DNA of 64,000 bases from an uncultured Chloroflexia bacterium. Lineage in GTDB: Bacteria > Chloroflexota > Anaerolineae > JAAYZQ01. The position numbers and the translations under genes are program-made. Below the pieces are notes generated by a model. That model had not been told where the DNA came from, searched no databases, and saw only the letters and a program-made list of their open reading frames with translations. The DNA lies in the NCBI GenBank assembly GCA_963700285.1, contig CAVOXA010000001.1:672001-736000 (forward strand), written 5' to 3'. Shown here piece after piece: positions 1 to 64,000 of the stretch. Position 1 is the first letter of the stretch; the number at the start of each line of letters is the position of its first letter.

Positions 1-106
1 TGACCAGATTGACCGTTTCGATCTCGCCATATTCGGCGAACAGCGTCCGCAATGTGTCCTCGGTTGTGTCGTAGCTCAGATTGCCTACGTACAGATTCTT
101 GGCCAT
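1..106 (-). CDS. RRM-domain RNA-binding protein (partial, runs off window start)
   Basis: Manual translation from ATG at 106: MAKNLYVGNLSYDTTEDTLRTLFAEYGEIETVNLV, containing the RNP2 motif LYVGNL. Not in the ORF track; lies 7 bp after the csp stop. Confidence 0.9.
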   Translation of the reverse strand, partial: MAKNLYVGNLSYDTTEDTLRTLFAEYGEIETVNLV

Positions 107-113
107 GATGTGC

Positions 114-329
114 CTACCAGCCTACCACAGTCACGTTGGTCGCCTGCAGTCCCTTTTGGCCCTGCTCGACGTTGAACTCGACGGTCTGCCCTTCCTCCAG
201 GTTCCGGAAACCCTCACCCTGGATGGCCGAAAAGTGGACAAAGACGTCGTCACTTCCCTCTCGGGCTATGAATCCAAAGCCCTTGCCGCCGTTGAACCAC
301 TTGACAGTACCAGTTTCTCTCTCAGACAT
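114..329 (-). CDS. cspA: Cold-shock domain protein
   Basis: GTVKWFN, KGFGFI (RNP1), VFVHFSAI (RNP2); 71 aa. Confidence 0.95.
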
Positions 330-462
330 GTTACACCTTTCGTAGATGTTGTTAGGAGGAAGGTACAGCCGGTCTTCGCACAGAAAAATGGCCCAGACTC
401 GTAAAAGCCTGGGCGCTCATCGTCTTTGATCAAACCAGATTCTTACTTCATCCTACGCCTAT

Positions 463-491
463 AGGATACCATATTCGCTCGATTCTGTCAA
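463..491 (-). promoter_or_regulatory. sigma70-type promoter of the csp-RRM operon (long ~125-nt 5' UTR)
   Basis: TTGACA-17bp-TATCCT on the minus strand. Confidence 0.65.
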
Positions 492-510
492 ACTGTAATG
501 GGACCGTGGC

Positions 511-1251
511 CTATACCGCCTCGCCCTGCACTGCGTTCAGCCCGAGCCCCTGACGGAACATTTCGGCAAATGATTCGGGAAGACGGTTGGCGCGGATGGC
601 AGCCACCATCTGTTCCACGTCATAGTTCACCCGGTGGTGCTGTACCTGGACCTCTTTCGGCCCAATCTGCAAGAGGGAGTAGTGGGCGCGAGGATCGCCA
701 TCGACTGGCAACCCGACGCTGCCAGGATTAATGAACCAGATACCATCCACCTGGTGGGCAAAGGGCTTGTGGGTGCGACCACAGACGATGATGTTGGCCC
801 TGGCCTCATGAGCCAAGCCCACGAGAGCCTCTGGCGGGTCGTTGGGTCCGAGGCTCTTTCCACCAAGACCGGGGCAGTCGTGGGTCAATAATACCCGTCT
901 GCCTTTGGCCGTCATGCGCATCTCCCGGGACAGGAAGCGGAGGTACTTGTGGCTTTTCTTGGAGAGCTGTCCGTAGGCCCACTCGAGGGCCAGATACTCC
1001 TCCAAGCTTTTCTGTTTGCGCCAGCGTTCCTTACGCTTCTTGAATCGCAGGACCTGGTCGTCAAAGCTTCCGATCGTGTTGAGTATATCATCGCCCTGAA
1101 GCTGCTGGACCACCTCCTCGGGGAAGGCGCCGTAGCCCACAAGGTCGCCCGAGTTCCAGATCGCTTTGGCATCTTGCTCACGCGCATGGGCCAGTACCGC
1201 ATCGAGCGCCGGCAGGTTGGCGTGCACATCTCCGATCAAAGCAATCTTCAT
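511..1251 (-). CDS. Calcineurin-like metallophosphoesterase (YfcE/MJ0936-like), degenerate motifs
   Basis: GDVHAN, GDLVGYG, INPGSVG; GNH appears as GSF and GHTH as GRTH. Confidence 0.85.
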   Translation of the reverse strand: MKIALIGDVHANLPALDAVLAHAREQDAKAIWNSGDLVGYGAFPEEVVQQLQGDDILNTIGSFDDQVLRFKKRKERWRKQKSLEEYLALEWAYGQLSKKSHKYLRFLSREMRMTAKGRRVLLTHDCPGLGGKSLGPNDPPEALVGLAHEARANIIVCGRTHKPFAHQVDGIWFINPGSVGLPVDGDPRAHYSLLQIGPKEVQVQHHRVNYDVEQMVAAIRANRLPESFAEMFRQGLGLNAVQGEAV

Positions 1252-1257
1252 GAACCT

Positions 1258-3402
1258 TTACTCCTCGTTCCAAAGCCCCCGATGCTCGATCATCCACTGC
1301 TGTGAATCAAGCTCCGGTTCACCTTCCTGGGGGTGCACCCGTTTCCAGTTCCCCGTGGCCAGTAGCCGCCGGGCCTGCATGTTGTCCTTGAGATGAACAC
1401 ATAAGATATGCTCGTACACCGAATCCCGGAGGTCCGGATCTTCTATCGGAAAGAGCTGCTCGACGCGCCGGTCCAAGTTGCGTGGCATCAGGTCGGCGCT
1501 GCCCAACAGCAATTCGCTCTGGCCGCCATTCTGGAAGTAATAGATACGGGGATGCTCTAAGAATCGGCCTACCAAGGAGGTTACAGTGATATTTTCACTC
1601 ACGCCCGGTATACCTGGGCGCAGGCAGCAGATCCCCCGCACTTGCAGATCCACTTTCACGCCGGCCTGAGAGGCCCGGTACAGGGCCTGGATGCAGGCTT
1701 TGTCCACCAAAGAGTTCATCTTGAAGGCAAGCAACCCGTCGCCGTGCTCCTCTTGCCGCTTGATCTCACGATTGATGCGCTCGATGATTTCCTGTCGCAT
1801 CAAACCTGGTGCCACCAGCAACTTGCAGTACTCTTGCTTGTAGGAGTAGCCTGTCAGCACGTTGAAAAGCTCCGACACATCGGCGCTAAGGTCGGGGTCG
1901 CTCGTCATAAAGCCAATGTCAGAGTAGAGGCGAGCCGTGGTATCGTTATAATTACCTGTACTCATGTGGACATAACGCCTGATGCCGTCCCACTCCCGGC
2001 GGATCACAAGAAGAAGTTTGGCGTGGGTCTTGAGGCCTACCAGACCGTATACGACGTGCACGCCTGCTTCTTCTAGGGCTCGGGCCCAGACGATATTGTT
2101 CTCCTCGTCAAAACGGGCTTTTAGTTCCACCAGCACGGCAACTTGTTTTCCGTTCTCACGCGCTTTCCGAAGAGCATCAACCACGGGCGAGTCTGGGCCG
2201 GCTCGGTACAGCGTCTGCTTAATGGCCAATACATCCGGGTCCGCCGCCGCCTCCTGTACAAGATCCACGACGGGGGTAAAGCTATCGTAGGGGTGGTAGA
2301 GCAGCACGTCCTGCCGCTGGAGTACTGAAAAGATCGACTCATCCGTGGTCAAGGGCGGTGGCACCGCTGGTAGGAAGGGGGGATCCTTAAGCACAGGGTT
2401 GCTGATCTTTGTTAGCTCCATCAGGCTGGCCAGACCCAGAGGCGCGTCCCACGTATACACCTGGTAGGGAGCCAGTCCCAGGTTGGTGACAAGGATCTTG
2501 CGGATCCGCTCGGGCAGGTTGGTGTCCACCTCCAGCCGCACAGCAGAACCAAATTGCCGTTGCCGCACACTTACCTGGATTGCGGCCAAAAGATCAGCAG
2601 CTTCGTCTTCCTCGATCTCGGGCTCAGCATCACGGGTTACGCGGAAGGGATGGGCGGCCACAATCTCCATCCCAGGGAAAAGTAGATCCAGGTTGGCGGC
2701 GACGACTTCCTCCAACCAGACATAGTTGTTGGATGTGTCATCCAAGAGGCCCAAACTCTCATAGCTTTCGGCTACTTCTTCACCAGGAATGCGCAGCAGG
2801 CGAGGGAACACGGCTGGTACCTTCAGCCGGGCAAACCGCTCGCCATATCGTGGATCATTGAGTACAACGGCAAGGTTGATGCTTAGGTTGGAGATGTGCG
2901 GGAAGGGGTGCCCTGGATCAAAAGCCAACGGTGTCAGCGCTGGGAAAACCTCGCGTTCAAAGTAGCGGCGCAGCAACTTTCGCTGCTTGCCCTTGAGTTC
3001 GTCGTGGTCCAGGATGTCGATGCCAGCCTGCTCCAGTTTGGGCAACAGGTCATCTCGCCAACACTCTCCGTGCTGGTCAAGCATGGGCAACAACTCCTGG
3101 CGGATGGCCATCAACTGCTCGGCAGGCGTCATCCCATCTGGCGGCGTGTCAATAATGTCGGCTTCCAACTGTCGCCGAAGACCCGAGACGCGTATCATAA
3201 AGAACTCGTCCAGATTGCTGGCAAAGATCGACAGGAACTTGACTCGTTCCAACAGGGGGTGGCGTTCGTCAATCGCCTCCTCCAGTACGCGCCGGTTGAA
3301 ATGCAGCCAACTCAACTCCCGGTTGATGTACAAGCTGGGATCATTCAGGTCTATGGACTCGGTCATCTTCTGGTCCTTCTCACCCGCAACTTCAGTCATC
3401 AC
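1258..3402 (-). CDS. ppk1: Polyphosphate kinase 1
   Basis: YINRELSWL, SNLDEFFMIRV, HPFPHISN, ELKARFDEENN, KTHAK, GSADLMPRNLDRRVE. Confidence 0.97.
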   Translation of the reverse strand: MMTEVAGEKDQKMTESIDLNDPSLYINRELSWLHFNRRVLEEAIDERHPLLERVKFLSIFASNLDEFFMIRVSGLRRQLEADIIDTPPDGMTPAEQLMAIRQELLPMLDQHGECWRDDLLPKLEQAGIDILDHDELKGKQRKLLRRYFEREVFPALTPLAFDPGHPFPHISNLSINLAVVLNDPRYGERFARLKVPAVFPRLLRIPGEEVAESYESLGLLDDTSNNYVWLEEVVAANLDLLFPGMEIVAAHPFRVTRDAEPEIEEDEAADLLAAIQVSVRQRQFGSAVRLEVDTNLPERIRKILVTNLGLAPYQVYTWDAPLGLASLMELTKISNPVLKDPPFLPAVPPPLTTDESIFSVLQRQDVLLYHPYDSFTPVVDLVQEAAADPDVLAIKQTLYRAGPDSPVVDALRKARENGKQVAVLVELKARFDEENNIVWARALEEAGVHVVYGLVGLKTHAKLLLVIRREWDGIRRYVHMSTGNYNDTTARLYSDIGFMTSDPDLSADVSELFNVLTGYSYKQEYCKLLVAPGLMRQEIIERINREIKRQEEHGDGLLAFKMNSLVDKACIQALYRASQAGVKVDLQVRGICCLRPGIPGVSENITVTSLVGRFLEHPRIYYFQNGGQSELLLGSADLMPRNLDRRVEQLFPIEDPDLRDSVYEHILCVHLKDNMQARRLLATGNWKRVHPQEGEPELDSQQWMIEHRGLWNEE

Positions 3403-3529
3403 TCCTCGATGCCATCTGCTGTCTTTTGCTCAAGGGCAGCTTCATGCCGGACCGCTGCCACTTGCCTGGCGCAGTCGCAGATGGCCCCTTTCTTGTACCA
3501 AAGCCTAAACTTGGGCCGAGACGAGCAGG

Positions 3530-3558
3530 ATCATACCACACTTCGGTCCTAAAGTCAA
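3530..3558 (-). promoter_or_regulatory. sigma70-type promoter of ppk1
   Basis: TTGACT-17bp-TATGAT on the minus strand. Confidence 0.6.
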
Positions 3559-3623
3559 TCCTTCTGAGGAATCATTGAACCATAACCTGGGGTTCAGATT
3601 CGCAAAAGAACGAATGCAATAGC

Positions 3624-4922
3624 CTAGAGCAGACAGGCTCCCTCTTCCCCATGCCGCGGGTCGAGCAAGCGGAAGCTCATCCAGGTAGCGATTGCCATCA
3701 GTATCACACCGCTGGCCAGTAGGCCTGGGTAAGACCAGACGTCGACAAGTGCCCCGACCACCAGTGGCAGCAAGGCTACAGGAAGGAGCAGCGTATTCTG
3801 CAGTGCTACGCAGGTGGGGCGCAATTGTACCGGCGCCATCTCCAAGATAAAGTTAGGGTAACCCAAGCGCATGCCGCTAATCGTCGCACCCAACAGTGCA
3901 AAGACAAGAACAAAGAGGGTCTCTGTCGTCCACGGCGCCAGCAAGGCTAGCAGTGGAGCCAGCGTGCCGGTCAGGGCGGTACCAATAATCACCGTGCGGT
4001 TGCCGTAGCGGTCGCCCAGCCAGCCCCAGAGCAGATTTGAAACTGCCCCGCCCGCCATTTGGGCCGCCAGGTAGACGCCCACCATACCCGGATCGACGCC
4101 TACCTCGGAGCGGGCATAGAGTACGTAAAAGGGCGCCAGGGCCAATGCTGCGGTTGTCAACCCTCTTGCAGCAAGCAGCCGGCGAAAATTGAGATTCTGC
4201 CGGGCAAGCACGCCAGCCCTCCGCAGCAGGCCGCCCAGTGATTGGGAGACACGCTTGACTGGGTACACAGGCTCTTTGATCAAGGCGAAGCCAGTGAAGG
4301 CGACAAGCAAGCAGCCAGCGCTCAGCAGGAAGATCAGTGCGAAATTCTCGGCGTAGGGAAAGCGCTCTGGCCGGTCCAGGATGTACTTGACCACGTACCC
4401 TGCGCCGATGGCCAGCAGATAGCCCAACAATTGCCGCAACCCGGCAAAGAGACCCCGTCGCTGGGCTGGGATCGCCTTGGAGAACACGTCAGCGTAGACC
4501 ACCGTGCCCATGCCTCCAGCCATGGAAAAGAGGCCGAAGAGCAAGATCAATACGGCCAGCACCAGCTCTGGTTGAGTCTGAGCATAGGTCACGGTGAGAT
4601 AAGCCAACACAGCCCAGCTTACCCAGCGGATGGTGATGATCCACAGCAGGTAGGGCTTCTTTCGTGGTTTGTCCTCCACCAGGTAGGCGGTGAACATCTG
4701 GGGCAGTACCTCACCAATGCCCTGTACTGCTGCCATCAGGCCCACGGCCACAGGTGAATCGGTCAGGGTAGCTACAAAAGCAGGCAGGACGGTGTAGATG
4801 CTACCAAAGGCCGTGGAAGCCTGGAAAAAGACCCCGTGTACCAAACCAGCTGCAAAGTTTCGGTGATAGTAGCGTTCACTGTCCTCTTCGAACTGGGTCA
4901 GAGTAGGAGTATCATTGCTCAC
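3624..4922 (-). CDS. MFS transporter
   Basis: About 12 hydrophobic segments; motif-A-like GWLGDRYGNR. Confidence 0.88.
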   Translation of the reverse strand: MSNDTPTLTQFEEDSERYYHRNFAAGLVHGVFFQASTAFGSIYTVLPAFVATLTDSPVAVGLMAAVQGIGEVLPQMFTAYLVEDKPRKKPYLLWIITIRWVSWAVLAYLTVTYAQTQPELVLAVLILLFGLFSMAGGMGTVVYADVFSKAIPAQRRGLFAGLRQLLGYLLAIGAGYVVKYILDRPERFPYAENFALIFLLSAGCLLVAFTGFALIKEPVYPVKRVSQSLGGLLRRAGVLARQNLNFRRLLAARGLTTAALALAPFYVLYARSEVGVDPGMVGVYLAAQMAGGAVSNLLWGWLGDRYGNRTVIIGTALTGTLAPLLALLAPWTTETLFVLVFALLGATISGMRLGYPNFILEMAPVQLRPTCVALQNTLLLPVALLPLVVGALVDVWSYPGLLASGVILMAIATWMSFRLLDPRHGEEGACLL

Positions 4923-5063
4923 GCGCTCTCTCCATGGTCGGTTGTAGTTGTGACACAGGGTCCGTGATACGATACGTATGGCGCCGGTTCGCGCCTGGGC
5001 CAGCGGACTGCTATGATGGTCTCCAGTCGGATCAGGGGTTTCTGCCTGGAGGACTCTTGGTCA

Positions 5064-5150
5064 TCAGATATGTTCTTTTCCCTGCCAGCGTTCGGTGCCG
5101 GTGAATAACATGTGTTCCATAGCGGGATATGCCATTACTGTACGTATCAT
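5064..5150 (-). CDS. Candidate 28-aa small ORF/leader peptide (MIRTVMAYPAMEHMLFTGTERWQGKEHI)
   Basis: Strong SD AGGAGGTG just upstream of the ATG, directly after a consensus promoter. Confidence 0.35.
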   Translation of the reverse strand: MIRTVMAYPAMEHMLFTGTERWQGKEHI

Positions 5151-5169
5151 AGACCACCTCCTGGGACCC

Positions 5170-5198
5170 ATTTTACTCCTTCCCCGCCAGGGAGTCAA
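5170..5198 (-). promoter_or_regulatory. sigma70-type promoter (toward small ORF and MFS gene)
   Basis: TTGACT-17bp-TAAAAT. Confidence 0.6.
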
Positions 5199-5304
5199 CC
5201 CTCGACGTTGAGCAAAGTGAGGGATGGAATCCACAATCTCAGGTTCAGAGACATATGGGGGCTATTCCCCCCAGTTCCTGGGATCTGTCAGAAACCGCAA
5301 CCGA

Positions 5305-5333
5305 TTGACCCCAAATCTGGACTGTGATATACT
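5305..5333 (+). promoter_or_regulatory. sigma70-type promoter upstream of yraN-miaA
   Basis: TTGACC-17bp-TATACT. Confidence 0.65.
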
Positions 5334-5351
5334 CATGCTGGATGGATAGTA

Positions 5352-5483
5352 GGGCCCGCCCGAAATCATGGATAGCGGCAGCATAAGCCTGGCCTGTCCG
5401 AAATTCGTGTGCCTTGCGTGTTGAAGGACAGCAGCCATCGCACCAGTCAGATGCTACAGACTGTCCAGGGGTTGTATGGGCCC
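5352..5483 (+). ncRNA. Candidate rod-like structured RNA/leader (family unassigned)
   Basis: Nested pairings GGGCCC/GGGCCC, TGGATAG/CTGTCCA, AGCAT/ATGCT, TGGC-CTGTCC/GGACAG-CA-GCCA just downstream of the promoter. Confidence 0.3.
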
Positions 5484-5506
5484 GGCCGCAAGCGCTGGAG
5501 GATTGC

Positions 5507-5878
5507 GTGGCGATCGGTGATGACCGGCGGGGCTTGGGCCGGCGGGGTGAAGATCTTGCTGCCCAGCACCTGACCAGCAAGGGCTACGAGATCTTGGCCC
5601 ACAATTGGCGGTGTGGGGCCGGCGAATTGGACCTGGTGGCCAGCGACGGCGATTGCCTGGTTCTTGTGGAGGTACGGGCCCGCCGGGGTCGTGCGCTGGG
5701 CAGCCCCGAGGAATCGATAACCCTGTCCAAGCAGGCGAGGCTCGCCATCCTGGCCGAGGCCTACGTTCAAGCTCACGATTGGGCTGGAGACTATCGGATC
5801 GATGTGATCGCCATCGAGTTCGACCGGCGCGGGCGATTGCTCCGGATGGATCACTATGAGAACGCCGTTACAGGCTGA
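5507..5878 (+). CDS. yraN: YraN family (UPF0102) putative endonuclease
   Basis: GRRGEDLAAQHL, NWRCGAGELDLV, VEVRAR, YRIDVIAI; GTG start after GGAGG. Confidence 0.92.
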   Translation: MAIGDDRRGLGRRGEDLAAQHLTSKGYEILAHNWRCGAGELDLVASDGDCLVLVEVRARRGRALGSPEESITLSKQARLAILAEAYVQAHDWAGDYRIDVIAIEFDRRGRLLRMDHYENAVTG

Positions 5879-6920
5879 GCTACCTTGCCACGACTCGGGC
5901 CGTCTGAGGGAGGACGAGCACCCTCCTCTGGTTGCCATTGTAGGTCCGACGGCTGTGGGAAAAACCGCGCTTTCGCTACACCTGGCCGAGGTGCTGGGAG
6001 GTGAGGTTGTGTCGGCCGATTCCCGGCAGGTCTACTGCGGCATGGACATTGGTACGGCCAAAGCAAGCCTTGAGGAGCGGGCTCGCGTGCCTCACCACCT
6101 GCTGGATGTGGTGAATCCCGACCAGGTGCTCAGCCTGGCCCAGTACCAGGAGATGGCTTATGCAGCAGTGGATGCCATCCTTTTTCGGGGACATATTCCC
6201 TTTCTGGTCGGTGGGACCGGACAGTATGTGATGGCTGTCCTGGAGGGCTGGCAGGTGCCCCGGGTGCCGCCAGATCAGGCCGTGCGGCACCAGCTCTACC
6301 GCCAGGCAGAGGAAGAAGGGGCAGCGGTGCTTCACTCGCGGCTCCAGGCGCTGGATCCCGTGGCTGCCGGGCGCGTCGATGCTCGCAATATACGCCGTGT
6401 GGTCCGCGCTCTGGAGGTTTGCTTGGTCACCGGCCGGCCAATTTCGGAGCAGCAGGGGCGATCTCGGCCACCCTACCGCTGCCTGCTCGTTGGCCTGAAT
6501 TTGCCTCGCTCAGAACTCTACCGCCGCATCGATGTCCGGGTGGAGCGGATGGTGACCACTGGACTGGAGGCGGAGGTAAGGGGTCTGGTGGCGGCGGGTT
6601 ATGGCTTTGATCTACCGGCCATGTCCGGGGTGGGATATGGCCAATTTGCTCCGTACCTGGCCTGCGAGGCGACGCTGGATGAGGTGGTCGACCAGGTCAA
6701 GCGAGCCACGCGGCGTTTTGTGCGCCAACAGGGCAACTGGTTCCGCCTAAACGATAGTCGCATCCACTGGTTTGAGGCATACCCAGAACCCTTCATGGCC
6801 GTTCTGGATCTGGTATGCAGCTTTGTCACCTCACCTCCTGGAGGAGAGAATCAGCAGACCGAGGGCGGATCCCCTGGGGCGGAGTGGCCAGCAGTGCATC
6901 GACAGCCTCGTCAGATATAG
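5856..6920 (+). CDS. miaA: tRNA dimethylallyltransferase
   Basis: GPTAVGKT, SADSRQVY, DIGTAK, VGGTGQY, RRVVRALEV. Confidence 0.96.
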   Translation: MRTPLQAELPCHDSGRLREDEHPPLVAIVGPTAVGKTALSLHLAEVLGGEVVSADSRQVYCGMDIGTAKASLEERARVPHHLLDVVNPDQVLSLAQYQEMAYAAVDAILFRGHIPFLVGGTGQYVMAVLEGWQVPRVPPDQAVRHQLYRQAEEEGAAVLHSRLQALDPVAAGRVDARNIRRVVRALEVCLVTGRPISEQQGRSRPPYRCLLVGLNLPRSELYRRIDVRVERMVTTGLEAEVRGLVAAGYGFDLPAMSGVGYGQFAPYLACEATLDEVVDQVKRATRRFVRQQGNWFRLNDSRIHWFEAYPEPFMAVLDLVCSFVTSPPGGENQQTEGGSPGAEWPAVHRQPRQI

Positions 6921-7007
6921 ACTTGCTGCCAGATTTGGCCTGGCCCCGAGAAACGCGATACTTCTGACCCGATCTTGTGTTATATATCGTGGGAGGTGAC
7001 AGATATC

Positions 7008-8279
7008 ATGAGCAAAGAAATGCAGGAACCCTGCGGTAGGCGTAGGGTAGTGATCACTGGCATGGGGGCACTGACTCCGGTCGGTCTTACGGCTGAGGAT
7101 ACCTGGCAGGCCCTGCTCGCTGGCCAGTCGGGCATCGACAACATGTACCTGGAAGGTCTGGATGATTGCTCTTGCCAGATTGGCGGCGAGTTGAAGGGCT
7201 TTGACGCTGGCGACTACCTGGGCCGCAAAGAGGCAAAGCGGTTAGCTCGCTTTAGCCAGATAGCCGTAATCGCCGCGCAGATGGCCATGGAGGATTCGGG
7301 TCTTCAATTGAGCGATGAGGAGCGGGAAAACGCAGGCGTGGTACAAGGCACAGCCGTGGGTGGGACCGTGATCGAGGTCGAAGATGGCCTGCGCCTGCTG
7401 GGGGCCAAGAGCCTGTCGCGCATTTCGCCGAATCACCTGCTGGCGCTGCCACCCAACATGGCTGCCTTTCACATCGCCAAGACCCTTGGCTTCCACGGCT
7501 ATTGCAACACTACGGTGACTGCCTGTGCCGCCGGCGCGCAAGCCATCGGCGACGCTGCCGAGTGGATCCGCCACGGGCGCGCTGACGTGATGATCAGCGG
7601 CGGCAGCGAGGCAACGCTTACACCGGTGGCCGTGGCCAGTTTTGCCGTGATGCGGGCCCTGTCCACGCGGAATGGCGACCCGGCTGCATCCAGTCGCCCC
7701 TTTGACGCCCAACGGGATGGCTTTGTAATGAGCGAGGGTTCGGCCATCTTTGTTCTGGAGAGCCTGGACCATGCCTTGGCGCGGGGAGCCCGGATCTATG
7801 CTGAGGTGGTGGGATATGCGGCGAATAGCGATGGCTTTCACGTCATCGCACCCAACCCAGACCCCAGTGGCTCTATCAAAGCCATCCGCCAGTCCCTGGC
7901 AGACGCCGGCATCAGCCCTCAGGAAGTATCCTGGATCAACGCCCACGGTACCAGTACCCCGCTGGGGGATGTGGCCGAGACGAAGGCCATCAAAGAGGTA
8001 TTTGGTGAGCACGCCTACCAGGTGCCGATCAGCGCCAACAAGTCGATGCTGGGGCATGGGTTGGGATCTGCGGGCGCCATGGAGTCCCTGTCCTGCGTGA
8101 TGTCCTTTCGGGACAATATCATTCCGCCGACCATAAACCTGGACTACCCTGACCCGGAGTGTGACCTGGACTATGTACCCAACACTGCCCGAGAAGTCAA
8201 GGTGGACGTAGTCCTCAAGAACTCCTTTGGAATGGGCAACCAGAATACCTGCTTGGTTTTCAAGCGGTATACTGGGTAG
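7008..8279 (+). CDS. fabF: Beta-ketoacyl-ACP synthase II
   Basis: RRVVITGMG, TACAAG (catalytic Cys), NAHGTST, KSMLGH, NSFGMG. Confidence 0.95.
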   Translation: MSKEMQEPCGRRRVVITGMGALTPVGLTAEDTWQALLAGQSGIDNMYLEGLDDCSCQIGGELKGFDAGDYLGRKEAKRLARFSQIAVIAAQMAMEDSGLQLSDEERENAGVVQGTAVGGTVIEVEDGLRLLGAKSLSRISPNHLLALPPNMAAFHIAKTLGFHGYCNTTVTACAAGAQAIGDAAEWIRHGRADVMISGGSEATLTPVAVASFAVMRALSTRNGDPAASSRPFDAQRDGFVMSEGSAIFVLESLDHALARGARIYAEVVGYAANSDGFHVIAPNPDPSGSIKAIRQSLADAGISPQEVSWINAHGTSTPLGDVAETKAIKEVFGEHAYQVPISANKSMLGHGLGSAGAMESLSCVMSFRDNIIPPTINLDYPDPECDLDYVPNTAREVKVDVVLKNSFGMGNQNTCLVFKRYTG

Positions 8280-8311
8280 CGACTAACCGTACAACTGCAA
8301 GTTCTCGCTGG

Positions 8312-10210
8312 CTACATGGCAAGGGGCATCTTCGGGTGGCTCTTTTTTTGGTTTTTTGGGGACGTGCGCTCATACTGAGCGATGTCGAGTGATTCGAGCT
8401 TTTCTTGGGTCGGTATGCCATTGGCATCCCAGCCCCGCTCCACATAATAGTCGTCCAGTACGCGATCCAGCTCAAAAACCTCCCCCTGAATGGGGCCGGC
8501 AGGCATGGGTTCGAACATACGTGGTGCCAGGGTATCATCGGCACGGGTGAAGCCAGCCTTGGTCAGGAAGAGTCGCTCCAGAGTATAGACCCGGTCGGCC
8601 GCCTCCAGCAGGCTCTCTGGAGTATAGCCAGCACCGGTAGCTTGGTTGACCATCTCGGTCAGACGAGTAGGTGCGTACCTGTTCGCCGTGTCCAGCGTGT
8701 ACCGGATGGCGACAAAGACGCACAGCCCCGCGGCATCGATGATGGCGAAAAGATCCTGGAAGTACTTGACCAGTGCCGCCTTGCCCTCGTAGGCCAGGCC
8801 ATCGATCTTTTCTCCGACGCCAAAAAGCTCCATGTACGCAGTATCTCCGGCCATGTGTGAAGCGCCGATGTTGGAGGTTGCGTACAGAAGGCCCATGCCC
8901 TTGAGCCCGCGGGCGTCGTAACTGGGGAACTCGAGCTTTTTGGCTGTCATTGACATCTCTGGGTGGCCGTATTTGTGCGCCAGACGCCAACTGCCTTCCG
9001 CGATGTCACTGCCAAACCCTTCCCGCGTCGCTGTGCGACGGATCATATCGAGCAGGCCCTCGGCATCGCCAAAGGGCAGGGGTCGTCCGACCTGCTTCTC
9101 CGTTAGAATGCCCTTGCTGTACATCTCCATGGCACAGGCGACCGTCAGTCCAGTGGATATGGTGTCCAAGCCCAGCTCATTGCAGAGGTAGTTGGCCTTG
9201 GTGATGGCGGCCAAGCTGTCGATGCCACATGCGCTGCCCAGAGAGCCGATACTCTCGTATTCAGGCCCCTCACCTCGTCCGGCAAACTGCTCGCCCCATT
9301 CTTCGGCTCTGACCTCGGTCAGACGGGCGCAGGCCAGGGGACAGGAGTAGCAGCCGCTATGCCGGATCAAAAAGTTATCCTTGAGGAACGGGCCGTTGAT
9401 CCTGGGCGTGCCCTCGAACTGGCCAAGCTGGAAGTTGAAGGTGGGGAAAACTCCCGCTTCATGGGTTACGTCGGGCACGTAGGATGTGCCATAGATGCGC
9501 ATCGTCGCACCCTGTTTGATGTCAGCTGCCAGCTGCTGGTTGGATTCTCGTACCACGGAACGTAGGGCCTTGGCGTCATACAGCTTGGGCTTTAGACCGC
9601 CTCGTACAGCCACGGCCTTGAGTTTCTTGGCGCCCATCACGGCCCCTACCCCAGAACGAGCAGCTGCCCGGTGCTTGTCGTTGATAATTGCGGCAATGAG
9701 CGCCAGGTTTTCGCCCGCAGGACCGATGCAGGCCACGCTGGCGTCGTTGCTGGTCTCGGCTCGAACGGCATCGTCGGTTTGGTGGGTATCCAGCCCCCAC
9801 AGGTGGGCCGCCTCGCGCAGTTCAGCCCGCCGTTCATCGACGTAGAGATAGACGGGCTTATCAGCCTTCCCCTCAAAGATAAAGAGGTCATAGCCCGAGC
9901 GCTTCATCATCGTAGGGAAGGTGCCGCCCGAGTTCGAGTTGGACAGCGCGCCGGTGAGCGGTGACTTGGTGACTACCATGTAGCGGTTGCCGGTCGGTGC
10001 CGGGGTGGAAGTCAGTGGCCCGGTGGCCATGATGAGCAGGTTCGAGGGCGACAGGGGATCGGCCTGGGGATCCATGCCCTCAAGCAGGTACTTGATCGCC
10101 AGACCACGCCCGCCGATGTATTTTTGGGCTTCAGCCTCAGGAATAATCTCCTCGCGGATGGTGCAATCGGAAAGGTTAATGCGCAGCAGTCTTCCGTGCC
10201 AACCGTACAT
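8312..10210 (-). CDS. aor: Tungsten-dependent aldehyde:ferredoxin oxidoreductase family
   Basis: IGGRGL, KSPLTG, IGPAGEN, GAVMGAKKLKA, CYSCPLAC, GPEYES, CNELGLDTIS, DAAGLC. Confidence 0.95.
   Translation of the reverse strand: MYGWHGRLLRINLSDCTIREEIIPEAEAQKYIGGRGLAIKYLLEGMDPQADPLSPSNLLIMATGPLTSTPAPTGNRYMVVTKSPLTGALSNSNSGGTFPTMMKRSGYDLFIFEGKADKPVYLYVDERRAELREAAHLWGLDTHQTDDAVRAETSNDASVACIGPAGENLALIAAIINDKHRAAARSGVGAVMGAKKLKAVAVRGGLKPKLYDAKALRSVVRESNQQLAADIKQGATMRIYGTSYVPDVTHEAGVFPTFNFQLGQFEGTPRINGPFLKDNFLIRHSGCYSCPLACARLTEVRAEEWGEQFAGRGEGPEYESIGSLGSACGIDSLAAITKANYLCNELGLDTISTGLTVACAMEMYSKGILTEKQVGRPLPFGDAEGLLDMIRRTATREGFGSDIAEGSWRLAHKYGHPEMSMTAKKLEFPSYDARGLKGMGLLYATSNIGASHMAGDTAYMELFGVGEKIDGLAYEGKAALVKYFQDLFAIIDAAGLCVFVAIRYTLDTANRYAPTRLTEMVNQATGAGYTPESLLEAADRVYTLERLFLTKAGFTRADDTLAPRMFEPMPAGPIQGEVFELDRVLDDYYVERGWDANGIPTQEKLESLDIAQYERTSPKNQKKSHPKMPLAM
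8323..8349 (+). terminator. Probable intrinsic terminator after fabF, overlapping the 3' end of aor
   Basis: Imperfect stem GGGGCATC-TTCG-GGTGGCTC followed by T7. Confidence 0.5.
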
Positions 10211-10243
10211 GAGTGTCGCCTCCTCTTGATTTTTCGTCTGTTC

Positions 10244-10486
10244 CTAGCCCCCGCCTACGGCGGGAAAGACAGCCAAAATGTCGCCCTCGTTCAGAACTTG
10301 ATCCCACTGCGCGTGACTGCCGTTGAGCAGGAAGGTGAAGGCATCATCCACCGGGATCGGCAGCTCGGCCAGGATGTCGCCTACCTTGTAGCCGAGTGGG
10401 ACGTCGTAGCCATAGCCTGCCTGAAGGTCGTGGTCCTGAGGCAGATAGCGGCGATAGCCAGCCAACAAGCGGACAGTAATTTGCAT
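10244..10486 (-). CDS. MoaD/ThiS-family sulfur carrier protein
   Basis: 80-aa ubiquitin-like protein ending FPAVGGG; directly upstream of aor. Confidence 0.9.
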   Translation of the reverse strand: MQITVRLLAGYRRYLPQDHDLQAGYGYDVPLGYKVGDILAELPIPVDDAFTFLLNGSHAQWDQVLNEGDILAVFPAVGGG

Positions 10487-10493
10487 CGCGCCC

Positions 10494-11267
10494 TCAAAGC
10501 TGCAACTGCTGATAGCCGCTCTCAGCCAACGGTTCGATGCACCGGGGGTCGTCGTTGCCGGGGCGATTGACGAGATGGCTCACGGGGAAAGCCTCCATCT
10601 CCTCAGGTGGATAGGCGCGCAGGAGGGACTGGAGCTGCTCTGTGTCCTGGACCCTGGGATCGAGCCAAAGATCGTAATCTCGGGGATGCAGGATCACGGG
10701 CATGCGGTTGTGCAGGGGACGGAGTAGGTCGTTGGGCTCGGTAGTCAGCAGGGTACAGGACTCGATGATCGTACCCTTTCCGGAGGGATCCGAAGGGTTG
10801 TCAGCTCCACTCCAGTACTCCCACAGCCCGGCAAAGGCAAAGGGCCGCCCGTTGTGGAGACGGATGTAGAAAGGTTGCTTGCCTTGCTCGACCTGCTGCC
10901 ACTCGTAGAAGCCATCTGCCACGATGAGGCAGCGCCGTCGCCGGAAGGCGGCCCGAAACGCAGGCTTCTCAGCTACAGTCTCGGAGCGGGCATTGATCAT
11001 GCGCGCTCCGACTTTGGGGTCCTTGGCCCAGAAGGGGATCAGGCCCCAATGTAGCAGGGCCAACTCGCGAACCATATGGTCAGTTCCAAAAGACGCGTCT
11101 TCTTCAAATGACCATGTGTCTCCCTCCGCAGGCGGTACCACGCGTATCGCCGCCACCGGTTGGGTTGGGGCGATGTTGTAACGCGGCTTCATGTCTGGGA
11201 TCTCGGGCAGGTTGAACTGTATGGCCAGATCTTGTTCTGGGTCGGTTAGAGTGAATCGTCCACACAT
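10494..11267 (-). CDS. SOS response-associated peptidase (SRAP/HMCES, YedK-like)
   Basis: N-terminal MCGRF, YNIAPTQ, WGLIP, INARSET, GFYEW, HNRMPVIL. Confidence 0.95.
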   Translation of the reverse strand: MCGRFTLTDPEQDLAIQFNLPEIPDMKPRYNIAPTQPVAAIRVVPPAEGDTWSFEEDASFGTDHMVRELALLHWGLIPFWAKDPKVGARMINARSETVAEKPAFRAAFRRRRCLIVADGFYEWQQVEQGKQPFYIRLHNGRPFAFAGLWEYWSGADNPSDPSGKGTIIESCTLLTTEPNDLLRPLHNRMPVILHPRDYDLWLDPRVQDTEQLQSLLRAYPPEEMEAFPVSHLVNRPGNDDPRCIEPLAESGYQQLQL

Positions 11268-11375
11268 GCTTGTCTCACTTCCTTCCGGAGGACCCACGAC
11301 GGGGTCGCACAAATCACAGGTATTCCAGACCGGGTATCACGGCGAACCCGTCTGCCGCCCATGGTTACAGAGCAT

Positions 11376-11404
11376 AGTATGGCACAATCTGGCTGCAAAG
11401 TCAA
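11376..11404 (-). promoter_or_regulatory. sigma70-type promoter of the SRAP gene
   Basis: TTGACT-17bp-CATACT. Confidence 0.5.
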
Positions 11405-11610
11405 GGCAAACCCGTGGGGGCAAGGCGTGTGCTGCCCTGGAGGAATGCCCCTTGTCTTCACGGGGTTCAGCGCTTTGTTCGAACGGGAGGCCCACTGGAT
11501 CGCATTGGTGGCGTCCCGATGAGCCATTTAGGCACAGCGGTTCTGTTCAACGACCTGACCATGCAGGTGGTACAAAATAGAGCAATCGCTCGAAGCAGGT
11601 GGTGTCCAGC

Positions 11611-13164
11611 TCAGTGGCTTTTGGTCATGGCTGACCGGATCAGTTCCTGCTTGAGATCCCACAGACTTTGGGTCAGTGAGACATGGTAGACGTGGGGGTT
11701 CATGAGACGGCGGACGCCTGGGTCAAGCCGATGTACGTCGGCCTGGCGTCCCCGGCGCATCTGCTCGATGGTAGGCAGATCGTAGACGAGCTTACCCTCC
11801 TGCAGGACATCTACAAGGAGCGGTTCGATCTCTGCGACCTCCTCCTGCGTCAAGCATCGGTACTTGGCATGGTTCGAAGGGTGGTGCAGGGTGATCTGTT
11901 CCATCTTCCGGGGGTCCTCGTTATCGAGGCTCAGCAGGTCAGCCGTAGCCTTGCCGCGCCGGTCGTACACCCGCCAGATGTGCTTTTGCCCGGGGTTGGG
12001 GGTCTTGGCCGAAGACTCGGATACCTTGATTGCCGGTAACCATGTTCCCGAGTCGCGTACGGCAACCAGTTTGTAGACGCCGCCCAGCGCCGGCTCGCCC
12101 CAAGATGTGATGAGCCGCGTTCCCACGCCGTACACCAGGCGTTCAATCAGATGGTCGGGATCCACGTCGTAGCGAGGCGCCTCGTGGCTGATCTGGGTGA
12201 TGATCTGGAGGATGACCAGCTCGTCCAGGTTGTTAGAAAGAACAATCGCGACTTTTGGGAAGCCCGCGCTATTCAACATCTTTGCCACTTGGATGCTCAG
12301 ATAGGCCAGGTCACCGGAGTCGAGGCGGATGCCCACCGGCTCGTGGCCCTGGCGTCGCAGCTCTTCAAAAACCTGGATGGCATTGGGCACGCCACTCTCC
12401 AGGGTATCAATCGTATCCACAAGCAGCAGGCAGTCGTCGGGATACACGCCAGCGTAGGCGCGAAATGAATCCAATTCGCTCATGCCCAGGCTCATGAACA
12501 CCTGGACCATGCTGTGGGCATGGGTTCCCTGGGGCATATAGCCCAGTACGTGGGAAAGACCCACGTTGGAGCTAAAGTCTGCTCCACCGATGAGGGCGGC
12601 TCGCGCCCCGGCATTGGCTCCTCTCGCGTGCCCCCGGCGCAACCCGAACTCCAGCATCAAACGCTGCCGACCGCTTTCACGAATGCGCGTTGCTTTGGTG
12701 GCGATGAGGGTCTGGTAGTTGAGGTGGTTCAGGAGCGAGGTCTCCAGGATCTGAGCCATGGCCAGGGAGCCCTGGACTATGGTCAGCGGTACGTTGGCGT
12801 GGACCACGCGGCCTTCGGGGACGGCGCGCATTGTGACGGACTCGAATGTGCCGTTCTTGCGCAGCCAGTTCAGGAAATCGCTGGCAAAGACCCGCTTGCC
12901 GCTTCGACCTTTCTGGCTGCGCAGGTAGTCGATGTCCTGGGCGCGAAAGTGGGCCCTCTGCATCCAATCCAGGAGCCACTCCAGGCCTGCGTTGATGCAG
13001 TAGCCCGCCTTGTGTGCTCCATAGTCGGGATAGCGCCGGAAAAAGTGGTCAAACTGTGCTTGTTTCTCGTGCAGCCCTGTCCTGTAGTAGAGCTGGGCCA
13101 TGGTGAGCTGGTACTGGTCAGTGAAGAGGATGCCCTCGACTGTCTTGCGGTCCGATTCTCTCAT
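11611..13164 (-). CDS. pncB: Nicotinate phosphoribosyltransferase
   Basis: [40 protein letters not shown]. Confidence 0.95.
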
Positions 13165-13232
13165 GGCTGGCTCTCCTGCGGTAGCCGACTGTCCACCACA
13201 AACAGGGCGCGTGTTTGGGTGTCTGCTACGTG

Positions 13233-13589
13233 CTACTCGCTGTCTGCCCTGGCGCGCAAAAGGTCGATGGTCTCAAAGGCATGGCGCAGGTGGGGAATAA
13301 CAATGCTTCCGCCAACCACCAGCGCCACGTTGAGGGCTTCGTACAGCTCTTCATCGGAAAAACCAGCGTCAACGCATTCGATGAGGTGATAGTCGATGCA
13401 ATCATCACAGCGCAGCACGGCCGAGGCCACCAGGCCCAATAACTCCTTGGTTCTGCCGGTCAGTGCGCCATCCTTGTAGGCGTTGGTGTCCAGGTTGAAG
13501 AAACGCTTAATGCCCAGGTGACCGGCTGTTAATATGCGCTCGTTCATCCGTCTGCGATAGGCTTGAAAGTCGTCAATGCGTGTGGTCAC
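13233..13589 (-). CDS. Carboxymuconolactone decarboxylase/AhpD-like protein
   Basis: [19 protein letters not shown] (CxxC); GTG start after GGGAG. Confidence 0.88.
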
Positions 13590-13699
13590 GGTAGCCCTCT
13601 CCCAATAGGTTGTATTCCTTGCTGACGGGCGTCGAACTCGATACGTATTGTGCGATGCGTACCCGCGCAATGCACACTTTACGTACTATGAGTCACGAA

Positions 13700-14452
13700 T
13701 CAAGCTTCTTGGACTCTGTCCAGCGGGCAAGTTGGCGGCATAGCGCGCTTGTGGGCTGAGGTGGCGATCATGTGCTGGACCCTGTTCAGAAGTGTGGGGT
13801 CCAGGTCGCTGATTTCATGCGCCTCGATGGCGGCCAAGCTTCGGTCTAGGTCATCATAGGTGAGGCCCATTTCAGCCTCATCGGTCTGACCTGCCCATAG
13901 CCCAGCTGTGGGCGGTCGCTCGATGATGGGCTGGGGGACCCCAAGATATCGGGCTAACAGGCGCACTTGCCACTTGTACAGCTTACCTAGGGGCTCCAGG
14001 TCGACCCCGCCGTCGCCGTATTTTGTAAAGTAGCCAATCTGGAGTTCGCTCTTGTTTCCTGTGCCGGCTACCAGGTAGCCGCGCGTCTGCCCTAGGGCAT
14101 ACAATGTCGCCATTCGCAGCCGGGGCTTGATATTTGCCTGGGCCATATCCGTTACTCCGGGTGGCAGCGCGACCAGCAAGGCTTCGTAGGGCGCAGTCAG
14201 GTCCACTGTAACGGTCTTCAAGTGGAGGGCATCGGCCACCAGATGTGCCATCTCGCTGTCCTCTGGCGCGCTGTTACAGGGCATCAGGACGCCCAGCACG
14301 CCATCGCCCATGGCCCTTTGGCACAAGGCGGCTGTGACGGCGGAATCGATCCCGCCGCTCAAGCCGACGACGTAACCCTCCGCGCCGCTATTCTGGGCAT
14401 AGGTGCGCAACCACGTTGTGATCTCATCAGCTACTCTGCTCATGTCGTTCAT
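13700..14452 (-). CDS. nadE: NH3-dependent NAD+ synthetase
   Basis: GLSGGIDS, NIKPRLRM, GTGNKSE, GYFTKYGDG, GQTDE. Confidence 0.95.
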   Translation of the reverse strand: MNDMSRVADEITTWLRTYAQNSGAEGYVVGLSGGIDSAVTAALCQRAMGDGVLGVLMPCNSAPEDSEMAHLVADALHLKTVTVDLTAPYEALLVALPPGVTDMAQANIKPRLRMATLYALGQTRGYLVAGTGNKSELQIGYFTKYGDGGVDLEPLGKLYKWQVRLLARYLGVPQPIIERPPTAGLWAGQTDEAEMGLTYDDLDRSLAAIEAHEISDLDPTLLNRVQHMIATSAHKRAMPPTCPLDRVQEA

Positions 14453-14484
14453 CGCATCCCACCTTTTCTACGATTTCCACGGTG

Positions 14485-15927
14485 TTACAATGTTCTGATA
14501 AAAGCTTCTCCGCAGGCCATCAAATCTGCATAATCCTCAGGCGGAGTAAGTCTAGTCAGTAGTTGGCCAGTATGGCGGCCCAGAACCTCGCCCGCTAGCG
14601 GAGAACCCTGATCAAGCCATTCTTCCAAGACCAAGTGGGGCAAGATGTCGCTGCGAAAGTGAGCGGTTCGAAAGAGCTTCAGCGTCTGTTGTGAGGTCAG
14701 AAAATCCCCACCAGGTCCTGCTTGAGCGATCTCGTCCAGCTTTACCGAGCTATCGTCCAGGGCGAAGCCTTGAGCAAAGAGTCGGGCCTGCTGGATGACG
14801 TCATTGGCATAGACGGCAATGGCAGGTGAAAAGGCCAGAGAGCCCAGATTGTCGCCGACAAAGGGGGCCAGTCCAACCTTGCTCATGCAGCTTAGTAGGT
14901 GGTTCATCCATTGGTGGCCGGCGGCGATGATGTCGGCTCCCCAGCCCAGACCGCTCCCTGAGGTGCCGCAATGGGGCAGGCCATAGTGGGACATCATCTC
15001 CGCGCAGGCCAGGCCAACCAGGTAGCTTCTTGGAGCGTAAAAGCTGCCAATCCCCTTCATGTCAAAGAAGGCTGGAAGGCTGCCCAGGATGATGGGCGTA
15101 CCCTCTAGCATCAGTTGACTGAGGGTCAACCCTGCCAGCAACTCGGCGTTCAGGAGGGCGAGCGCGCCTCCGGGAGTGATCGGCGTCGTCGCGCCGGCCA
15201 TCCCATAGTTGGAATAGATAAAGGGCAGGCCCCGCTCTGTGGCCAGCCACATCTTGTCGACCGTGCCTTTGTTGATCACCAGGGGGCTGATGGGGTTGAA
15301 GTAGGGGATGGTGAACGGGTTCGAGGCCAAATCTCCGTGTAGCTGCTCCAAGAGATCCAGCACCGGTGCGAAAGCATTCTCGTCTGAGACCAAGATCACC
15401 AGTGGTTTTGTGGTGTTGGCTGTCATCTCCAAGGTGGCATACAGATCTGACTGGTTCGGCGGGACGTCCTGGATGATGCCCACGGTGGAGATGACGTCAA
15501 AGCTTGGCAAAATGCCTCCAAGCCGCACCGTGGACTCCATGTGCTGCCGGGTGAAGGGCATCACTGCCTCGGTTTCCGGGTCCTGGTAGTAGAGTGCGGT
15601 CACGCCGATGCCAAAACGAGCCTCCCCTGGCAGGCAAAAGGCCAGGTTCCCCCGCCGATCATAGATGTCGACGGCTGCAGGTGCCCTTTCCAGAGCCCAC
15701 TCTACCAGTTCGCGGGGGATACGGACGTATTCACCTGCAATGGCTGTGCTCCCGGCGGCCTGGCCAAAGAGCTGCCGGGCTCGTTCAGAGTCCATGCGGA
15801 CTCCAATGGAGGCAAGGATCTGCAGCGAATAGTCGTGAACCTGCTGCATCTGGTCTTTGTCCAAGATGGTGAGGTTGGGTCGGACCATCAAGGGGTTGCT
15901 GGCGCTAGGTCTGTCCATGGGTGACAA
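14485..15927 (-). CDS. Trimethylamine methyltransferase (MttB) superfamily, non-pyrrolysine type
   Basis: N-terminal 'VHDYSLQILASIGV...VRIPRELVEWAL' pattern, ISPL, AGATTP, GPGGDFL; continuous ORF with no internal amber codon. Confidence 0.85.
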   Translation of the reverse strand: MSPMDRPSASNPLMVRPNLTILDKDQMQQVHDYSLQILASIGVRMDSERARQLFGQAAGSTAIAGEYVRIPRELVEWALERAPAAVDIYDRRGNLAFCLPGEARFGIGVTALYYQDPETEAVMPFTRQHMESTVRLGGILPSFDVISTVGIIQDVPPNQSDLYATLEMTANTTKPLVILVSDENAFAPVLDLLEQLHGDLASNPFTIPYFNPISPLVINKGTVDKMWLATERGLPFIYSNYGMAGATTPITPGGALALLNAELLAGLTLSQLMLEGTPIILGSLPAFFDMKGIGSFYAPRSYLVGLACAEMMSHYGLPHCGTSGSGLGWGADIIAAGHQWMNHLLSCMSKVGLAPFVGDNLGSLAFSPAIAVYANDVIQQARLFAQGFALDDSSVKLDEIAQAGPGGDFLTSQQTLKLFRTAHFRSDILPHLVLEEWLDQGSPLAGEVLGRHTGQLLTRLTPPEDYADLMACGEAFIRTL

Positions 15928-16041
15928 GGTTCCTCCATTCTGTCGTTATGATGGGCGCGCCAGAGGGGCGCAGACCCAAGGCCAACTCAATGCCCGTGAG
16001 AAGTGGGTGAGAATCGGCCGAGTACGCGGGAACAGCAATGC

Positions 16042-16548
16042 TTAGATGCCTGTGATCTCGCTGCGGCGTTCCATCAGGATGACATCGCGCCAAACGCCAT
16101 GCATTTGGCCAATTCGGTGTCGACGCCCTACGAGTCGAAATCCACAGGTCATGTGCAGGGCGATGCTCGCCACGTTTTCGGGAAAGATCCCGGCCTGGAG
16201 CGTCCAAATGCCCTCGCGTTCCGAAGCCCGGATAAGGTTCTGTAGCAAGAGTGTACCCAAGCCCTGGCATCTCGCCGCCTCGGCCACATAGACGCTGACC
16301 TCGGCAACACCGCCATACACGCATCTGGTGGAGACACCGCTTAATGCCGCCCAGCCGGCGACCTCTCCTCCAGTCCTAGCCACCAGCCTGCAGGCTCGTA
16401 AGTGACTGCGGTCCCACTCTTTCCAATGAGGTACGTCAGTTTCAAAAGTGGCATGGCCGGTAGCGATGCCTTCCTTGTAGATGGCCTTGATCGCGTGCCA
16501 ATCCTCAACCCTCAACTCTGCAATGGTGACGCCCATGGTACTCCCCAT
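16042..16548 (-). CDS. GNAT N-acetyltransferase (Pat/MnaT/ArsN-like)
   Basis: IYKEGI..ATFET, EVSVYV, GLGTLL, FPENVASIALH, WRDV. Confidence 0.9.
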   Translation of the reverse strand: MGSTMGVTIAELRVEDWHAIKAIYKEGIATGHATFETDVPHWKEWDRSHLRACRLVARTGGEVAGWAALSGVSTRCVYGGVAEVSVYVAEAARCQGLGTLLLQNLIRASEREGIWTLQAGIFPENVASIALHMTCGFRLVGRRHRIGQMHGVWRDVILMERRSEITGI

Positions 16549-16580
16549 TCAATCGCCCGGCCGTCGGTTCGGGCGATTGG

Positions 16581-17075
16581 TCAGGCCCGAATACCGTACT
16601 CGGCCAGCGAATCATCCAGGAATCGCTGCCATACCGCGTTTGGATGCCAGATCCGGAGCAGATCCTTTTCGGCCGTTTCTTGGGACACGCCGAGCCAGAT
16701 GACGCGGTAGAGGTAGACGAAAACCGAGACCCGCATATTCATGACACAATGGACAAACACTCGCTTGCCACGGCACCTGGCCATCACGTCGAAGAACTGC
16801 TCAAGGTTCTGCGCCGTGGGGCGCTCCCATAGGACAGGGATGTGGACGTAGAGCATTCCCGCCCCGGCAACAAGCCGCTGCTCGTTGGGCAGCGCGTTGG
16901 AGGAATCGGGCATGGCCAGGTTCACGACGATGTCATAGCCTGCCGCTCTAACGTCGGCAAACTGGGAAGGTGCGGGCTGTCCCGCCGTGCCAATCGTATC
17001 TGAAATGGCGAGATAGTTGAGCACGTCCTCCAAGTCTGGTGATGGCATTGGCTGCCTCCTATCTTGATCCTCCAT
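16581..17075 (-). CDS. Tyrosine-phosphatase-like protein (DUF442/BLH-like)
   Basis: TAGQP, VVNL, YVHIPV, HCVMNMRVS (Cx5R-like loop). Confidence 0.8.
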   Translation of the reverse strand: MEDQDRRQPMPSPDLEDVLNYLAISDTIGTAGQPAPSQFADVRAAGYDIVVNLAMPDSSNALPNEQRLVAGAGMLYVHIPVLWERPTAQNLEQFFDVMARCRGKRVFVHCVMNMRVSVFVYLYRVIWLGVSQETAEKDLLRIWHPNAVWQRFLDDSLAEYGIRA

Positions 17076-19398
17076 CCTTCCACAGGCCGTCCCGTAGCTG
17101 CACGCCGAAGCGAGCTAGGCTTTCCTTCGCCTCCGCCAGCCTGTCTGTTGGGACGACGGCCAGCGTACGATGGGCCGCCGGGAAGGGGGTGAGAAGCTGC
17201 TGCAGGTCGGCATTCTCTCGCAACTCATCCAGGGCGCCCGGATCGCTGAATTCGATGAGTGAAAGGGTTTCCACTGCGGCATTGCCATAGTAGCCGCCCC
17301 AGGCTTTGACTTGATCGACAAGGCCCCCGGGCAGCGTCCCCCGGTGCAGTTTGCCCAATTCGTCCAGTAGGCGGGTCGCTTTGATTTTGTTCCCTGCGGC
17401 GCGGCGCACGGACCTGGGACTTAGCTTCCACATACCATCAGGCGTCTCTTTGGCCAGCCTCGAGAGCCTGCCGCGTAGATGCAGGCTGGGGCAAGCGTGG
17501 ATGGGGCGGATCGTTCCATCTTCCTCAACGATGACGCTGTCATCCGCCGACTCTGGCTCGGCGCCGGTGACTGCTGGAAACAGTCCCTGGCCAACCAGTT
17601 GCGCTATCAGCGCTTCCTCGCCACCCGCCTTGAGCAGCGCCACTTGTTTTGACAGCCTGCGGGCCATGTGCTTGCTTAGCTGAGGATCAGCCACCAGTCT
17701 GCCGAGCAGATCGCCATCGACCGCCTGAAGAAGGCTGACGCCGGTACGGAACACGATCCGTTCGTGCTGTGCGCCCCACTCTTTCAGAGATCGCAGCACG
17801 TTCTGCGGCAGAGTTGCGCCGATTTTCTGCTCCAAAAAGTGGAGTATTTGTGTCGTCTCCATGCCCAATTGTTGGGCGCGGTAGACTGAATCCCGCGACA
17901 GGCGGTATTCAAAGGCGCCCCGGTCAGCCTGCTCTCTGTCGGCGAACGAGTCCAGGCGTGCCAGCCATTCCAGGGGGACCGGACCAATGGCTATCACCTG
18001 GAAGTTGGGCTGGAGCACCAGCCTGCCCGTGCCCTCCTCAGGAAGGGCAGCCGGGGTTCGTGCTTCTGTGGCAGACAGTACTTCCTTGCCTGCCCGAGTC
18101 AAGCGAAATGCCTGCCACTGGCCCAGGTGGTAGCCTAGGTCGACGAGGCCAAGTTGGTGCAGAACCCCGGTGACCGCGCTTTCTACAAAACTCTTCTCAA
18201 AGCCGTTGAGCTTTCGGATCAACTCCTGGGTCGAGCCATAGTAGTAGGAACCGCTGTGACCATAATACCAGTTGCCTCGGTACGTCTCAAGATTGAGGCG
18301 ATTGGCAAACAAGAAATCTGGGTCCTGGTCTTGGATCGTCTCTAGGATATTATCCAATTCGTGCCAGACGCCAGGTGGCTGCGGCCGGAGGCAGGCCAGC
18401 AGGCTTTCCTTCGCGTGGCGGGGGCGGGGGTCATAGTCAGCCGCCCCTCTTAACCAAGGTTCTGCCACGCCAAGCTGTGACCACGCATCCAGACAGGCGG
18501 CCAACTGCCTGGATAGCGACCAACTCCAGTAAGGAGGTACTCCTACAGGGTCCTCATCGGCTGGACGTAACTGGCCCTCTTGTCTGCGTACCAGATCCAA
18601 TTTCTCCAGGAGCAAGCGGAGCAGGTACAGCCGACCGGTCTCGTCCTCGCGCTTGGCGTCGTCCACTAGAGGATCGGGCAGCAGCAGAGTCTGGTTGATC
18701 GCCTTGAGCCAGCGTTTGCCTACGAGACCACCTTTGAGTAGGGACACCTCGTGACGCCGTACAAAGTCCCAGTAAAGGTACAGGTCCCGCAGCAACAGGG
18801 CCGCATCGCCGCTCTGTACCTCAGTCGGGTGCCAGTCGGGTGCCTGCGGTGGAATCGGCTCCGGCTGCGGCAAGGTCTTTCGGATGATTTCGGGTATATG
18901 CAGCGTTTTGCCGGGATGGAATTGGAGTTTGTAGGACGTGCCGCTGCTGGAAAAGGACTCTTCCCGGCTGAAGACCAGGCCGCGATAGGTCAGCCGGGCA
19001 ATCACATCTTCAAACACGCGCGAGTCCCCACGATAAGGCTGTCCTGCGTATCCTTCTGCATAGGGCACGCGAAGATAGCTACGGCCATGGCTCTCAGTTC
19101 GAGGTGCAGTAGCCGCTAACCCTGCCCGGATCACCTCGCGCTTCAAAGTCCTCGTCGAGATCGTGCCGCCGTGTAACAGCAACCGATCGAGGACGGCCCG
19201 CTCGCGCTCGTCGAGCCGGTCGAGGGAGTCCCGGATCCGCTCCTCGGCAAAGTACTCAGCCTGCATCTTGGAGAGGACCTCTGATTTTGACAGCTTTTTC
19301 CCTTTTGGGTCTGTGACCCGCAAGCCGGCGGCGTCCGCCATCTCCCACAACGTGGTAGAGTGGTACGCATCAAGAAGGGTCCGGATCTCGTCGGCCAT
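17059..19398 (-). CDS. XPB-associated protein with two Helicase_C_3 (XPB-NTD-like) modules
   Basis: LVLQPNFQV...YRLSRDSV...LPQNVLRSLKEW, and a second copy VIVEEDGTI...WKLSPRSV...LVDQVKAW. Confidence 0.8.
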   Translation of the reverse strand: MADEIRTLLDAYHSTTLWEMADAAGLRVTDPKGKKLSKSEVLSKMQAEYFAEERIRDSLDRLDERERAVLDRLLLHGGTISTRTLKREVIRAGLAATAPRTESHGRSYLRVPYAEGYAGQPYRGDSRVFEDVIARLTYRGLVFSREESFSSSGTSYKLQFHPGKTLHIPEIIRKTLPQPEPIPPQAPDWHPTEVQSGDAALLLRDLYLYWDFVRRHEVSLLKGGLVGKRWLKAINQTLLLPDPLVDDAKREDETGRLYLLRLLLEKLDLVRRQEGQLRPADEDPVGVPPYWSWSLSRQLAACLDAWSQLGVAEPWLRGAADYDPRPRHAKESLLACLRPQPPGVWHELDNILETIQDQDPDFLFANRLNLETYRGNWYYGHSGSYYYGSTQELIRKLNGFEKSFVESAVTGVLHQLGLVDLGYHLGQWQAFRLTRAGKEVLSATEARTPAALPEEGTGRLVLQPNFQVIAIGPVPLEWLARLDSFADREQADRGAFEYRLSRDSVYRAQQLGMETTQILHFLEQKIGATLPQNVLRSLKEWGAQHERIVFRTGVSLLQAVDGDLLGRLVADPQLSKHMARRLSKQVALLKAGGEEALIAQLVGQGLFPAVTGAEPESADDSVIVEEDGTIRPIHACPSLHLRGRLSRLAKETPDGMWKLSPRSVRRAAGNKIKATRLLDELGKLHRGTLPGGLVDQVKAWGGYYGNAAVETLSLIEFSDPGALDELRENADLQQLLTPFPAAHRTLAVVPTDRLAEAKESLARFGVQLRDGLWKDGGSR

Positions 19399-19399
19399 G

Positions 19400-21739
19400 T
19401 CACACCTGGTCGGTCTGCTTGGGAGTGTAGCCGGCCTTTTCCAGCTCGGCCCGCAGAGGATCCACGGCATGAGGGCTGATGATTACCAGCCGGGGCGACA
19501 TTTCGGCGATCAGGTACTTGTCCAGCGACGTTACCGCCTTCGCCTCAGCCAGGGCATAGTCATCGCCGAACTCGATCACCGTAAGGCCTTTGTAGATGCG
19601 AACCTGACCGTAGGCCTGCCACCATGACGCTAGTTGGCTGCGGATGGCGTCGGGCATCGGAACCTGTAGGAATTGCTCCCAGCCATCCAGGATCTCGGAC
19701 AGGGCGGTGCCACTCTCGAAGGCTTCGTAGGCGGCCTGGGCATCCAGCCGATACTCAAAGTAATCGGCTTCAGCGATCGTTAGGCGAGCGATCTTGTCCA
19801 GCAGGCTGTGAGCCTGGGCGCTAACAGCCGAGGGCCTAAGGGTGACACAGAGTCCGTCCGCATTTACCGCTCCAGCCCCTGGTACAGCCGGGACCTGATC
19901 GACAGCGTGCCGTGGTGGGGGAACGGACTCTGTACGATCCAGATACAGTTCGCCCAGGCCCTGAAGGCGAAAGGCTGCCAGTTCCCCGCCTTCGAAGAAA
20001 AGGTCGGCCAATCCCAGCCAGTGCAAGGGTCCAGCGATGATCTGCCGGACAAAGTTCCCCTGGGCCAGGTCCCAGTGTTGTACGTTGCCCTGAAGCAAGG
20101 GTTGCCCATCCCTGGTCAGCAACCAGGCGCCTGCGCGCTGGCGTTGGGGGATCGAATAGGCCCGATAGTAGGGATCCTGTACCGTCTGATCAAACCTGGG
20201 CCAGATGGTGCGCAGTAGCTGGAACAGGTCCTTCAGAGCCACCCATTCTCCGTCTGGCAGGGTAGCCAGCGTACGAAGGACCAGTTGGCGAAACTCGACC
20301 AGATCCTTCCCCAAATTCATGGGCTTGTAGTACAAGTAATGGCAGGTACGCACGAAGTGTAGGGGCTTAACCGTCCGCAGTACCTCCCACAGCGCGCTCC
20401 AGTTCCACATGGTCAGGTAGATCCGGGCCAGAAGGGCCCGCTGGGCCAGTTCATCTAGGCGCAGGAACTGGGCCTTCACCTCGGGCCAGACGGTCGTTGG
20501 GCTGCCGGGTTGAAACACGCCCGTCGCTGCCAATAGGGAAAAGACAAACTCCAGGCGTGCTTCCCCATCGTCTCGCCCGCACTCGGCTCCGGCGGCCAGG
20601 GGAGCCAGGCGTACGATTGCCTCGTCGGGCAGGGAACGCCCTGGTGGTGGGAGCGTGAGCGTCAAGTCCGCACGATTCCTGATCTGCCCGCTCTTTTGCA
20701 TCTGCGCGAGTTCGACCGGGTCATAGTCCCACCCCTCTAGATCGGGGAGAAACCGTTCCAGGCGGGGGCGGGGCATGGGCGGCCGCAAGCGTACAGGCTG
20801 TTGCTCCAGCAAGACCGCGATCTGGTTGGTGGTACGGACCAGGGCGTAAGGATCAGCCAGGCAAAGTCCTGTCCCGGCAGACTCTGTAGGCAGATTGGTC
20901 GTCATCTCCCCTAATAGGGGGGGGAAATGGCGGACAAGGGCAAAGGGAATGAAATCCTCCTTGTCGCCATACGCATCTCTGGCATAGCCGGGCAGCGCCA
21001 AGCCCGTTTCCCACAGATGGCGCGTAAAGGTGGGGGCCACCTTGTGGTTCCCAGGCGCTCTCCATGCTCTGGCTATTTCCTCCAGGTCTTCGGCTCGTAC
21101 CCCAAAGCTCCCACTCAGGAGGAGCATTGCCCGGAGCATCAGCCGATGTTCCTCAGGCAGGTCCTGGATGGCCTGGGCGATCTCTTCAGGGTTGACAATG
21201 TACTTGGCAACCTGCTGTATAATATCCGCCTTGCGCGTCCCCTTCAGCCGCCAACCCCGGTTCTTGGCCATCCGACGCAGATCCTGAAGCTTTACCTGGG
21301 AGAGCCATGCTTCCAACTGCTCTTGATAGACGCGCTGGCGCTCTTCCCAGGACACTGCAATCCAGCTGGGTGTTTCTTCAGGACGATAGGTGGGTAGGGG
21401 ATCAACTGCTGTGACTTCGATAGGGTATTCTTTGGAAAGGGGCACAGCACCTTTCGGAACAAACTCCTCCGGCGTCGATATCCACTTGAGCAGGACTGCG
21501 CCCACGTGCTTGCAGTAGCCGCTCCAATCATAGGGGCAGGTGCAACGTGCGTCAATGCCGCCCGCCCCGACCTCGATTTCCACTTCGTACAGTCGGCTAC
21601 CGCGCACCAGGGCAGTGAGGGTCTGGCCCACACGCACCGGATTCCGAACCCGGGCTACGTAGCCTTGGGCCCGGCGCAGGCTCTTGGCGTTCAGTGGACC
21701 GCGAATGTCGGCCTCTCTGAGAGTTTCCAAAGTAGGCAA
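19400..21739 (-). CDS. SWIM zinc finger + SAP/HeH-like + Helicase_C_3 domain protein
   Basis: CTCPY..YCKH (SWIM); LQDLRRMAKNRGWRLKGTRKADII; C-terminal YRLDAQA...MPDAIRSQLASW. Confidence 0.8.
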   Translation of the reverse strand: MPTLETLREADIRGPLNAKSLRRAQGYVARVRNPVRVGQTLTALVRGSRLYEVEIEVGAGGIDARCTCPYDWSGYCKHVGAVLLKWISTPEEFVPKGAVPLSKEYPIEVTAVDPLPTYRPEETPSWIAVSWEERQRVYQEQLEAWLSQVKLQDLRRMAKNRGWRLKGTRKADIIQQVAKYIVNPEEIAQAIQDLPEEHRLMLRAMLLLSGSFGVRAEDLEEIARAWRAPGNHKVAPTFTRHLWETGLALPGYARDAYGDKEDFIPFALVRHFPPLLGEMTTNLPTESAGTGLCLADPYALVRTTNQIAVLLEQQPVRLRPPMPRPRLERFLPDLEGWDYDPVELAQMQKSGQIRNRADLTLTLPPPGRSLPDEAIVRLAPLAAGAECGRDDGEARLEFVFSLLAATGVFQPGSPTTVWPEVKAQFLRLDELAQRALLARIYLTMWNWSALWEVLRTVKPLHFVRTCHYLYYKPMNLGKDLVEFRQLVLRTLATLPDGEWVALKDLFQLLRTIWPRFDQTVQDPYYRAYSIPQRQRAGAWLLTRDGQPLLQGNVQHWDLAQGNFVRQIIAGPLHWLGLADLFFEGGELAAFRLQGLGELYLDRTESVPPPRHAVDQVPAVPGAGAVNADGLCVTLRPSAVSAQAHSLLDKIARLTIAEADYFEYRLDAQAAYEAFESGTALSEILDGWEQFLQVPMPDAIRSQLASWWQAYGQVRIYKGLTVIEFGDDYALAEAKAVTSLDKYLIAEMSPRLVIISPHAVDPLRAELEKAGYTPKQTDQV

Positions 21740-21743
21740 GGTA

Positions 21744-23546
21744 CTACACTCCGCCTGTCGTGAGCCTGGGATGTGGATCAGTTGCGAAAGACTCGGACTC
21801 GACTAGCTCGCCTGCAATCGTCGCTGGTTCATAGTCCGCCACCTCGTCGTCGTAGAGGATGGTGTAGCGGTAGCCCTGTTCGGTGAGAAAGAGCTGGCGA
21901 TTGGCGCTATAGTCCTGGTCGATGGTAGTCCTTGCTGACCAGCGTGTAAAAGTGGGCCAGCAACCCATTGTGCTTGGGGCGCAAGATGCGGCCCAGACGC
22001 TGAGCCTCCTCCTGGCGGCTGCCAAAGGTCCCGCTGATCTGGATCATGACGCTGGCATCGGGCAAGGTCAATGGCGAAATTTCCTACTTTGGAGACGATC
22101 AACCGGCTCAAAGTTCCCTCTCGAAACTCCTGATAGAGCTTGCGCCGCTCAATCACTGCCGTCTTGCCGGTGATGACCGGATATCCGTACTTTTCGGCCA
22201 CTTGCTGGAGTTGTTCCAGGTACATGCCGATGATGAGCACCTGGTCGTCCGGATGCTTGGCCAACAGCTGGTCCAACACCTCGAATTTGCGCGGGTTCTC
22301 AGCGGCGACCCGGTACTTTTGCCTCGGCTCGGCCAGGGCATAGTCCATCCGTAGTTCGGGGGACATCGGGATGCGGATCTCAGTCACCTCGGCGGTGGCG
22401 ATCCAGCCCTGTTTCTCCAGGTCTTTCCAGGGCACATCGTACTTCTTTGGGACCGATGAGCGAGAACACGTCGGTCTCCCGGCCATCCTCCCGTACCAGC
22501 GTGGCCGTCAGCCCCAGACGGCGGCGCGCTTGGAGTTCGGCCGTGATGCGAAAGACAGGGGCGGGCAGCAGATGCACCTCATCGTAGATGATCAGGCCCC
22601 AGTCCCGCTCGTTAAAGAGCCCAAAGTGGGGGAACTGCTCAAGCAGAGGTACGCCAGGTTTCTGTGTGCCGCGCTTGCGGTAGGTCATCGTCTGGTAGGT
22701 CGAGATGGTCACCGGCCGGATCTCCTTGCGATGACCCGTATATTCGCCGATCTGATCCTCGGTCAGCATTGTTTTGTCCAGCAGTTCGTCGATCCACTGT
22801 CGCACGGCGACAGTGTTGGGTGAGAGGATCAGGGTGTTGCACTGCATTTGCTCCATGGCCGCCATGCCGACCATCGTCTTGCCCGCCCCGCAGGGGAGCA
22901 CGATCGACGCCCGAGCCGCCCTGGGCTGCGCCATCAGCATAGTAGATTTCGGCTGCTTCCTGCTGGTAGGCTCGCAGCGCAAAGGGTACTCGGCGCCAGA
23001 CGATATCGGTCGCAGGCGGATCTCCAGCCCTTCGCCATCTACATAGCCAACCAGGTCCTCGGCCGGGTAGCCGATTTCGACCAGGGCATGTTTGATGTGG
23101 CCCCGCTGGGCCGGATCCACGCGCAAGGTGAAAGCATCGATGGGGGCCAGGATGTAGGGGGCGAGGCGCTTGTGCCGGGCCAGTTCGGTGACAATCAGCC
23201 TCCTCATCAGAGACAAGTACCAGATCGCCATCCTGCCGCATCAGCTTGACCCGGCCATAGCGCGAGATATAGTCGACAATGTCGACCCGTACGTTGCCGG
23301 GGACAGGGTATTTGCTGTATCGCTCCAACCCCTCCAGGATGGCCTGTCCGCGGCCAGCCCGGCAGATGCCGCGTTCCAGAGCGAGAGCGGCGTGATCCGA
23401 TAGGTGTGAACGTATTCGGGGCTTTTTTCCAGTTCCGCAAAGCGAGCCAGCACGTCTCGCGCATTCTGATAGAGGTCGTTGTCGACCTCCAGCAGGACGC
23501 TCTTGTCTCCCTGGACGATAAGTGGATTCTCTGGATTATAGGTCAT
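21744..23546 (-). CDS. xpb: DNA repair helicase XPB (Ssl2/Rad25 family), split by ~7 frameshifts
   Basis: Motifs spread over several frames: [80 protein letters not shown]. Confidence 0.92.
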
Positions 23547-23700
23547 GTTGAAAAGTCACTGGCAAAAAGGCTGACTTGTAATCATAGCGCAAAACCGGGC
23601 CGGTGGCAAATGTGCTTGTCCACGAATCTGAAGGCTGTAACAGGGGCGCGTGGTTGGGGCAGGACTCGTGTCGTCATCCGGGCCATCGAGGGAAAGGGAA

Positions 23701-23729
23701 TTGACGCTTGGGCTTATGCGGACTATACT
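23701..23729 (+). promoter_or_regulatory. sigma70-type promoter of the RNB gene
   Basis: TTGACG-17bp-TATACT. Confidence 0.6.
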
Positions 23730-23792
23730 GGCCTTGGTCTGTCTGTATCCCAGGGCAGAGGATCATATTCTACCCACGGAGTCACGTCCTCT

Positions 23793-25613
23793 ATGCCAGA
23801 ATTGATGCCCCGCCAGGATAGCCTTGTACTGTACAAAACGCGCCCGGCTCGAGTCATACGTGCCGGAAAAAAGCTCGAGATCGAGTTGGGTGGGGGTGAG
23901 ACGCTAAAGGTCCGCCTCAAAGACGTTGAGGTATTGCACCCGGGTCCGATGGGCGATCTAGACCAACTTCAGCCGCAAACGGGAGAGGTAGAGACGGCCT
24001 GGGAGCTACTGGCCGGGGCCAAGACTGATCTGGCCGAGCTGGCTGAGCTGGCCTTCGGCGACTATACTCCGGCCAGTGCCTGGGCGGCCTGGCAACTGGT
24101 GGCCGAAGGACTTTTTTTCCACGGAAGTCCTGGAGCGATCGTGGCCCATTCACCGGAGGATGTGGCCCGCGAGCAGGCGGCCCGACAGGCCCGGGAGGCG
24201 GAGGAGCAGGCATGGCAGGGATTCCTCACTCGATTGCGCACCAGAAACGTCGGGCCCGAGGACGGACGCTACCTGAGGGAAGTGGAGGAAATCGCCCTCA
24301 AGCAGAGGGCCAAGAGTCGCGTGCTGCGGGAGTTGGGGCGCGCCGAAAGCCCAGAGGTAGCCCACGCTCTCTTGCTCGAGGTGGGCTACTGGGAGGTTAC
24401 AAGAGATCCCTACCCCCGGCGGCTTGGCCTGCCCGAGTCTGTGGTATCTCTGGAACTCCCAGATCTCGCCAAAGAAGACCGGGTCGATCTGGCCCATCTG
24501 CCAGCCTTTGCCATCGACGATGAGGGCAACCAGGAGCCGGATGACGCGCTGAGCTTGGAGGGGGACCGCCTGTGGGTTCACGTGGCCGACGTGGCGGCCC
24601 TGGTAGGCCCTGGCAGTGAGATTGATCTGGAAGCCCGGGCTCGAGGGGCGACTCTGTACCTGCCTGAGAAGACAGTACCCATGTTGCCCATGCAGGCCAT
24701 CGAGACTTTGGGGCTCGGCTTGGCAAAAGTATCCCCGGCCCTGTCCATCGGCCTGGATCTGAGTTCCAGGGGTGAAATCGGTTCCGTCGAGGTAGTGCGA
24801 AGCTGGGTCCAGGTCACACGTCTGTCCTACCGTGAGGCCGACAGCCGGCTGGACGAGGAACCCCTGAAAAGCCTGCACTCCCTGGCGCAAAGGAACGAGG
24901 CGCGGCGGTTGAAGCAGGGTGCCATAGCTCTCAACCTTCCCGAGGTCAAGGTGCAGGTCGAGGGGGAGGCTGTGAGCATCCACCCCCTGCCCCCACTCAG
25001 GAGTCGGGATCTGGTGACGGAGGCGATGCTTCTGGCGGGAGAGGCCATCGCCCAGTTTGCAGCAGAGAGGGCTATCCCCATCCCGTACGTTACGCAAGAT
25101 CCACCGTATTCCGACGAAAGGCCTCAGGACCTCGCCGGGATGTACGCACTGCGGCGCGCCTTCAGACCCAGCCAGCCCAGTACGGTGCCCGGGCACCACG
25201 CCGGGTTGGGCCTGGAAACCTATGTCCAGGCCACCAGCCCTCTGAGGCGCTACCTGGATCTGGTTGTACACCAGCAGTTGCGGGCCTATCTGCGGCACGA
25301 AAGGCTGCTGGACGCCCAGGAGATCCTGGAGCGGGTGGGAGCAACTGCGGCAGTGGCTGGCAGCGTGCGTCAAGCCGAGCGGCTGGCCAGGCGGCATTGG
25401 ACACTGGTCTACCTGATGCAGCGGCCAGGCTGGCGCGGGGAAGGGATCCTGGTAGAGCAGCGTGGTTCCCAGGGCACGGTACTCATCACCCAGCTAGATC
25501 TTGATGCCCAGGTACACTTGCGCCAGGACCTGCCTCTGAACAGCCCCGTCGATCTGGTTCTGGCCGAGGTCAAGCTGGCGGAGCTTGCAGCCCACTTTCA
25601 GGTCGTGCGCTGA
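23793..25613 (+). CDS. RNB-domain ribonuclease (RNase II/R family)
   Basis: AIDDEGNQEPDDALS, VHVADV, RGATLYLP, LVTEAM, HAGLG, TSPLRRYLDL. Confidence 0.92.
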   Translation: MPELMPRQDSLVLYKTRPARVIRAGKKLEIELGGGETLKVRLKDVEVLHPGPMGDLDQLQPQTGEVETAWELLAGAKTDLAELAELAFGDYTPASAWAAWQLVAEGLFFHGSPGAIVAHSPEDVAREQAARQAREAEEQAWQGFLTRLRTRNVGPEDGRYLREVEEIALKQRAKSRVLRELGRAESPEVAHALLLEVGYWEVTRDPYPRRLGLPESVVSLELPDLAKEDRVDLAHLPAFAIDDEGNQEPDDALSLEGDRLWVHVADVAALVGPGSEIDLEARARGATLYLPEKTVPMLPMQAIETLGLGLAKVSPALSIGLDLSSRGEIGSVEVVRSWVQVTRLSYREADSRLDEEPLKSLHSLAQRNEARRLKQGAIALNLPEVKVQVEGEAVSIHPLPPLRSRDLVTEAMLLAGEAIAQFAAERAIPIPYVTQDPPYSDERPQDLAGMYALRRAFRPSQPSTVPGHHAGLGLETYVQATSPLRRYLDLVVHQQLRAYLRHERLLDAQEILERVGATAAVAGSVRQAERLARRHWTLVYLMQRPGWRGEGILVEQRGSQGTVLITQLDLDAQVHLRQDLPLNSPVDLVLAEVKLAELAAHFQVVR

Positions 25614-25652
25614 CAGTTGATTCGAATGGAATAACCATACTTGGTGGAAAAG

Positions 25653-25685
25653 AAAAAGGACCTCCTGCCAAAGGAGGTCCTTTTT
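25653..25685. terminator. Bidirectional intrinsic terminator between the RNB gene and the tRNAs
   Basis: AAAAAGGACCTCCT-gccaa-AGGAGGTCCTTTTT perfect inverted repeat. Confidence 0.85.
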
Positions 25686-25759
25686 GGTGGCGAGGGCGGG
25701 ATTTGAACCCACAACCAAGGGCTTATGAGTCCCCTGCTCTTCCATTGAGCTACCTCGCC
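25685..25759 (-). tRNA. tRNA with CAT anticodon, probably elongator tRNA-Met (Ile2 not excluded)
   Basis: GGCGAGGTAGCTCAATGGAAGAGCAGGGGACTCATAAGCCCTTGGTTGTGGGTTCAAATCCCGCCCTCGCCACCA; cloverleaf with encoded CCA. Confidence 0.92.
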
Positions 25760-25836
25760 GTCTACTTATGGTCAAAGGCAGATAGTGCTTCGCACTACCT
25801 GCCAGGATAGTGCCCACTATCTGCCGTCACTCCAGG

Positions 25837-25908
25837 TAGCGGGGGGAGGATTCGAACCTCCGACCTTTGGGTTATGAGCCCAACGAGCTGCCTCTGCTCC
25901 ACCCCGCA
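25837..25908 (-). tRNA. Initiator tRNA-fMet(CAT)
   Basis: TGCGGGGTGGAGCAG...TTGGGCTCATAACCCAA...GGTTCGAATCC...CCCCGCTA; three consecutive G-C pairs in the anticodon stem, unpaired 1:72, CCA not fully encoded. Confidence 0.93.
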
Positions 25909-25919
25909 TCGTCGGAGAG

Positions 25920-25948
25920 ATTATACTGAATTTCTTGCAGCCCGTCAA
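25920..25948 (-). promoter_or_regulatory. Strong sigma70 promoter of the tRNA operon
   Basis: TTGACG-17bp-TATAAT, 11 bp upstream of the tRNA 5' end. Confidence 0.85.
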
Positions 25949-25982
25949 CTTTGGGGACGGCCAAGACACGGGACGGTGGGGG

Positions 25983-27101
25983 CTAGCCCATGCCAGCCAG
26001 CGTCACCACAGTTACAAACAACCAGATCGTAAAAGCCCCAACAAGAGCGGCGGTGCCGCCAAGGCCCAATCGCATCCATACAAGACGGGCCGCGGCCGGG
26101 TCGAGAGGGAGCGGCGTGTCTCTGGCAGTATCTGCCATCTGCCCTGGTTCCAGCGGTGGCGGCACAGGTCCCTGGTCTGCTGTCGGGTCCTGCCTGGCCT
26201 GAGCCAACTCGCGCAAACGAAGGCTAGCCTGCGTTCGTACCTCAGGGGAACCGCTGCACCTCACCGCAGCCGTGAAGGCACTCGTGGCCAGGGGTAAACG
26301 GCCCCTGGCCCAGTAGACCAGGCCCTGGTTGTAGTAGGCCAGGGCAAAATCCTCATCCTGAGCTAGCGCTTGCCGATAGCGAGCGATGGCCTCATCCAGT
26401 TGGCCTTCCTTTTGATACTCCAGTCCGATGTCAAAGTGAATCTGCGCGGGGCTCTGGGGGAGGGGATCGCTGCCGGTTGAACCCGGGACTGGTTCTGGTT
26501 CGTCTTCAGTCTCAGGCCTCCGAGAACCGCGAAGCATGCCTACCAGGCTCATCACTGCCCGGAAACCGTCCAGCGGGGGCAATGGCAGCAGGTTAAAGAA
26601 GGCCAGCAACAGGTTCACCATGATCATGTAGTAGGTAAAGGCCACCACAAATCCTTGGGCGTCCGGCCCAGGCTGCTCATAGATCAGATATTGCATGACA
26701 TCAAAGGGGGCGGCTCCGGTCGCCGTCCAGACGACCGTCACCGTTGCTGCCATCCCAAAAAGGACCAGCAAAGCGGTAAGGATGTTGGCGGCAGGCCCGG
26801 CAATGGCAACCAGAAAGACACCGAATTCCTGATTCTTGATGCGCAGCCGGTTTTGGTCGACCCACACCGGTTTGGCCCAGCCAAAACCCACCAACAGAAA
26901 GGCGATCATGCCTACCCAAGAAACGTGGCGTAGGGGATTAAAGCTCAGGCGTTTGCGTTCCACCTGGGTGGTGTCGCCCAGCAGAAAGGCCACCAGGGCG
27001 TGAGCCAGTTCGTGCACCGTGAAGCCGACAAAGAGGGCAGGGAGGAGGAGTAGGGTAGACCAGGTGGGCGGCCAGTTTACGAGATTGCCCATATTCCTCA
27101 C
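25983..27101 (-). CDS. Site-2 protease (M50) fused to TPR repeats and a C-terminal TM helix
   Basis: HELAH, NPLRH, GWAKPV, AIAGPAAN, NLLPLPPLDG; TPR 'GQLDEAIARYRQAL...AYYNQG'. Confidence 0.88.
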   Translation of the reverse strand: MRNMGNLVNWPPTWSTLLLLPALFVGFTVHELAHALVAFLLGDTTQVERKRLSFNPLRHVSWVGMIAFLLVGFGWAKPVWVDQNRLRIKNQEFGVFLVAIAGPAANILTALLVLFGMAATVTVVWTATGAAPFDVMQYLIYEQPGPDAQGFVVAFTYYMIMVNLLLAFFNLLPLPPLDGFRAVMSLVGMLRGSRRPETEDEPEPVPGSTGSDPLPQSPAQIHFDIGLEYQKEGQLDEAIARYRQALAQDEDFALAYYNQGLVYWARGRLPLATSAFTAAVRCSGSPEVRTQASLRLRELAQARQDPTADQGPVPPPLEPGQMADTARDTPLPLDPAAARLVWMRLGLGGTAALVGAFTIWLFVTVVTLAGMG

Positions 27102-27448
27102 ACAGCCTCGGGCAGCGAAAAAGTAAACTGCCGCTCAGCTCGGGTCACCAGTTCATTCTCGTAGAACACGCCTACGTGCAGCGTGTATTCACCCGGGCCT
27201 GGATCCTTGCGCAGGTGCATGATCTTGTCCAGCATCCATTCTCGATTCTGCAGCAATCGGATGCTGCAGCATTCATCATCGTCTGGACCCACGATCACCA
27301 GATCCATGTCTACGGGCTGCGAGCAGGGCGTTACGTCCACGGCCACATCTACACGCCGCCCATCCAGTGGATTCACGCCCACACTTTCAATGCGGATCTC
27401 GGACACTGGTACCGGCGGCCGGCCTGACGAGAATGGGTTCTGAGACAA
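27098..27448 (-). CDS. Hypothetical beta-rich protein
   Basis: 116-aa ORF overlapping the M50 start; GEYTLHV Ig-like motif. Confidence 0.6.
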   Translation of the reverse strand: MSQNPFSSGRPPVPVSEIRIESVGVNPLDGRRVDVAVDVTPCSQPVDMDLVIVGPDDDECCSIRLLQNREWMLDKIMHLRKDPGPGEYTLHVGVFYENELVTRAERQFTFSLPEAV

Positions 27449-27607
27449 GACTCACTCCGGAGGAAAGCTTTTTGTGTTCAGCTTTCAGCGATCATGATTG
27501 AGAAATTGGTATTCGTCGGTCAGCATCGAGGCCCTCGCCCTTTATGCGATAGGCGTTTGCCCTGCTGCCCTGGGGCGCAAGTTGGATACGATGGCCGAGC
27601 GGTCCTC

Positions 27608-27636
27608 ATTATACACTGCCCGGCTGGTGTGGTCAA
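27608..27636 (-). promoter_or_regulatory. sigma70-type promoter
   Basis: TTGACC-17bp-TATAAT. Confidence 0.65.
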
Positions 27637-27672
27637 ACGCCAGCCGAGCAGTCTCCGTGGTTGCACAACTCC

Positions 27673-29475
27673 TTAAGCGCTGGCTGTCGCCTCCTGTGGT
27701 TGCACTTCCGGCCGGCGCAGGTCACGCATGGCCTGTTGGTCCATGGTCGAGATGCGGGGCATGTCGATCATGTTCATGCGGATCATACGTTCGGTCATTT
27801 TGTTCACAAAAGCACGGTTCAACGCCGGGTAGCCCGCCATCTGGCGCAGCGTGCTGGCTAGTACCTGCAACAGATTGGAATCTTCCTCGAGGATCACGTT
27901 GGCCGTGCGGGGCACTGCGGTCAGGGCCGCAATCTCGCCAAAGAAATCGCCGGCTCGCAGTACCTCCAGTACCCGCTCCCGGCCATCCTCCTCGCGCCCG
28001 GCCACCGCCGTGCCTTCCAGGATCAGGTAGGCAGCGTCGCTGACCTCGCCGTGGCGCAGGACGACGGTCCCGGCCGGTGCCTCGATGTAGGTCATGTCTT
28101 TGAGCAGGCCCTTCCGCTCCTCCGTGCTCAGCTCGGCAAAGGCAGGCATCCGGGTTGCGTAGCGGTTCAGGTCGGCCAGCACCGCCGCCCGGCCTACCGC
28201 CAGCCCTGGCGCGACCGGCACGCTGCGCAACAGGCTCACCGCCCGCCGCCACCGCGCCGCCGGCTGGCGCAGCCCGGGCAGCACGGCCGCCAGCGCCCCG
28301 CCAAACAGAATGAGCAGGGAGGCGGCCAACATCATCCAGCGCACATCCAGCACGTCCGCCAGTCCGGCCAGGGCCATGCCCACCAGGTACACGACATCCC
28401 GCGAGACAAAGTAGGCGCTGGCCACGCGGCCCCGGATCTCACGCTCCGTGTAACGCTGCAGGATCAGCCTGCGACCGATAGCCCCTGGCGCGTTCATGAA
28501 GCCCGAGAGCGTTACCAGCGCAAAGGCCACGGGGATCGATGTGGCCCCGGCGTAAAAGACACCAAAGATCCCCATCCCCAGCCAGCTCAGCGCCATCCAC
28601 TGGCCTTCGCGCAAGCGGTCCACCAGGCCCGCCATCAGCAGGCTGCCAACGACAAAGCCTACCGACGTCAAAGCCTCCTGCACGCCGTACTCAAACTCGG
28701 TGGCCCCCAGGGCTTCTGTGGCAAAGGGCAGGAGCAGCGTGTTCCACATGCCAAAAGCGACCATGATGGGTACCGATACGATCACCAGCGAGCGCAGTAT
28801 CTGCGAGTCGAACATGTACTGGAGGCCGGCCTTGAGGTTGCGCATCACGACCTTGATGTTGGTCTTCTCATCCACGGCATAGGAGGGCACCCGCATGGCC
28901 AGGATGCAGGCAGCTGAGAGGAGAAAGGTCAGGGCGTCCAGGTAGAAGGCCCATTCAATAGCGGCCGCGGATGCGATCAAGCCCGCAGCGGCAAAGCCAA
29001 TCGCCGTCGAACCAAAGGAACTGATGGCCAGCATCGAGTTGGCCGCGCCAAGCTCCTCCTCCGAGGCCACGTCGGGCAGCAGGCTCTCTTCCGCCGGCGC
29101 AAAGAACTGCCCCACCGCGCTGGTCAGCATGATCAGTACATACAGCCAGACGATGCTGTAGGGCACCAGAAAAGGGATGAGCAGGACCAGGAAACCGCGG
29201 ATCACGTCCGAGGCGATCATGATCCGCCGCCGGTCATAGCGGTCGACAAAGACCCCGGCTATCAGGCCCACGACCAGCGTGGGAATGACGGTGGCCATCA
29301 GCATCAGACCGACGCTCAGCGCGGAGCCGGTCAGGCGGTAGACCAGGATCGACGCCGCCAGGGATGTCAGCGAGGTGCCGATGGTGGAGACGAGTTGGCC
29401 GCTCCACAGCAGGGTAAAGTTTCGATTGCGGAAAACGGCAAAGGCTGAGACTTTGCTTTCACCCGCTTCGGTCAT
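27673..29475 (-). CDS. MFS transporter (MFS_3/DHA3-like) with C-terminal cyclic-nucleotide-binding domain
   Basis: FRNRNFTLLWSGQ, GVFVDRYDRRR; CNB motif YLILEG...GDFFGEIAALTAVPRTANV. Confidence 0.92.
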   Translation of the reverse strand: MTEAGESKVSAFAVFRNRNFTLLWSGQLVSTIGTSLTSLAASILVYRLTGSALSVGLMLMATVIPTLVVGLIAGVFVDRYDRRRIMIASDVIRGFLVLLIPFLVPYSIVWLYVLIMLTSAVGQFFAPAEESLLPDVASEEELGAANSMLAISSFGSTAIGFAAAGLIASAAAIEWAFYLDALTFLLSAACILAMRVPSYAVDEKTNIKVVMRNLKAGLQYMFDSQILRSLVIVSVPIMVAFGMWNTLLLPFATEALGATEFEYGVQEALTSVGFVVGSLLMAGLVDRLREGQWMALSWLGMGIFGVFYAGATSIPVAFALVTLSGFMNAPGAIGRRLILQRYTEREIRGRVASAYFVSRDVVYLVGMALAGLADVLDVRWMMLAASLLILFGGALAAVLPGLRQPAARWRRAVSLLRSVPVAPGLAVGRAAVLADLNRYATRMPAFAELSTEERKGLLKDMTYIEAPAGTVVLRHGEVSDAAYLILEGTAVAGREEDGRERVLEVLRAGDFFGEIAALTAVPRTANVILEEDSNLLQVLASTLRQMAGYPALNRAFVNKMTERMIRMNMIDMPRISTMDQQAMRDLRRPEVQPQEATASA

Positions 29476-29490
29476 TGGATCCTCCTCCTT

Positions 29491-32400
29491 TCATGGCCTG
29501 GCAGGTGATCCTGGCCAGGCGTTCCTCCATGAACTTGATGTTTTTGCGCTTCCCCTCCCCCGCAGGCGCTGCGCTGCGGCCGTGAAGTAATGGTGGTTTT
29601 CCAGCATCCTCAATTGGCTGCGGATCCACTGCTCTAGACTTACCGAGACGCCTGATGAGGCCATCTCGGTCTGTAGCGCCTCGTTGCGAGGCAGGAAGTC
29701 GTCGCGACCCAGAACGTCCAAGTCCGCATCGGCCAGGATCTCCTCCAAGGGCGTCTGTGGCGTTTGGGGCAACTGGGTGGCCATGATCATACCCTGGATA
29801 GCTGCCACCTGGGCCTGGGAGAAGCCAAAGGTCGGCAGCAGCTCCGCTGCCAACTCGGCACCAATCCGCTCATGCTCCTGTTGCTGTACTACAAAACCCA
29901 GGTCGTGATACGCGGCTGCCACTTCCAGCAGCTGGGACTCTTCCTGACTTACGCCGGTCATCGCCGCCAGGCGTTGGACTGCCGGCAGAACATCATCCCG
30001 GGTGTGGAACAGGTTGTGGTAGGTCAGCTTGGGCGACAGCTCCCGCTCCAGCCGCTCCAGCGCCAGTGCTTTCGCCCCCTCATAATCTACGTCCTCCTGC
30101 CCATAGAACTCTGTACTGAGCACCGCGGCCCCGGCGTCGAGTTCCAGGCTCTCCTGCAGGTATCGCTCCGCGTCCTCGAACGCGCCTGTTCGTAGTGCCT
30201 CTTGCCCCGCCTTCTCCAGGTAGTCGATCGCCCTCGCCGGTTCCTCCGCCTGCCGCCAGTGATGGGCCAGGGTGGCATAGTGAGGCGCCAGGTTCTCCAT
30301 GTAGCGGCGCTCATAGCCCTCGGCTGCCAGCCGGTGCATGTGGCGCCGCTGGGCGAACAGCATCGAGCCGTATGCCAGCTCCCGGACGGCACCACCTTGG
30401 AATCTGTACGTTTCTTCTGCCGATTCCTGGACCACCAGGCCCGCATCTTCCAACACCCGCAGGTGCTCGCCCAGTCGAGCCCTGCCCGGATCGGCGGGGT
30501 GGATCTCTGCCATCATGGCGACGGAGAACGAGTGCCCGAGCACGCTGGCCAGCTTCAGGGTCAGCTGCTGTCCTGGTGTCAGCTGGTCAATGACGGCCTG
30601 GAGTACTCCCTCATCGCCGGTGGCGCGTTCTGGTTCCCCGAGCGGACAGAAGACCGGGATCGGATCTTCCATGCCCTTGACGGCAACAGGCGGCAGCCTT
30701 TCAAAGGCCATCTGTGCCTTCGCGCCGTGGTACACCGCCTCGTCACAGAGGATAGCGCCTACCTCGGCCTGCATCATCAGCCTGGCTGCCAGGATTGTCC
30801 TGTCGCCCAGGACGCCGTAGGTGCGCTGTGTGGGACCGCCATAGGACCCTGTCCGCATCAGACCCCTGGCCAAGCCCACTTGAACGCCGGTGATAAATCC
30901 CAGCGACGGGGGTGGCGACCGAAGTGCCAGGCCTGCGCCAACAGCCCGGACCTCGTCGTCGCTGTGGGCTATGGGCGCCCCAAAAGCGGCATACAGATAG
31001 CTGCCCTTGTCGCCGGTGGTCAGCTGGATCAGTGCACCCTCCCGCTCTTCGATCACGCTCTGTACCCAGCGCACGTAGGCGTCCAGCTTTTTTCCCGCCT
31101 CCTCATCCCCGTCATAGTCGATGCCTCCAAACCGGACGAACAGGGCAACAGCCGGCCGCAGCTCGGCCAGGAACTGCTTCATGCCGCTGCACATGCGGCG
31201 GTACACCGCGGGCAGGAGCCAGGGCCGGCATTGCTCCTCGGACAGGCTGTTTGGCGGCAGCTCGGGCCAGGGCAGCTCGGGTACAGGCTCATCCAGGCCC
31301 GAGACGACCGCATAGCGCTGGCCTGTGGGATCGTCGATGCGCCAACCGGCAATCCTGACGCTTCCGCCGGCCCGTTCGACGATGCCGGCCTGAACAACGA
31401 CTTCCTCAGGCTGAGCCAGCTGCTCGGCCCGGGCCAGGTCGTCCAGCGTCCGCCCCGCAACGACCTCGATGTTCTGGATCTGGGGATCACCGGCCAGGAA
31501 GCGGCGTACCGGGCCGCATACGACGGCGACCTTGATGGCCAGTGAGAAGGAGTCGCCTGACGGAGTCTGGACGGCGGCGAAGGGAGTCATGGCCTGCTGC
31601 ATGGCCAGCCCGCAAGCTACGGCGCGCAGACCTGCGCCCGCTGATGCTGCGACAGGCTCACCACGCAAGCTGAGGGCAGGGTCGTCATCCAGCCAGCAGG
31701 TGATGGCGTCGCCGCTGAAGCCAATGATGCTGCCCCCGTAGCGGTGTACCTCGGCGATCAGCGCCCCGTAGACCTGGTTCAGCAGCCGGGTGAGCTCCTC
31801 CGCCCCGCGCTGCAGGCCCAGGGACTGGGCCAGGGCGGCCGTGAAAGGTGTAAAGCCGGAGATGTCGGCGAAAATCGCCGCTCCCGTGGTCCGGTCGGGC
31901 AGGGTGCGCCCGTGTACCAGCGCCTGGCGGCGATCCATGGGCACATAGACGCTGGGCGGCTCGACAAAGGCAAGTCGCATCTCCTCGACGTCCAGTTGTA
32001 GCTGCTGCAACTGCTGCTTCAAACGCTGCTCGCGTAGGTACACCTCGCGGGCCATACGCTGAAAGACGCGGGCCAATTGGCCCAGCGCGTCTTCCCGCGC
32101 CGCCACCGTGTCCAGGCTCTCGGGGTCGAACCTCGCCGCCTCTACCGCCTGGGCGGCGCTGGCGACGCGGGCGACCTGTTCCAGGTATTCTAATTCCAGG
32201 TCGCGCAGGCGCTTCTCGGCCAGCGAGGCATTCAGCCGCGCTGCCAGCAGGGCGGGATTAAAAGGCTTGGGCAGGTAGTCGGTGGCGCCCATCTCGATGC
32301 AGCGGACGACGCTGTCCATCTCTTCCAGGGCGGAGATCATGATCACCGGGATGTGGTGCAGGTCGTCGTCAGCTTTGACCTGTTCCAGAACCTGATAGCC

Positions 32401-32598
32401 ATCCATCTCGGGCATCAGGATGTCAAGCAGGATGACGTCGAAAGGCCCAGCCTGGCCCGAACGCAGCAGGGCTAGCGCTTCCTTGCCATTTTCGGCCATG
32501 GTGACCTGATGCCCTTGCCTCCTCACATCACGGTCCAGCATCTTGCGGTTGACGATGTTGTCGTCCACCACGAGGACGTGGCCAGGTTTGGCCGCCAT
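29491..32598 (-). CDS. REC + tandem class III nucleotidyl cyclase + helical/TPR + HD (PDE-like) protein
   Basis: VVDD..LDILMPEMDG..KPF; FADISGFT..GDA; GDKG..LAARLM; YHNLFH..HDLG..DADL. Probable terminal frameshift in a G-run near 29555. Confidence 0.9.
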   Translation of the reverse strand: MAAKPGHVLVVDDNIVNRKMLDRDVRRQGHQVTMAENGKEALALLRSGQAGPFDVILLDILMPEMDGYQVLEQVKADDDLHHIPVIMISALEEMDSVVRCIEMGATDYLPKPFNPALLAARLNASLAEKRLRDLELEYLEQVARVASAAQAVEAARFDPESLDTVAAREDALGQLARVFQRMAREVYLREQRLKQQLQQLQLDVEEMRLAFVEPPSVYVPMDRRQALVHGRTLPDRTTGAAIFADISGFTPFTAALAQSLGLQRGAEELTRLLNQVYGALIAEVHRYGGSIIGFSGDAITCWLDDDPALSLRGEPVAASAGAGLRAVACGLAMQQAMTPFAAVQTPSGDSFSLAIKVAVVCGPVRRFLAGDPQIQNIEVVAGRTLDDLARAEQLAQPEEVVVQAGIVERAGGSVRIAGWRIDDPTGQRYAVVSGLDEPVPELPWPELPPNSLSEEQCRPWLLPAVYRRMCSGMKQFLAELRPAVALFVRFGGIDYDGDEEAGKKLDAYVRWVQSVIEEREGALIQLTTGDKGSYLYAAFGAPIAHSDDEVRAVGAGLALRSPPPSLGFITGVQVGLARGLMRTGSYGGPTQRTYGVLGDRTILAARLMMQAEVGAILCDEAVYHGAKAQMAFERLPPVAVKGMEDPIPVFCPLGEPERATGDEGVLQAVIDQLTPGQQLTLKLASVLGHSFSVAMMAEIHPADPGRARLGEHLRVLEDAGLVVQESAEETYRFQGGAVRELAYGSMLFAQRRHMHRLAAEGYERRYMENLAPHYATLAHHWRQAEEPARAIDYLEKAGQEALRTGAFEDAERYLQESLELDAGAAVLSTEFYGQEDVDYEGAKALALERLERELSPKLTYHNLFHTRDDVLPAVQRLAAMTGVSQEESQLLEVAAAYHDLGFVVQQQEHERIGAELAAELLPTFGFSQAQVAAIQGMIMATQLPQTPQTPLEEILADADLDVLGRDDFLPRNEALQTEMASSGVSVSLEQWIRSQLRMLENHHYFTAAAQRLRGRGSAKTSSSWRNAWPGSPARP

Positions 32599-32599
32599 G

Positions 32600-32959
32600 C
32601 TAGCTGCCCTTCTCGATGGTATCCAGGGCGAGTCTGACCCTCTCGTATTCGGCCGCCGCCTGCGCGATCATGGTCCCGGCACCATCCAAGGGCCCAGACT
32701 TGCCCAGATCTTCCAGTTCCTTACACATGCAGGCGAGCGTCGTCGCCCCAAAGGTGGTACTGTTGGATTTTAGGCTGTGCGCCGCCCGGCGCAGGCCTTC
32801 GCCATCGCCACCAGCCAGAGATGTCTCCATGGCTGCCAACTGGTCTGGTGCATCGCTAAAATAGTCCTGCATCAGCTCGGCCAGGAATTCGTCGTCGCCT
32901 CCCAGGGATGCCAGGAGGGCGTCCAGGGCACCCTGGTCGATCACGCTTGATTCAGTCAT
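32600..32959 (-). CDS. Hpt phosphotransfer protein
   Basis: AAHSLKSNS..GA..L...C..LE. Confidence 0.92.
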   Translation of the reverse strand: MTESSVIDQGALDALLASLGGDDEFLAELMQDYFSDAPDQLAAMETSLAGGDGEGLRRAAHSLKSNSTTFGATTLACMCKELEDLGKSGPLDGAGTMIAQAAAEYERVRLALDTIEKGS

Positions 32960-32982
32960 AGTCTCCTCTCCACCTGATCGAT

Positions 32983-33016
32983 AGACTTCCAAGGTCTACC
33001 GAGACTTCGGAGGTCT
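32983..33016. repeat. Palindromic mini-element, AGACTTC family (intergenic)
   Basis: AGACTTCCAAGGTCT-accg-AGACTTCGGAGGTCT. Confidence 0.75.
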
Positions 33017-33022
33017 GAACCG

Positions 33023-40991
<7,969 letters not shown>

Positions 40992-41509
40992 CTCACTCTA
41001 TCTTTCTCCATGCAGCTTGTTCCCCACCACATTTCTCCACGAAACTGGAGCCGTGCCGCCTCAATCGCCGCCCCGGGATCGTAGCTACCCCTCTGGGCCC
41101 CAGATGGAATCTAGCAGCATGTGCCAGGTTGGAGGCAGATGAGGGATAGGCCGTTGAGAGGGTTTCCGTTGCCTGGACATGGCCCGGAATCCGACGTACC
41201 ACTGCCTGGAGGGCAGGTTGATCCGGTGCCAATGGGGGGCACAGATGGACATAGGTGCCAGAGACGGGCCGGAAACGGTCGACAAGCCTGCCTGGGGTAA
41301 CAGACTATGGATCATGTCCCTCTTTTCCTCCCTGCGCCTCGGACATGGTTTTGGAGATTGCAGCCACAGGCCTCCGCTGGGGCCCTCTGCCTGCATCTGA
41401 ACAGCGATAAGGAGGACGAAGCTGCCCTTTAGGGTCAAGTTCTACTGCCAGGCCGGGGTTCAGCAACGTCTTCGTTGGAATTGAGAGCGTCTAGAACCTA
41501 TGCTTCGGC

Positions 41510-41537
41510 ATTATACCACATAGTTGCTGGGTCGCAA
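41510..41537 (-). promoter_or_regulatory. Probable promoter upstream of the kinase operon (extended -10)
   Basis: TTGCGA-16bp-(TGg)TATAAT. Confidence 0.45.
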
Positions 41538-41627
41538 ACTCGAGCCTCGGAGCATCCAGGATTATGGACGCCGGTAGGGCGAGAGCAGGGTCAATGCGGA
41601 CGGGTTGGATGGGAGCCTGGGGTCTGG

Positions 41628-44123
41628 CTACTGCTCTAGCACGCGTATTGTGGCCAGAGGGTAGGTTGAGCCCAGGGGGAAGGGCCCGCGGCGAACCGGG
41701 AACCAGGCACCGTCGGCGTGCTGCCGGCCCAGGAGGAGGTTGTAGACGCCTGGCGCCAGATCACTTGGCAGGGTCACCGAGCGCGGGTCACGGACGGCTT
41801 GGCCGGCAGCTAGGCGGGCAAAGGGCGCCTGCCCGCCCGCAGGCGCTGACGAGGATTCGGCCAACACGTTGCCTGCGTCGTCAGCCAGGCGCAGTACGGC
41901 CAGGCCAGGCTCCGGCGCATCCTCCAGCGCCTGCCAGAAGAGGTCCACGGGCAGCAGATCGCCCGGCTGCCCTTCGAAGGTCCGCGCATCAAAGCCCAGA
42001 AGTTGCACACCGTCGCCCATGGTCACCTGGATCGGGTACGCTATCTCGGGCGGGGGCAGCGCGGCCCAGTCAGCGGGGGCTACGACCTCGACTTCGCCCA
42101 GGGTCAGGCGATCGCCCCCCTCCCAGGGCAGCCAGATGGGCCGGCCGTCGACAAACTCGTACCAACCTACCTCCAGCCGGTACCTGCCGGGCGGCGTGCC
42201 CGGCGGCACCGGCAGGCGCAACGGGGTGCGTACCCCTTCGCCTGCTGGCCAATCTGCGAGTGTGTAGAGCGAGCCCAGGGGCCGCTCATCGGTCTGCGCC
42301 CAGCGCAGACCTTGATCATCAAAGAGCCCGGCAAAGAGGATCGCATCCTCCTCCAACGGCGCCCCTACCTGCCACACCAGGGCCAGGTCCAGCGCCCCGC
42401 CGGCCTCCACTTCCTGCGCTGAGACCGAAGCTGCCGCCAGTTGCAGTGAGCCGTCGGCCAGCGCTGCACCGGCCGGCAGCGCCGTAGCGGTCCGTGGATC
42501 CTTGCCTGTGAGGTAGCCCTGGACCCGGAGCTGGCTCCCGCCGGTGAAGACTTGGTCCTCAAAGAGGGTGCCGTGCTCGTCAAGCCAGCTTCTGATGTAA
42601 CCCTCCGGGTCGGTGACCGTATCATAGATACGATAGACCCACACCCGGTCATAGTCGGCGAACAGCCGCTCCAGCGCCTGGGCCGTCTTGATACGGTCCA
42701 TGGCGTAAAAGTCGGATTCGGCATTGCCCCAGCCCAGGGTTGGTTCGCCGTCCACCGTACCGGTCTGAAGGACCGTTGGTCCGTCGTCGCCGGTGGATCC
42801 ATCGTAGTTGGGCAAGCGCCCCCGCCAGCCCGGTGGCACTCCCTGCCAGTAGGTCAGCAACGCCGGATAGGCATAGCCGGCGTTGACCAGGATGGCGTCG
42901 CCCGGCCGCCAGCGCTCGGCCAGGAAGCGGACCGCCGCCCGGTGGTCGTCGCTGGCGTAGCGGCTGTCGGTGTGGTAGGCATAGATCGACATTCCGCAAA
43001 AGACTAGGATCAACGCCAGGCCCAGAGCCAACGCCGGACGCCAACGGTGTCCCAGCCAGGCCAAACCCGCTGCCAGGAGGACGTAAAAAGGCGTCGAATA
43101 GGTGAAGGCGTAGCGCACGTGGTACAGGGGCGTGACGAAAGAGGCCAGGTAGATGAGCAGCACCGGGATCAGGACGTAGCCGGCCAGCAGCCAGCGGCTG
43201 GCGGCCGTGTCCAGGAGACCAGAGCCTTCCGCAGCCTGAGGATCAGCCGAGCCTTTGTAGAGGAGGCCCAGGGCGAACAGAACCGCGGTGAGGACCAGCA
43301 GGGGCCAGATACGTATGGGCTCAACCGACTGGCCGAGGCTCAATGCCGACCAGGTTGCTACGATTACACTGGCCAGTGAAGCAAAACCCCGCCAGGGGGG
43401 CACCGGCGGCTGGGTCACCTGCCGCCAGGCTGTGGGGAGCCAGGGGAGGTACAGCAACACAACAACAGCCTGGGCCAGCAGCCACCGTCCCAACCAGGCC
43501 CAGCCCAGCCGTGCCCGCCGCCAACCCGCCAACCACCAGATGATGATCATCAGGTTTACGGCCATCAGTAAAAAGGCAAAGTAGTAGAGGGTCCACAGGC
43601 CCAGTGCCGCGGACAGCACATAAGCGCCCAACAGGGACCACGATGGCCCTGTTCCAGATGGGGTTCTCAGAAGCGAGACCACAGCGAGGAGCACGACCAT
43701 GCCCAGGACCGCCCCCAGAGTGTACATCCGTACCTCTTGGGAATACCAGAGGTTGTAGGGGGAGAGGGCGACCAGCAGGGCAGCAAGCAGGCCGACATCC
43801 GCGCCGAACACGAGCCGGCCCAGGCGATAGGCCAGGGGCACCAGGAGCAGACCGAAAAAGAGTGAGAGGTAGGCGGAGGAAAAATCGCTGCTGGATGCTA
43901 CCTGGCTCCAGGCGTGGAGAAGTGAATAGTAGCCTGGGGGGTGGATGTCGCCGGCGGTGTGGGCCACCAGATCCGGGATGGTCTTGGTCGCCAGGTGGAC
44001 GCTAACGGTCTCGTCATACCACAGGCTCTCCGAGCCCAGACGGTAGACGCGCAGGCCATAGGCCAGCAGCAAGGTGGCGACCAGCGCCCAGTGGCGGAGT
44101 GCGGCTCTGTTCCGAGTGGTCAT
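41628..44123 (-). CDS. GT-C fold membrane glycosyltransferase (PMT/GT39-like) with C-terminal extracellular domains
   Basis: SLWYDE, DIHPPGYY, YSQEVRMY, many TM helices. True start probably MTTRNR at 44123; the longer ORF is read-through of the repeat array. Confidence 0.85.
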   Translation of the reverse strand: MTTRNRAALRHWALVATLLLAYGLRVYRLGSESLWYDETVSVHLATKTIPDLVAHTAGDIHPPGYYSLLHAWSQVASSSDFSSAYLSLFFGLLLVPLAYRLGRLVFGADVGLLAALLVALSPYNLWYSQEVRMYTLGAVLGMVVLLAVVSLLRTPSGTGPSWSLLGAYVLSAALGLWTLYYFAFLLMAVNLMIIIWWLAGWRRARLGWAWLGRWLLAQAVVVLLYLPWLPTAWRQVTQPPVPPWRGFASLASVIVATWSALSLGQSVEPIRIWPLLVLTAVLFALGLLYKGSADPQAAEGSGLLDTAASRWLLAGYVLIPVLLIYLASFVTPLYHVRYAFTYSTPFYVLLAAGLAWLGHRWRPALALGLALILVFCGMSIYAYHTDSRYASDDHRAAVRFLAERWRPGDAILVNAGYAYPALLTYWQGVPPGWRGRLPNYDGSTGDDGPTVLQTGTVDGEPTLGWGNAESDFYAMDRIKTAQALERLFADYDRVWVYRIYDTVTDPEGYIRSWLDEHGTLFEDQVFTGGSQLRVQGYLTGKDPRTATALPAGAALADGSLQLAAASVSAQEVEAGGALDLALVWQVGAPLEEDAILFAGLFDDQGLRWAQTDERPLGSLYTLADWPAGEGVRTPLRLPVPPGTPPGRYRLEVGWYEFVDGRPIWLPWEGGDRLTLGEVEVVAPADWAALPPPEIAYPIQVTMGDGVQLLGFDARTFEGQPGDLLPVDLFWQALEDAPEPGLAVLRLADDAGNVLAESSSAPAGGQAPFARLAAGQAVRDPRSVTLPSDLAPGVYNLLLGRQHADGAWFPVRRGPFPLGSTYPLATIRVLEQ

Positions 44124-44164
44124 CCAATGAACCTGGCGATGCCTGACACTGGCAGCACTCTCCA

Positions 44165-44480
44165 TCTGCTCTGCGTGGACCGCAGTCCACGCGCGAGCGC
44201 CAAGCTCGCTGGACTGTGGTCCAGCAAGAGCAGAACCAAGGAGGCGAGTCCCCTTCGCCGTCTGCTCTGCGTGGACCGCAGTCCGCGCGCGAGCGCCAAG
44301 CTCGCTGGACTGTGGTCCAGCAAGAGCAGAACCAAGGAGGCGAGTCCCCTTCGCCGTCTGCTCTGCGTGGACCGCAGTCCGCGCGCGAGCGCCAAGCTCG
44401 CTGGACTGTGGTCCAGCGAGAGCAGAACCAAGGAGGCGAGTCCCCTTCGCCGTCTGCTCTGCGTGGACCACAGTCCACGC
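44165..44480. repeat. Tandem array of a 96-bp structured unit (3.3 copies)
   Basis: Units start at 44165, 44261, 44357 and 44453; near-identical, with no variable spacers. Confidence 0.95.
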
Positions 44481-44647
44481 ATTTGGCGTTGGCCTCGCCA
44501 GACTGCCTTAGCTCAAGAACCCGTCCCAGCAACAAGCGAAAATGCTTTTAGTGCGTGCTTTGGCTCGTTTCTGGCTGTTTCACAGCGCTGATGCGCCTGC
44601 TACGAACGGTTCACGCTCTGGTGCATGGTTCGCCTCGCAAAGAAAAG

Positions 44648-45982
44648 TCAGGGTCCGGGAAACTCCTGGCGCATCCACTGAATCGGGTTGACCGGCCTGT
44701 TGTGCACGCGCATCTCCCAGTGGAGATGCGGGCCAGTAGACAAGCCGGTGCTGCCCACCAGGCCCACTTGCTCGCCGCGACCGACGACTTGCCCCTCTTC
44801 AACGTCAATCTCCGAAAGGTGCCAGAAGCCGGTGAATACGCCGAGGCCGTGGTCCAGGATCACCACATTGCCCCGCACCTGTAGTGGTTCGGCCAGGGCC
44901 ACGGTACCGGTTATCGGGGCTAGAACCGGCTCCCCCGCATCGGCCCCATAGTCATGGCCGGAATGATAGCTGGTGACCGGGCCTCCTCCGTAGGATCGCC
45001 GTTGGCCAAAGGGCGCCGTGGTACGGTGCTCATCCCCCAAGGGATTGTCAAACAACCCATCCCATAGGCGTACCTTGCTTTCCTGGCCGAACACCCGGTT
45101 GAGCTTTTTTCGTTCCTTCTGGGAGACGCTTGGATCGAGCAGGCTCTGTTGATCGTCCTGAACTGGAACGTTATACCTGGAGAATTGGGCAGGTGTGATG
45201 ATGACCGTCTCCCGCAGCGTGAGCAGGTCGCCGCTGTCTGGTTCGATGATCGAGAGCTGCAGGACATAGTCGCCCGGGGCCGTCAGCGCATCCACGCCCA
45301 CCAGGGCCCACTGCCGTCCCTCCTCTTGGACGAAAACCAGATCCTCTTCCAGGAACTGGCCCCGCAAGTCCAGTTTGCCCTCTCCCTGGACCTCGATGAC
45401 CATGGTCCTGCCCGGGAGCATGGGATCGGGGTCGGTCCTGATCTCTGGAAAGGTAGGTGTATGCGCAGTGGCCGCAGCCGGCGGGGGGATGGTCAGCTCC
45501 TGCCCTGGGGAGATCAGACCCAGGCGGTTCAGTTGGTTGGCTTCCCGCAGCGCCCAGAACGTGGTTCCATAGCGGAAGGCCAGGCCGAGCAGGTTTTCGC
45601 CAGCGCGCACAGGATGTACCCGGAGGTTGACGATTTCTCCAGGGTCACCGGCCTCTGCCGGCTCAGTCTTGGGCTCGCCGGAAGGCATGATGAGCTTCTG
45701 GCCGGTGACGATGAGCGCTCTGTCGGTGAGACCGTTGGCGGCCATAATGGCCTCGACCGTCGTGTCAAACGCCAGGGCAATCTCGTAGAGCGTGTCCCCC
45801 TGTTTGACGACGTAGGTGGTGGGCTCTGGTGTCGGATCCTGAGCGAAAGCCGGTACGGTCAGAAGGGTGAACAGGAGGAGAAAGACCGGAAGAGCCAGGA
45901 ATTGGGGGTTGCGTGTTGCGTGTTTCGTGTTGCGTCTCGGATCTGACGCACCACGCAACACGCAATACCTACCACGCATCAT
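44648..45982 (-). CDS. LysM x2 + M23 metallopeptidase (start uncertain)
   Basis: Signal peptide, YVVKQGDTL LysM, HSGHDY, HLS, STGPHLHWE. Confidence 0.92.
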   Translation of the reverse strand: MMRGRYCVLRGASDPRRNTKHATRNPQFLALPVFLLLFTLLTVPAFAQDPTPEPTTYVVKQGDTLYEIALAFDTTVEAIMAANGLTDRALIVTGQKLIMPSGEPKTEPAEAGDPGEIVNLRVHPVRAGENLLGLAFRYGTTFWALREANQLNRLGLISPGQELTIPPPAAATAHTPTFPEIRTDPDPMLPGRTMVIEVQGEGKLDLRGQFLEEDLVFVQEEGRQWALVGVDALTAPGDYVLQLSIIEPDSGDLLTLRETVIITPAQFSRYNVPVQDDQQSLLDPSVSQKERKKLNRVFGQESKVRLWDGLFDNPLGDEHRTTAPFGQRRSYGGGPVTSYHSGHDYGADAGEPVLAPITGTVALAEPLQVRGNVVILDHGLGVFTGFWHLSEIDVEEGQVVGRGEQVGLVGSTGLSTGPHLHWEMRVHNRPVNPIQWMRQEFPGP

Positions 45983-46014
45983 GCCCCACATATCAAGCAT
46001 CACGCACCACGCAA
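45908..46014. repeat. Inverted heptamer repeat tracts (TTGCGTG / CACGCAA)
   Basis: gttgcgtgttgcgtgtttcgtgttgcgt...acgcaccacgcaacacgcaa...cacgcaccacgcaa. Confidence 0.8.
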
Positions 46015-46619
46015 GCCGAGTCCGCCCGGCCCGTTTCCTGGCTGGCGCCAGACGGCCGCATCGTCTTCAGACGACTGTACAGGTCGGCGCTTAGCGCGTA
46101 ATGCCACTGGTGTTTGTCGTAAGCCTGCCAGAATTCGTCCAGTCCCCGGCTGCCGGCTTGCTCGTAGCGCAGGCATTGGACCATCATCTCGATTTTGTCG
46201 GCGTCGCGTACCAGGCATCCCTCGGGGCTGGTGCTATCCTCGAAGGATTGCCACAGGGCCTCGAGGCGCCCGGCAGAGGGCAATGGCGCCAACAGGTCGG
46301 CCATGGCCGACGCTTCGGCCTCACTTTTTACCCGAGCGGGAAGGAGGCGAGCGGCCCTCAGCGGCAGGTCGGTGAGGCGCACCTCGGCCAGATCGTGCAG
46401 CAGGGCGATGGCCAGGACCTTTTCGAGATCCAGTGCATCCTCCAGATCGCCGCTGGCCTGCAGCGTGTCCGCCAATGCCAGGGCCGTGAACGCGACGCCA
46501 AAACTGTGCTCGGCCACGCTCTCCACCTGGGGCACCCCGCGCAGCAGCCAGCCACTCCGCGGCAAGCGCTTCAGGGTTGTCGATTCGAGCAATAGATCGA
46601 GCAGTCGATCATTGTCCAT
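45993..46619 (-). CDS. HD-domain hydrolase (YfbR/HDDC2-like 5'-deoxynucleotidase)
   Basis: LKRLPRSGW, ESVAEHS, LLHDLAE..TD, DADKIE. Confidence 0.9.
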   Translation of the reverse strand: MDNDRLLDLLLESTTLKRLPRSGWLLRGVPQVESVAEHSFGVAFTALALADTLQASGDLEDALDLEKVLAIALLHDLAEVRLTDLPLRAARLLPARVKSEAEASAMADLLAPLPSAGRLEALWQSFEDSTSPEGCLVRDADKIEMMVQCLRYEQAGSRGLDEFWQAYDKHQWHYALSADLYSRLKTMRPSGASQETGRADSACVVRDA

Positions 46620-47550
46620 TGCTGGACCTCAACAGCGCAAGGATGGCTGGTGTGACATCGGTGATGGCTGCGGCCGAGTCAAAGTAGCTGACGCCAGGTC
46701 CAACAGCCAGCAAGGGGACGGAATTAGTAGTGTGGCCCTTGGTGCTTGCGTCCTCCAGGTTGCCATGGTCGCTACAGATCACAAGCGTCGTGTCCGGCCT
46801 GCGATGGGCCAGAGCCCCGCCCAGGAAGGCGTCCAGGCGGGTGAGAACAAACTCGGGCTCTATCCGCCGGTGTCCGGCCAGGTCGGGCAGGAAGGTCTCA
46901 AAAAGGACCAGGTCATAGACCTCCGTCAACCTGGCCAGCCGCTTGCCGGCCTCCTCGGCAGGCACCAGGGGCAGGTCGTAGCTCAGGTGGCCGGACGCAA
47001 CCTCGTGGGTGATGTCCCACAGGACCGCCCGCCCCTCCAGCAGGTCGGCAAGATCAGGGATGGAGGCTCCGGCCGCCATAGCTGTCAGGGTGGAACTCCC
47101 CAATCTCAGCTTTCTCTCTTCGATCATCTGCCAGAACCGTTCCGAGTGGGCGTTGGCAAAAGTGACGCGCGCTCCCTGCTCAGCCGCGCGTTTGAGCAGG
47201 CTGTGCTCGGCGATAATCTCCCGCAGCGCTGCCGTGGGATGAGCCGAGATGTGGGCGCCGACCAGGGCTGGAGCATTGACGCCAGTAAAGAGCGCGGTCT
47301 GGCCTGTGGCGCTCTGAGGCAGACCCGGCACGCCCAGGCTGGCGTCAACCGGTCGGAAGGTGAGCCCTGTGTCAAGTAAGGTACTATCTCGCCAGGCAGA
47401 GCCGTTGAGCGCCAGGGGGCCACCCAGGAGGGTCTGTAGCTGCGGCATGGGCACGTAGCTCAGCGGGTTGTCGGGACCCGCCGGTGCCAGCCCGACCCCG
47501 TCGAGAAAGATGAATAGAACCTTGTGTTCCAGACCTCGGTGATTGCCCAT
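46609..47550 (-). CDS. Alkaline-phosphatase-superfamily metalloenzyme (phosphomutase-like)
   Basis: FLDGVG, PQSATGQ, DLAGH, SDHGN, HT. Confidence 0.85.
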   Translation of the reverse strand: MGNHRGLEHKVLFIFLDGVGLAPAGPDNPLSYVPMPQLQTLLGGPLALNGSAWRDSTLLDTGLTFRPVDASLGVPGLPQSATGQTALFTGVNAPALVGAHISAHPTAALREIIAEHSLLKRAAEQGARVTFANAHSERFWQMIEERKLRLGSSTLTAMAAGASIPDLADLLEGRAVLWDITHEVASGHLSYDLPLVPAEEAGKRLARLTEVYDLVLFETFLPDLAGHRRIEPEFVLTRLDAFLGGALAHRRPDTTLVICSDHGNLEDASTKGHTTNSVPLLAVGPGVSYFDSAAAITDVTPAILALLRSSNGQ

Positions 47551-47597
47551 GCCTGCGCTCTACCCGATGCCCCTGATGCCTTGGTTGCGCGTCTCTG

Positions 47598-48083
47598 TCA
47601 CAGCTTGTAGCCGATGGCGCGCAAGAACCCCTTGCGCCAGGCAATGTCCTCTTCGCCCTCGACACCGTTTGGTACAAAACCGTCCACGACCCCCAGGATT
47701 CCGCGTCCCTGGTCTGTCTCAGCGACGATGACTTGGGTCGGATTGGCGGTGGCGCAAAAGATGCGGCAGACTTCCGGGACCATTTTGAGGGCGTTCAGGA
47801 CGTTGATGGGAAAAAAGCCCTCGCCCAGGAACAGGATAAAACTGTGTCCGGCGGCAACGGCCGAAGCGTTCTGCTTGGCCAGCCCGACCATCTCTTCGTC
47901 GGTTCCGGTCCAGCGGATGAGGCATTTTCCAGAAGCCTCACAGAAGGCCAGCCCGAACTTGATGCCCGGCACGTGGGTGACCATCGCCTCGTGAATGTCC
48001 TCGACACTTTTGATAAAGTGTGTTTGGCCCAGAACAAAGTTGGTGGCTTCTGGTTTCTCAATAGGGACAATTTTCAACTCCAT
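47598..48083 (-). CDS. Adenosine-specific kinase family protein (DUF355)
   Basis: GQTHFIKSVED, FCEASG, AGHSF, CATANP, GRGILGVVDG. Confidence 0.9.
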   Translation of the reverse strand: MELKIVPIEKPEATNFVLGQTHFIKSVEDIHEAMVTHVPGIKFGLAFCEASGKCLIRWTGTDEEMVGLAKQNASAVAAGHSFILFLGEGFFPINVLNALKMVPEVCRIFCATANPTQVIVAETDQGRGILGVVDGFVPNGVEGEEDIAWRKGFLRAIGYKL

Positions 48084-48288
48084 GGCCTATCCCTCCCGGT
48101 TGAGATTCTTAAACTGGCCTATTCTATCATATTTTGCCGAAAGCTGGAATTCTCGAGCGGAGGGGGAAAGTGCTGGCCTGTGCGCTGGCGCCCCCCAGTA
48201 GAGGTCGCGCAGGGCTTTTGCTCGCAACGAGTTGGTCTCGGTCGGAGACCTTCGCCGAATCATGTGGCTTGTTGCCCTTCATGTCTGC

Positions 48289-50121
48289 TTACGGGTTACT
48301 GGCTTCTCTCCGGGCGAGCGGAAGAAGGAGTTTGTGGGGTCCGCCCGGCCCAGAGCCCAGGCTCACCTCGTCGACGTAGACAATGGTGCCGTTCACGTCC
48401 GTCTCCAGCTCGAACCTGGAGGCGAGTCGTAACCTTGCCCGCAAAGGCGGCACCCGGTGGCCCGAGGCGGTAGGCCAGATGCTGCCAGTCCCCGGCAGCG
48501 AGGCTGGGTGTCAAGACCCTAGTCTCTGACAACATCGACGCGCTGCCGGTGGATGCAGTTTCTGTAGTAATGCTGACGTTGAACACCGTCGTGGGATCTA
48601 GCGCCGCGGGTCCGGGCTGGTACCACAAGGACAGGACAGGCTCCCACGCCTCAGCCAGATCCACGGTCTGGCTAGCGCTGGCGGCTATCCCCTGGGGCAT
48701 TGAGGCCACGGATCCTGGTGGCGGGCCGCTCAGGGACAGGGCCTGGTGACCCGTATGGACCGGGTCTGTGACAGATGCGGCTGTCCCATCCTGGCGCTAC
48801 CGGTCGTCCAATTGTCCAGGCCTGCCTCAAAACCCCCGTTGGCGACGGCGTCGTCGGGCGGGCGGAGCGTCCAGGTGAAAGGTACCGTCTCCGCCAAGCC
48901 AAAGGTCAATCCATGGCGGGGATCTGGAGGTTTCCACCAGGGATGGCTGACGGTGGCTGTTTTGGGTTCCGTCCAGTGCTCGACGTCCAAGACATATCCT
49001 CCGCTCGATCCACTGGTGGTTGTGTGGCCTGTACCCAGAATCGCCACGGTTGCCCCGCTCACCGGGTTCCCGGCGTTGGCCAGCACCCGCCCGGCCAGTC
49101 TGGGACCTGCTATCCTGGTCGTGGTGTCGCCGTCCGGCCGGAATGGGCCGTAGAGGTGGGCGCCGTTGGGATAGCGCTGCCAGACCCGCGCCCGGAAGCG
49201 ATAGGTATGACCCTGCTGTCCGCTAAAGGTAGATTCTGTGGCTTTTGTCTGTTCCTGCCAGTTGTGCCATACTCCCTCAGTCTCGTCCTTCCACTGCACG
49301 TCGTACCACTTGAGCTTTTCGCTGCCTGGGGCGGGCAGGGCGTTGTCCCAACGCACGGAAAAGCTGGGAGTCTCGCTCACGGCCGGCGACGTGGCCCTCA
49401 CCTGGGGCGTCTGGGCCAGGATGGCCGAATCGAGAAAGCTGTAGTTGAGGAAGGGTAGGTCCCCTGCCTCGTGAGGGCTAATGACGCGGACAAAGACGGT
49501 CATGGCCTGTCCCTGGGCGTACACAGCCGTGCGCTGGTCGATGTCCCACGGCCCTTCGTCATGGTCGTCAGGCTCGCTCCAGACAACAGTCGATGCCTGG
49601 GGATCGATCCCGCCGGTCGGGTCCATACCCACCTGCTTGATCATGGTGCCGTGGGATGAGGGAGGCGCGGAGGTCTGAAAGATGGTCAGCATTGCGGCGT
49701 GAAAGCCATAACCCATGCCAGGGGTCAGTCCGGTGACCCGCTGCAGGATGCCAGCGGTGTAAGGCAGGGTCGATATCACGAGCTGGGAGGTATCACCCTG
49801 GATGCGTTCTACCCAGCCGCCCCCCAAGTGACTACCAGCAAAGACTCTGGTGTCCATCCACTGGGGCTCCTGGCCGTCGTACCAGAACCGCTGCCAGCCG
49901 CTGGCGACCTGGCAGTCAATGCCCTGGTACTGGGCATAGGGGGCATCATAGACCTCTACGCCTGGATTGGTCAGGAGCTGGTACTGCGGAGCGCTGGCCT
50001 GGGACACTTGCCCGGGAGTGCCGGCCGCCGATGGGATCAGGGACAGGGTCAGGAGCAACCCCAGGGCTACGACAATGCCAGCCAGGACTCGCCCTGATTT
50101 GCTTAGGTTCGGATTCTGCAT
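48289..50121 (-). CDS. Secreted multidomain protein (FN3/carboxypeptidase-regulatory-like), frameshifted
   Basis: Signal peptide; YDVQW..YRFRAR; GRVL..GNPVSGATV; continues via shifts at ~48800 and ~48400 to ...DEVSLGSGPGGPHKLLLPLARREASNP*. Confidence 0.7.
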
Positions 50122-50273
50122 GGCAACCTTTCTAGAGCCTAGTCTCTATGAGCAAATCGCCTGTCCTCGGCCAGCCGAAAGGAAGCAGTTCCCAGCCTTG
50201 ACCTGTGAGGATCGCCACCCTGGGCAGGGGGCAAGCCCGCACCTTGCTCGTCGCAATGCCAGATTCAGGGATC

Positions 50274-51053
50274 TCACCGAGGCGTGATAGTTCTCGGTTG
50301 GGCCAGGGCCAGCGCACGCAGTATCGTAGCGGCCCACAGATCGGCGCCCCGGCTGTTGAGGTGGAGGCCATCAAAGGTAAGACAAAGACGACGGCGGCGG
50401 CTGAGCTGATCCGGCAAGGTGGACCGTAAACGCCCCCGGTCTATCCACGTGAGCAACCACTCGCCAGGTACGCGCCGGGAAGGTCTGGGCAGGACGGCGT
50501 ATTCTTCTACAAATGCCTGCCATACGTCAGCCACCGGCACGCCACGGTCAGCGGCTACCTGTTTGATGGCGCCGTTGAGCCGGGCCAGCAGGCGATTGGG
50601 CGGAGAGGAGATGCGCTCGCCCAAAGGGCTTGCGGTGCAGACCAGCACCTGGGCGCCGGCTTGCTGGGCCTTGTCGACGAGGGCTCGATAGGTAGCGGTG
50701 AACTGGTCCAGGTCGGTGGTTGGCCGTTGCTTTGCCCATGCGCGCCGGTACTGGCGCCAGAGCCACCAGCCCGCGCTGTGGCTGCTCAGCCAGGGCATCC
50801 ATACGTCGTTGGCCCCCACCGCCAGGATCACCCACTGGGGCTGATACGCACGGAGCAAAGGGGCGAGCCGGGCATTGAGGGATTGGACCGTTTCAGCGGT
50901 CTGTCCGGCATTGATGGCCTGGCCGGTCAGTCCAGCCCAACCCTGGTGCAGGCTTTCAGCGACGCGATCGACATAACTTTCACCGTAGACGCCCTCGGTC
51001 AAGCTGTCGCCAGCAAAGAGGTAGACGTCCGTTGGTGATGATGGCGTGGTCAA
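50274..51053 (-). CDS. SGNH/GDSL hydrolase
   Basis: GDSLT, NAG, GAND, DGLHLN. Confidence 0.92.
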   Translation of the reverse strand: MTTPSSPTDVYLFAGDSLTEGVYGESYVDRVAESLHQGWAGLTGQAINAGQTAETVQSLNARLAPLLRAYQPQWVILAVGANDVWMPWLSSHSAGWWLWRQYRRAWAKQRPTTDLDQFTATYRALVDKAQQAGAQVLVCTASPLGERISSPPNRLLARLNGAIKQVAADRGVPVADVWQAFVEEYAVLPRPSRRVPGEWLLTWIDRGRLRSTLPDQLSRRRRLCLTFDGLHLNSRGADLWAATILRALALAQPRTITPR

Positions 51054-51114
51054 TGGCTTTTCCCTCTTGGCGAACCTCCCCCAGGTATAGTCACAACCTG
51101 CGGGCGGTTATTCT

Positions 51115-51573
51115 CTAGTCTCGCCCCAGACGGGCGACGATGGCGCCCATGGCAGCGATGGCGCCCCCGATGAGAAAGCCCCAGAACCAGGCAAAGGGGT
51201 AGGCGCTCAAGTCGGGGCGCCCGCCGCCAACCTCGGTCTCTTGCCGAGCTTTCCCGGGCGGCCAGCCCAAGCGGCGGAGCGTCAACTCGATGGTGGGCGC
51301 CACGGCGCCGGCCAGCCCGCCGGCCAGGAAGGCGTCTTCGTTGCTAAAGCCGTAGCGGCGGACGCCGACCCAGCCGATGCGGCCCCAGACCAGTCCACTA
51401 ATGGGCCCCAGGACATTCTGGACCCGGGTGGCCGTGGTGCGGCGCCAGCGCAACAGGCTGGCCAGTACGGGCAGGGTCATGATCCAGCCCAGAGCGGGGA
51501 ATACCGCCTCGCGGCTGGCCCGCCAGCGCATGAGCCAAGCCCAGGTTGGGCCTCGTTCCTGTACGTCTATCAC
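51115..51573 (-). CDS. Hypothetical membrane protein
   Basis: GTG start after AGGAGG; several hydrophobic segments. Confidence 0.6.
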   Translation of the reverse strand: MIDVQERGPTWAWLMRWRASREAVFPALGWIMTLPVLASLLRWRRTTATRVQNVLGPISGLVWGRIGWVGVRRYGFSNEDAFLAGGLAGAVAPTIELTLRRLGWPPGKARQETEVGGGRPDLSAYPFAWFWGFLIGGAIAAMGAIVARLGRD

Positions 51574-51671
51574 TGCTGTTCCTCCTGCTAGATTCTCACA
51601 AGAAACACGATATCTCACCGCAAAGGCGCCAATAACGCAAAGAAAACAAAAAGGCTTTACTATGTGACGAT

Positions 51672-52505
51672 CTAGCTTGCCAGGCGGTCCTCCAGGGCAC
51701 CCAGCCGCAGGTCGCTGGCATAGACCGGCGGTACGCCCAGCGTCCGTCCGGCAAAGCCTCCGTGGCTGTCAGAGCCGCCGGTAATCAGCAGATCACGGCT
51801 GCGGCAGTAGTCCAGAAAGCGCCGTGTAGCGCTATCATCGTGGCAGGTAGCGAAACACTCTAGCCCCTGGAGGCCCATGTCCACCAGTTCGTCCAGCCGC
51901 GCGTGGTCCAGGCCATTGTAAAAGGCCACGCCAGGATGGGCCAGAATCACCGTGCCTCCCGCTCTCCGGGCCACGGCGATGACCTCCTCTGGCGGCGGAA
52001 AGCTGGCCTGCGGGTGGGCCAGATCGCCGGTGAACAGCCGGTCAAAGTAGTCGTGTACATCCTGGCAGAGCCCGTGGTCGATGAGAAAGTTAAGGGCCTT
52101 CCAGCCGCCTCGCTGTCGGTCCCAGGTATAGTCCGCGTACTCGTCCAGGGAGATGGGATAGCCGGCGCCGGCCAGCAGGCCGACGGCCTCGTCGCTAGCG
52201 CCGATGAGCCGGGCCTCGCTGGCCCGGGCAAGGGCGTTCAGGGCTGTGTCCTCGGGGTCGATACCGTAACCAAGCAGGTGGTAGGCCTGGCCATTGAGCC
52301 GCGCCGACAATTCCACGCCAGGCAGGAATCGCAAACCGGTCTCCCGGGCCAGCTCCGCGGTGCGGGCCAGACTGCCCAGCGAGTCGTGGTCCGTGACGGC
52401 AAACAGGCCGATGCCGGATTGCTGCAACTCGGTGATGAGTCGCTCCGGCGGCCAGCGGCCGTCGGATGCGGTGGTATGCAGATGTAGGTCTGCGCGAAGA
52501 TCCAT
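51672..52505 (-). CDS. PHP-domain phosphoesterase (TrpH/YciV-like)
   Basis: DLHLHTTASDG, TDHD, GVELS, LAHP, TGGSDSHG. Confidence 0.92.
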   Translation of the reverse strand: MDLRADLHLHTTASDGRWPPERLITELQQSGIGLFAVTDHDSLGSLARTAELARETGLRFLPGVELSARLNGQAYHLLGYGIDPEDTALNALARASEARLIGASDEAVGLLAGAGYPISLDEYADYTWDRQRGGWKALNFLIDHGLCQDVHDYFDRLFTGDLAHPQASFPPPEEVIAVARRAGGTVILAHPGVAFYNGLDHARLDELVDMGLQGLECFATCHDDSATRRFLDYCRSRDLLITGGSDSHGGFAGRTLGVPPVYASDLRLGALEDRLAS

Positions 52506-52630
52506 GCGTTTGGCTATCCTCCGGCGGTCATTGTAGCATAGTTTGGAGATTTTGGCACAAGCTGGGGATGGGCGGACGTGCGACGAAGAATGGCTTAGGA
52601 CAGTCTTTGACGTGGTAGCGCGAGTCTCCG

Positions 52631-52659
52631 TGGACATTCGCGGGGTTATGAGCTATAAT
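52631..52659 (+). promoter_or_regulatory. sigma70-type promoter
   Basis: TGGACA-17bp-TATAAT. Confidence 0.55.
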
Positions 52660-52789
52660 AGAGGCGCAGAACGGATTTTCGAGCTACTGACCAGAGATGG
52701 AGACAGGGTAGTGTCCTCCGATGAAGGACATCAGAGCCAGGATCTTTCTGATGTGCCCCAGGATGGGCTCGTCATCCTCGAAGACAGAA

Positions 52790-55762
52790 ATGAAGGGGGC
52801 TCCTGTGCTGCAGGGCATGCCGCGAAGGGCATTGTTGCTCATAACATTGGGAACAGTAGTCCTGCTGTGCCTCATCACTGGTTGGGGCAGCGTGGGGGCA
52901 GCCCAGGATCTCGCTTCTCATCCGGCAGCGGCCCAGTCCAAATACCTGGTCCCTTGGCAGGACGGAGCATGGCTCCTCTCAGGAACCAACGTAGCCTGGC
53001 AGAACGGCGGCTTTGGCGCTGATTTCGGCACCGTCGAGGAGTGGAACCAGCACACCTACGACCATGACGATACGGGCCAGATGTTCGCGGCCCTGGCGGC
53101 CAGTGGTTCCAATACGGTGCGCTGGTGGGTTTTTGCCGATGGGCGGGGCTGCCCCGAGTTCGATTCAGATACGGGCGGCAACGTGGTTGGGCTTGACGGC
53201 GAGTTCTTGCCCAGCATGGAGGACGCCGTCAGACTGGCCGCGGAGCACAACATCTATCTCATCTTTAACCTGTGGAGCTTTGACATGCTCTACGAGGACA
53301 GCACACCCGATGACAGGGGAGAACATGGGGGCGGGCATCGCGATCTGATTGTGGATGAGATCAAGCTGCAGTCGTTCATCGACAACGCACTGCTCCCCAT
53401 GCTGTACCATCCACTCGCCGGCACAGGGTACACCATCGGTACGCACCCCAACGTGCTGGGTTGGGACATCATCAATGAGCCGGAGTGGGGTATCTCCGAG
53501 TCGGCTTCCGTCAATCCCCATATCACTCAGCCTGTGTCGCTCGAGCAGATGCAGCGCTTCGTGGCTGGGGTCTCGGCTGCTATCCACCAGCACTCGAACC
53601 AGCTCGTGACCCTGGGCAGTGCCAGCCTAAAGTGGAACAGCGATGGCGCCCTGGGGGCGACAGGCAATTGGTGGTCTGACGCGGAACTGACCCCTCACGC
53701 GCCAGAAGGCTATCTTGACTTTTACCAGGTCCACTACTATGGCTGGATGAACGGCAACGAGACCAGTTGGTCCTACTCTCCCCTGTTCAACACGCACGCG
53801 GCCGCAGGGCTTGACAAGCCCACCGTCGTCGGCGAGTTTCCGGCCAGTGGAGTCGATACGGGCTATATTGTGACCGAGATCCTGGACGGCATCTATGCCA
53901 ATGGCTATGCGGGAGCCTGGAACTGGACCTACGAGGGGGTGGATGGCATGGGGTCCTGGGCTGATAGCGAGAGCGCATATACAACCTTTAACGCCGCTCA
54001 CCAGGAGGATGTCGACATCGAACCGGCTGGCTCGTGCCGGCTCACTGCCCTTGCGGACATTGACTCTGGAACTATCTCCCCCACGGGCAACTATCGCTGG
54101 CGCGATGTGGCGGACCAGCTCTACAGTGAGGCGTATAGAACTACCTACGACTACACCCAAGCCACAGTGGAGGTGATTTATAGGCGTGTAGGCAGCATGC
54201 TGCACGGGACGCTGCAAGCGCAGAACCTTAAGCCTAATTTTGGCTACCAATTGAAGCTGGCGGGCAAACCCGGTACCGCCGCCAACGAGCGCATCGGCCT
54301 AGCCGGGCGATGGTGGGAGGAAGAGTGGGACGGGGCGGCTTGGTCGAACGGGCGCAACCTCAACAACAAGGACAACGGTACCTCACCCAACCCCAATGAT
54401 GCTGTCTATTTTGCCAGGCGTGACATATTTGATGCAACCAGCCCGACCGAGCGCCACTACAAGTACACCGGCTACCTCGTCTTTGACTACTTTGTAACCG
54501 ATGGAAATGGCGATGCGAACCTCACGTTCCAGACAGATAGTTCCTATCACGTCCTGTGGAAGACATCACAGCGGGCCTGGACCGTAGATGATGGGCCACT
54601 GGAGACGACGATCTTTGACGCAGATCTCTCAACAGCGTACGATGACACGGGTGGAGACGACTTTTCCAGTCAAACGGTCAGTATTTTTGGGGAGTGGGAG
54701 CGCCTGCCTGTCGGTGGGGTATTCCTGCAGCGGGGCCACTTTGAGGCCGAATTGATCCTTACGGAGGAGTCGTTTCACGGCAGCGGTGGTTCATTCGCGG
54801 GTGGGTGGGCTGGGGCCATGGCGGCTGAGCTTCCATTTAGCACTGTGCCGGGCCGCGACACGGCCCTGGTCACCATCGAGCCTGGCTGGAACCTCGTTTC
54901 GTTTGCCGTCGAGCCCGCGGATCCCAGCCTGGAAGGGGTCCTCTGTACGGTCGGTGGCTGTTATTGCCGTGTTCTGGGCCAAGATGGTATCTATGACTGC
55001 AGTCTCGAGTCGACCTACCACACGCTGGAAGAACTCCACGCTGGGCAGGGCTACTACCTTCGCAGCAACAGGGACCGCGCAGCCGATCTCCTGGTCGAAG
55101 GGACGAGCCTGCCTGCTAATGCCCAAATTCCGCTGCAACTGGGCTGGAACTGGATAGGTTACCTTCCAGACTGGGTCCTACCAATTGAGGTGGCCCTCCA
55201 GAACATCGAGGGCAAGGTTGATCTGGTTCACAGTTTGGACAGAACCTATGACCCTGATGAGCCGCTGTTTAGTACGTTGACTTACATGGAACCGGGACAG
55301 GGTTACCTGATCCACGCAACTGAGTCGGTTGACTTGGTCTACCCTGCCAGCCAGGGCCAGGCTGCCGCCACAGCTACAGGGGAGGGGACCGGTGCCTGTG
55401 ATGCTCAACAGCCCACACCCCATTTTGCCCTGGTCTACGGGAGACTGGCTGGCGGTGAGGGGGGTCCTGCCAAGGTTGGGACAGTAGTCAAGGCCCTGAC
55501 TCCCAGGGGTGAGGTGGCGGGCTGCCTTGAGGTCCAATACCCGGGGGAGTATGGCTACATGCGGATCTATGGCCAGGACCTGGGCGATTCTCAGATCCCT
55601 GGCTTCAGGGATGGGGAGCCGGTGGCCTTCCAGGTTGACGGCTTGCTGGCAACGCCCTCATTGGATCTGACGTGGTCCAACGATCTGATGCCCAGAATGG
55701 TGGACCTGAAGGCATCGAGCGCGAGTGTTCCTGCGTATCTGCCCCTGGTCCGGAAAGAGTGA
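52790..55762 (+). CDS. Secreted clan-A glycoside hydrolase (GH5-like, possibly mannanase) with additional domains (start uncertain)
   Basis: Signal peptide; GTNVAW, NTVRWW, WDIINEP (acid/base), HYY, VGEF (nucleophile); GWN repeats; C-terminal AYLPLVRKE. Confidence 0.82.
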   Translation: MKGAPVLQGMPRRALLLITLGTVVLLCLITGWGSVGAAQDLASHPAAAQSKYLVPWQDGAWLLSGTNVAWQNGGFGADFGTVEEWNQHTYDHDDTGQMFAALAASGSNTVRWWVFADGRGCPEFDSDTGGNVVGLDGEFLPSMEDAVRLAAEHNIYLIFNLWSFDMLYEDSTPDDRGEHGGGHRDLIVDEIKLQSFIDNALLPMLYHPLAGTGYTIGTHPNVLGWDIINEPEWGISESASVNPHITQPVSLEQMQRFVAGVSAAIHQHSNQLVTLGSASLKWNSDGALGATGNWWSDAELTPHAPEGYLDFYQVHYYGWMNGNETSWSYSPLFNTHAAAGLDKPTVVGEFPASGVDTGYIVTEILDGIYANGYAGAWNWTYEGVDGMGSWADSESAYTTFNAAHQEDVDIEPAGSCRLTALADIDSGTISPTGNYRWRDVADQLYSEAYRTTYDYTQATVEVIYRRVGSMLHGTLQAQNLKPNFGYQLKLAGKPGTAANERIGLAGRWWEEEWDGAAWSNGRNLNNKDNGTSPNPNDAVYFARRDIFDATSPTERHYKYTGYLVFDYFVTDGNGDANLTFQTDSSYHVLWKTSQRAWTVDDGPLETTIFDADLSTAYDDTGGDDFSSQTVSIFGEWERLPVGGVFLQRGHFEAELILTEESFHGSGGSFAGGWAGAMAAELPFSTVPGRDTALVTIEPGWNLVSFAVEPADPSLEGVLCTVGGCYCRVLGQDGIYDCSLESTYHTLEELHAGQGYYLRSNRDRAADLLVEGTSLPANAQIPLQLGWNWIGYLPDWVLPIEVALQNIEGKVDLVHSLDRTYDPDEPLFSTLTYMEPGQGYLIHATESVDLVYPASQGQAAATATGEGTGACDAQQPTPHFALVYGRLAGGEGGPAKVGTVVKALTPRGEVAGCLEVQYPGEYGYMRIYGQDLGDSQIPGFRDGEPVAFQVDGLLATPSLDLTWSNDLMPRMVDLKASSASVPAYLPLVRKE

Positions 55763-55764
55763 CG

Positions 55765-56568
55765 ATGAGCATTACCAGACGTCTTGACGAAGCGCGGAAG
55801 GCTTTTGAGAAGAAGGACCTGACTGCCTCGGGAGAGGCCCATTCGCCCGAGGTCATCGCGGGTGCGATGGAGGCGCATGGCGGCACTAGCCATCAATATA
55901 TCGGCGATATGGTGTACGGCGGGCTGGATGGCATTGTCACCACTTTTGCCGTGGTCAGCGGTGTGGCCGGCGCTGGTCTGGGATCGGGTATTATCCTGAT
56001 CTTGGGCCTGGCCAACTTGCTGGCCGACGGTCTGTCTATGGCCGCCGGCGCCTACCTGTCGCTAAAGAGCGAGCGGGAATACTATGACCGCGAGCGGCAG
56101 CGCGAGCTCTGGGAGGTTGCGCATTTTCCCGACGGGGAGCGGGCCGAGATGCTGGCGCTCTACAAGGCCAAGGGCTACAGTGAGGAGGAGGCACAGGCGC
56201 TGGTGACGATTCAGAGCCAGCGCCAGGAGCAGTGGGTGGATGTGATGATGGTCCAGGAATTGGGACTGCTGCCCGATGACCGGAAGCCGGTCATGAGCGC
56301 GGTGGCAACCTTTGGTGCCTTCCTCGTGGCAGGTTCGATCCCACTGTTGACCTATCTTGTGGGCCTGTTTGTGACCATTGTCCCAGATCTAGCCTTTACG
56401 CTCTCGATCGTGCTGTCAGGGCTGGCCCTCTTTGGCCTGGGGGCGGCCAAGGTGGTGGTCACGGAGCGTAGCTGGATCCGCAGCGGGCTGGAGATGCTCG
56501 TCGTTGGCGGCGTAGCAGCGGGGGTGGCCTACCTGGTGGGGTATCTGTTGCAGGGGTTGGTTGGCTAG
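55765..56568 (+). CDS. VIT1/CCC1 family Fe/Mn transporter
   Basis: VYGGLDGIVTTFAVV, ADGLSMAAGAYLS, E-rich loop. Confidence 0.93.
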   Translation: MSITRRLDEARKAFEKKDLTASGEAHSPEVIAGAMEAHGGTSHQYIGDMVYGGLDGIVTTFAVVSGVAGAGLGSGIILILGLANLLADGLSMAAGAYLSLKSEREYYDRERQRELWEVAHFPDGERAEMLALYKAKGYSEEEAQALVTIQSQRQEQWVDVMMVQELGLLPDDRKPVMSAVATFGAFLVAGSIPLLTYLVGLFVTIVPDLAFTLSIVLSGLALFGLGAAKVVVTERSWIRSGLEMLVVGGVAAGVAYLVGYLLQGLVG

Positions 56569-56623
56569 CCTGGGACTCGCTTCGGAGCCACCGAGGACCA
56601 AGGGGTTCAAGGAGATTTGGTCA

Positions 56624-57574
56624 ATGACAGAATACGCAGGATTCAGACTTGCGGCGATCCAGGCCGCCCCCGTCTATTTTGACCGCGAAGCATCTACCGA
56701 AAAGGCATGCCGCTTGATCCTGGAAGCGGGCGCGAAGGGCGCGACGTTGGCCGCCTTTAGCGAATCGTGGCTGCCTGGCTATCCCTTCTTTGTCTGGCGT
56801 TCGACGGCAGAGGCTCTGGGGGCAGAGTATCTGGCCAACGCTGTCAAGATCCCCAGCACGTCCACCGAACGCATCTGTGCTGCCGCCAGGAAAGCCAGCA
56901 TAGACGTGGTCATTGGCGTCGCCGAGCGGGACGCGCATACCCAGGGTACGGTCTACTGCACATTGCTATTCATCGACTGCGAGGGCACGATCCTGGGCCG
57001 CCACCGCAAGCTCAAGCCGACGGACCTGGAGCGAACTGCCTGGGGTGAGGGCGATGGGAGCAGTCTGAATGTGTACAAGCGTCCCTACGCCCGGATCAGC
57101 GGCCTCAATTGCTGGGAGCATAACATGGTCCTGCCCGGTTACACGCTCATGGCCCAAGGTACCCAAGTCCACGTCGCGGCCTGGCCGGGGATGAGTACCT
57201 CGCGTCACTTGTTCTTGTCCAGGGCCTTTGCTTCCCAGGCGGGCGCCTACGTCATCGACGTGGGGGCCATCCTATCACCTGAACATGTCTCGGCATCCTA
57301 CAAGGAGGTGGCTGGCACCTATCTCGGGGAGAGCTGCATCATCGATCCCCGGGGTGAGGTCATCGCCGGTCCAGCGGAAGGCGAGACCATCCTCATGGCC
57401 GACTGTTCCACCGAACAGATCTTTGCCGCCAAGACGAGTTGTGACGCTGCCGGCCACTACTCGCGACCCGATGTCTTCCGGTTGCACGTCAATCGCAGCC
57501 CTCACCGCCACGTGGTCGAAATGCAGGAACCCGAGTATCTGTCCATCGAGTCTGATGCTGAGTGCGATCAGTAG
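56624..57574 (+). CDS. Nitrilase (carbon-nitrogen hydrolase)
   Basis: E (FSESWLPGYP), K (HRKLKPT), C (LNCWEH), GHYSRPD. Confidence 0.93.
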   Translation: MTEYAGFRLAAIQAAPVYFDREASTEKACRLILEAGAKGATLAAFSESWLPGYPFFVWRSTAEALGAEYLANAVKIPSTSTERICAAARKASIDVVIGVAERDAHTQGTVYCTLLFIDCEGTILGRHRKLKPTDLERTAWGEGDGSSLNVYKRPYARISGLNCWEHNMVLPGYTLMAQGTQVHVAAWPGMSTSRHLFLSRAFASQAGAYVIDVGAILSPEHVSASYKEVAGTYLGESCIIDPRGEVIAGPAEGETILMADCSTEQIFAAKTSCDAAGHYSRPDVFRLHVNRSPHRHVVEMQEPEYLSIESDAECDQ

Positions 57575-57681
57575 GCCAGCCGTCAGATGTCTACCGTCTG
57601 CAGGGCACACGCCGGGACAGTGAGACAGTGAGACAGTAAGCGGCTCCTCGGTCCGCGCACGACAGGCCGCGCAAGAGGGAC

Positions 57682-59388
57682 TTAGCGTAGGCGCCGCAGC
57701 GCTGCGGCCAACTGCCACAAGCAGATGGCAATTCCCACGGCGCCAACCATGGGCCAGGTCAGGGGACCGACGACGGTCAGGTCGCGCAGGGTAACGGTCA
57801 GCCAGGTCGCCAGCAGCGTCAGAGCGGTCCAGACGCCAACGCGCACGCGGGCGTTGCGCAGCGCCTCGGTACGGGGACTCTCGTCTTCCAGGATCGACAG
57901 TTCCCCCTCCTCGGCGCGGCGCAGGACGGCGGCCACGGCACGCAGGCTGCGCTGAAGGTCGTAGAACTGGCGGACAAAGCCCTCTGTCCAGAGCCGCTCA
58001 GGGGTCAGCTCGCTCAGGGTCTGGCGGGCCTTGATCTGCTGAAAGATGGGGATGTTGTCGCGCATAAAGTTCAGGTCTTCGGACAACATGGCGGAGGTGT
58101 TGCCATAGACGATGACGCTGCGCATGTAGGTCGCCCAACCGGTGGCGGTACGCATGTGATGTTTGTGGTAGAGTCGCAACTGTTCCTCGATATAGATTCC
58201 CAGGCTGCGACTGGCGAAGGATCGAGTTCCCTCCTGCTTGTAATGGGCTGACAGTATCTTGAAATCGGCCTTAAAGGCCCGCAGGTCGGTTTTTTCCGTG
58301 GGCCGCCCGTAGCGCAGGAGGATAGGCCAAACTGCCTCATAGTCGTCCATCATCTCGTACAGAGCCATGTCGACGATATCGCGCCGGGTCTGCTCATCCA
58401 ACTCGCCGACGATGCCAAAGTCAATATAGCCTAGCCGACCGTCTGCCATCAGGATCAGATTGGCCGGATGGGGGTCCGCCTGGAAGAATCCGTAACTCAG
58501 GGCTTGCATCAACTGGTTGCGCATGATCTGGCGGGCAACGCGGTTGCGATCCACGTGGTGCTGTGCCATCCAGCCGGCGTCTTCCAGGTGACCCAAAACC
58601 TCATTGAGCGTGACGCCTGCGATGAACCCGGTGACCAGGACGCGGTGCGTACACAACTCGTCGCGAACCTGGGGGACGACCATGCCCTCGATATCCATCT
58701 CTCGCAGACGGCGGGCGGCCTCGGCTTCGCGGCAGTAGTCAAATTCGGAGCGGGTGAACTGGATCACCTCGTCGATGATCGCGGCCAATTGCCCTCGCGT
58801 CATGCGCAGCAGCGTATGGAGGCGGGTGTAGCGGACGAGATCGCGGACGATGTCAAAATCCCGCTCAAAGGTGACCTGGGCGCCGGGACGCTGCACTTTG
58901 ACCGCCACCGCCCCACCATCTGTGAGTGTGCCTGTGTGCACCTGGCCGATGGAGGCGCTGGCCAGGGGTTCTGCGTCGAACTCCTGGAAGAAACGGCGCC
59001 AGTCCTCGCCCAACTCCTCGCACAGAACCTGGTCCACCAGGGTGAAGGGCAGGGGCAGGGTGCTGTCGAGCAGGAGGGAGAGTTCATCGCGGTAGGCTGG
59101 CGGCAGCGCTCCGGCGTGTAGGGCCAGCAGTTGGCCGATCTTGACGAATGAGGGCCCGAGGGCCTCGAACAACTCCCGGAGTCGGACGGCGCCGGCTTGG
59201 TCCATCCCGGATTGTTCCTCGTCGGTGGGCTTGCCCGGGAGCCAGCGCGACCACCAGCTCCTCTCGATCAGCTCACCAAATCCGAAGCGGCTGAGGGTCA
59301 GCAGGATCTCGGCAGTGCGGGCCGCGCGGCCCTTGCCGTCGCCCTGGGCCCAAATGCCAGTGTCATTTAGTATGGGCAGTTCTGTCAT
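57682..59388 (-). CDS. ABC1/UbiB family atypical kinase
   Basis: LGPSFVKIGQ, ASASIGQVH, VKVQRP, ADPHPAN, IDFG; C-terminal TM helices. Confidence 0.92.
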   Translation of the reverse strand: MTELPILNDTGIWAQGDGKGRAARTAEILLTLSRFGFGELIERSWWSRWLPGKPTDEEQSGMDQAGAVRLRELFEALGPSFVKIGQLLALHAGALPPAYRDELSLLLDSTLPLPFTLVDQVLCEELGEDWRRFFQEFDAEPLASASIGQVHTGTLTDGGAVAVKVQRPGAQVTFERDFDIVRDLVRYTRLHTLLRMTRGQLAAIIDEVIQFTRSEFDYCREAEAARRLREMDIEGMVVPQVRDELCTHRVLVTGFIAGVTLNEVLGHLEDAGWMAQHHVDRNRVARQIMRNQLMQALSYGFFQADPHPANLILMADGRLGYIDFGIVGELDEQTRRDIVDMALYEMMDDYEAVWPILLRYGRPTEKTDLRAFKADFKILSAHYKQEGTRSFASRSLGIYIEEQLRLYHKHHMRTATGWATYMRSVIVYGNTSAMLSEDLNFMRDNIPIFQQIKARQTLSELTPERLWTEGFVRQFYDLQRSLRAVAAVLRRAEEGELSILEDESPRTEALRNARVRVGVWTALTLLATWLTVTLRDLTVVGPLTWPMVGAVGIAICLWQLAAALRRLR

Positions 59389-59587
59389 TGTATCATTCCT
59401 TGGTGATCCCGTATCGAATGCGCTTGAAGGCCCGATCAAGTGGATCTTGGTTCGATGCCTGTGCCTGCGTCAGGGTGTCGTCCATAGGTCCCGTAGTCAA
59501 GCGTACCCTTAGCCTGGGGGTTTGTCAAGTTCTGAGGCTCTGTCAGGCAGGCGTCAGCTTGGCGTAGTTTACCCCGGCAACTTTTCC

Positions 59588-59616
59588 TTGTCTTTTTCGT
59601 AAAAATGTTGTATAAT
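59588..59616 (+). promoter_or_regulatory. sigma70-type promoter of the YccF-SPFH operon
   Basis: TTGTCT-17bp-TATAAT. Confidence 0.65.
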
Positions 59617-59668
59617 GAGCGCGGTCCGGGGAGTGCAAAGGGGCCGCGCTACGACAGGAGGTGTTGAT

Positions 59669-60097
59669 GTGACGTCCACGAGAACCGTCGTGCGTAACCC
59701 TGGTGTGCCTTTGCTGGCTCGGATCCTCTATTTTGTTCTGTTTGGCTGGTGGGCCACGGGAATCTGGATCAACGCTGCGTGGTTCCTCAACGCGACCATC
59801 ATTGGTTTGCCTCTGGGTGTGTGGATGCTCAACCGGGTGCCCCAGGTGCTGACCCTGCGCCCGGTCAGGCAGGTGGTGGTTGCCCATGGGCGTGGCGACG
59901 GGGTCGAGATCCAGACCCAGGGTTTGCCGCAACGCCTGTGGCCGATCCGGTTGCTCTACTTTGTGTTCATCGGTTGGTGGCTCAGTTGGCTGTGGTCCAA
60001 CGCGGCGTGGGTCATCTCGGTAACGATCATCGGGCTGCCCATCGGTATCTGGATGTTTAACCGCTTGCCAGCACTGACGACGCTGATGCGGACATGA
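59669..60097 (+). CDS. YccF-like (DUF307) membrane protein with two internal repeats
   Basis: Duplicated R.LYFV..GWW...W...AW....TIIGLP.G.WM.NR.P; GTG start after AGGAGG. Confidence 0.85.
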   Translation: MTSTRTVVRNPGVPLLARILYFVLFGWWATGIWINAAWFLNATIIGLPLGVWMLNRVPQVLTLRPVRQVVVAHGRGDGVEIQTQGLPQRLWPIRLLYFVFIGWWLSWLWSNAAWVISVTIIGLPIGIWMFNRLPALTTLMRT

Positions 60098-60119
60098 GGT
60101 GCGTTGCGCATTACCTGTT

Positions 60120-60142
60120 CCTCTGGCTTGGCTCAGGACAGG
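60120..60142. repeat. GCTCAGGACAGG-family element (intergenic)
   Basis: cctctggcttggctcaggacagg, with the same flanks (gttcct...tgcg) as the copy at 34143. Confidence 0.6.
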
Positions 60143-60196
60143 TGCGCAGCAGTTGCGACGAACCCATTCCAAAGGAATCTGGAGGTGTAAAGAAAA

Positions 60197-60850
60197 ATGG
60201 GCATAGGAGACGCGATCCAGTCGATTTTTGGAGGCGATGAAGAGCCGGAGGATGACTACGAGGCTGCTTTCGAGCAGGAGGCGGTCCTGCCGGACACGGC
60301 CGAGACAACGCTCGGGCGGGAGGGGGATGCACGGGATGTTGTCGAGGGATCCCTGGGAGGCATTGAGGGCATTGCCAAGATGATCCCGGGTTACAAAGGC
60401 TACAAAGAAAAGGAGCTGCGACGCGAAGCGGACAAGCTGCTGCGGTTGGATGTGGCAGGCAAGCTGGGTGACCAGCGGAAGCGCCTGTCCGAGCTTCAGG
60501 TGCAGCTGATCAACCAGGCCCAGATCCAGTACGTGGATGACCTGGACCGGGCTGTCGCAAAGCTTCAGCTCCTCATCGACCGCATCACGACGGCGTCCTA
60601 TGGTTACGCGGGCCTGTTCGACGCGGTCAAGGTCAAGGAGGAGCAACTGGACGCCCTCTACGAGTTTGACAACCAGATGCTCGATTTGGTGGGCGAGGTA
60701 GCCGAAGAGGTAGACCACGTATCCTCGGCGATCAGCGCCAAAGAAGGCATCGGCGAGTCGATTGTTGACTTGGTGGGGACGGTGGAGGGGGCGAACCGGA
60801 CCTTTGGCCATCGAGAAGAAGCGATCCTACAGGCGTCGGCCTGGGAGTAG
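60197..60850 (+). CDS. Hypothetical acidic coiled-coil protein
   Basis: 217-aa ORF with SD; IPGYKGYKEKELRREADKLLR. Confidence 0.8.
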   Translation: MGIGDAIQSIFGGDEEPEDDYEAAFEQEAVLPDTAETTLGREGDARDVVEGSLGGIEGIAKMIPGYKGYKEKELRREADKLLRLDVAGKLGDQRKRLSELQVQLINQAQIQYVDDLDRAVAKLQLLIDRITTASYGYAGLFDAVKVKEEQLDALYEFDNQMLDLVGEVAEEVDHVSSAISAKEGIGESIVDLVGTVEGANRTFGHREEAILQASAWE

Positions 60851-60876
60851 CTCGAGTTGAATTATAGGAGGGACAA

Positions 60877-61923
60877 ATGGCACGCATTATTGACGTAATC
60901 GAGGTACCGAACCAACAGCAGGACGAGATCGTCCGGCGATTGCCAGAGTATGGGGCGGGCGATTTTCGATTTGGCTCGCAGGTGATCGTGCGCGAATACC
61001 AGCAGGCGGTCTTTTTCCGGGATGGCAAGGCCTATGACACCTTTGGGGCCGGCCGCCATACCATTACAACGGCCAATGCACCCCTGCTCACCGATCTGAT
61101 CAAGAAGGTGACCGATGGGCGGACTCCGTTCACGGCTGAGGTCTATTTTGCCAGCATGCGCGAGTTCCTTGACCTGAAATGGGGATCGGCAGAACCGATC
61201 CCCCTGCGCGATTCGGACCTGGGGTTGGTGCGGCTGAGGGCTTTTGGCACCTTTTCGATGCAGGTCGAAGATGCGGCGCTCTTTGTGAACAAAATCGTCG
61301 GCGCCCAGGGCCTATACCAGACACCGCAGATCACCCGCTTCCTGCGGGGCATCATCATCGCCAGGATGACTGACCTGTTGGGCGAACTGGGCAAAGGATT
61401 GTTTGATCTGCCGGCATTGTACGACGAGATCGGGGCTGGCGCCAGGGCTAAGGCTCAGGACGACTTTTCCAACGTGGGTATCCAGCTCCGAACCTTGTAC
61501 GTCAACAACATCAGCCCCACCGAAGAGACAGCTAGGGCTATCGACGAGCGGGCCTCGATGGGAGCCATCGGCGACATGCAAAAGTACATGCAGTTCCAGA
61601 TGGCCCGCGGCGTCCGGGACGCGGCCCAGGCCGAAGGCGGCAGCATGGCCAGTGCGGGTGTGGGCCTGGGTGCGGGCGTGGGTATGGGTTCGGCCATGGC
61701 CCAGATGATGGGCCAGATGGCCGGCGCCGGGGGTGTACCGGCAGGGACGGCGGCAGCAGCGATCACGCCTGAGATCATGACTTTGTCGGAGGCGGCGCTA
61801 TATATGCGCGTCGGCGAGGAGGATGTGCTAGAGGTCATCCAGGCTGGCGAACTAAAGGCGAAAAAGATCGGCAGCAGCTATCGCATCAGCAAAACGGCGG
61901 TGGACGAGTTCCTGTCGAGTTAG
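60877..61923 (+). CDS. SPFH (YdjI-like) protein with C-terminal excisionase-like HTH
   Basis: GSQVIVREYQQAVFFRDGK, PFTAEVYF, KWG, RAFG; MTLSEAALYMRV...GELKAKKIGSSYRI. Confidence 0.88.
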   Translation: MARIIDVIEVPNQQQDEIVRRLPEYGAGDFRFGSQVIVREYQQAVFFRDGKAYDTFGAGRHTITTANAPLLTDLIKKVTDGRTPFTAEVYFASMREFLDLKWGSAEPIPLRDSDLGLVRLRAFGTFSMQVEDAALFVNKIVGAQGLYQTPQITRFLRGIIIARMTDLLGELGKGLFDLPALYDEIGAGARAKAQDDFSNVGIQLRTLYVNNISPTEETARAIDERASMGAIGDMQKYMQFQMARGVRDAAQAEGGSMASAGVGLGAGVGMGSAMAQMMGQMAGAGGVPAGTAAAAITPEIMTLSEAALYMRVGEEDVLEVIQAGELKAKKIGSSYRISKTAVDEFLSS

Positions 61924-61996
61924 TCTTTGAGGCTGCCCAGGAGCAGCACTCATTACCTACCGGTGAATCACATTCCAGTGCCTGGTGTTGGCAAAG

Positions 61997-62080
61997 GTCA
62001 TCCTGAGCTTGTGGAAGGGAGACTTTTTGAACCATGCGCAATGGAACTCGCTTGGAACCATCCTGAACTTGTCCAGGGAC
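61997..62080. repeat. Two degenerate CCTGAGC-family elements
   Basis: gtcatcctgagcttgtggaaggg and catcctgaacttgtccagggac. Confidence 0.6.
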
Positions 62081-62191
62081 CATACCAAGCGTGTAGGAGT
62101 AGGTGGGAGTCAGACCTGACGGTGGCTGTCGGGCGCTGTGAGCGTGGTGCCGGCAAGCGGTCAGGTCTGTTGTTTGTTCTGAGCTTTGAGC

Positions 62192-63319
62192 ATGGAGCCT
62201 TGTAGTCTCTATATTCACGTGCCTTTTTGCCGGGCCAAATGCGGTTACTGCGATTTCAATTCTTACCCCGATTTGGAGCCATTATACAAAGATTATTCAC
62301 AAGCTCTGGTCCGTGAGTTTGAGATGGCTGGACCCGCAACGCTTCAGACGGTCTATGTGGGGGGTGGTACGCCCACGGTGCTGCCGCCTGAGATTCTGAC
62401 TCGGATTCTGCGGGCGGCTTCCACTGTCCTCGCGGTGGACGCCGAGGTCAGCATCGAGGCCAACCCGGGTACCGTGGACTCGAGCACTCTGGCCCACCTG
62501 CGAGGCATGGGGGTGACCCGCCTCAGCTTGGGGGTGCAGAGTTTTGCGAACCAGGAATTGCGGCTCTTGGGCCGTATCCACACTGCGGAAGAAGCCCTCC
62601 ATGCCTTTCGAGGAGCGCGCTCGGCTGGATTTGACAACATCAATCTGGATCTGATCTACGGGCTGCCGGGGCAGTCGCAGGCTGTGTGGCGGTCCACGCT
62701 GGAACAGGCACTTGCCCTGCAGCCGGAACACCTGTCGCTCTATGCCCTGACTGTCGAGGACGGTACACCCCTGGCAGTGAGCATTGCTCTGGGTGCCGTA
62801 TCCGACCCGGAACCTGATCTGGCAGCAGAAATGTACGAGCACGCGCAATTTTCCTTGGAAAAGGCTGGCTATGAGCAGTATGAGATCTCGAACTGGGCTA
62901 GGGAGAATGGCTACCGCTGCCGGCACAATCTGGTCTATTGGCGGAATGACCCCTACCTGGGTATTGGTGCGGGGGCGCATTCTTGGTGCGGCGGGCGGCG
63001 CTGGGCCAACGTGGCGTCGCCGGGCGAGTATGTGTTCCGGCTGTTTGATGGGCGCGCTCCTGTCGAATCAGAGGAGACCATCGGGCCGACCCTGGAGATG
63101 GGCGAGACGATGATGATGGGGCTGCGGCTGGTGGCTGAAGGCGTCGAGTTTGCACGCTTTCAGGATCGTTTTGGGCTAGATCTCCGCCAGGTATACCAGC
63201 ACGAGTTGTCCGAAGTGGCAGAACTGGGTCTGATTGAAATTGGTGATGAGCGGGTCAGACTCACGAACCGAGGGTGCTTGCTCGGCAACCAGGCATTTTT
63301 TCGATTCTTGCCGGAATAG
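62192..63319 (+). CDS. hemW: Radical SAM heme chaperone HemW (HemN-like)
   Basis: YIHVPFCRAKCGYCDF, GGGTP, EANP, SLGVQS, YEISN, HNLVYW. Confidence 0.93.
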   Translation: MEPCSLYIHVPFCRAKCGYCDFNSYPDLEPLYKDYSQALVREFEMAGPATLQTVYVGGGTPTVLPPEILTRILRAASTVLAVDAEVSIEANPGTVDSSTLAHLRGMGVTRLSLGVQSFANQELRLLGRIHTAEEALHAFRGARSAGFDNINLDLIYGLPGQSQAVWRSTLEQALALQPEHLSLYALTVEDGTPLAVSIALGAVSDPEPDLAAEMYEHAQFSLEKAGYEQYEISNWARENGYRCRHNLVYWRNDPYLGIGAGAHSWCGGRRWANVASPGEYVFRLFDGRAPVESEETIGPTLEMGETMMMGLRLVAEGVEFARFQDRFGLDLRQVYQHELSEVAELGLIEIGDERVRLTNRGCLLGNQAFFRFLPE

Positions 63320-63399
63320 CTCCCATCCCTGGGAGGTCGCGGACCTGCGGTTCGTCCAAGACCTCCGGGGTCTATGATCTTCCGGTACGGGAGGAGTAC

Positions 63400-64000
63400 A
63401 TGAGTGATGGATATGATCCATTGGCCTCGGTGCAGGCAGCAGGACCCCCGGGAACTATCTCCTTCAACTACGGGTTGCCTGACCCGGGGACTTTTCCGGC
63501 CGATGACCTGCAACGGGCTGCCAAGGGGGCGCTTGGGCAGCGCCCCGAACTGGCCCTGCAATACGGGCCGGAGCAGGGCTATGGTCCGCTGATCGATTCA
63601 CTGCGAGAGAAACTGGCTCGCGAAGAGGGACTCGAACTACGGCGGCCGGAGATCATGCTGACCGGCGGTTCGGCGCAGGCGCTTGATCATCTGTGCACGC
63701 TCTATACGCACCTGGGCGACGTGGCGCTGGTCGAGGCGCCCAGCTATCACCAGGCGCTTCAACTCCTGGCCGATCACGAATTGAACCTGGTGCAAGTGCC
63801 TATTGATGACGGCGGTCTGCAGGTAGAGGCCCTGACCGCTTGCCTGGAGGCACTGCCACAGCAGAGTGATAGGAGTGGGCCGCGACCTACTCCGCGTGCC
63901 CGAATTCTGTACGCTATTCCAAACTTTCAAAATCCCAGTGGGGTCACCTTGGCTGCCGAGCGCCGGCGGGCCATACTGGAGCTAGCGGAACGATACGATC
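63400..64000 (+). CDS. PLP-dependent aminotransferase class I/II (partial, runs off window end)
   Basis: Manual translation: MSDGY...ISFNYGLPDPGTFP...ALQYG...TGGSAQAL...VEAPSY...YAIPNFQNPSG. Confidence 0.9.
   Translation, partial: MSDGYDPLASVQAAGPPGTISFNYGLPDPGTFPADDLQRAAKGALGQRPELALQYGPEQGYGPLIDSLREKLAREEGLELRRPEIMLTGGSAQALDHLCTLYTHLGDVALVEAPSYHQALQLLADHELNLVQVPIDDGGLQVEALTACLEALPQQSDRSGPRPTPRARILYAIPNFQNPSGVTLAAERRRAILELAERYD

Follow-up and report, generated by a model that had tools for sequence, protein, structure and literature searches.

An xpb operon of Chloroflexota encoding two paralogous p52-like proteins, a likely bacterial version of the XPB motor module of TFIIH

The window (the whole stretch of 64,000 nucleotides of Chloroflexota DNA analysed here) contains an operon in which the gene for the DNA translocase XPB is followed by genes for two large proteins, termed partners A and B, that resemble the TFIIH subunit p52. 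A and B are full-length paralogues. We read the operon as XPB together with two p52-like proteins that probably assemble with it into a trimer, likely steadying the motor and bringing it to damaged or stalled DNA, and place the probability of this reading at about 0.55. Such a trimer is likely to hold XPB, target DNA and work in DNA-damage processing, and it is likely that bacteria have their own version of the TFIIH XPB motor module. Both a physical XPB–A–B complex and the activation of XPB would be expected from homology and gene context.

All three genes lie on the minus strand in the order xpb, B, A. The first (21744–23546) encodes an SF2 DNA translocase with an NTD of clutch fold, a DRD-like domain and two RecA domains. 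Partner B (19400–21739, 779 aa) comprises a SWIM region, a SAP-like helix pair, a winged-helix body, one clutch and one p8-like domain, while partner A (17059–19398, 779 aa) comprises a helix pair, three winged helices and two modules of clutch plus small domain. Between the end of the xpb stop codon (21744) and the TTG start of B (21739) there are 4 bp, and a single base pair separates the end of the B stop codon (19400) from the ATG start of A (19398). The tight coupling described in an earlier note on this DNA is thus borne out. A candidate sigma-70-like promoter (TTGCCA-17-TATGAT, a consensus match only, at 10 of 12 positions) is located at 23581–23609 on the minus strand, 35 nt upstream of the xpb start, and both hexamers are retained in the close relative L001. 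No LexA-type box (GAAC-N4-GTTC) was found in any of 44 regions upstream of xpb, nor was there a palindrome common to these regions. Four short contigs of a metatranscriptome run fall on the region; they do not show transcription.

The XPB is a member of the known bacterial family. The intact orthologue of L001, 91% identical in DNA to the gene of the window, scores 849 bits on NF045503 (cut-off 610) and so belongs to this equivalog. Orthologues share 53–82% identity (25 compared), with the Walker A, DEVH, RED and motif VI sequences invariant in all 25. The NTD and these motifs are present in the window, and Pfam PF13625 matches the XPB N-terminus. As assembled, however, the gene is divided into six reading-frame pieces with no single open frame, broken by seven insertions of 1–2 nt near 23342, 23198, 22993, 22906, 22447, 22064 and 21927. 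These are probably assembly errors, because short-read contigs from close relatives lack every one of them, and some of these contigs differ by 0–3 substitutions over 150–260 bases. A true pseudogene is unlikely; all seven indels are insertions that the relatives' contigs lack, and second codon positions differ from those of L001 by 1.5% in xpb (7.8% in B and 6.9% in A). To exclude a private, recent inactivation in the source organism would take the source reads.

The three genes are inherited together. Among 201 genomes of the host's class XPB is found in 66 and an A-type gene in 60 (62 matches less two of solo type), and none of these 60 A-type genes occurs in a genome without XPB. In 52 of the 60, A is within 6 kb downstream of XPB. 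The genome-search count for B (36/201 at E 1e-25) misses divergent copies and includes SWIM-only matches, so that B was assessed from fetched loci. It lies between XPB and A in all 20 loci that carry both; seven further loci have B and A adjacent in unchanged order with no xpb alongside in the fetched stretch, and one more B–A locus is truncated by the contig start. The synteny anticipated for relatives is supported. By family the distribution of XPB is near all-or-none (7/7, 6/6 and 7/7 against 0/7, 0/7 and 0/6), and in the window's own family the module is present in one of six other genomes. The neighbours of the operon are for the most part housekeeping genes, with neither a repair nor a transcription gene as a conserved neighbour in the loci compared. 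PF13625 matches without an XPB match occur in 116 of the 201 genomes, and the three inspected contain a solo p52-like paralogue. Its retention without the motor indicates that the p52-like fold can work without XPB.

The operon is built around a repeated module, a clutch (the XPB-NTD fold) followed by a small alpha/beta domain, present once in XPB, once in B and twice in A. Four copies had been proposed from the sequence, and profile comparison agrees: with diverse alignments all six pairs of clutch units match at 97.7–98.5% probability. Narrower alignments give 64–97%, and 12 cross-domain controls give at most 0.2%. The small domains of A (both copies) and B match one another at 92–98% and the XPB DRD at 52–69%. 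The paralogy of the partners extends well beyond the module, residues 3–612 of A aligning with 140–777 of B at 99.5%. Mean-field coupling analysis of 279 A sequences (Meff 238) recovers hairpin contacts within the first clutch, with inter-module pairs not above noise. Matches in the ESM Atlas are only clusters of 'hypothetical protein' carrying PF13625.

Partner A begins its main body with three winged-helix domains (residues 51–180, 198–284 and 309–445; 18064–19248, minus strand) that are collinear with those of p52. They are followed by module 1 (residues 456–612; 17563–18033, minus strand), with a p52-type clutch bearing a QPNF motif, and module 2 (residues 618–772; 17083–17547, minus strand), with an XPB-type clutch, each with its small domain. 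PF13625 matches A in two stretches (97.4 bits). In the predicted model residues 184–547 superpose on 133–400 of human p52 (Z 14.4, rmsd 7.2, 243 aligned), and residues 44–603 on 18–507 of yeast Tfb2 (Z 13.0, rmsd 24). Module 1 superposes on the NTD and DRD of XPB (Z 14.8, rmsd 3.3, 153 aligned), and its profile matches Tfb2 (6trs) at E 2e-4. For module 2, a diverse A profile matches the NTD and DRD of human XPB at E 6e-5. Winged-helix domains form the middle of both partners, a feature overlooked in the earlier, sequence-only reading.

Partner B carries at its N-terminus (residues 3–100; 21440–21733, minus strand) the SWIM zinc finger that had been noticed in one partner. The region scores above the Pfam SWIM cut-off (20.9 bits against 19.6), its predicted model superposes on ZSWIM8 (Z 12.8, rmsd 2.0, 96 aligned), and the CxC-xn-CxH ligands C66, C68, C76 and H78 are invariant across 120 B homologues. 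The SAP/HeH-like pair claimed for both partners has weak support. An N-terminal helix pair is visible in the predicted models of both, but at E up to 0.05 Pfam SAP matches just 11 of the 59 B-type proteins, with a best E of 5.6e-4, and one of the 64 A-type proteins. The clutch of B (residues 616–712; 19604–19894, minus strand) superposes as a predicted model on the XPB NTD (6ro4_A; Z 12.0, rmsd 2.1, 92 aligned), a diverse B profile matches XPB/Ssl2 at E 0.002, and PF13625 matches residues 636–745 (39.2 bits, cut-off 34.2). The chain ends with a small alpha/beta domain (residues 713–777; 19409–19603, minus strand) like Tfb5/p8 and the C-terminal domain of p52. This is the best-conserved part of B; in 59 diverse B proteins D726 is invariant, and G711, R714, E723 and E732 are at least 90% conserved. 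The resemblance to p8/Tfb5 proposed earlier is seen on superposition, 55 of the 58 residues 713–770 aligning with Tfb5 (3dom_B) at rmsd 2.2 and Z 6.1, a middling Z that is common among small folds. A related fold is also found in the XPB DRD. Natural deletions in B appear to preserve the parts that would be used in docking. Five genomes encode a mini-B of about 305 aa with SWIM, clutch and small domain only, the zinc ligands being retained, and four other loci have a B without SWIM yet with clutch and small domain.

Over most of their length the predicted structures of A and B match p52/Tfb2, in support of the earlier proposal of two p52-like subunits. Using Foldseek, p52/Tfb2 chains fill the top 11 rows for A (best E 3e-9) and the top 17 for B (best E 9e-9), and when 48,161 chains are searched without bias, XPB and p52 are the only matches to A at Z of at least 8. 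The succession of winged helices, clutch and C-terminal domain is collinear with p52 in the predicted models (Foldseek, VIA-align). The case for p52 is stronger than that originally made, because the likeness extends past the clutch into the winged-helix body. Superposed on p52 over the whole chain, the partners give rmsd values of 7–26 Å and TM-scores no higher than 0.40; the likeness is thus one of individual domains. A falls below the gathering score of the Tfb2 family PF03849 (19.3 bits against 34.5) and B has no match; 33 of 64 A homologues match PF03849 at E up to 0.05 (best 7e-7), with hits in module 1 that stay below the cut-off. The p8 family PF06331 matches neither the genome nor any of the controls. 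No paper describing a bacterial p52 homologue was found among titles and the starts of abstracts, in which subscription journals are thinly covered.

The clutch of p52 and the NTD of XPB form a pseudo-symmetric dimer (PMC6422496), and the ATPase of XPB is both stimulated and limited by p52/p8 (PMC13024598). By analogy, the NTD of the bacterial XPB would dock on the clutch of one partner through a sheet-to-sheet contact of the kind made with p52 in TFIIH; A module 1, with the only p52-type clutch of the operon, is the likeliest site. The other clutches, in A module 2 and in B, would then pair, as would the p8-like small domains, tying B to A, and these pairs could cradle the second RecA domain of XPB in place of the p52-CTD/p8 dimer, dispensing with a separate p8 gene. 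Docking and cradling would set the ATPase and translocation rate, while the SAP-like, winged-helix and SWIM parts may bind nucleic acid or other proteins and select the substrate. A nuclease domain was not detected in any product of the operon, A and B included; the module would therefore open or remodel DNA to the benefit of enzymes encoded elsewhere, for instance the Uvr system of the genome. We counted against this reading the missing LexA-type box, the lack of a conserved repair neighbour, the solo paralogue without XPB, the missed PF03849 cut-off, the high rmsd of the whole-chain superpositions and the middling Z of the p8 likeness.

The same trimer might instead serve transcription, its translocation on dsDNA opening promoters or acting on stalled RNA polymerase to push or release it, in the way that TFIIH serves Pol II. 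We regard this as rather unlikely, given that sigma-70 polymerase opens promoters without any ATP-driven step, that about two-thirds of the class has no detected module, and that no transcription gene is a conserved neighbour. It would nevertheless fit partners rich in winged helices, a candidate promoter that looks constitutive and has no SOS box, and the role of eukaryotic XPB as a promoter-opening translocase (PMC13024598). Loss of ercc3 also renders M. tuberculosis hypersusceptible to rifampin, which weighs against the repair reading in pointing at least as much to transcription, but the effect did not appear in a CRISPRi screen that the paper cites (PMC10534295).

Two other explanations were considered. 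A and B could form a DNA-binding heterodimer or regulator of their own that shares a pathway and an operon with XPB, with no stable complex, the clutches pairing among A, B and the solo paralogue. The B–A pairs apart from xpb in several lineages, the persistence of the solo paralogue, and the possibility that the two modules of A satisfy each other within the chain would all suit this. We consider it improbable; every A-type genome has XPB, the four clutches of the operon make two pairs only if the XPB NTD is included, and the p52 clutch, their homologue, serves as a dock dedicated to XPB (PMC6422496). An anti-phage or anti-plasmid helicase system is more improbable still. SF2 helicases and SWIM proteins do occur in defence systems, the distribution in the window's own family is patchy, and PADLOC gives partial matches, to PbeA for the helicase core and to PDC-S62 for the SWIM stretch. 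These matches span generic domains only, with none in A, and the operon has no effector or nuclease; near all-or-none presence by family, mostly housekeeping neighbours and the high conservation of XPB also argue against defence.

Work on bacterial XPB has so far treated the protein by itself, and a 2026 review still calls its role elusive (PMC13024598). Should A and B prove to be p52/p8-like partners of bacterial XPB, the regulators were missing from earlier assays. Function would then be testable with three soluble proteins, offering a prokaryotic model of the XPB–p52 interface, a site of mutation in human XP/TTD, and a way into the origin of TFIIH, with XPB-NTD/DRD, p52 clutch/CTD and p8 as copies of one module. 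More tentatively, as a possibility rather than an expectation, the XPB–p52–p8 lobe may be an ancient prokaryotic machine made from one repeated clutch and small-domain module. Its three-subunit Chloroflexota form would do the job of p8 with fused domains and, like TFIIH, link the opening of DNA to transcription or repair, and the near-universal solo paralogue would represent a second, XPB-independent role of p52, lost in eukaryotes or overlooked.

Compared with known systems, the operon represents the XPB–p52–p8 lobe only and not the TFIIH core, because genes for p44 and Bax1 were not found. The genome (89% complete) has no match to p44/Ssl1 (PF04056), its sole XPD/DinG-family (DEAD_2) match is on another contig, unlinked to xpb, and Bax1 (DUF790) is not detected although three archaeal controls are. 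The label 'TFIIH-core-like' given previously was thus overstated. With the eukaryotic lobe (XPB–p52–p8 or Ssl2–Tfb2–Tfb5; 6NMI, 8EBS–8EBU, 6TRS and 3DOM) the operon shares an XPB with NTD, DRD, RED motif and RecA pair, and partners in which winged helices, a clutch of XPB-NTD fold and a small alpha/beta domain at the C-terminus follow one another as in p52; the last domain of B resembles Tfb5. It differs in having two p52 paralogues where TFIIH has one, an XPB-NTD/DRD-like tail on A, a SWIM finger in B and an N-terminal helix pair in both, with no p44/Ssl1 gene or separate p8 gene found and no XPD match linked to xpb. Archaeal xpb is likewise coupled to a partner gene, but Bax1 is a nuclease that binds ThM/HD2 (PMC13024598), whereas no nuclease domain is detected in A or B. 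Bacterial XPB of the same equivalog (NF045503; M. tuberculosis Rv0861c/Ercc3, Kineococcus) has been characterised alone, unlike the XPB here with its two coupled p52-like genes, and a 2012 paper states that no bacterial homologues of p44 or p52 had been found (PMC3353954). One-partner bacterial xpb operons include three loci of the same phylum (L024, L025 and L045) in which a PF13625 partner gene abuts xpb as in the window; the partner of L024 and L025 has a WYL-like tail by eye, with no Pfam match. Actinobacterial xpb, described in the earlier note as flanked by a Helicase_C_3 gene, would also be a one-partner arrangement. In the three loci a single partner with one module lies upstream of xpb, while in the window both partners lie downstream and together contribute three modules, with no WYL.

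The operon lies on contig C1 of a genome of 7.05 Mb in 22 contigs (89% complete). The earlier note had claimed three tightly coupled minus-strand genes, and the coordinates agree. The first gene, xpb (21744–23546), has a putative promoter with a sigma-70-like site 35 nt upstream, and is followed by partner B (19400–21739) and partner A (17059–19398), each of 779 aa, with intergenic gaps of 4 bp (xpb/B) and 1 bp (B/A). The 3′ end of A is overlapped by 17 nt by a phosphatase/sulfur-transferase-like gene (16581–17075, minus strand), after which comes a GNAT acetyltransferase gene (16042–16548, minus strand) that resembles ArsN1/PAT below the cut-off. Both are conserved in L001, the locus of a close relative with an intact xpb, and absent from more distant loci. 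A divergent RNase II/RNB-family gene (23406–25613, plus strand) is located upstream of xpb, and L001 and L002 have one too.

The reading frame of xpb is broken in the window. Compared with the intact L001 gene (91% DNA identity) it contains seven insertions of 1–2 nt and no deletions, with a second-position divergence of 1.5%. All seven are missing from short-read contigs of close relatives (four runs); contigs of a fifth run also lack two of them, and for one of these two the contig shows no other difference. The intact orthologue scores above the XPB equivalog cut-off, and the motor motifs are all invariant across 25 orthologues. The breaks are very probably assembly errors. The frameshifting insertions are all located within xpb; B and A, together 4.7 kb, have none relative to L001.

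Each of the three proteins contains a module comprising a clutch, the fold common to the XPB NTD and p52, and a small α/β domain. Its fourfold recurrence, noticed earlier by eye, is real: Pfam PF13625 matches the N-terminus of XPB, B once and A twice, and each of the six pairings among the four clutch units scores 97.7–98.5% in profile comparison with diverse alignments. The small domains of the partners give 92–98% with each other and 52–69% with the XPB DRD, the small domain following the NTD. Narrower alignments lead to lower values (clutch units 64–97%, small domains 0.2–73%), where 12 cross-domain control pairs reach at most 0.2%. Pfam also places a SWIM finger in B and a sub-threshold Tfb2 match in A. 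The SAP/HeH pair proposed for both partners is plausible in B (a weak Pfam SAP match, 11 of 59 homologues) and barely so in A (1 of 64).

A and B are paralogous along their length, A 3–612 aligning with B 140–777 (99.5%). Both were modelled with AlphaFold2 at high confidence (mean pLDDT 85.7 for A and 90.4 for B). In a Foldseek search, the check suggested by the earlier note, the top-ranking chains are p52/Tfb2 for A (E = 3e-9) as well as for B (E = 9e-9), with XPB next. Among 48,161 chains the A model reaches Z ≥ 8 only for XPB (Z = 13.5) and p52 (Z = 11.9); lower matches mark three winged helices at 51–180, 198–284 and 309–445. In the models, A 184–547 superposes on human p52 133–400 (Z = 14.4, rmsd = 7.2, 243 residues) and A 456–610 on the XPB NTD and DRD (Z = 14.8, rmsd = 3.3, 153 residues). 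B 3–100 superposes on ZSWIM8 (Z = 12.8), B 617–711 on the XPB NTD (Z = 12.0), B 296–769 on p52 151–458 (Z = 10.6, rmsd = 7.8) and B 713–770 on Tfb5, the p8 protein (Z = 6.1, rmsd = 2.2, 55 of 58 aligned). Because the whole-chain rmsd is high, the likeness to p52 is domain by domain. Both proteins fall under the Pfam Tfb2 threshold, and are thus remote homologues rather than family members by score. By sequence profile A module 1 matches Tfb2, and the best match is XPB/Ssl2 for A module 2 (E = 6e-5) and for the B clutch (E = 0.002). With E-values this modest the typing is a lead, on which A may be a complete p52 with a fused XPB-NTD/DRD-like tail, and B a p52 body carrying a SWIM head.

The class is probably Anaerolineae, since most named relatives of the window's proteins are Chloroflexota, chiefly from Anaerolineae. 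Of 201 genomes searched in this class, 66 contain XPB, counting a fragment and two broken copies, and 62 have an A-type match. Two of the latter (G282 and G308) were excluded as solo types, i.e. single p52-like proteins outside the operon, with one module covered and ~560 aa. XPB is present in all 60 remaining genomes with A, and in 52 of these A lies ≤6 kb downstream of XPB on the same strand. No P value is attached to this co-inheritance because kin genomes are not independent. Six XPB genomes lack an A match, and the loci of five (all except G296) were inspected. A is in place but frameshifted in L059, and the contig is cut directly after xpb in L061; L057, L058 and L060 have either a contig edge or B adjoining XPB with A not located. 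Within 68 selected loci the order is XPB-B-A in 20, B-A without adjoining xpb in 8 and XPB-B in 5, and B never comes after A. The genes are syntenic in relatives.

Reduced forms also occur. In five genomes from a single family (L049–L053) the gene between xpb and A encodes a mini-B of ~305 aa, comprising only SWIM, clutch and small domain with the winged helices absent; some of these five also have a second B-A pair (L054). SWIM is lost in other lineages and the second module of A in L021 and L027, while the first module of A and of B is never lost in the lineages compared. Across the phylum PF13625 occurs in 49 of 151 genomes, including one-partner xpb operons (L024:2093–4405, L025:3638–6046 and L045:4168–6348) in which the partner is upstream and overlaps xpb. 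The partner tails of L024 and L025 are WYL-like by eye; Pfam gives no match. Second, divergent xpb copies (L062:5647–7341, L063:5860–7491 and L064:3519–5171; ~730 bits) have no adjacent p52-like gene, and two adjoin a Clp-family ATPase gene (labelled by eye).

PF13625 is found in 182 of the 201 genomes of the class, mostly as one match each, and 116 of the 201 have it with no XPB match (none at E = 1e-12, ≤6 candidates per genome scored). Solo p52-like proteins of 510–564 aa are present in the three XPB-less genomes inspected (L030–L032) and in the window's own genome, as its third p52-like gene (L029:6882–8576 on G000:C10, minus strand, 564 aa). Lone PF13625 matches of similar length recur throughout the class. 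The clutch of 13 solo-type proteins is closest to A module 1 in profile comparison. A p52-like protein can persist without XPB; this paralogue leaves the link of A and B to XPB unweakened, yet cautions against reading a partner from the fold. In other classes (L022, L028, L034, L035 and L039) a further p52-like gene repeatedly follows one metabolic gene, which we take to resemble ispH, with a tandem pair in L035.

The p52 clutch of human TFIIH has the same fold as the XPB NTD, with which it dimerises sheet to sheet, and RecA2 is cradled by the p52-CTD/p8 dimer (PMC6422496, available portion); the XPB ATPase is both stimulated and capped by p52/p8 (PMC13024598, in part). From homology and co-inheritance we infer an XPB-A-B trimer, with a probability of about three in four. 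The four clutches of the operon would form two pairs; the simplest arrangement would join XPB to A module 1 and B to A module 2.

Family precedent, rather than local evidence, favours a role in DNA-damage processing beside the genome's uvrB, which is intact on contig C13. A second, frameshifted UvrB-like gene lies at G000:C1:1310951–1312710. None of 44 upstream regions contains an SOS box, no nuclease or Bax1 was found linked to the operon, and the genetic hint on the role of bacterial XPB in the available part of PMC10534295 concerns rifampin sensitivity. Action of the trimer in transcription is less favoured than DNA-damage processing. A defence system is unlikely: PADLOC matches are confined to generic domains, and presence is near all-or-none at family level.

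In the portion of PMC3353954 available, p44 and p52 homologues are stated as not found in bacteria, and bacterial XPB as likely functioning without a TFIIH-like complex; that of PMC2587704 merely lists the helicase. A mostly title-level literature search found no paper describing a bacterial p52, and the database label for proteins like A and B is already 'helicase-associated domain-containing'. This analysis itself made the co-inheritance count, typed the modules, and recorded the shortened mini-B and the solo paralogue that is independent of XPB. The TFIIH-core-like complex proposed earlier does not hold as a core, because p44/Ssl1 was not found in the window's genome (89% complete) and its XPD/DinG-family gene is unlinked to xpb. 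The likeness that stands is to the XPB-p52-p8 lobe of TFIIH, and the predicted complex of the operon would work in the same manner.
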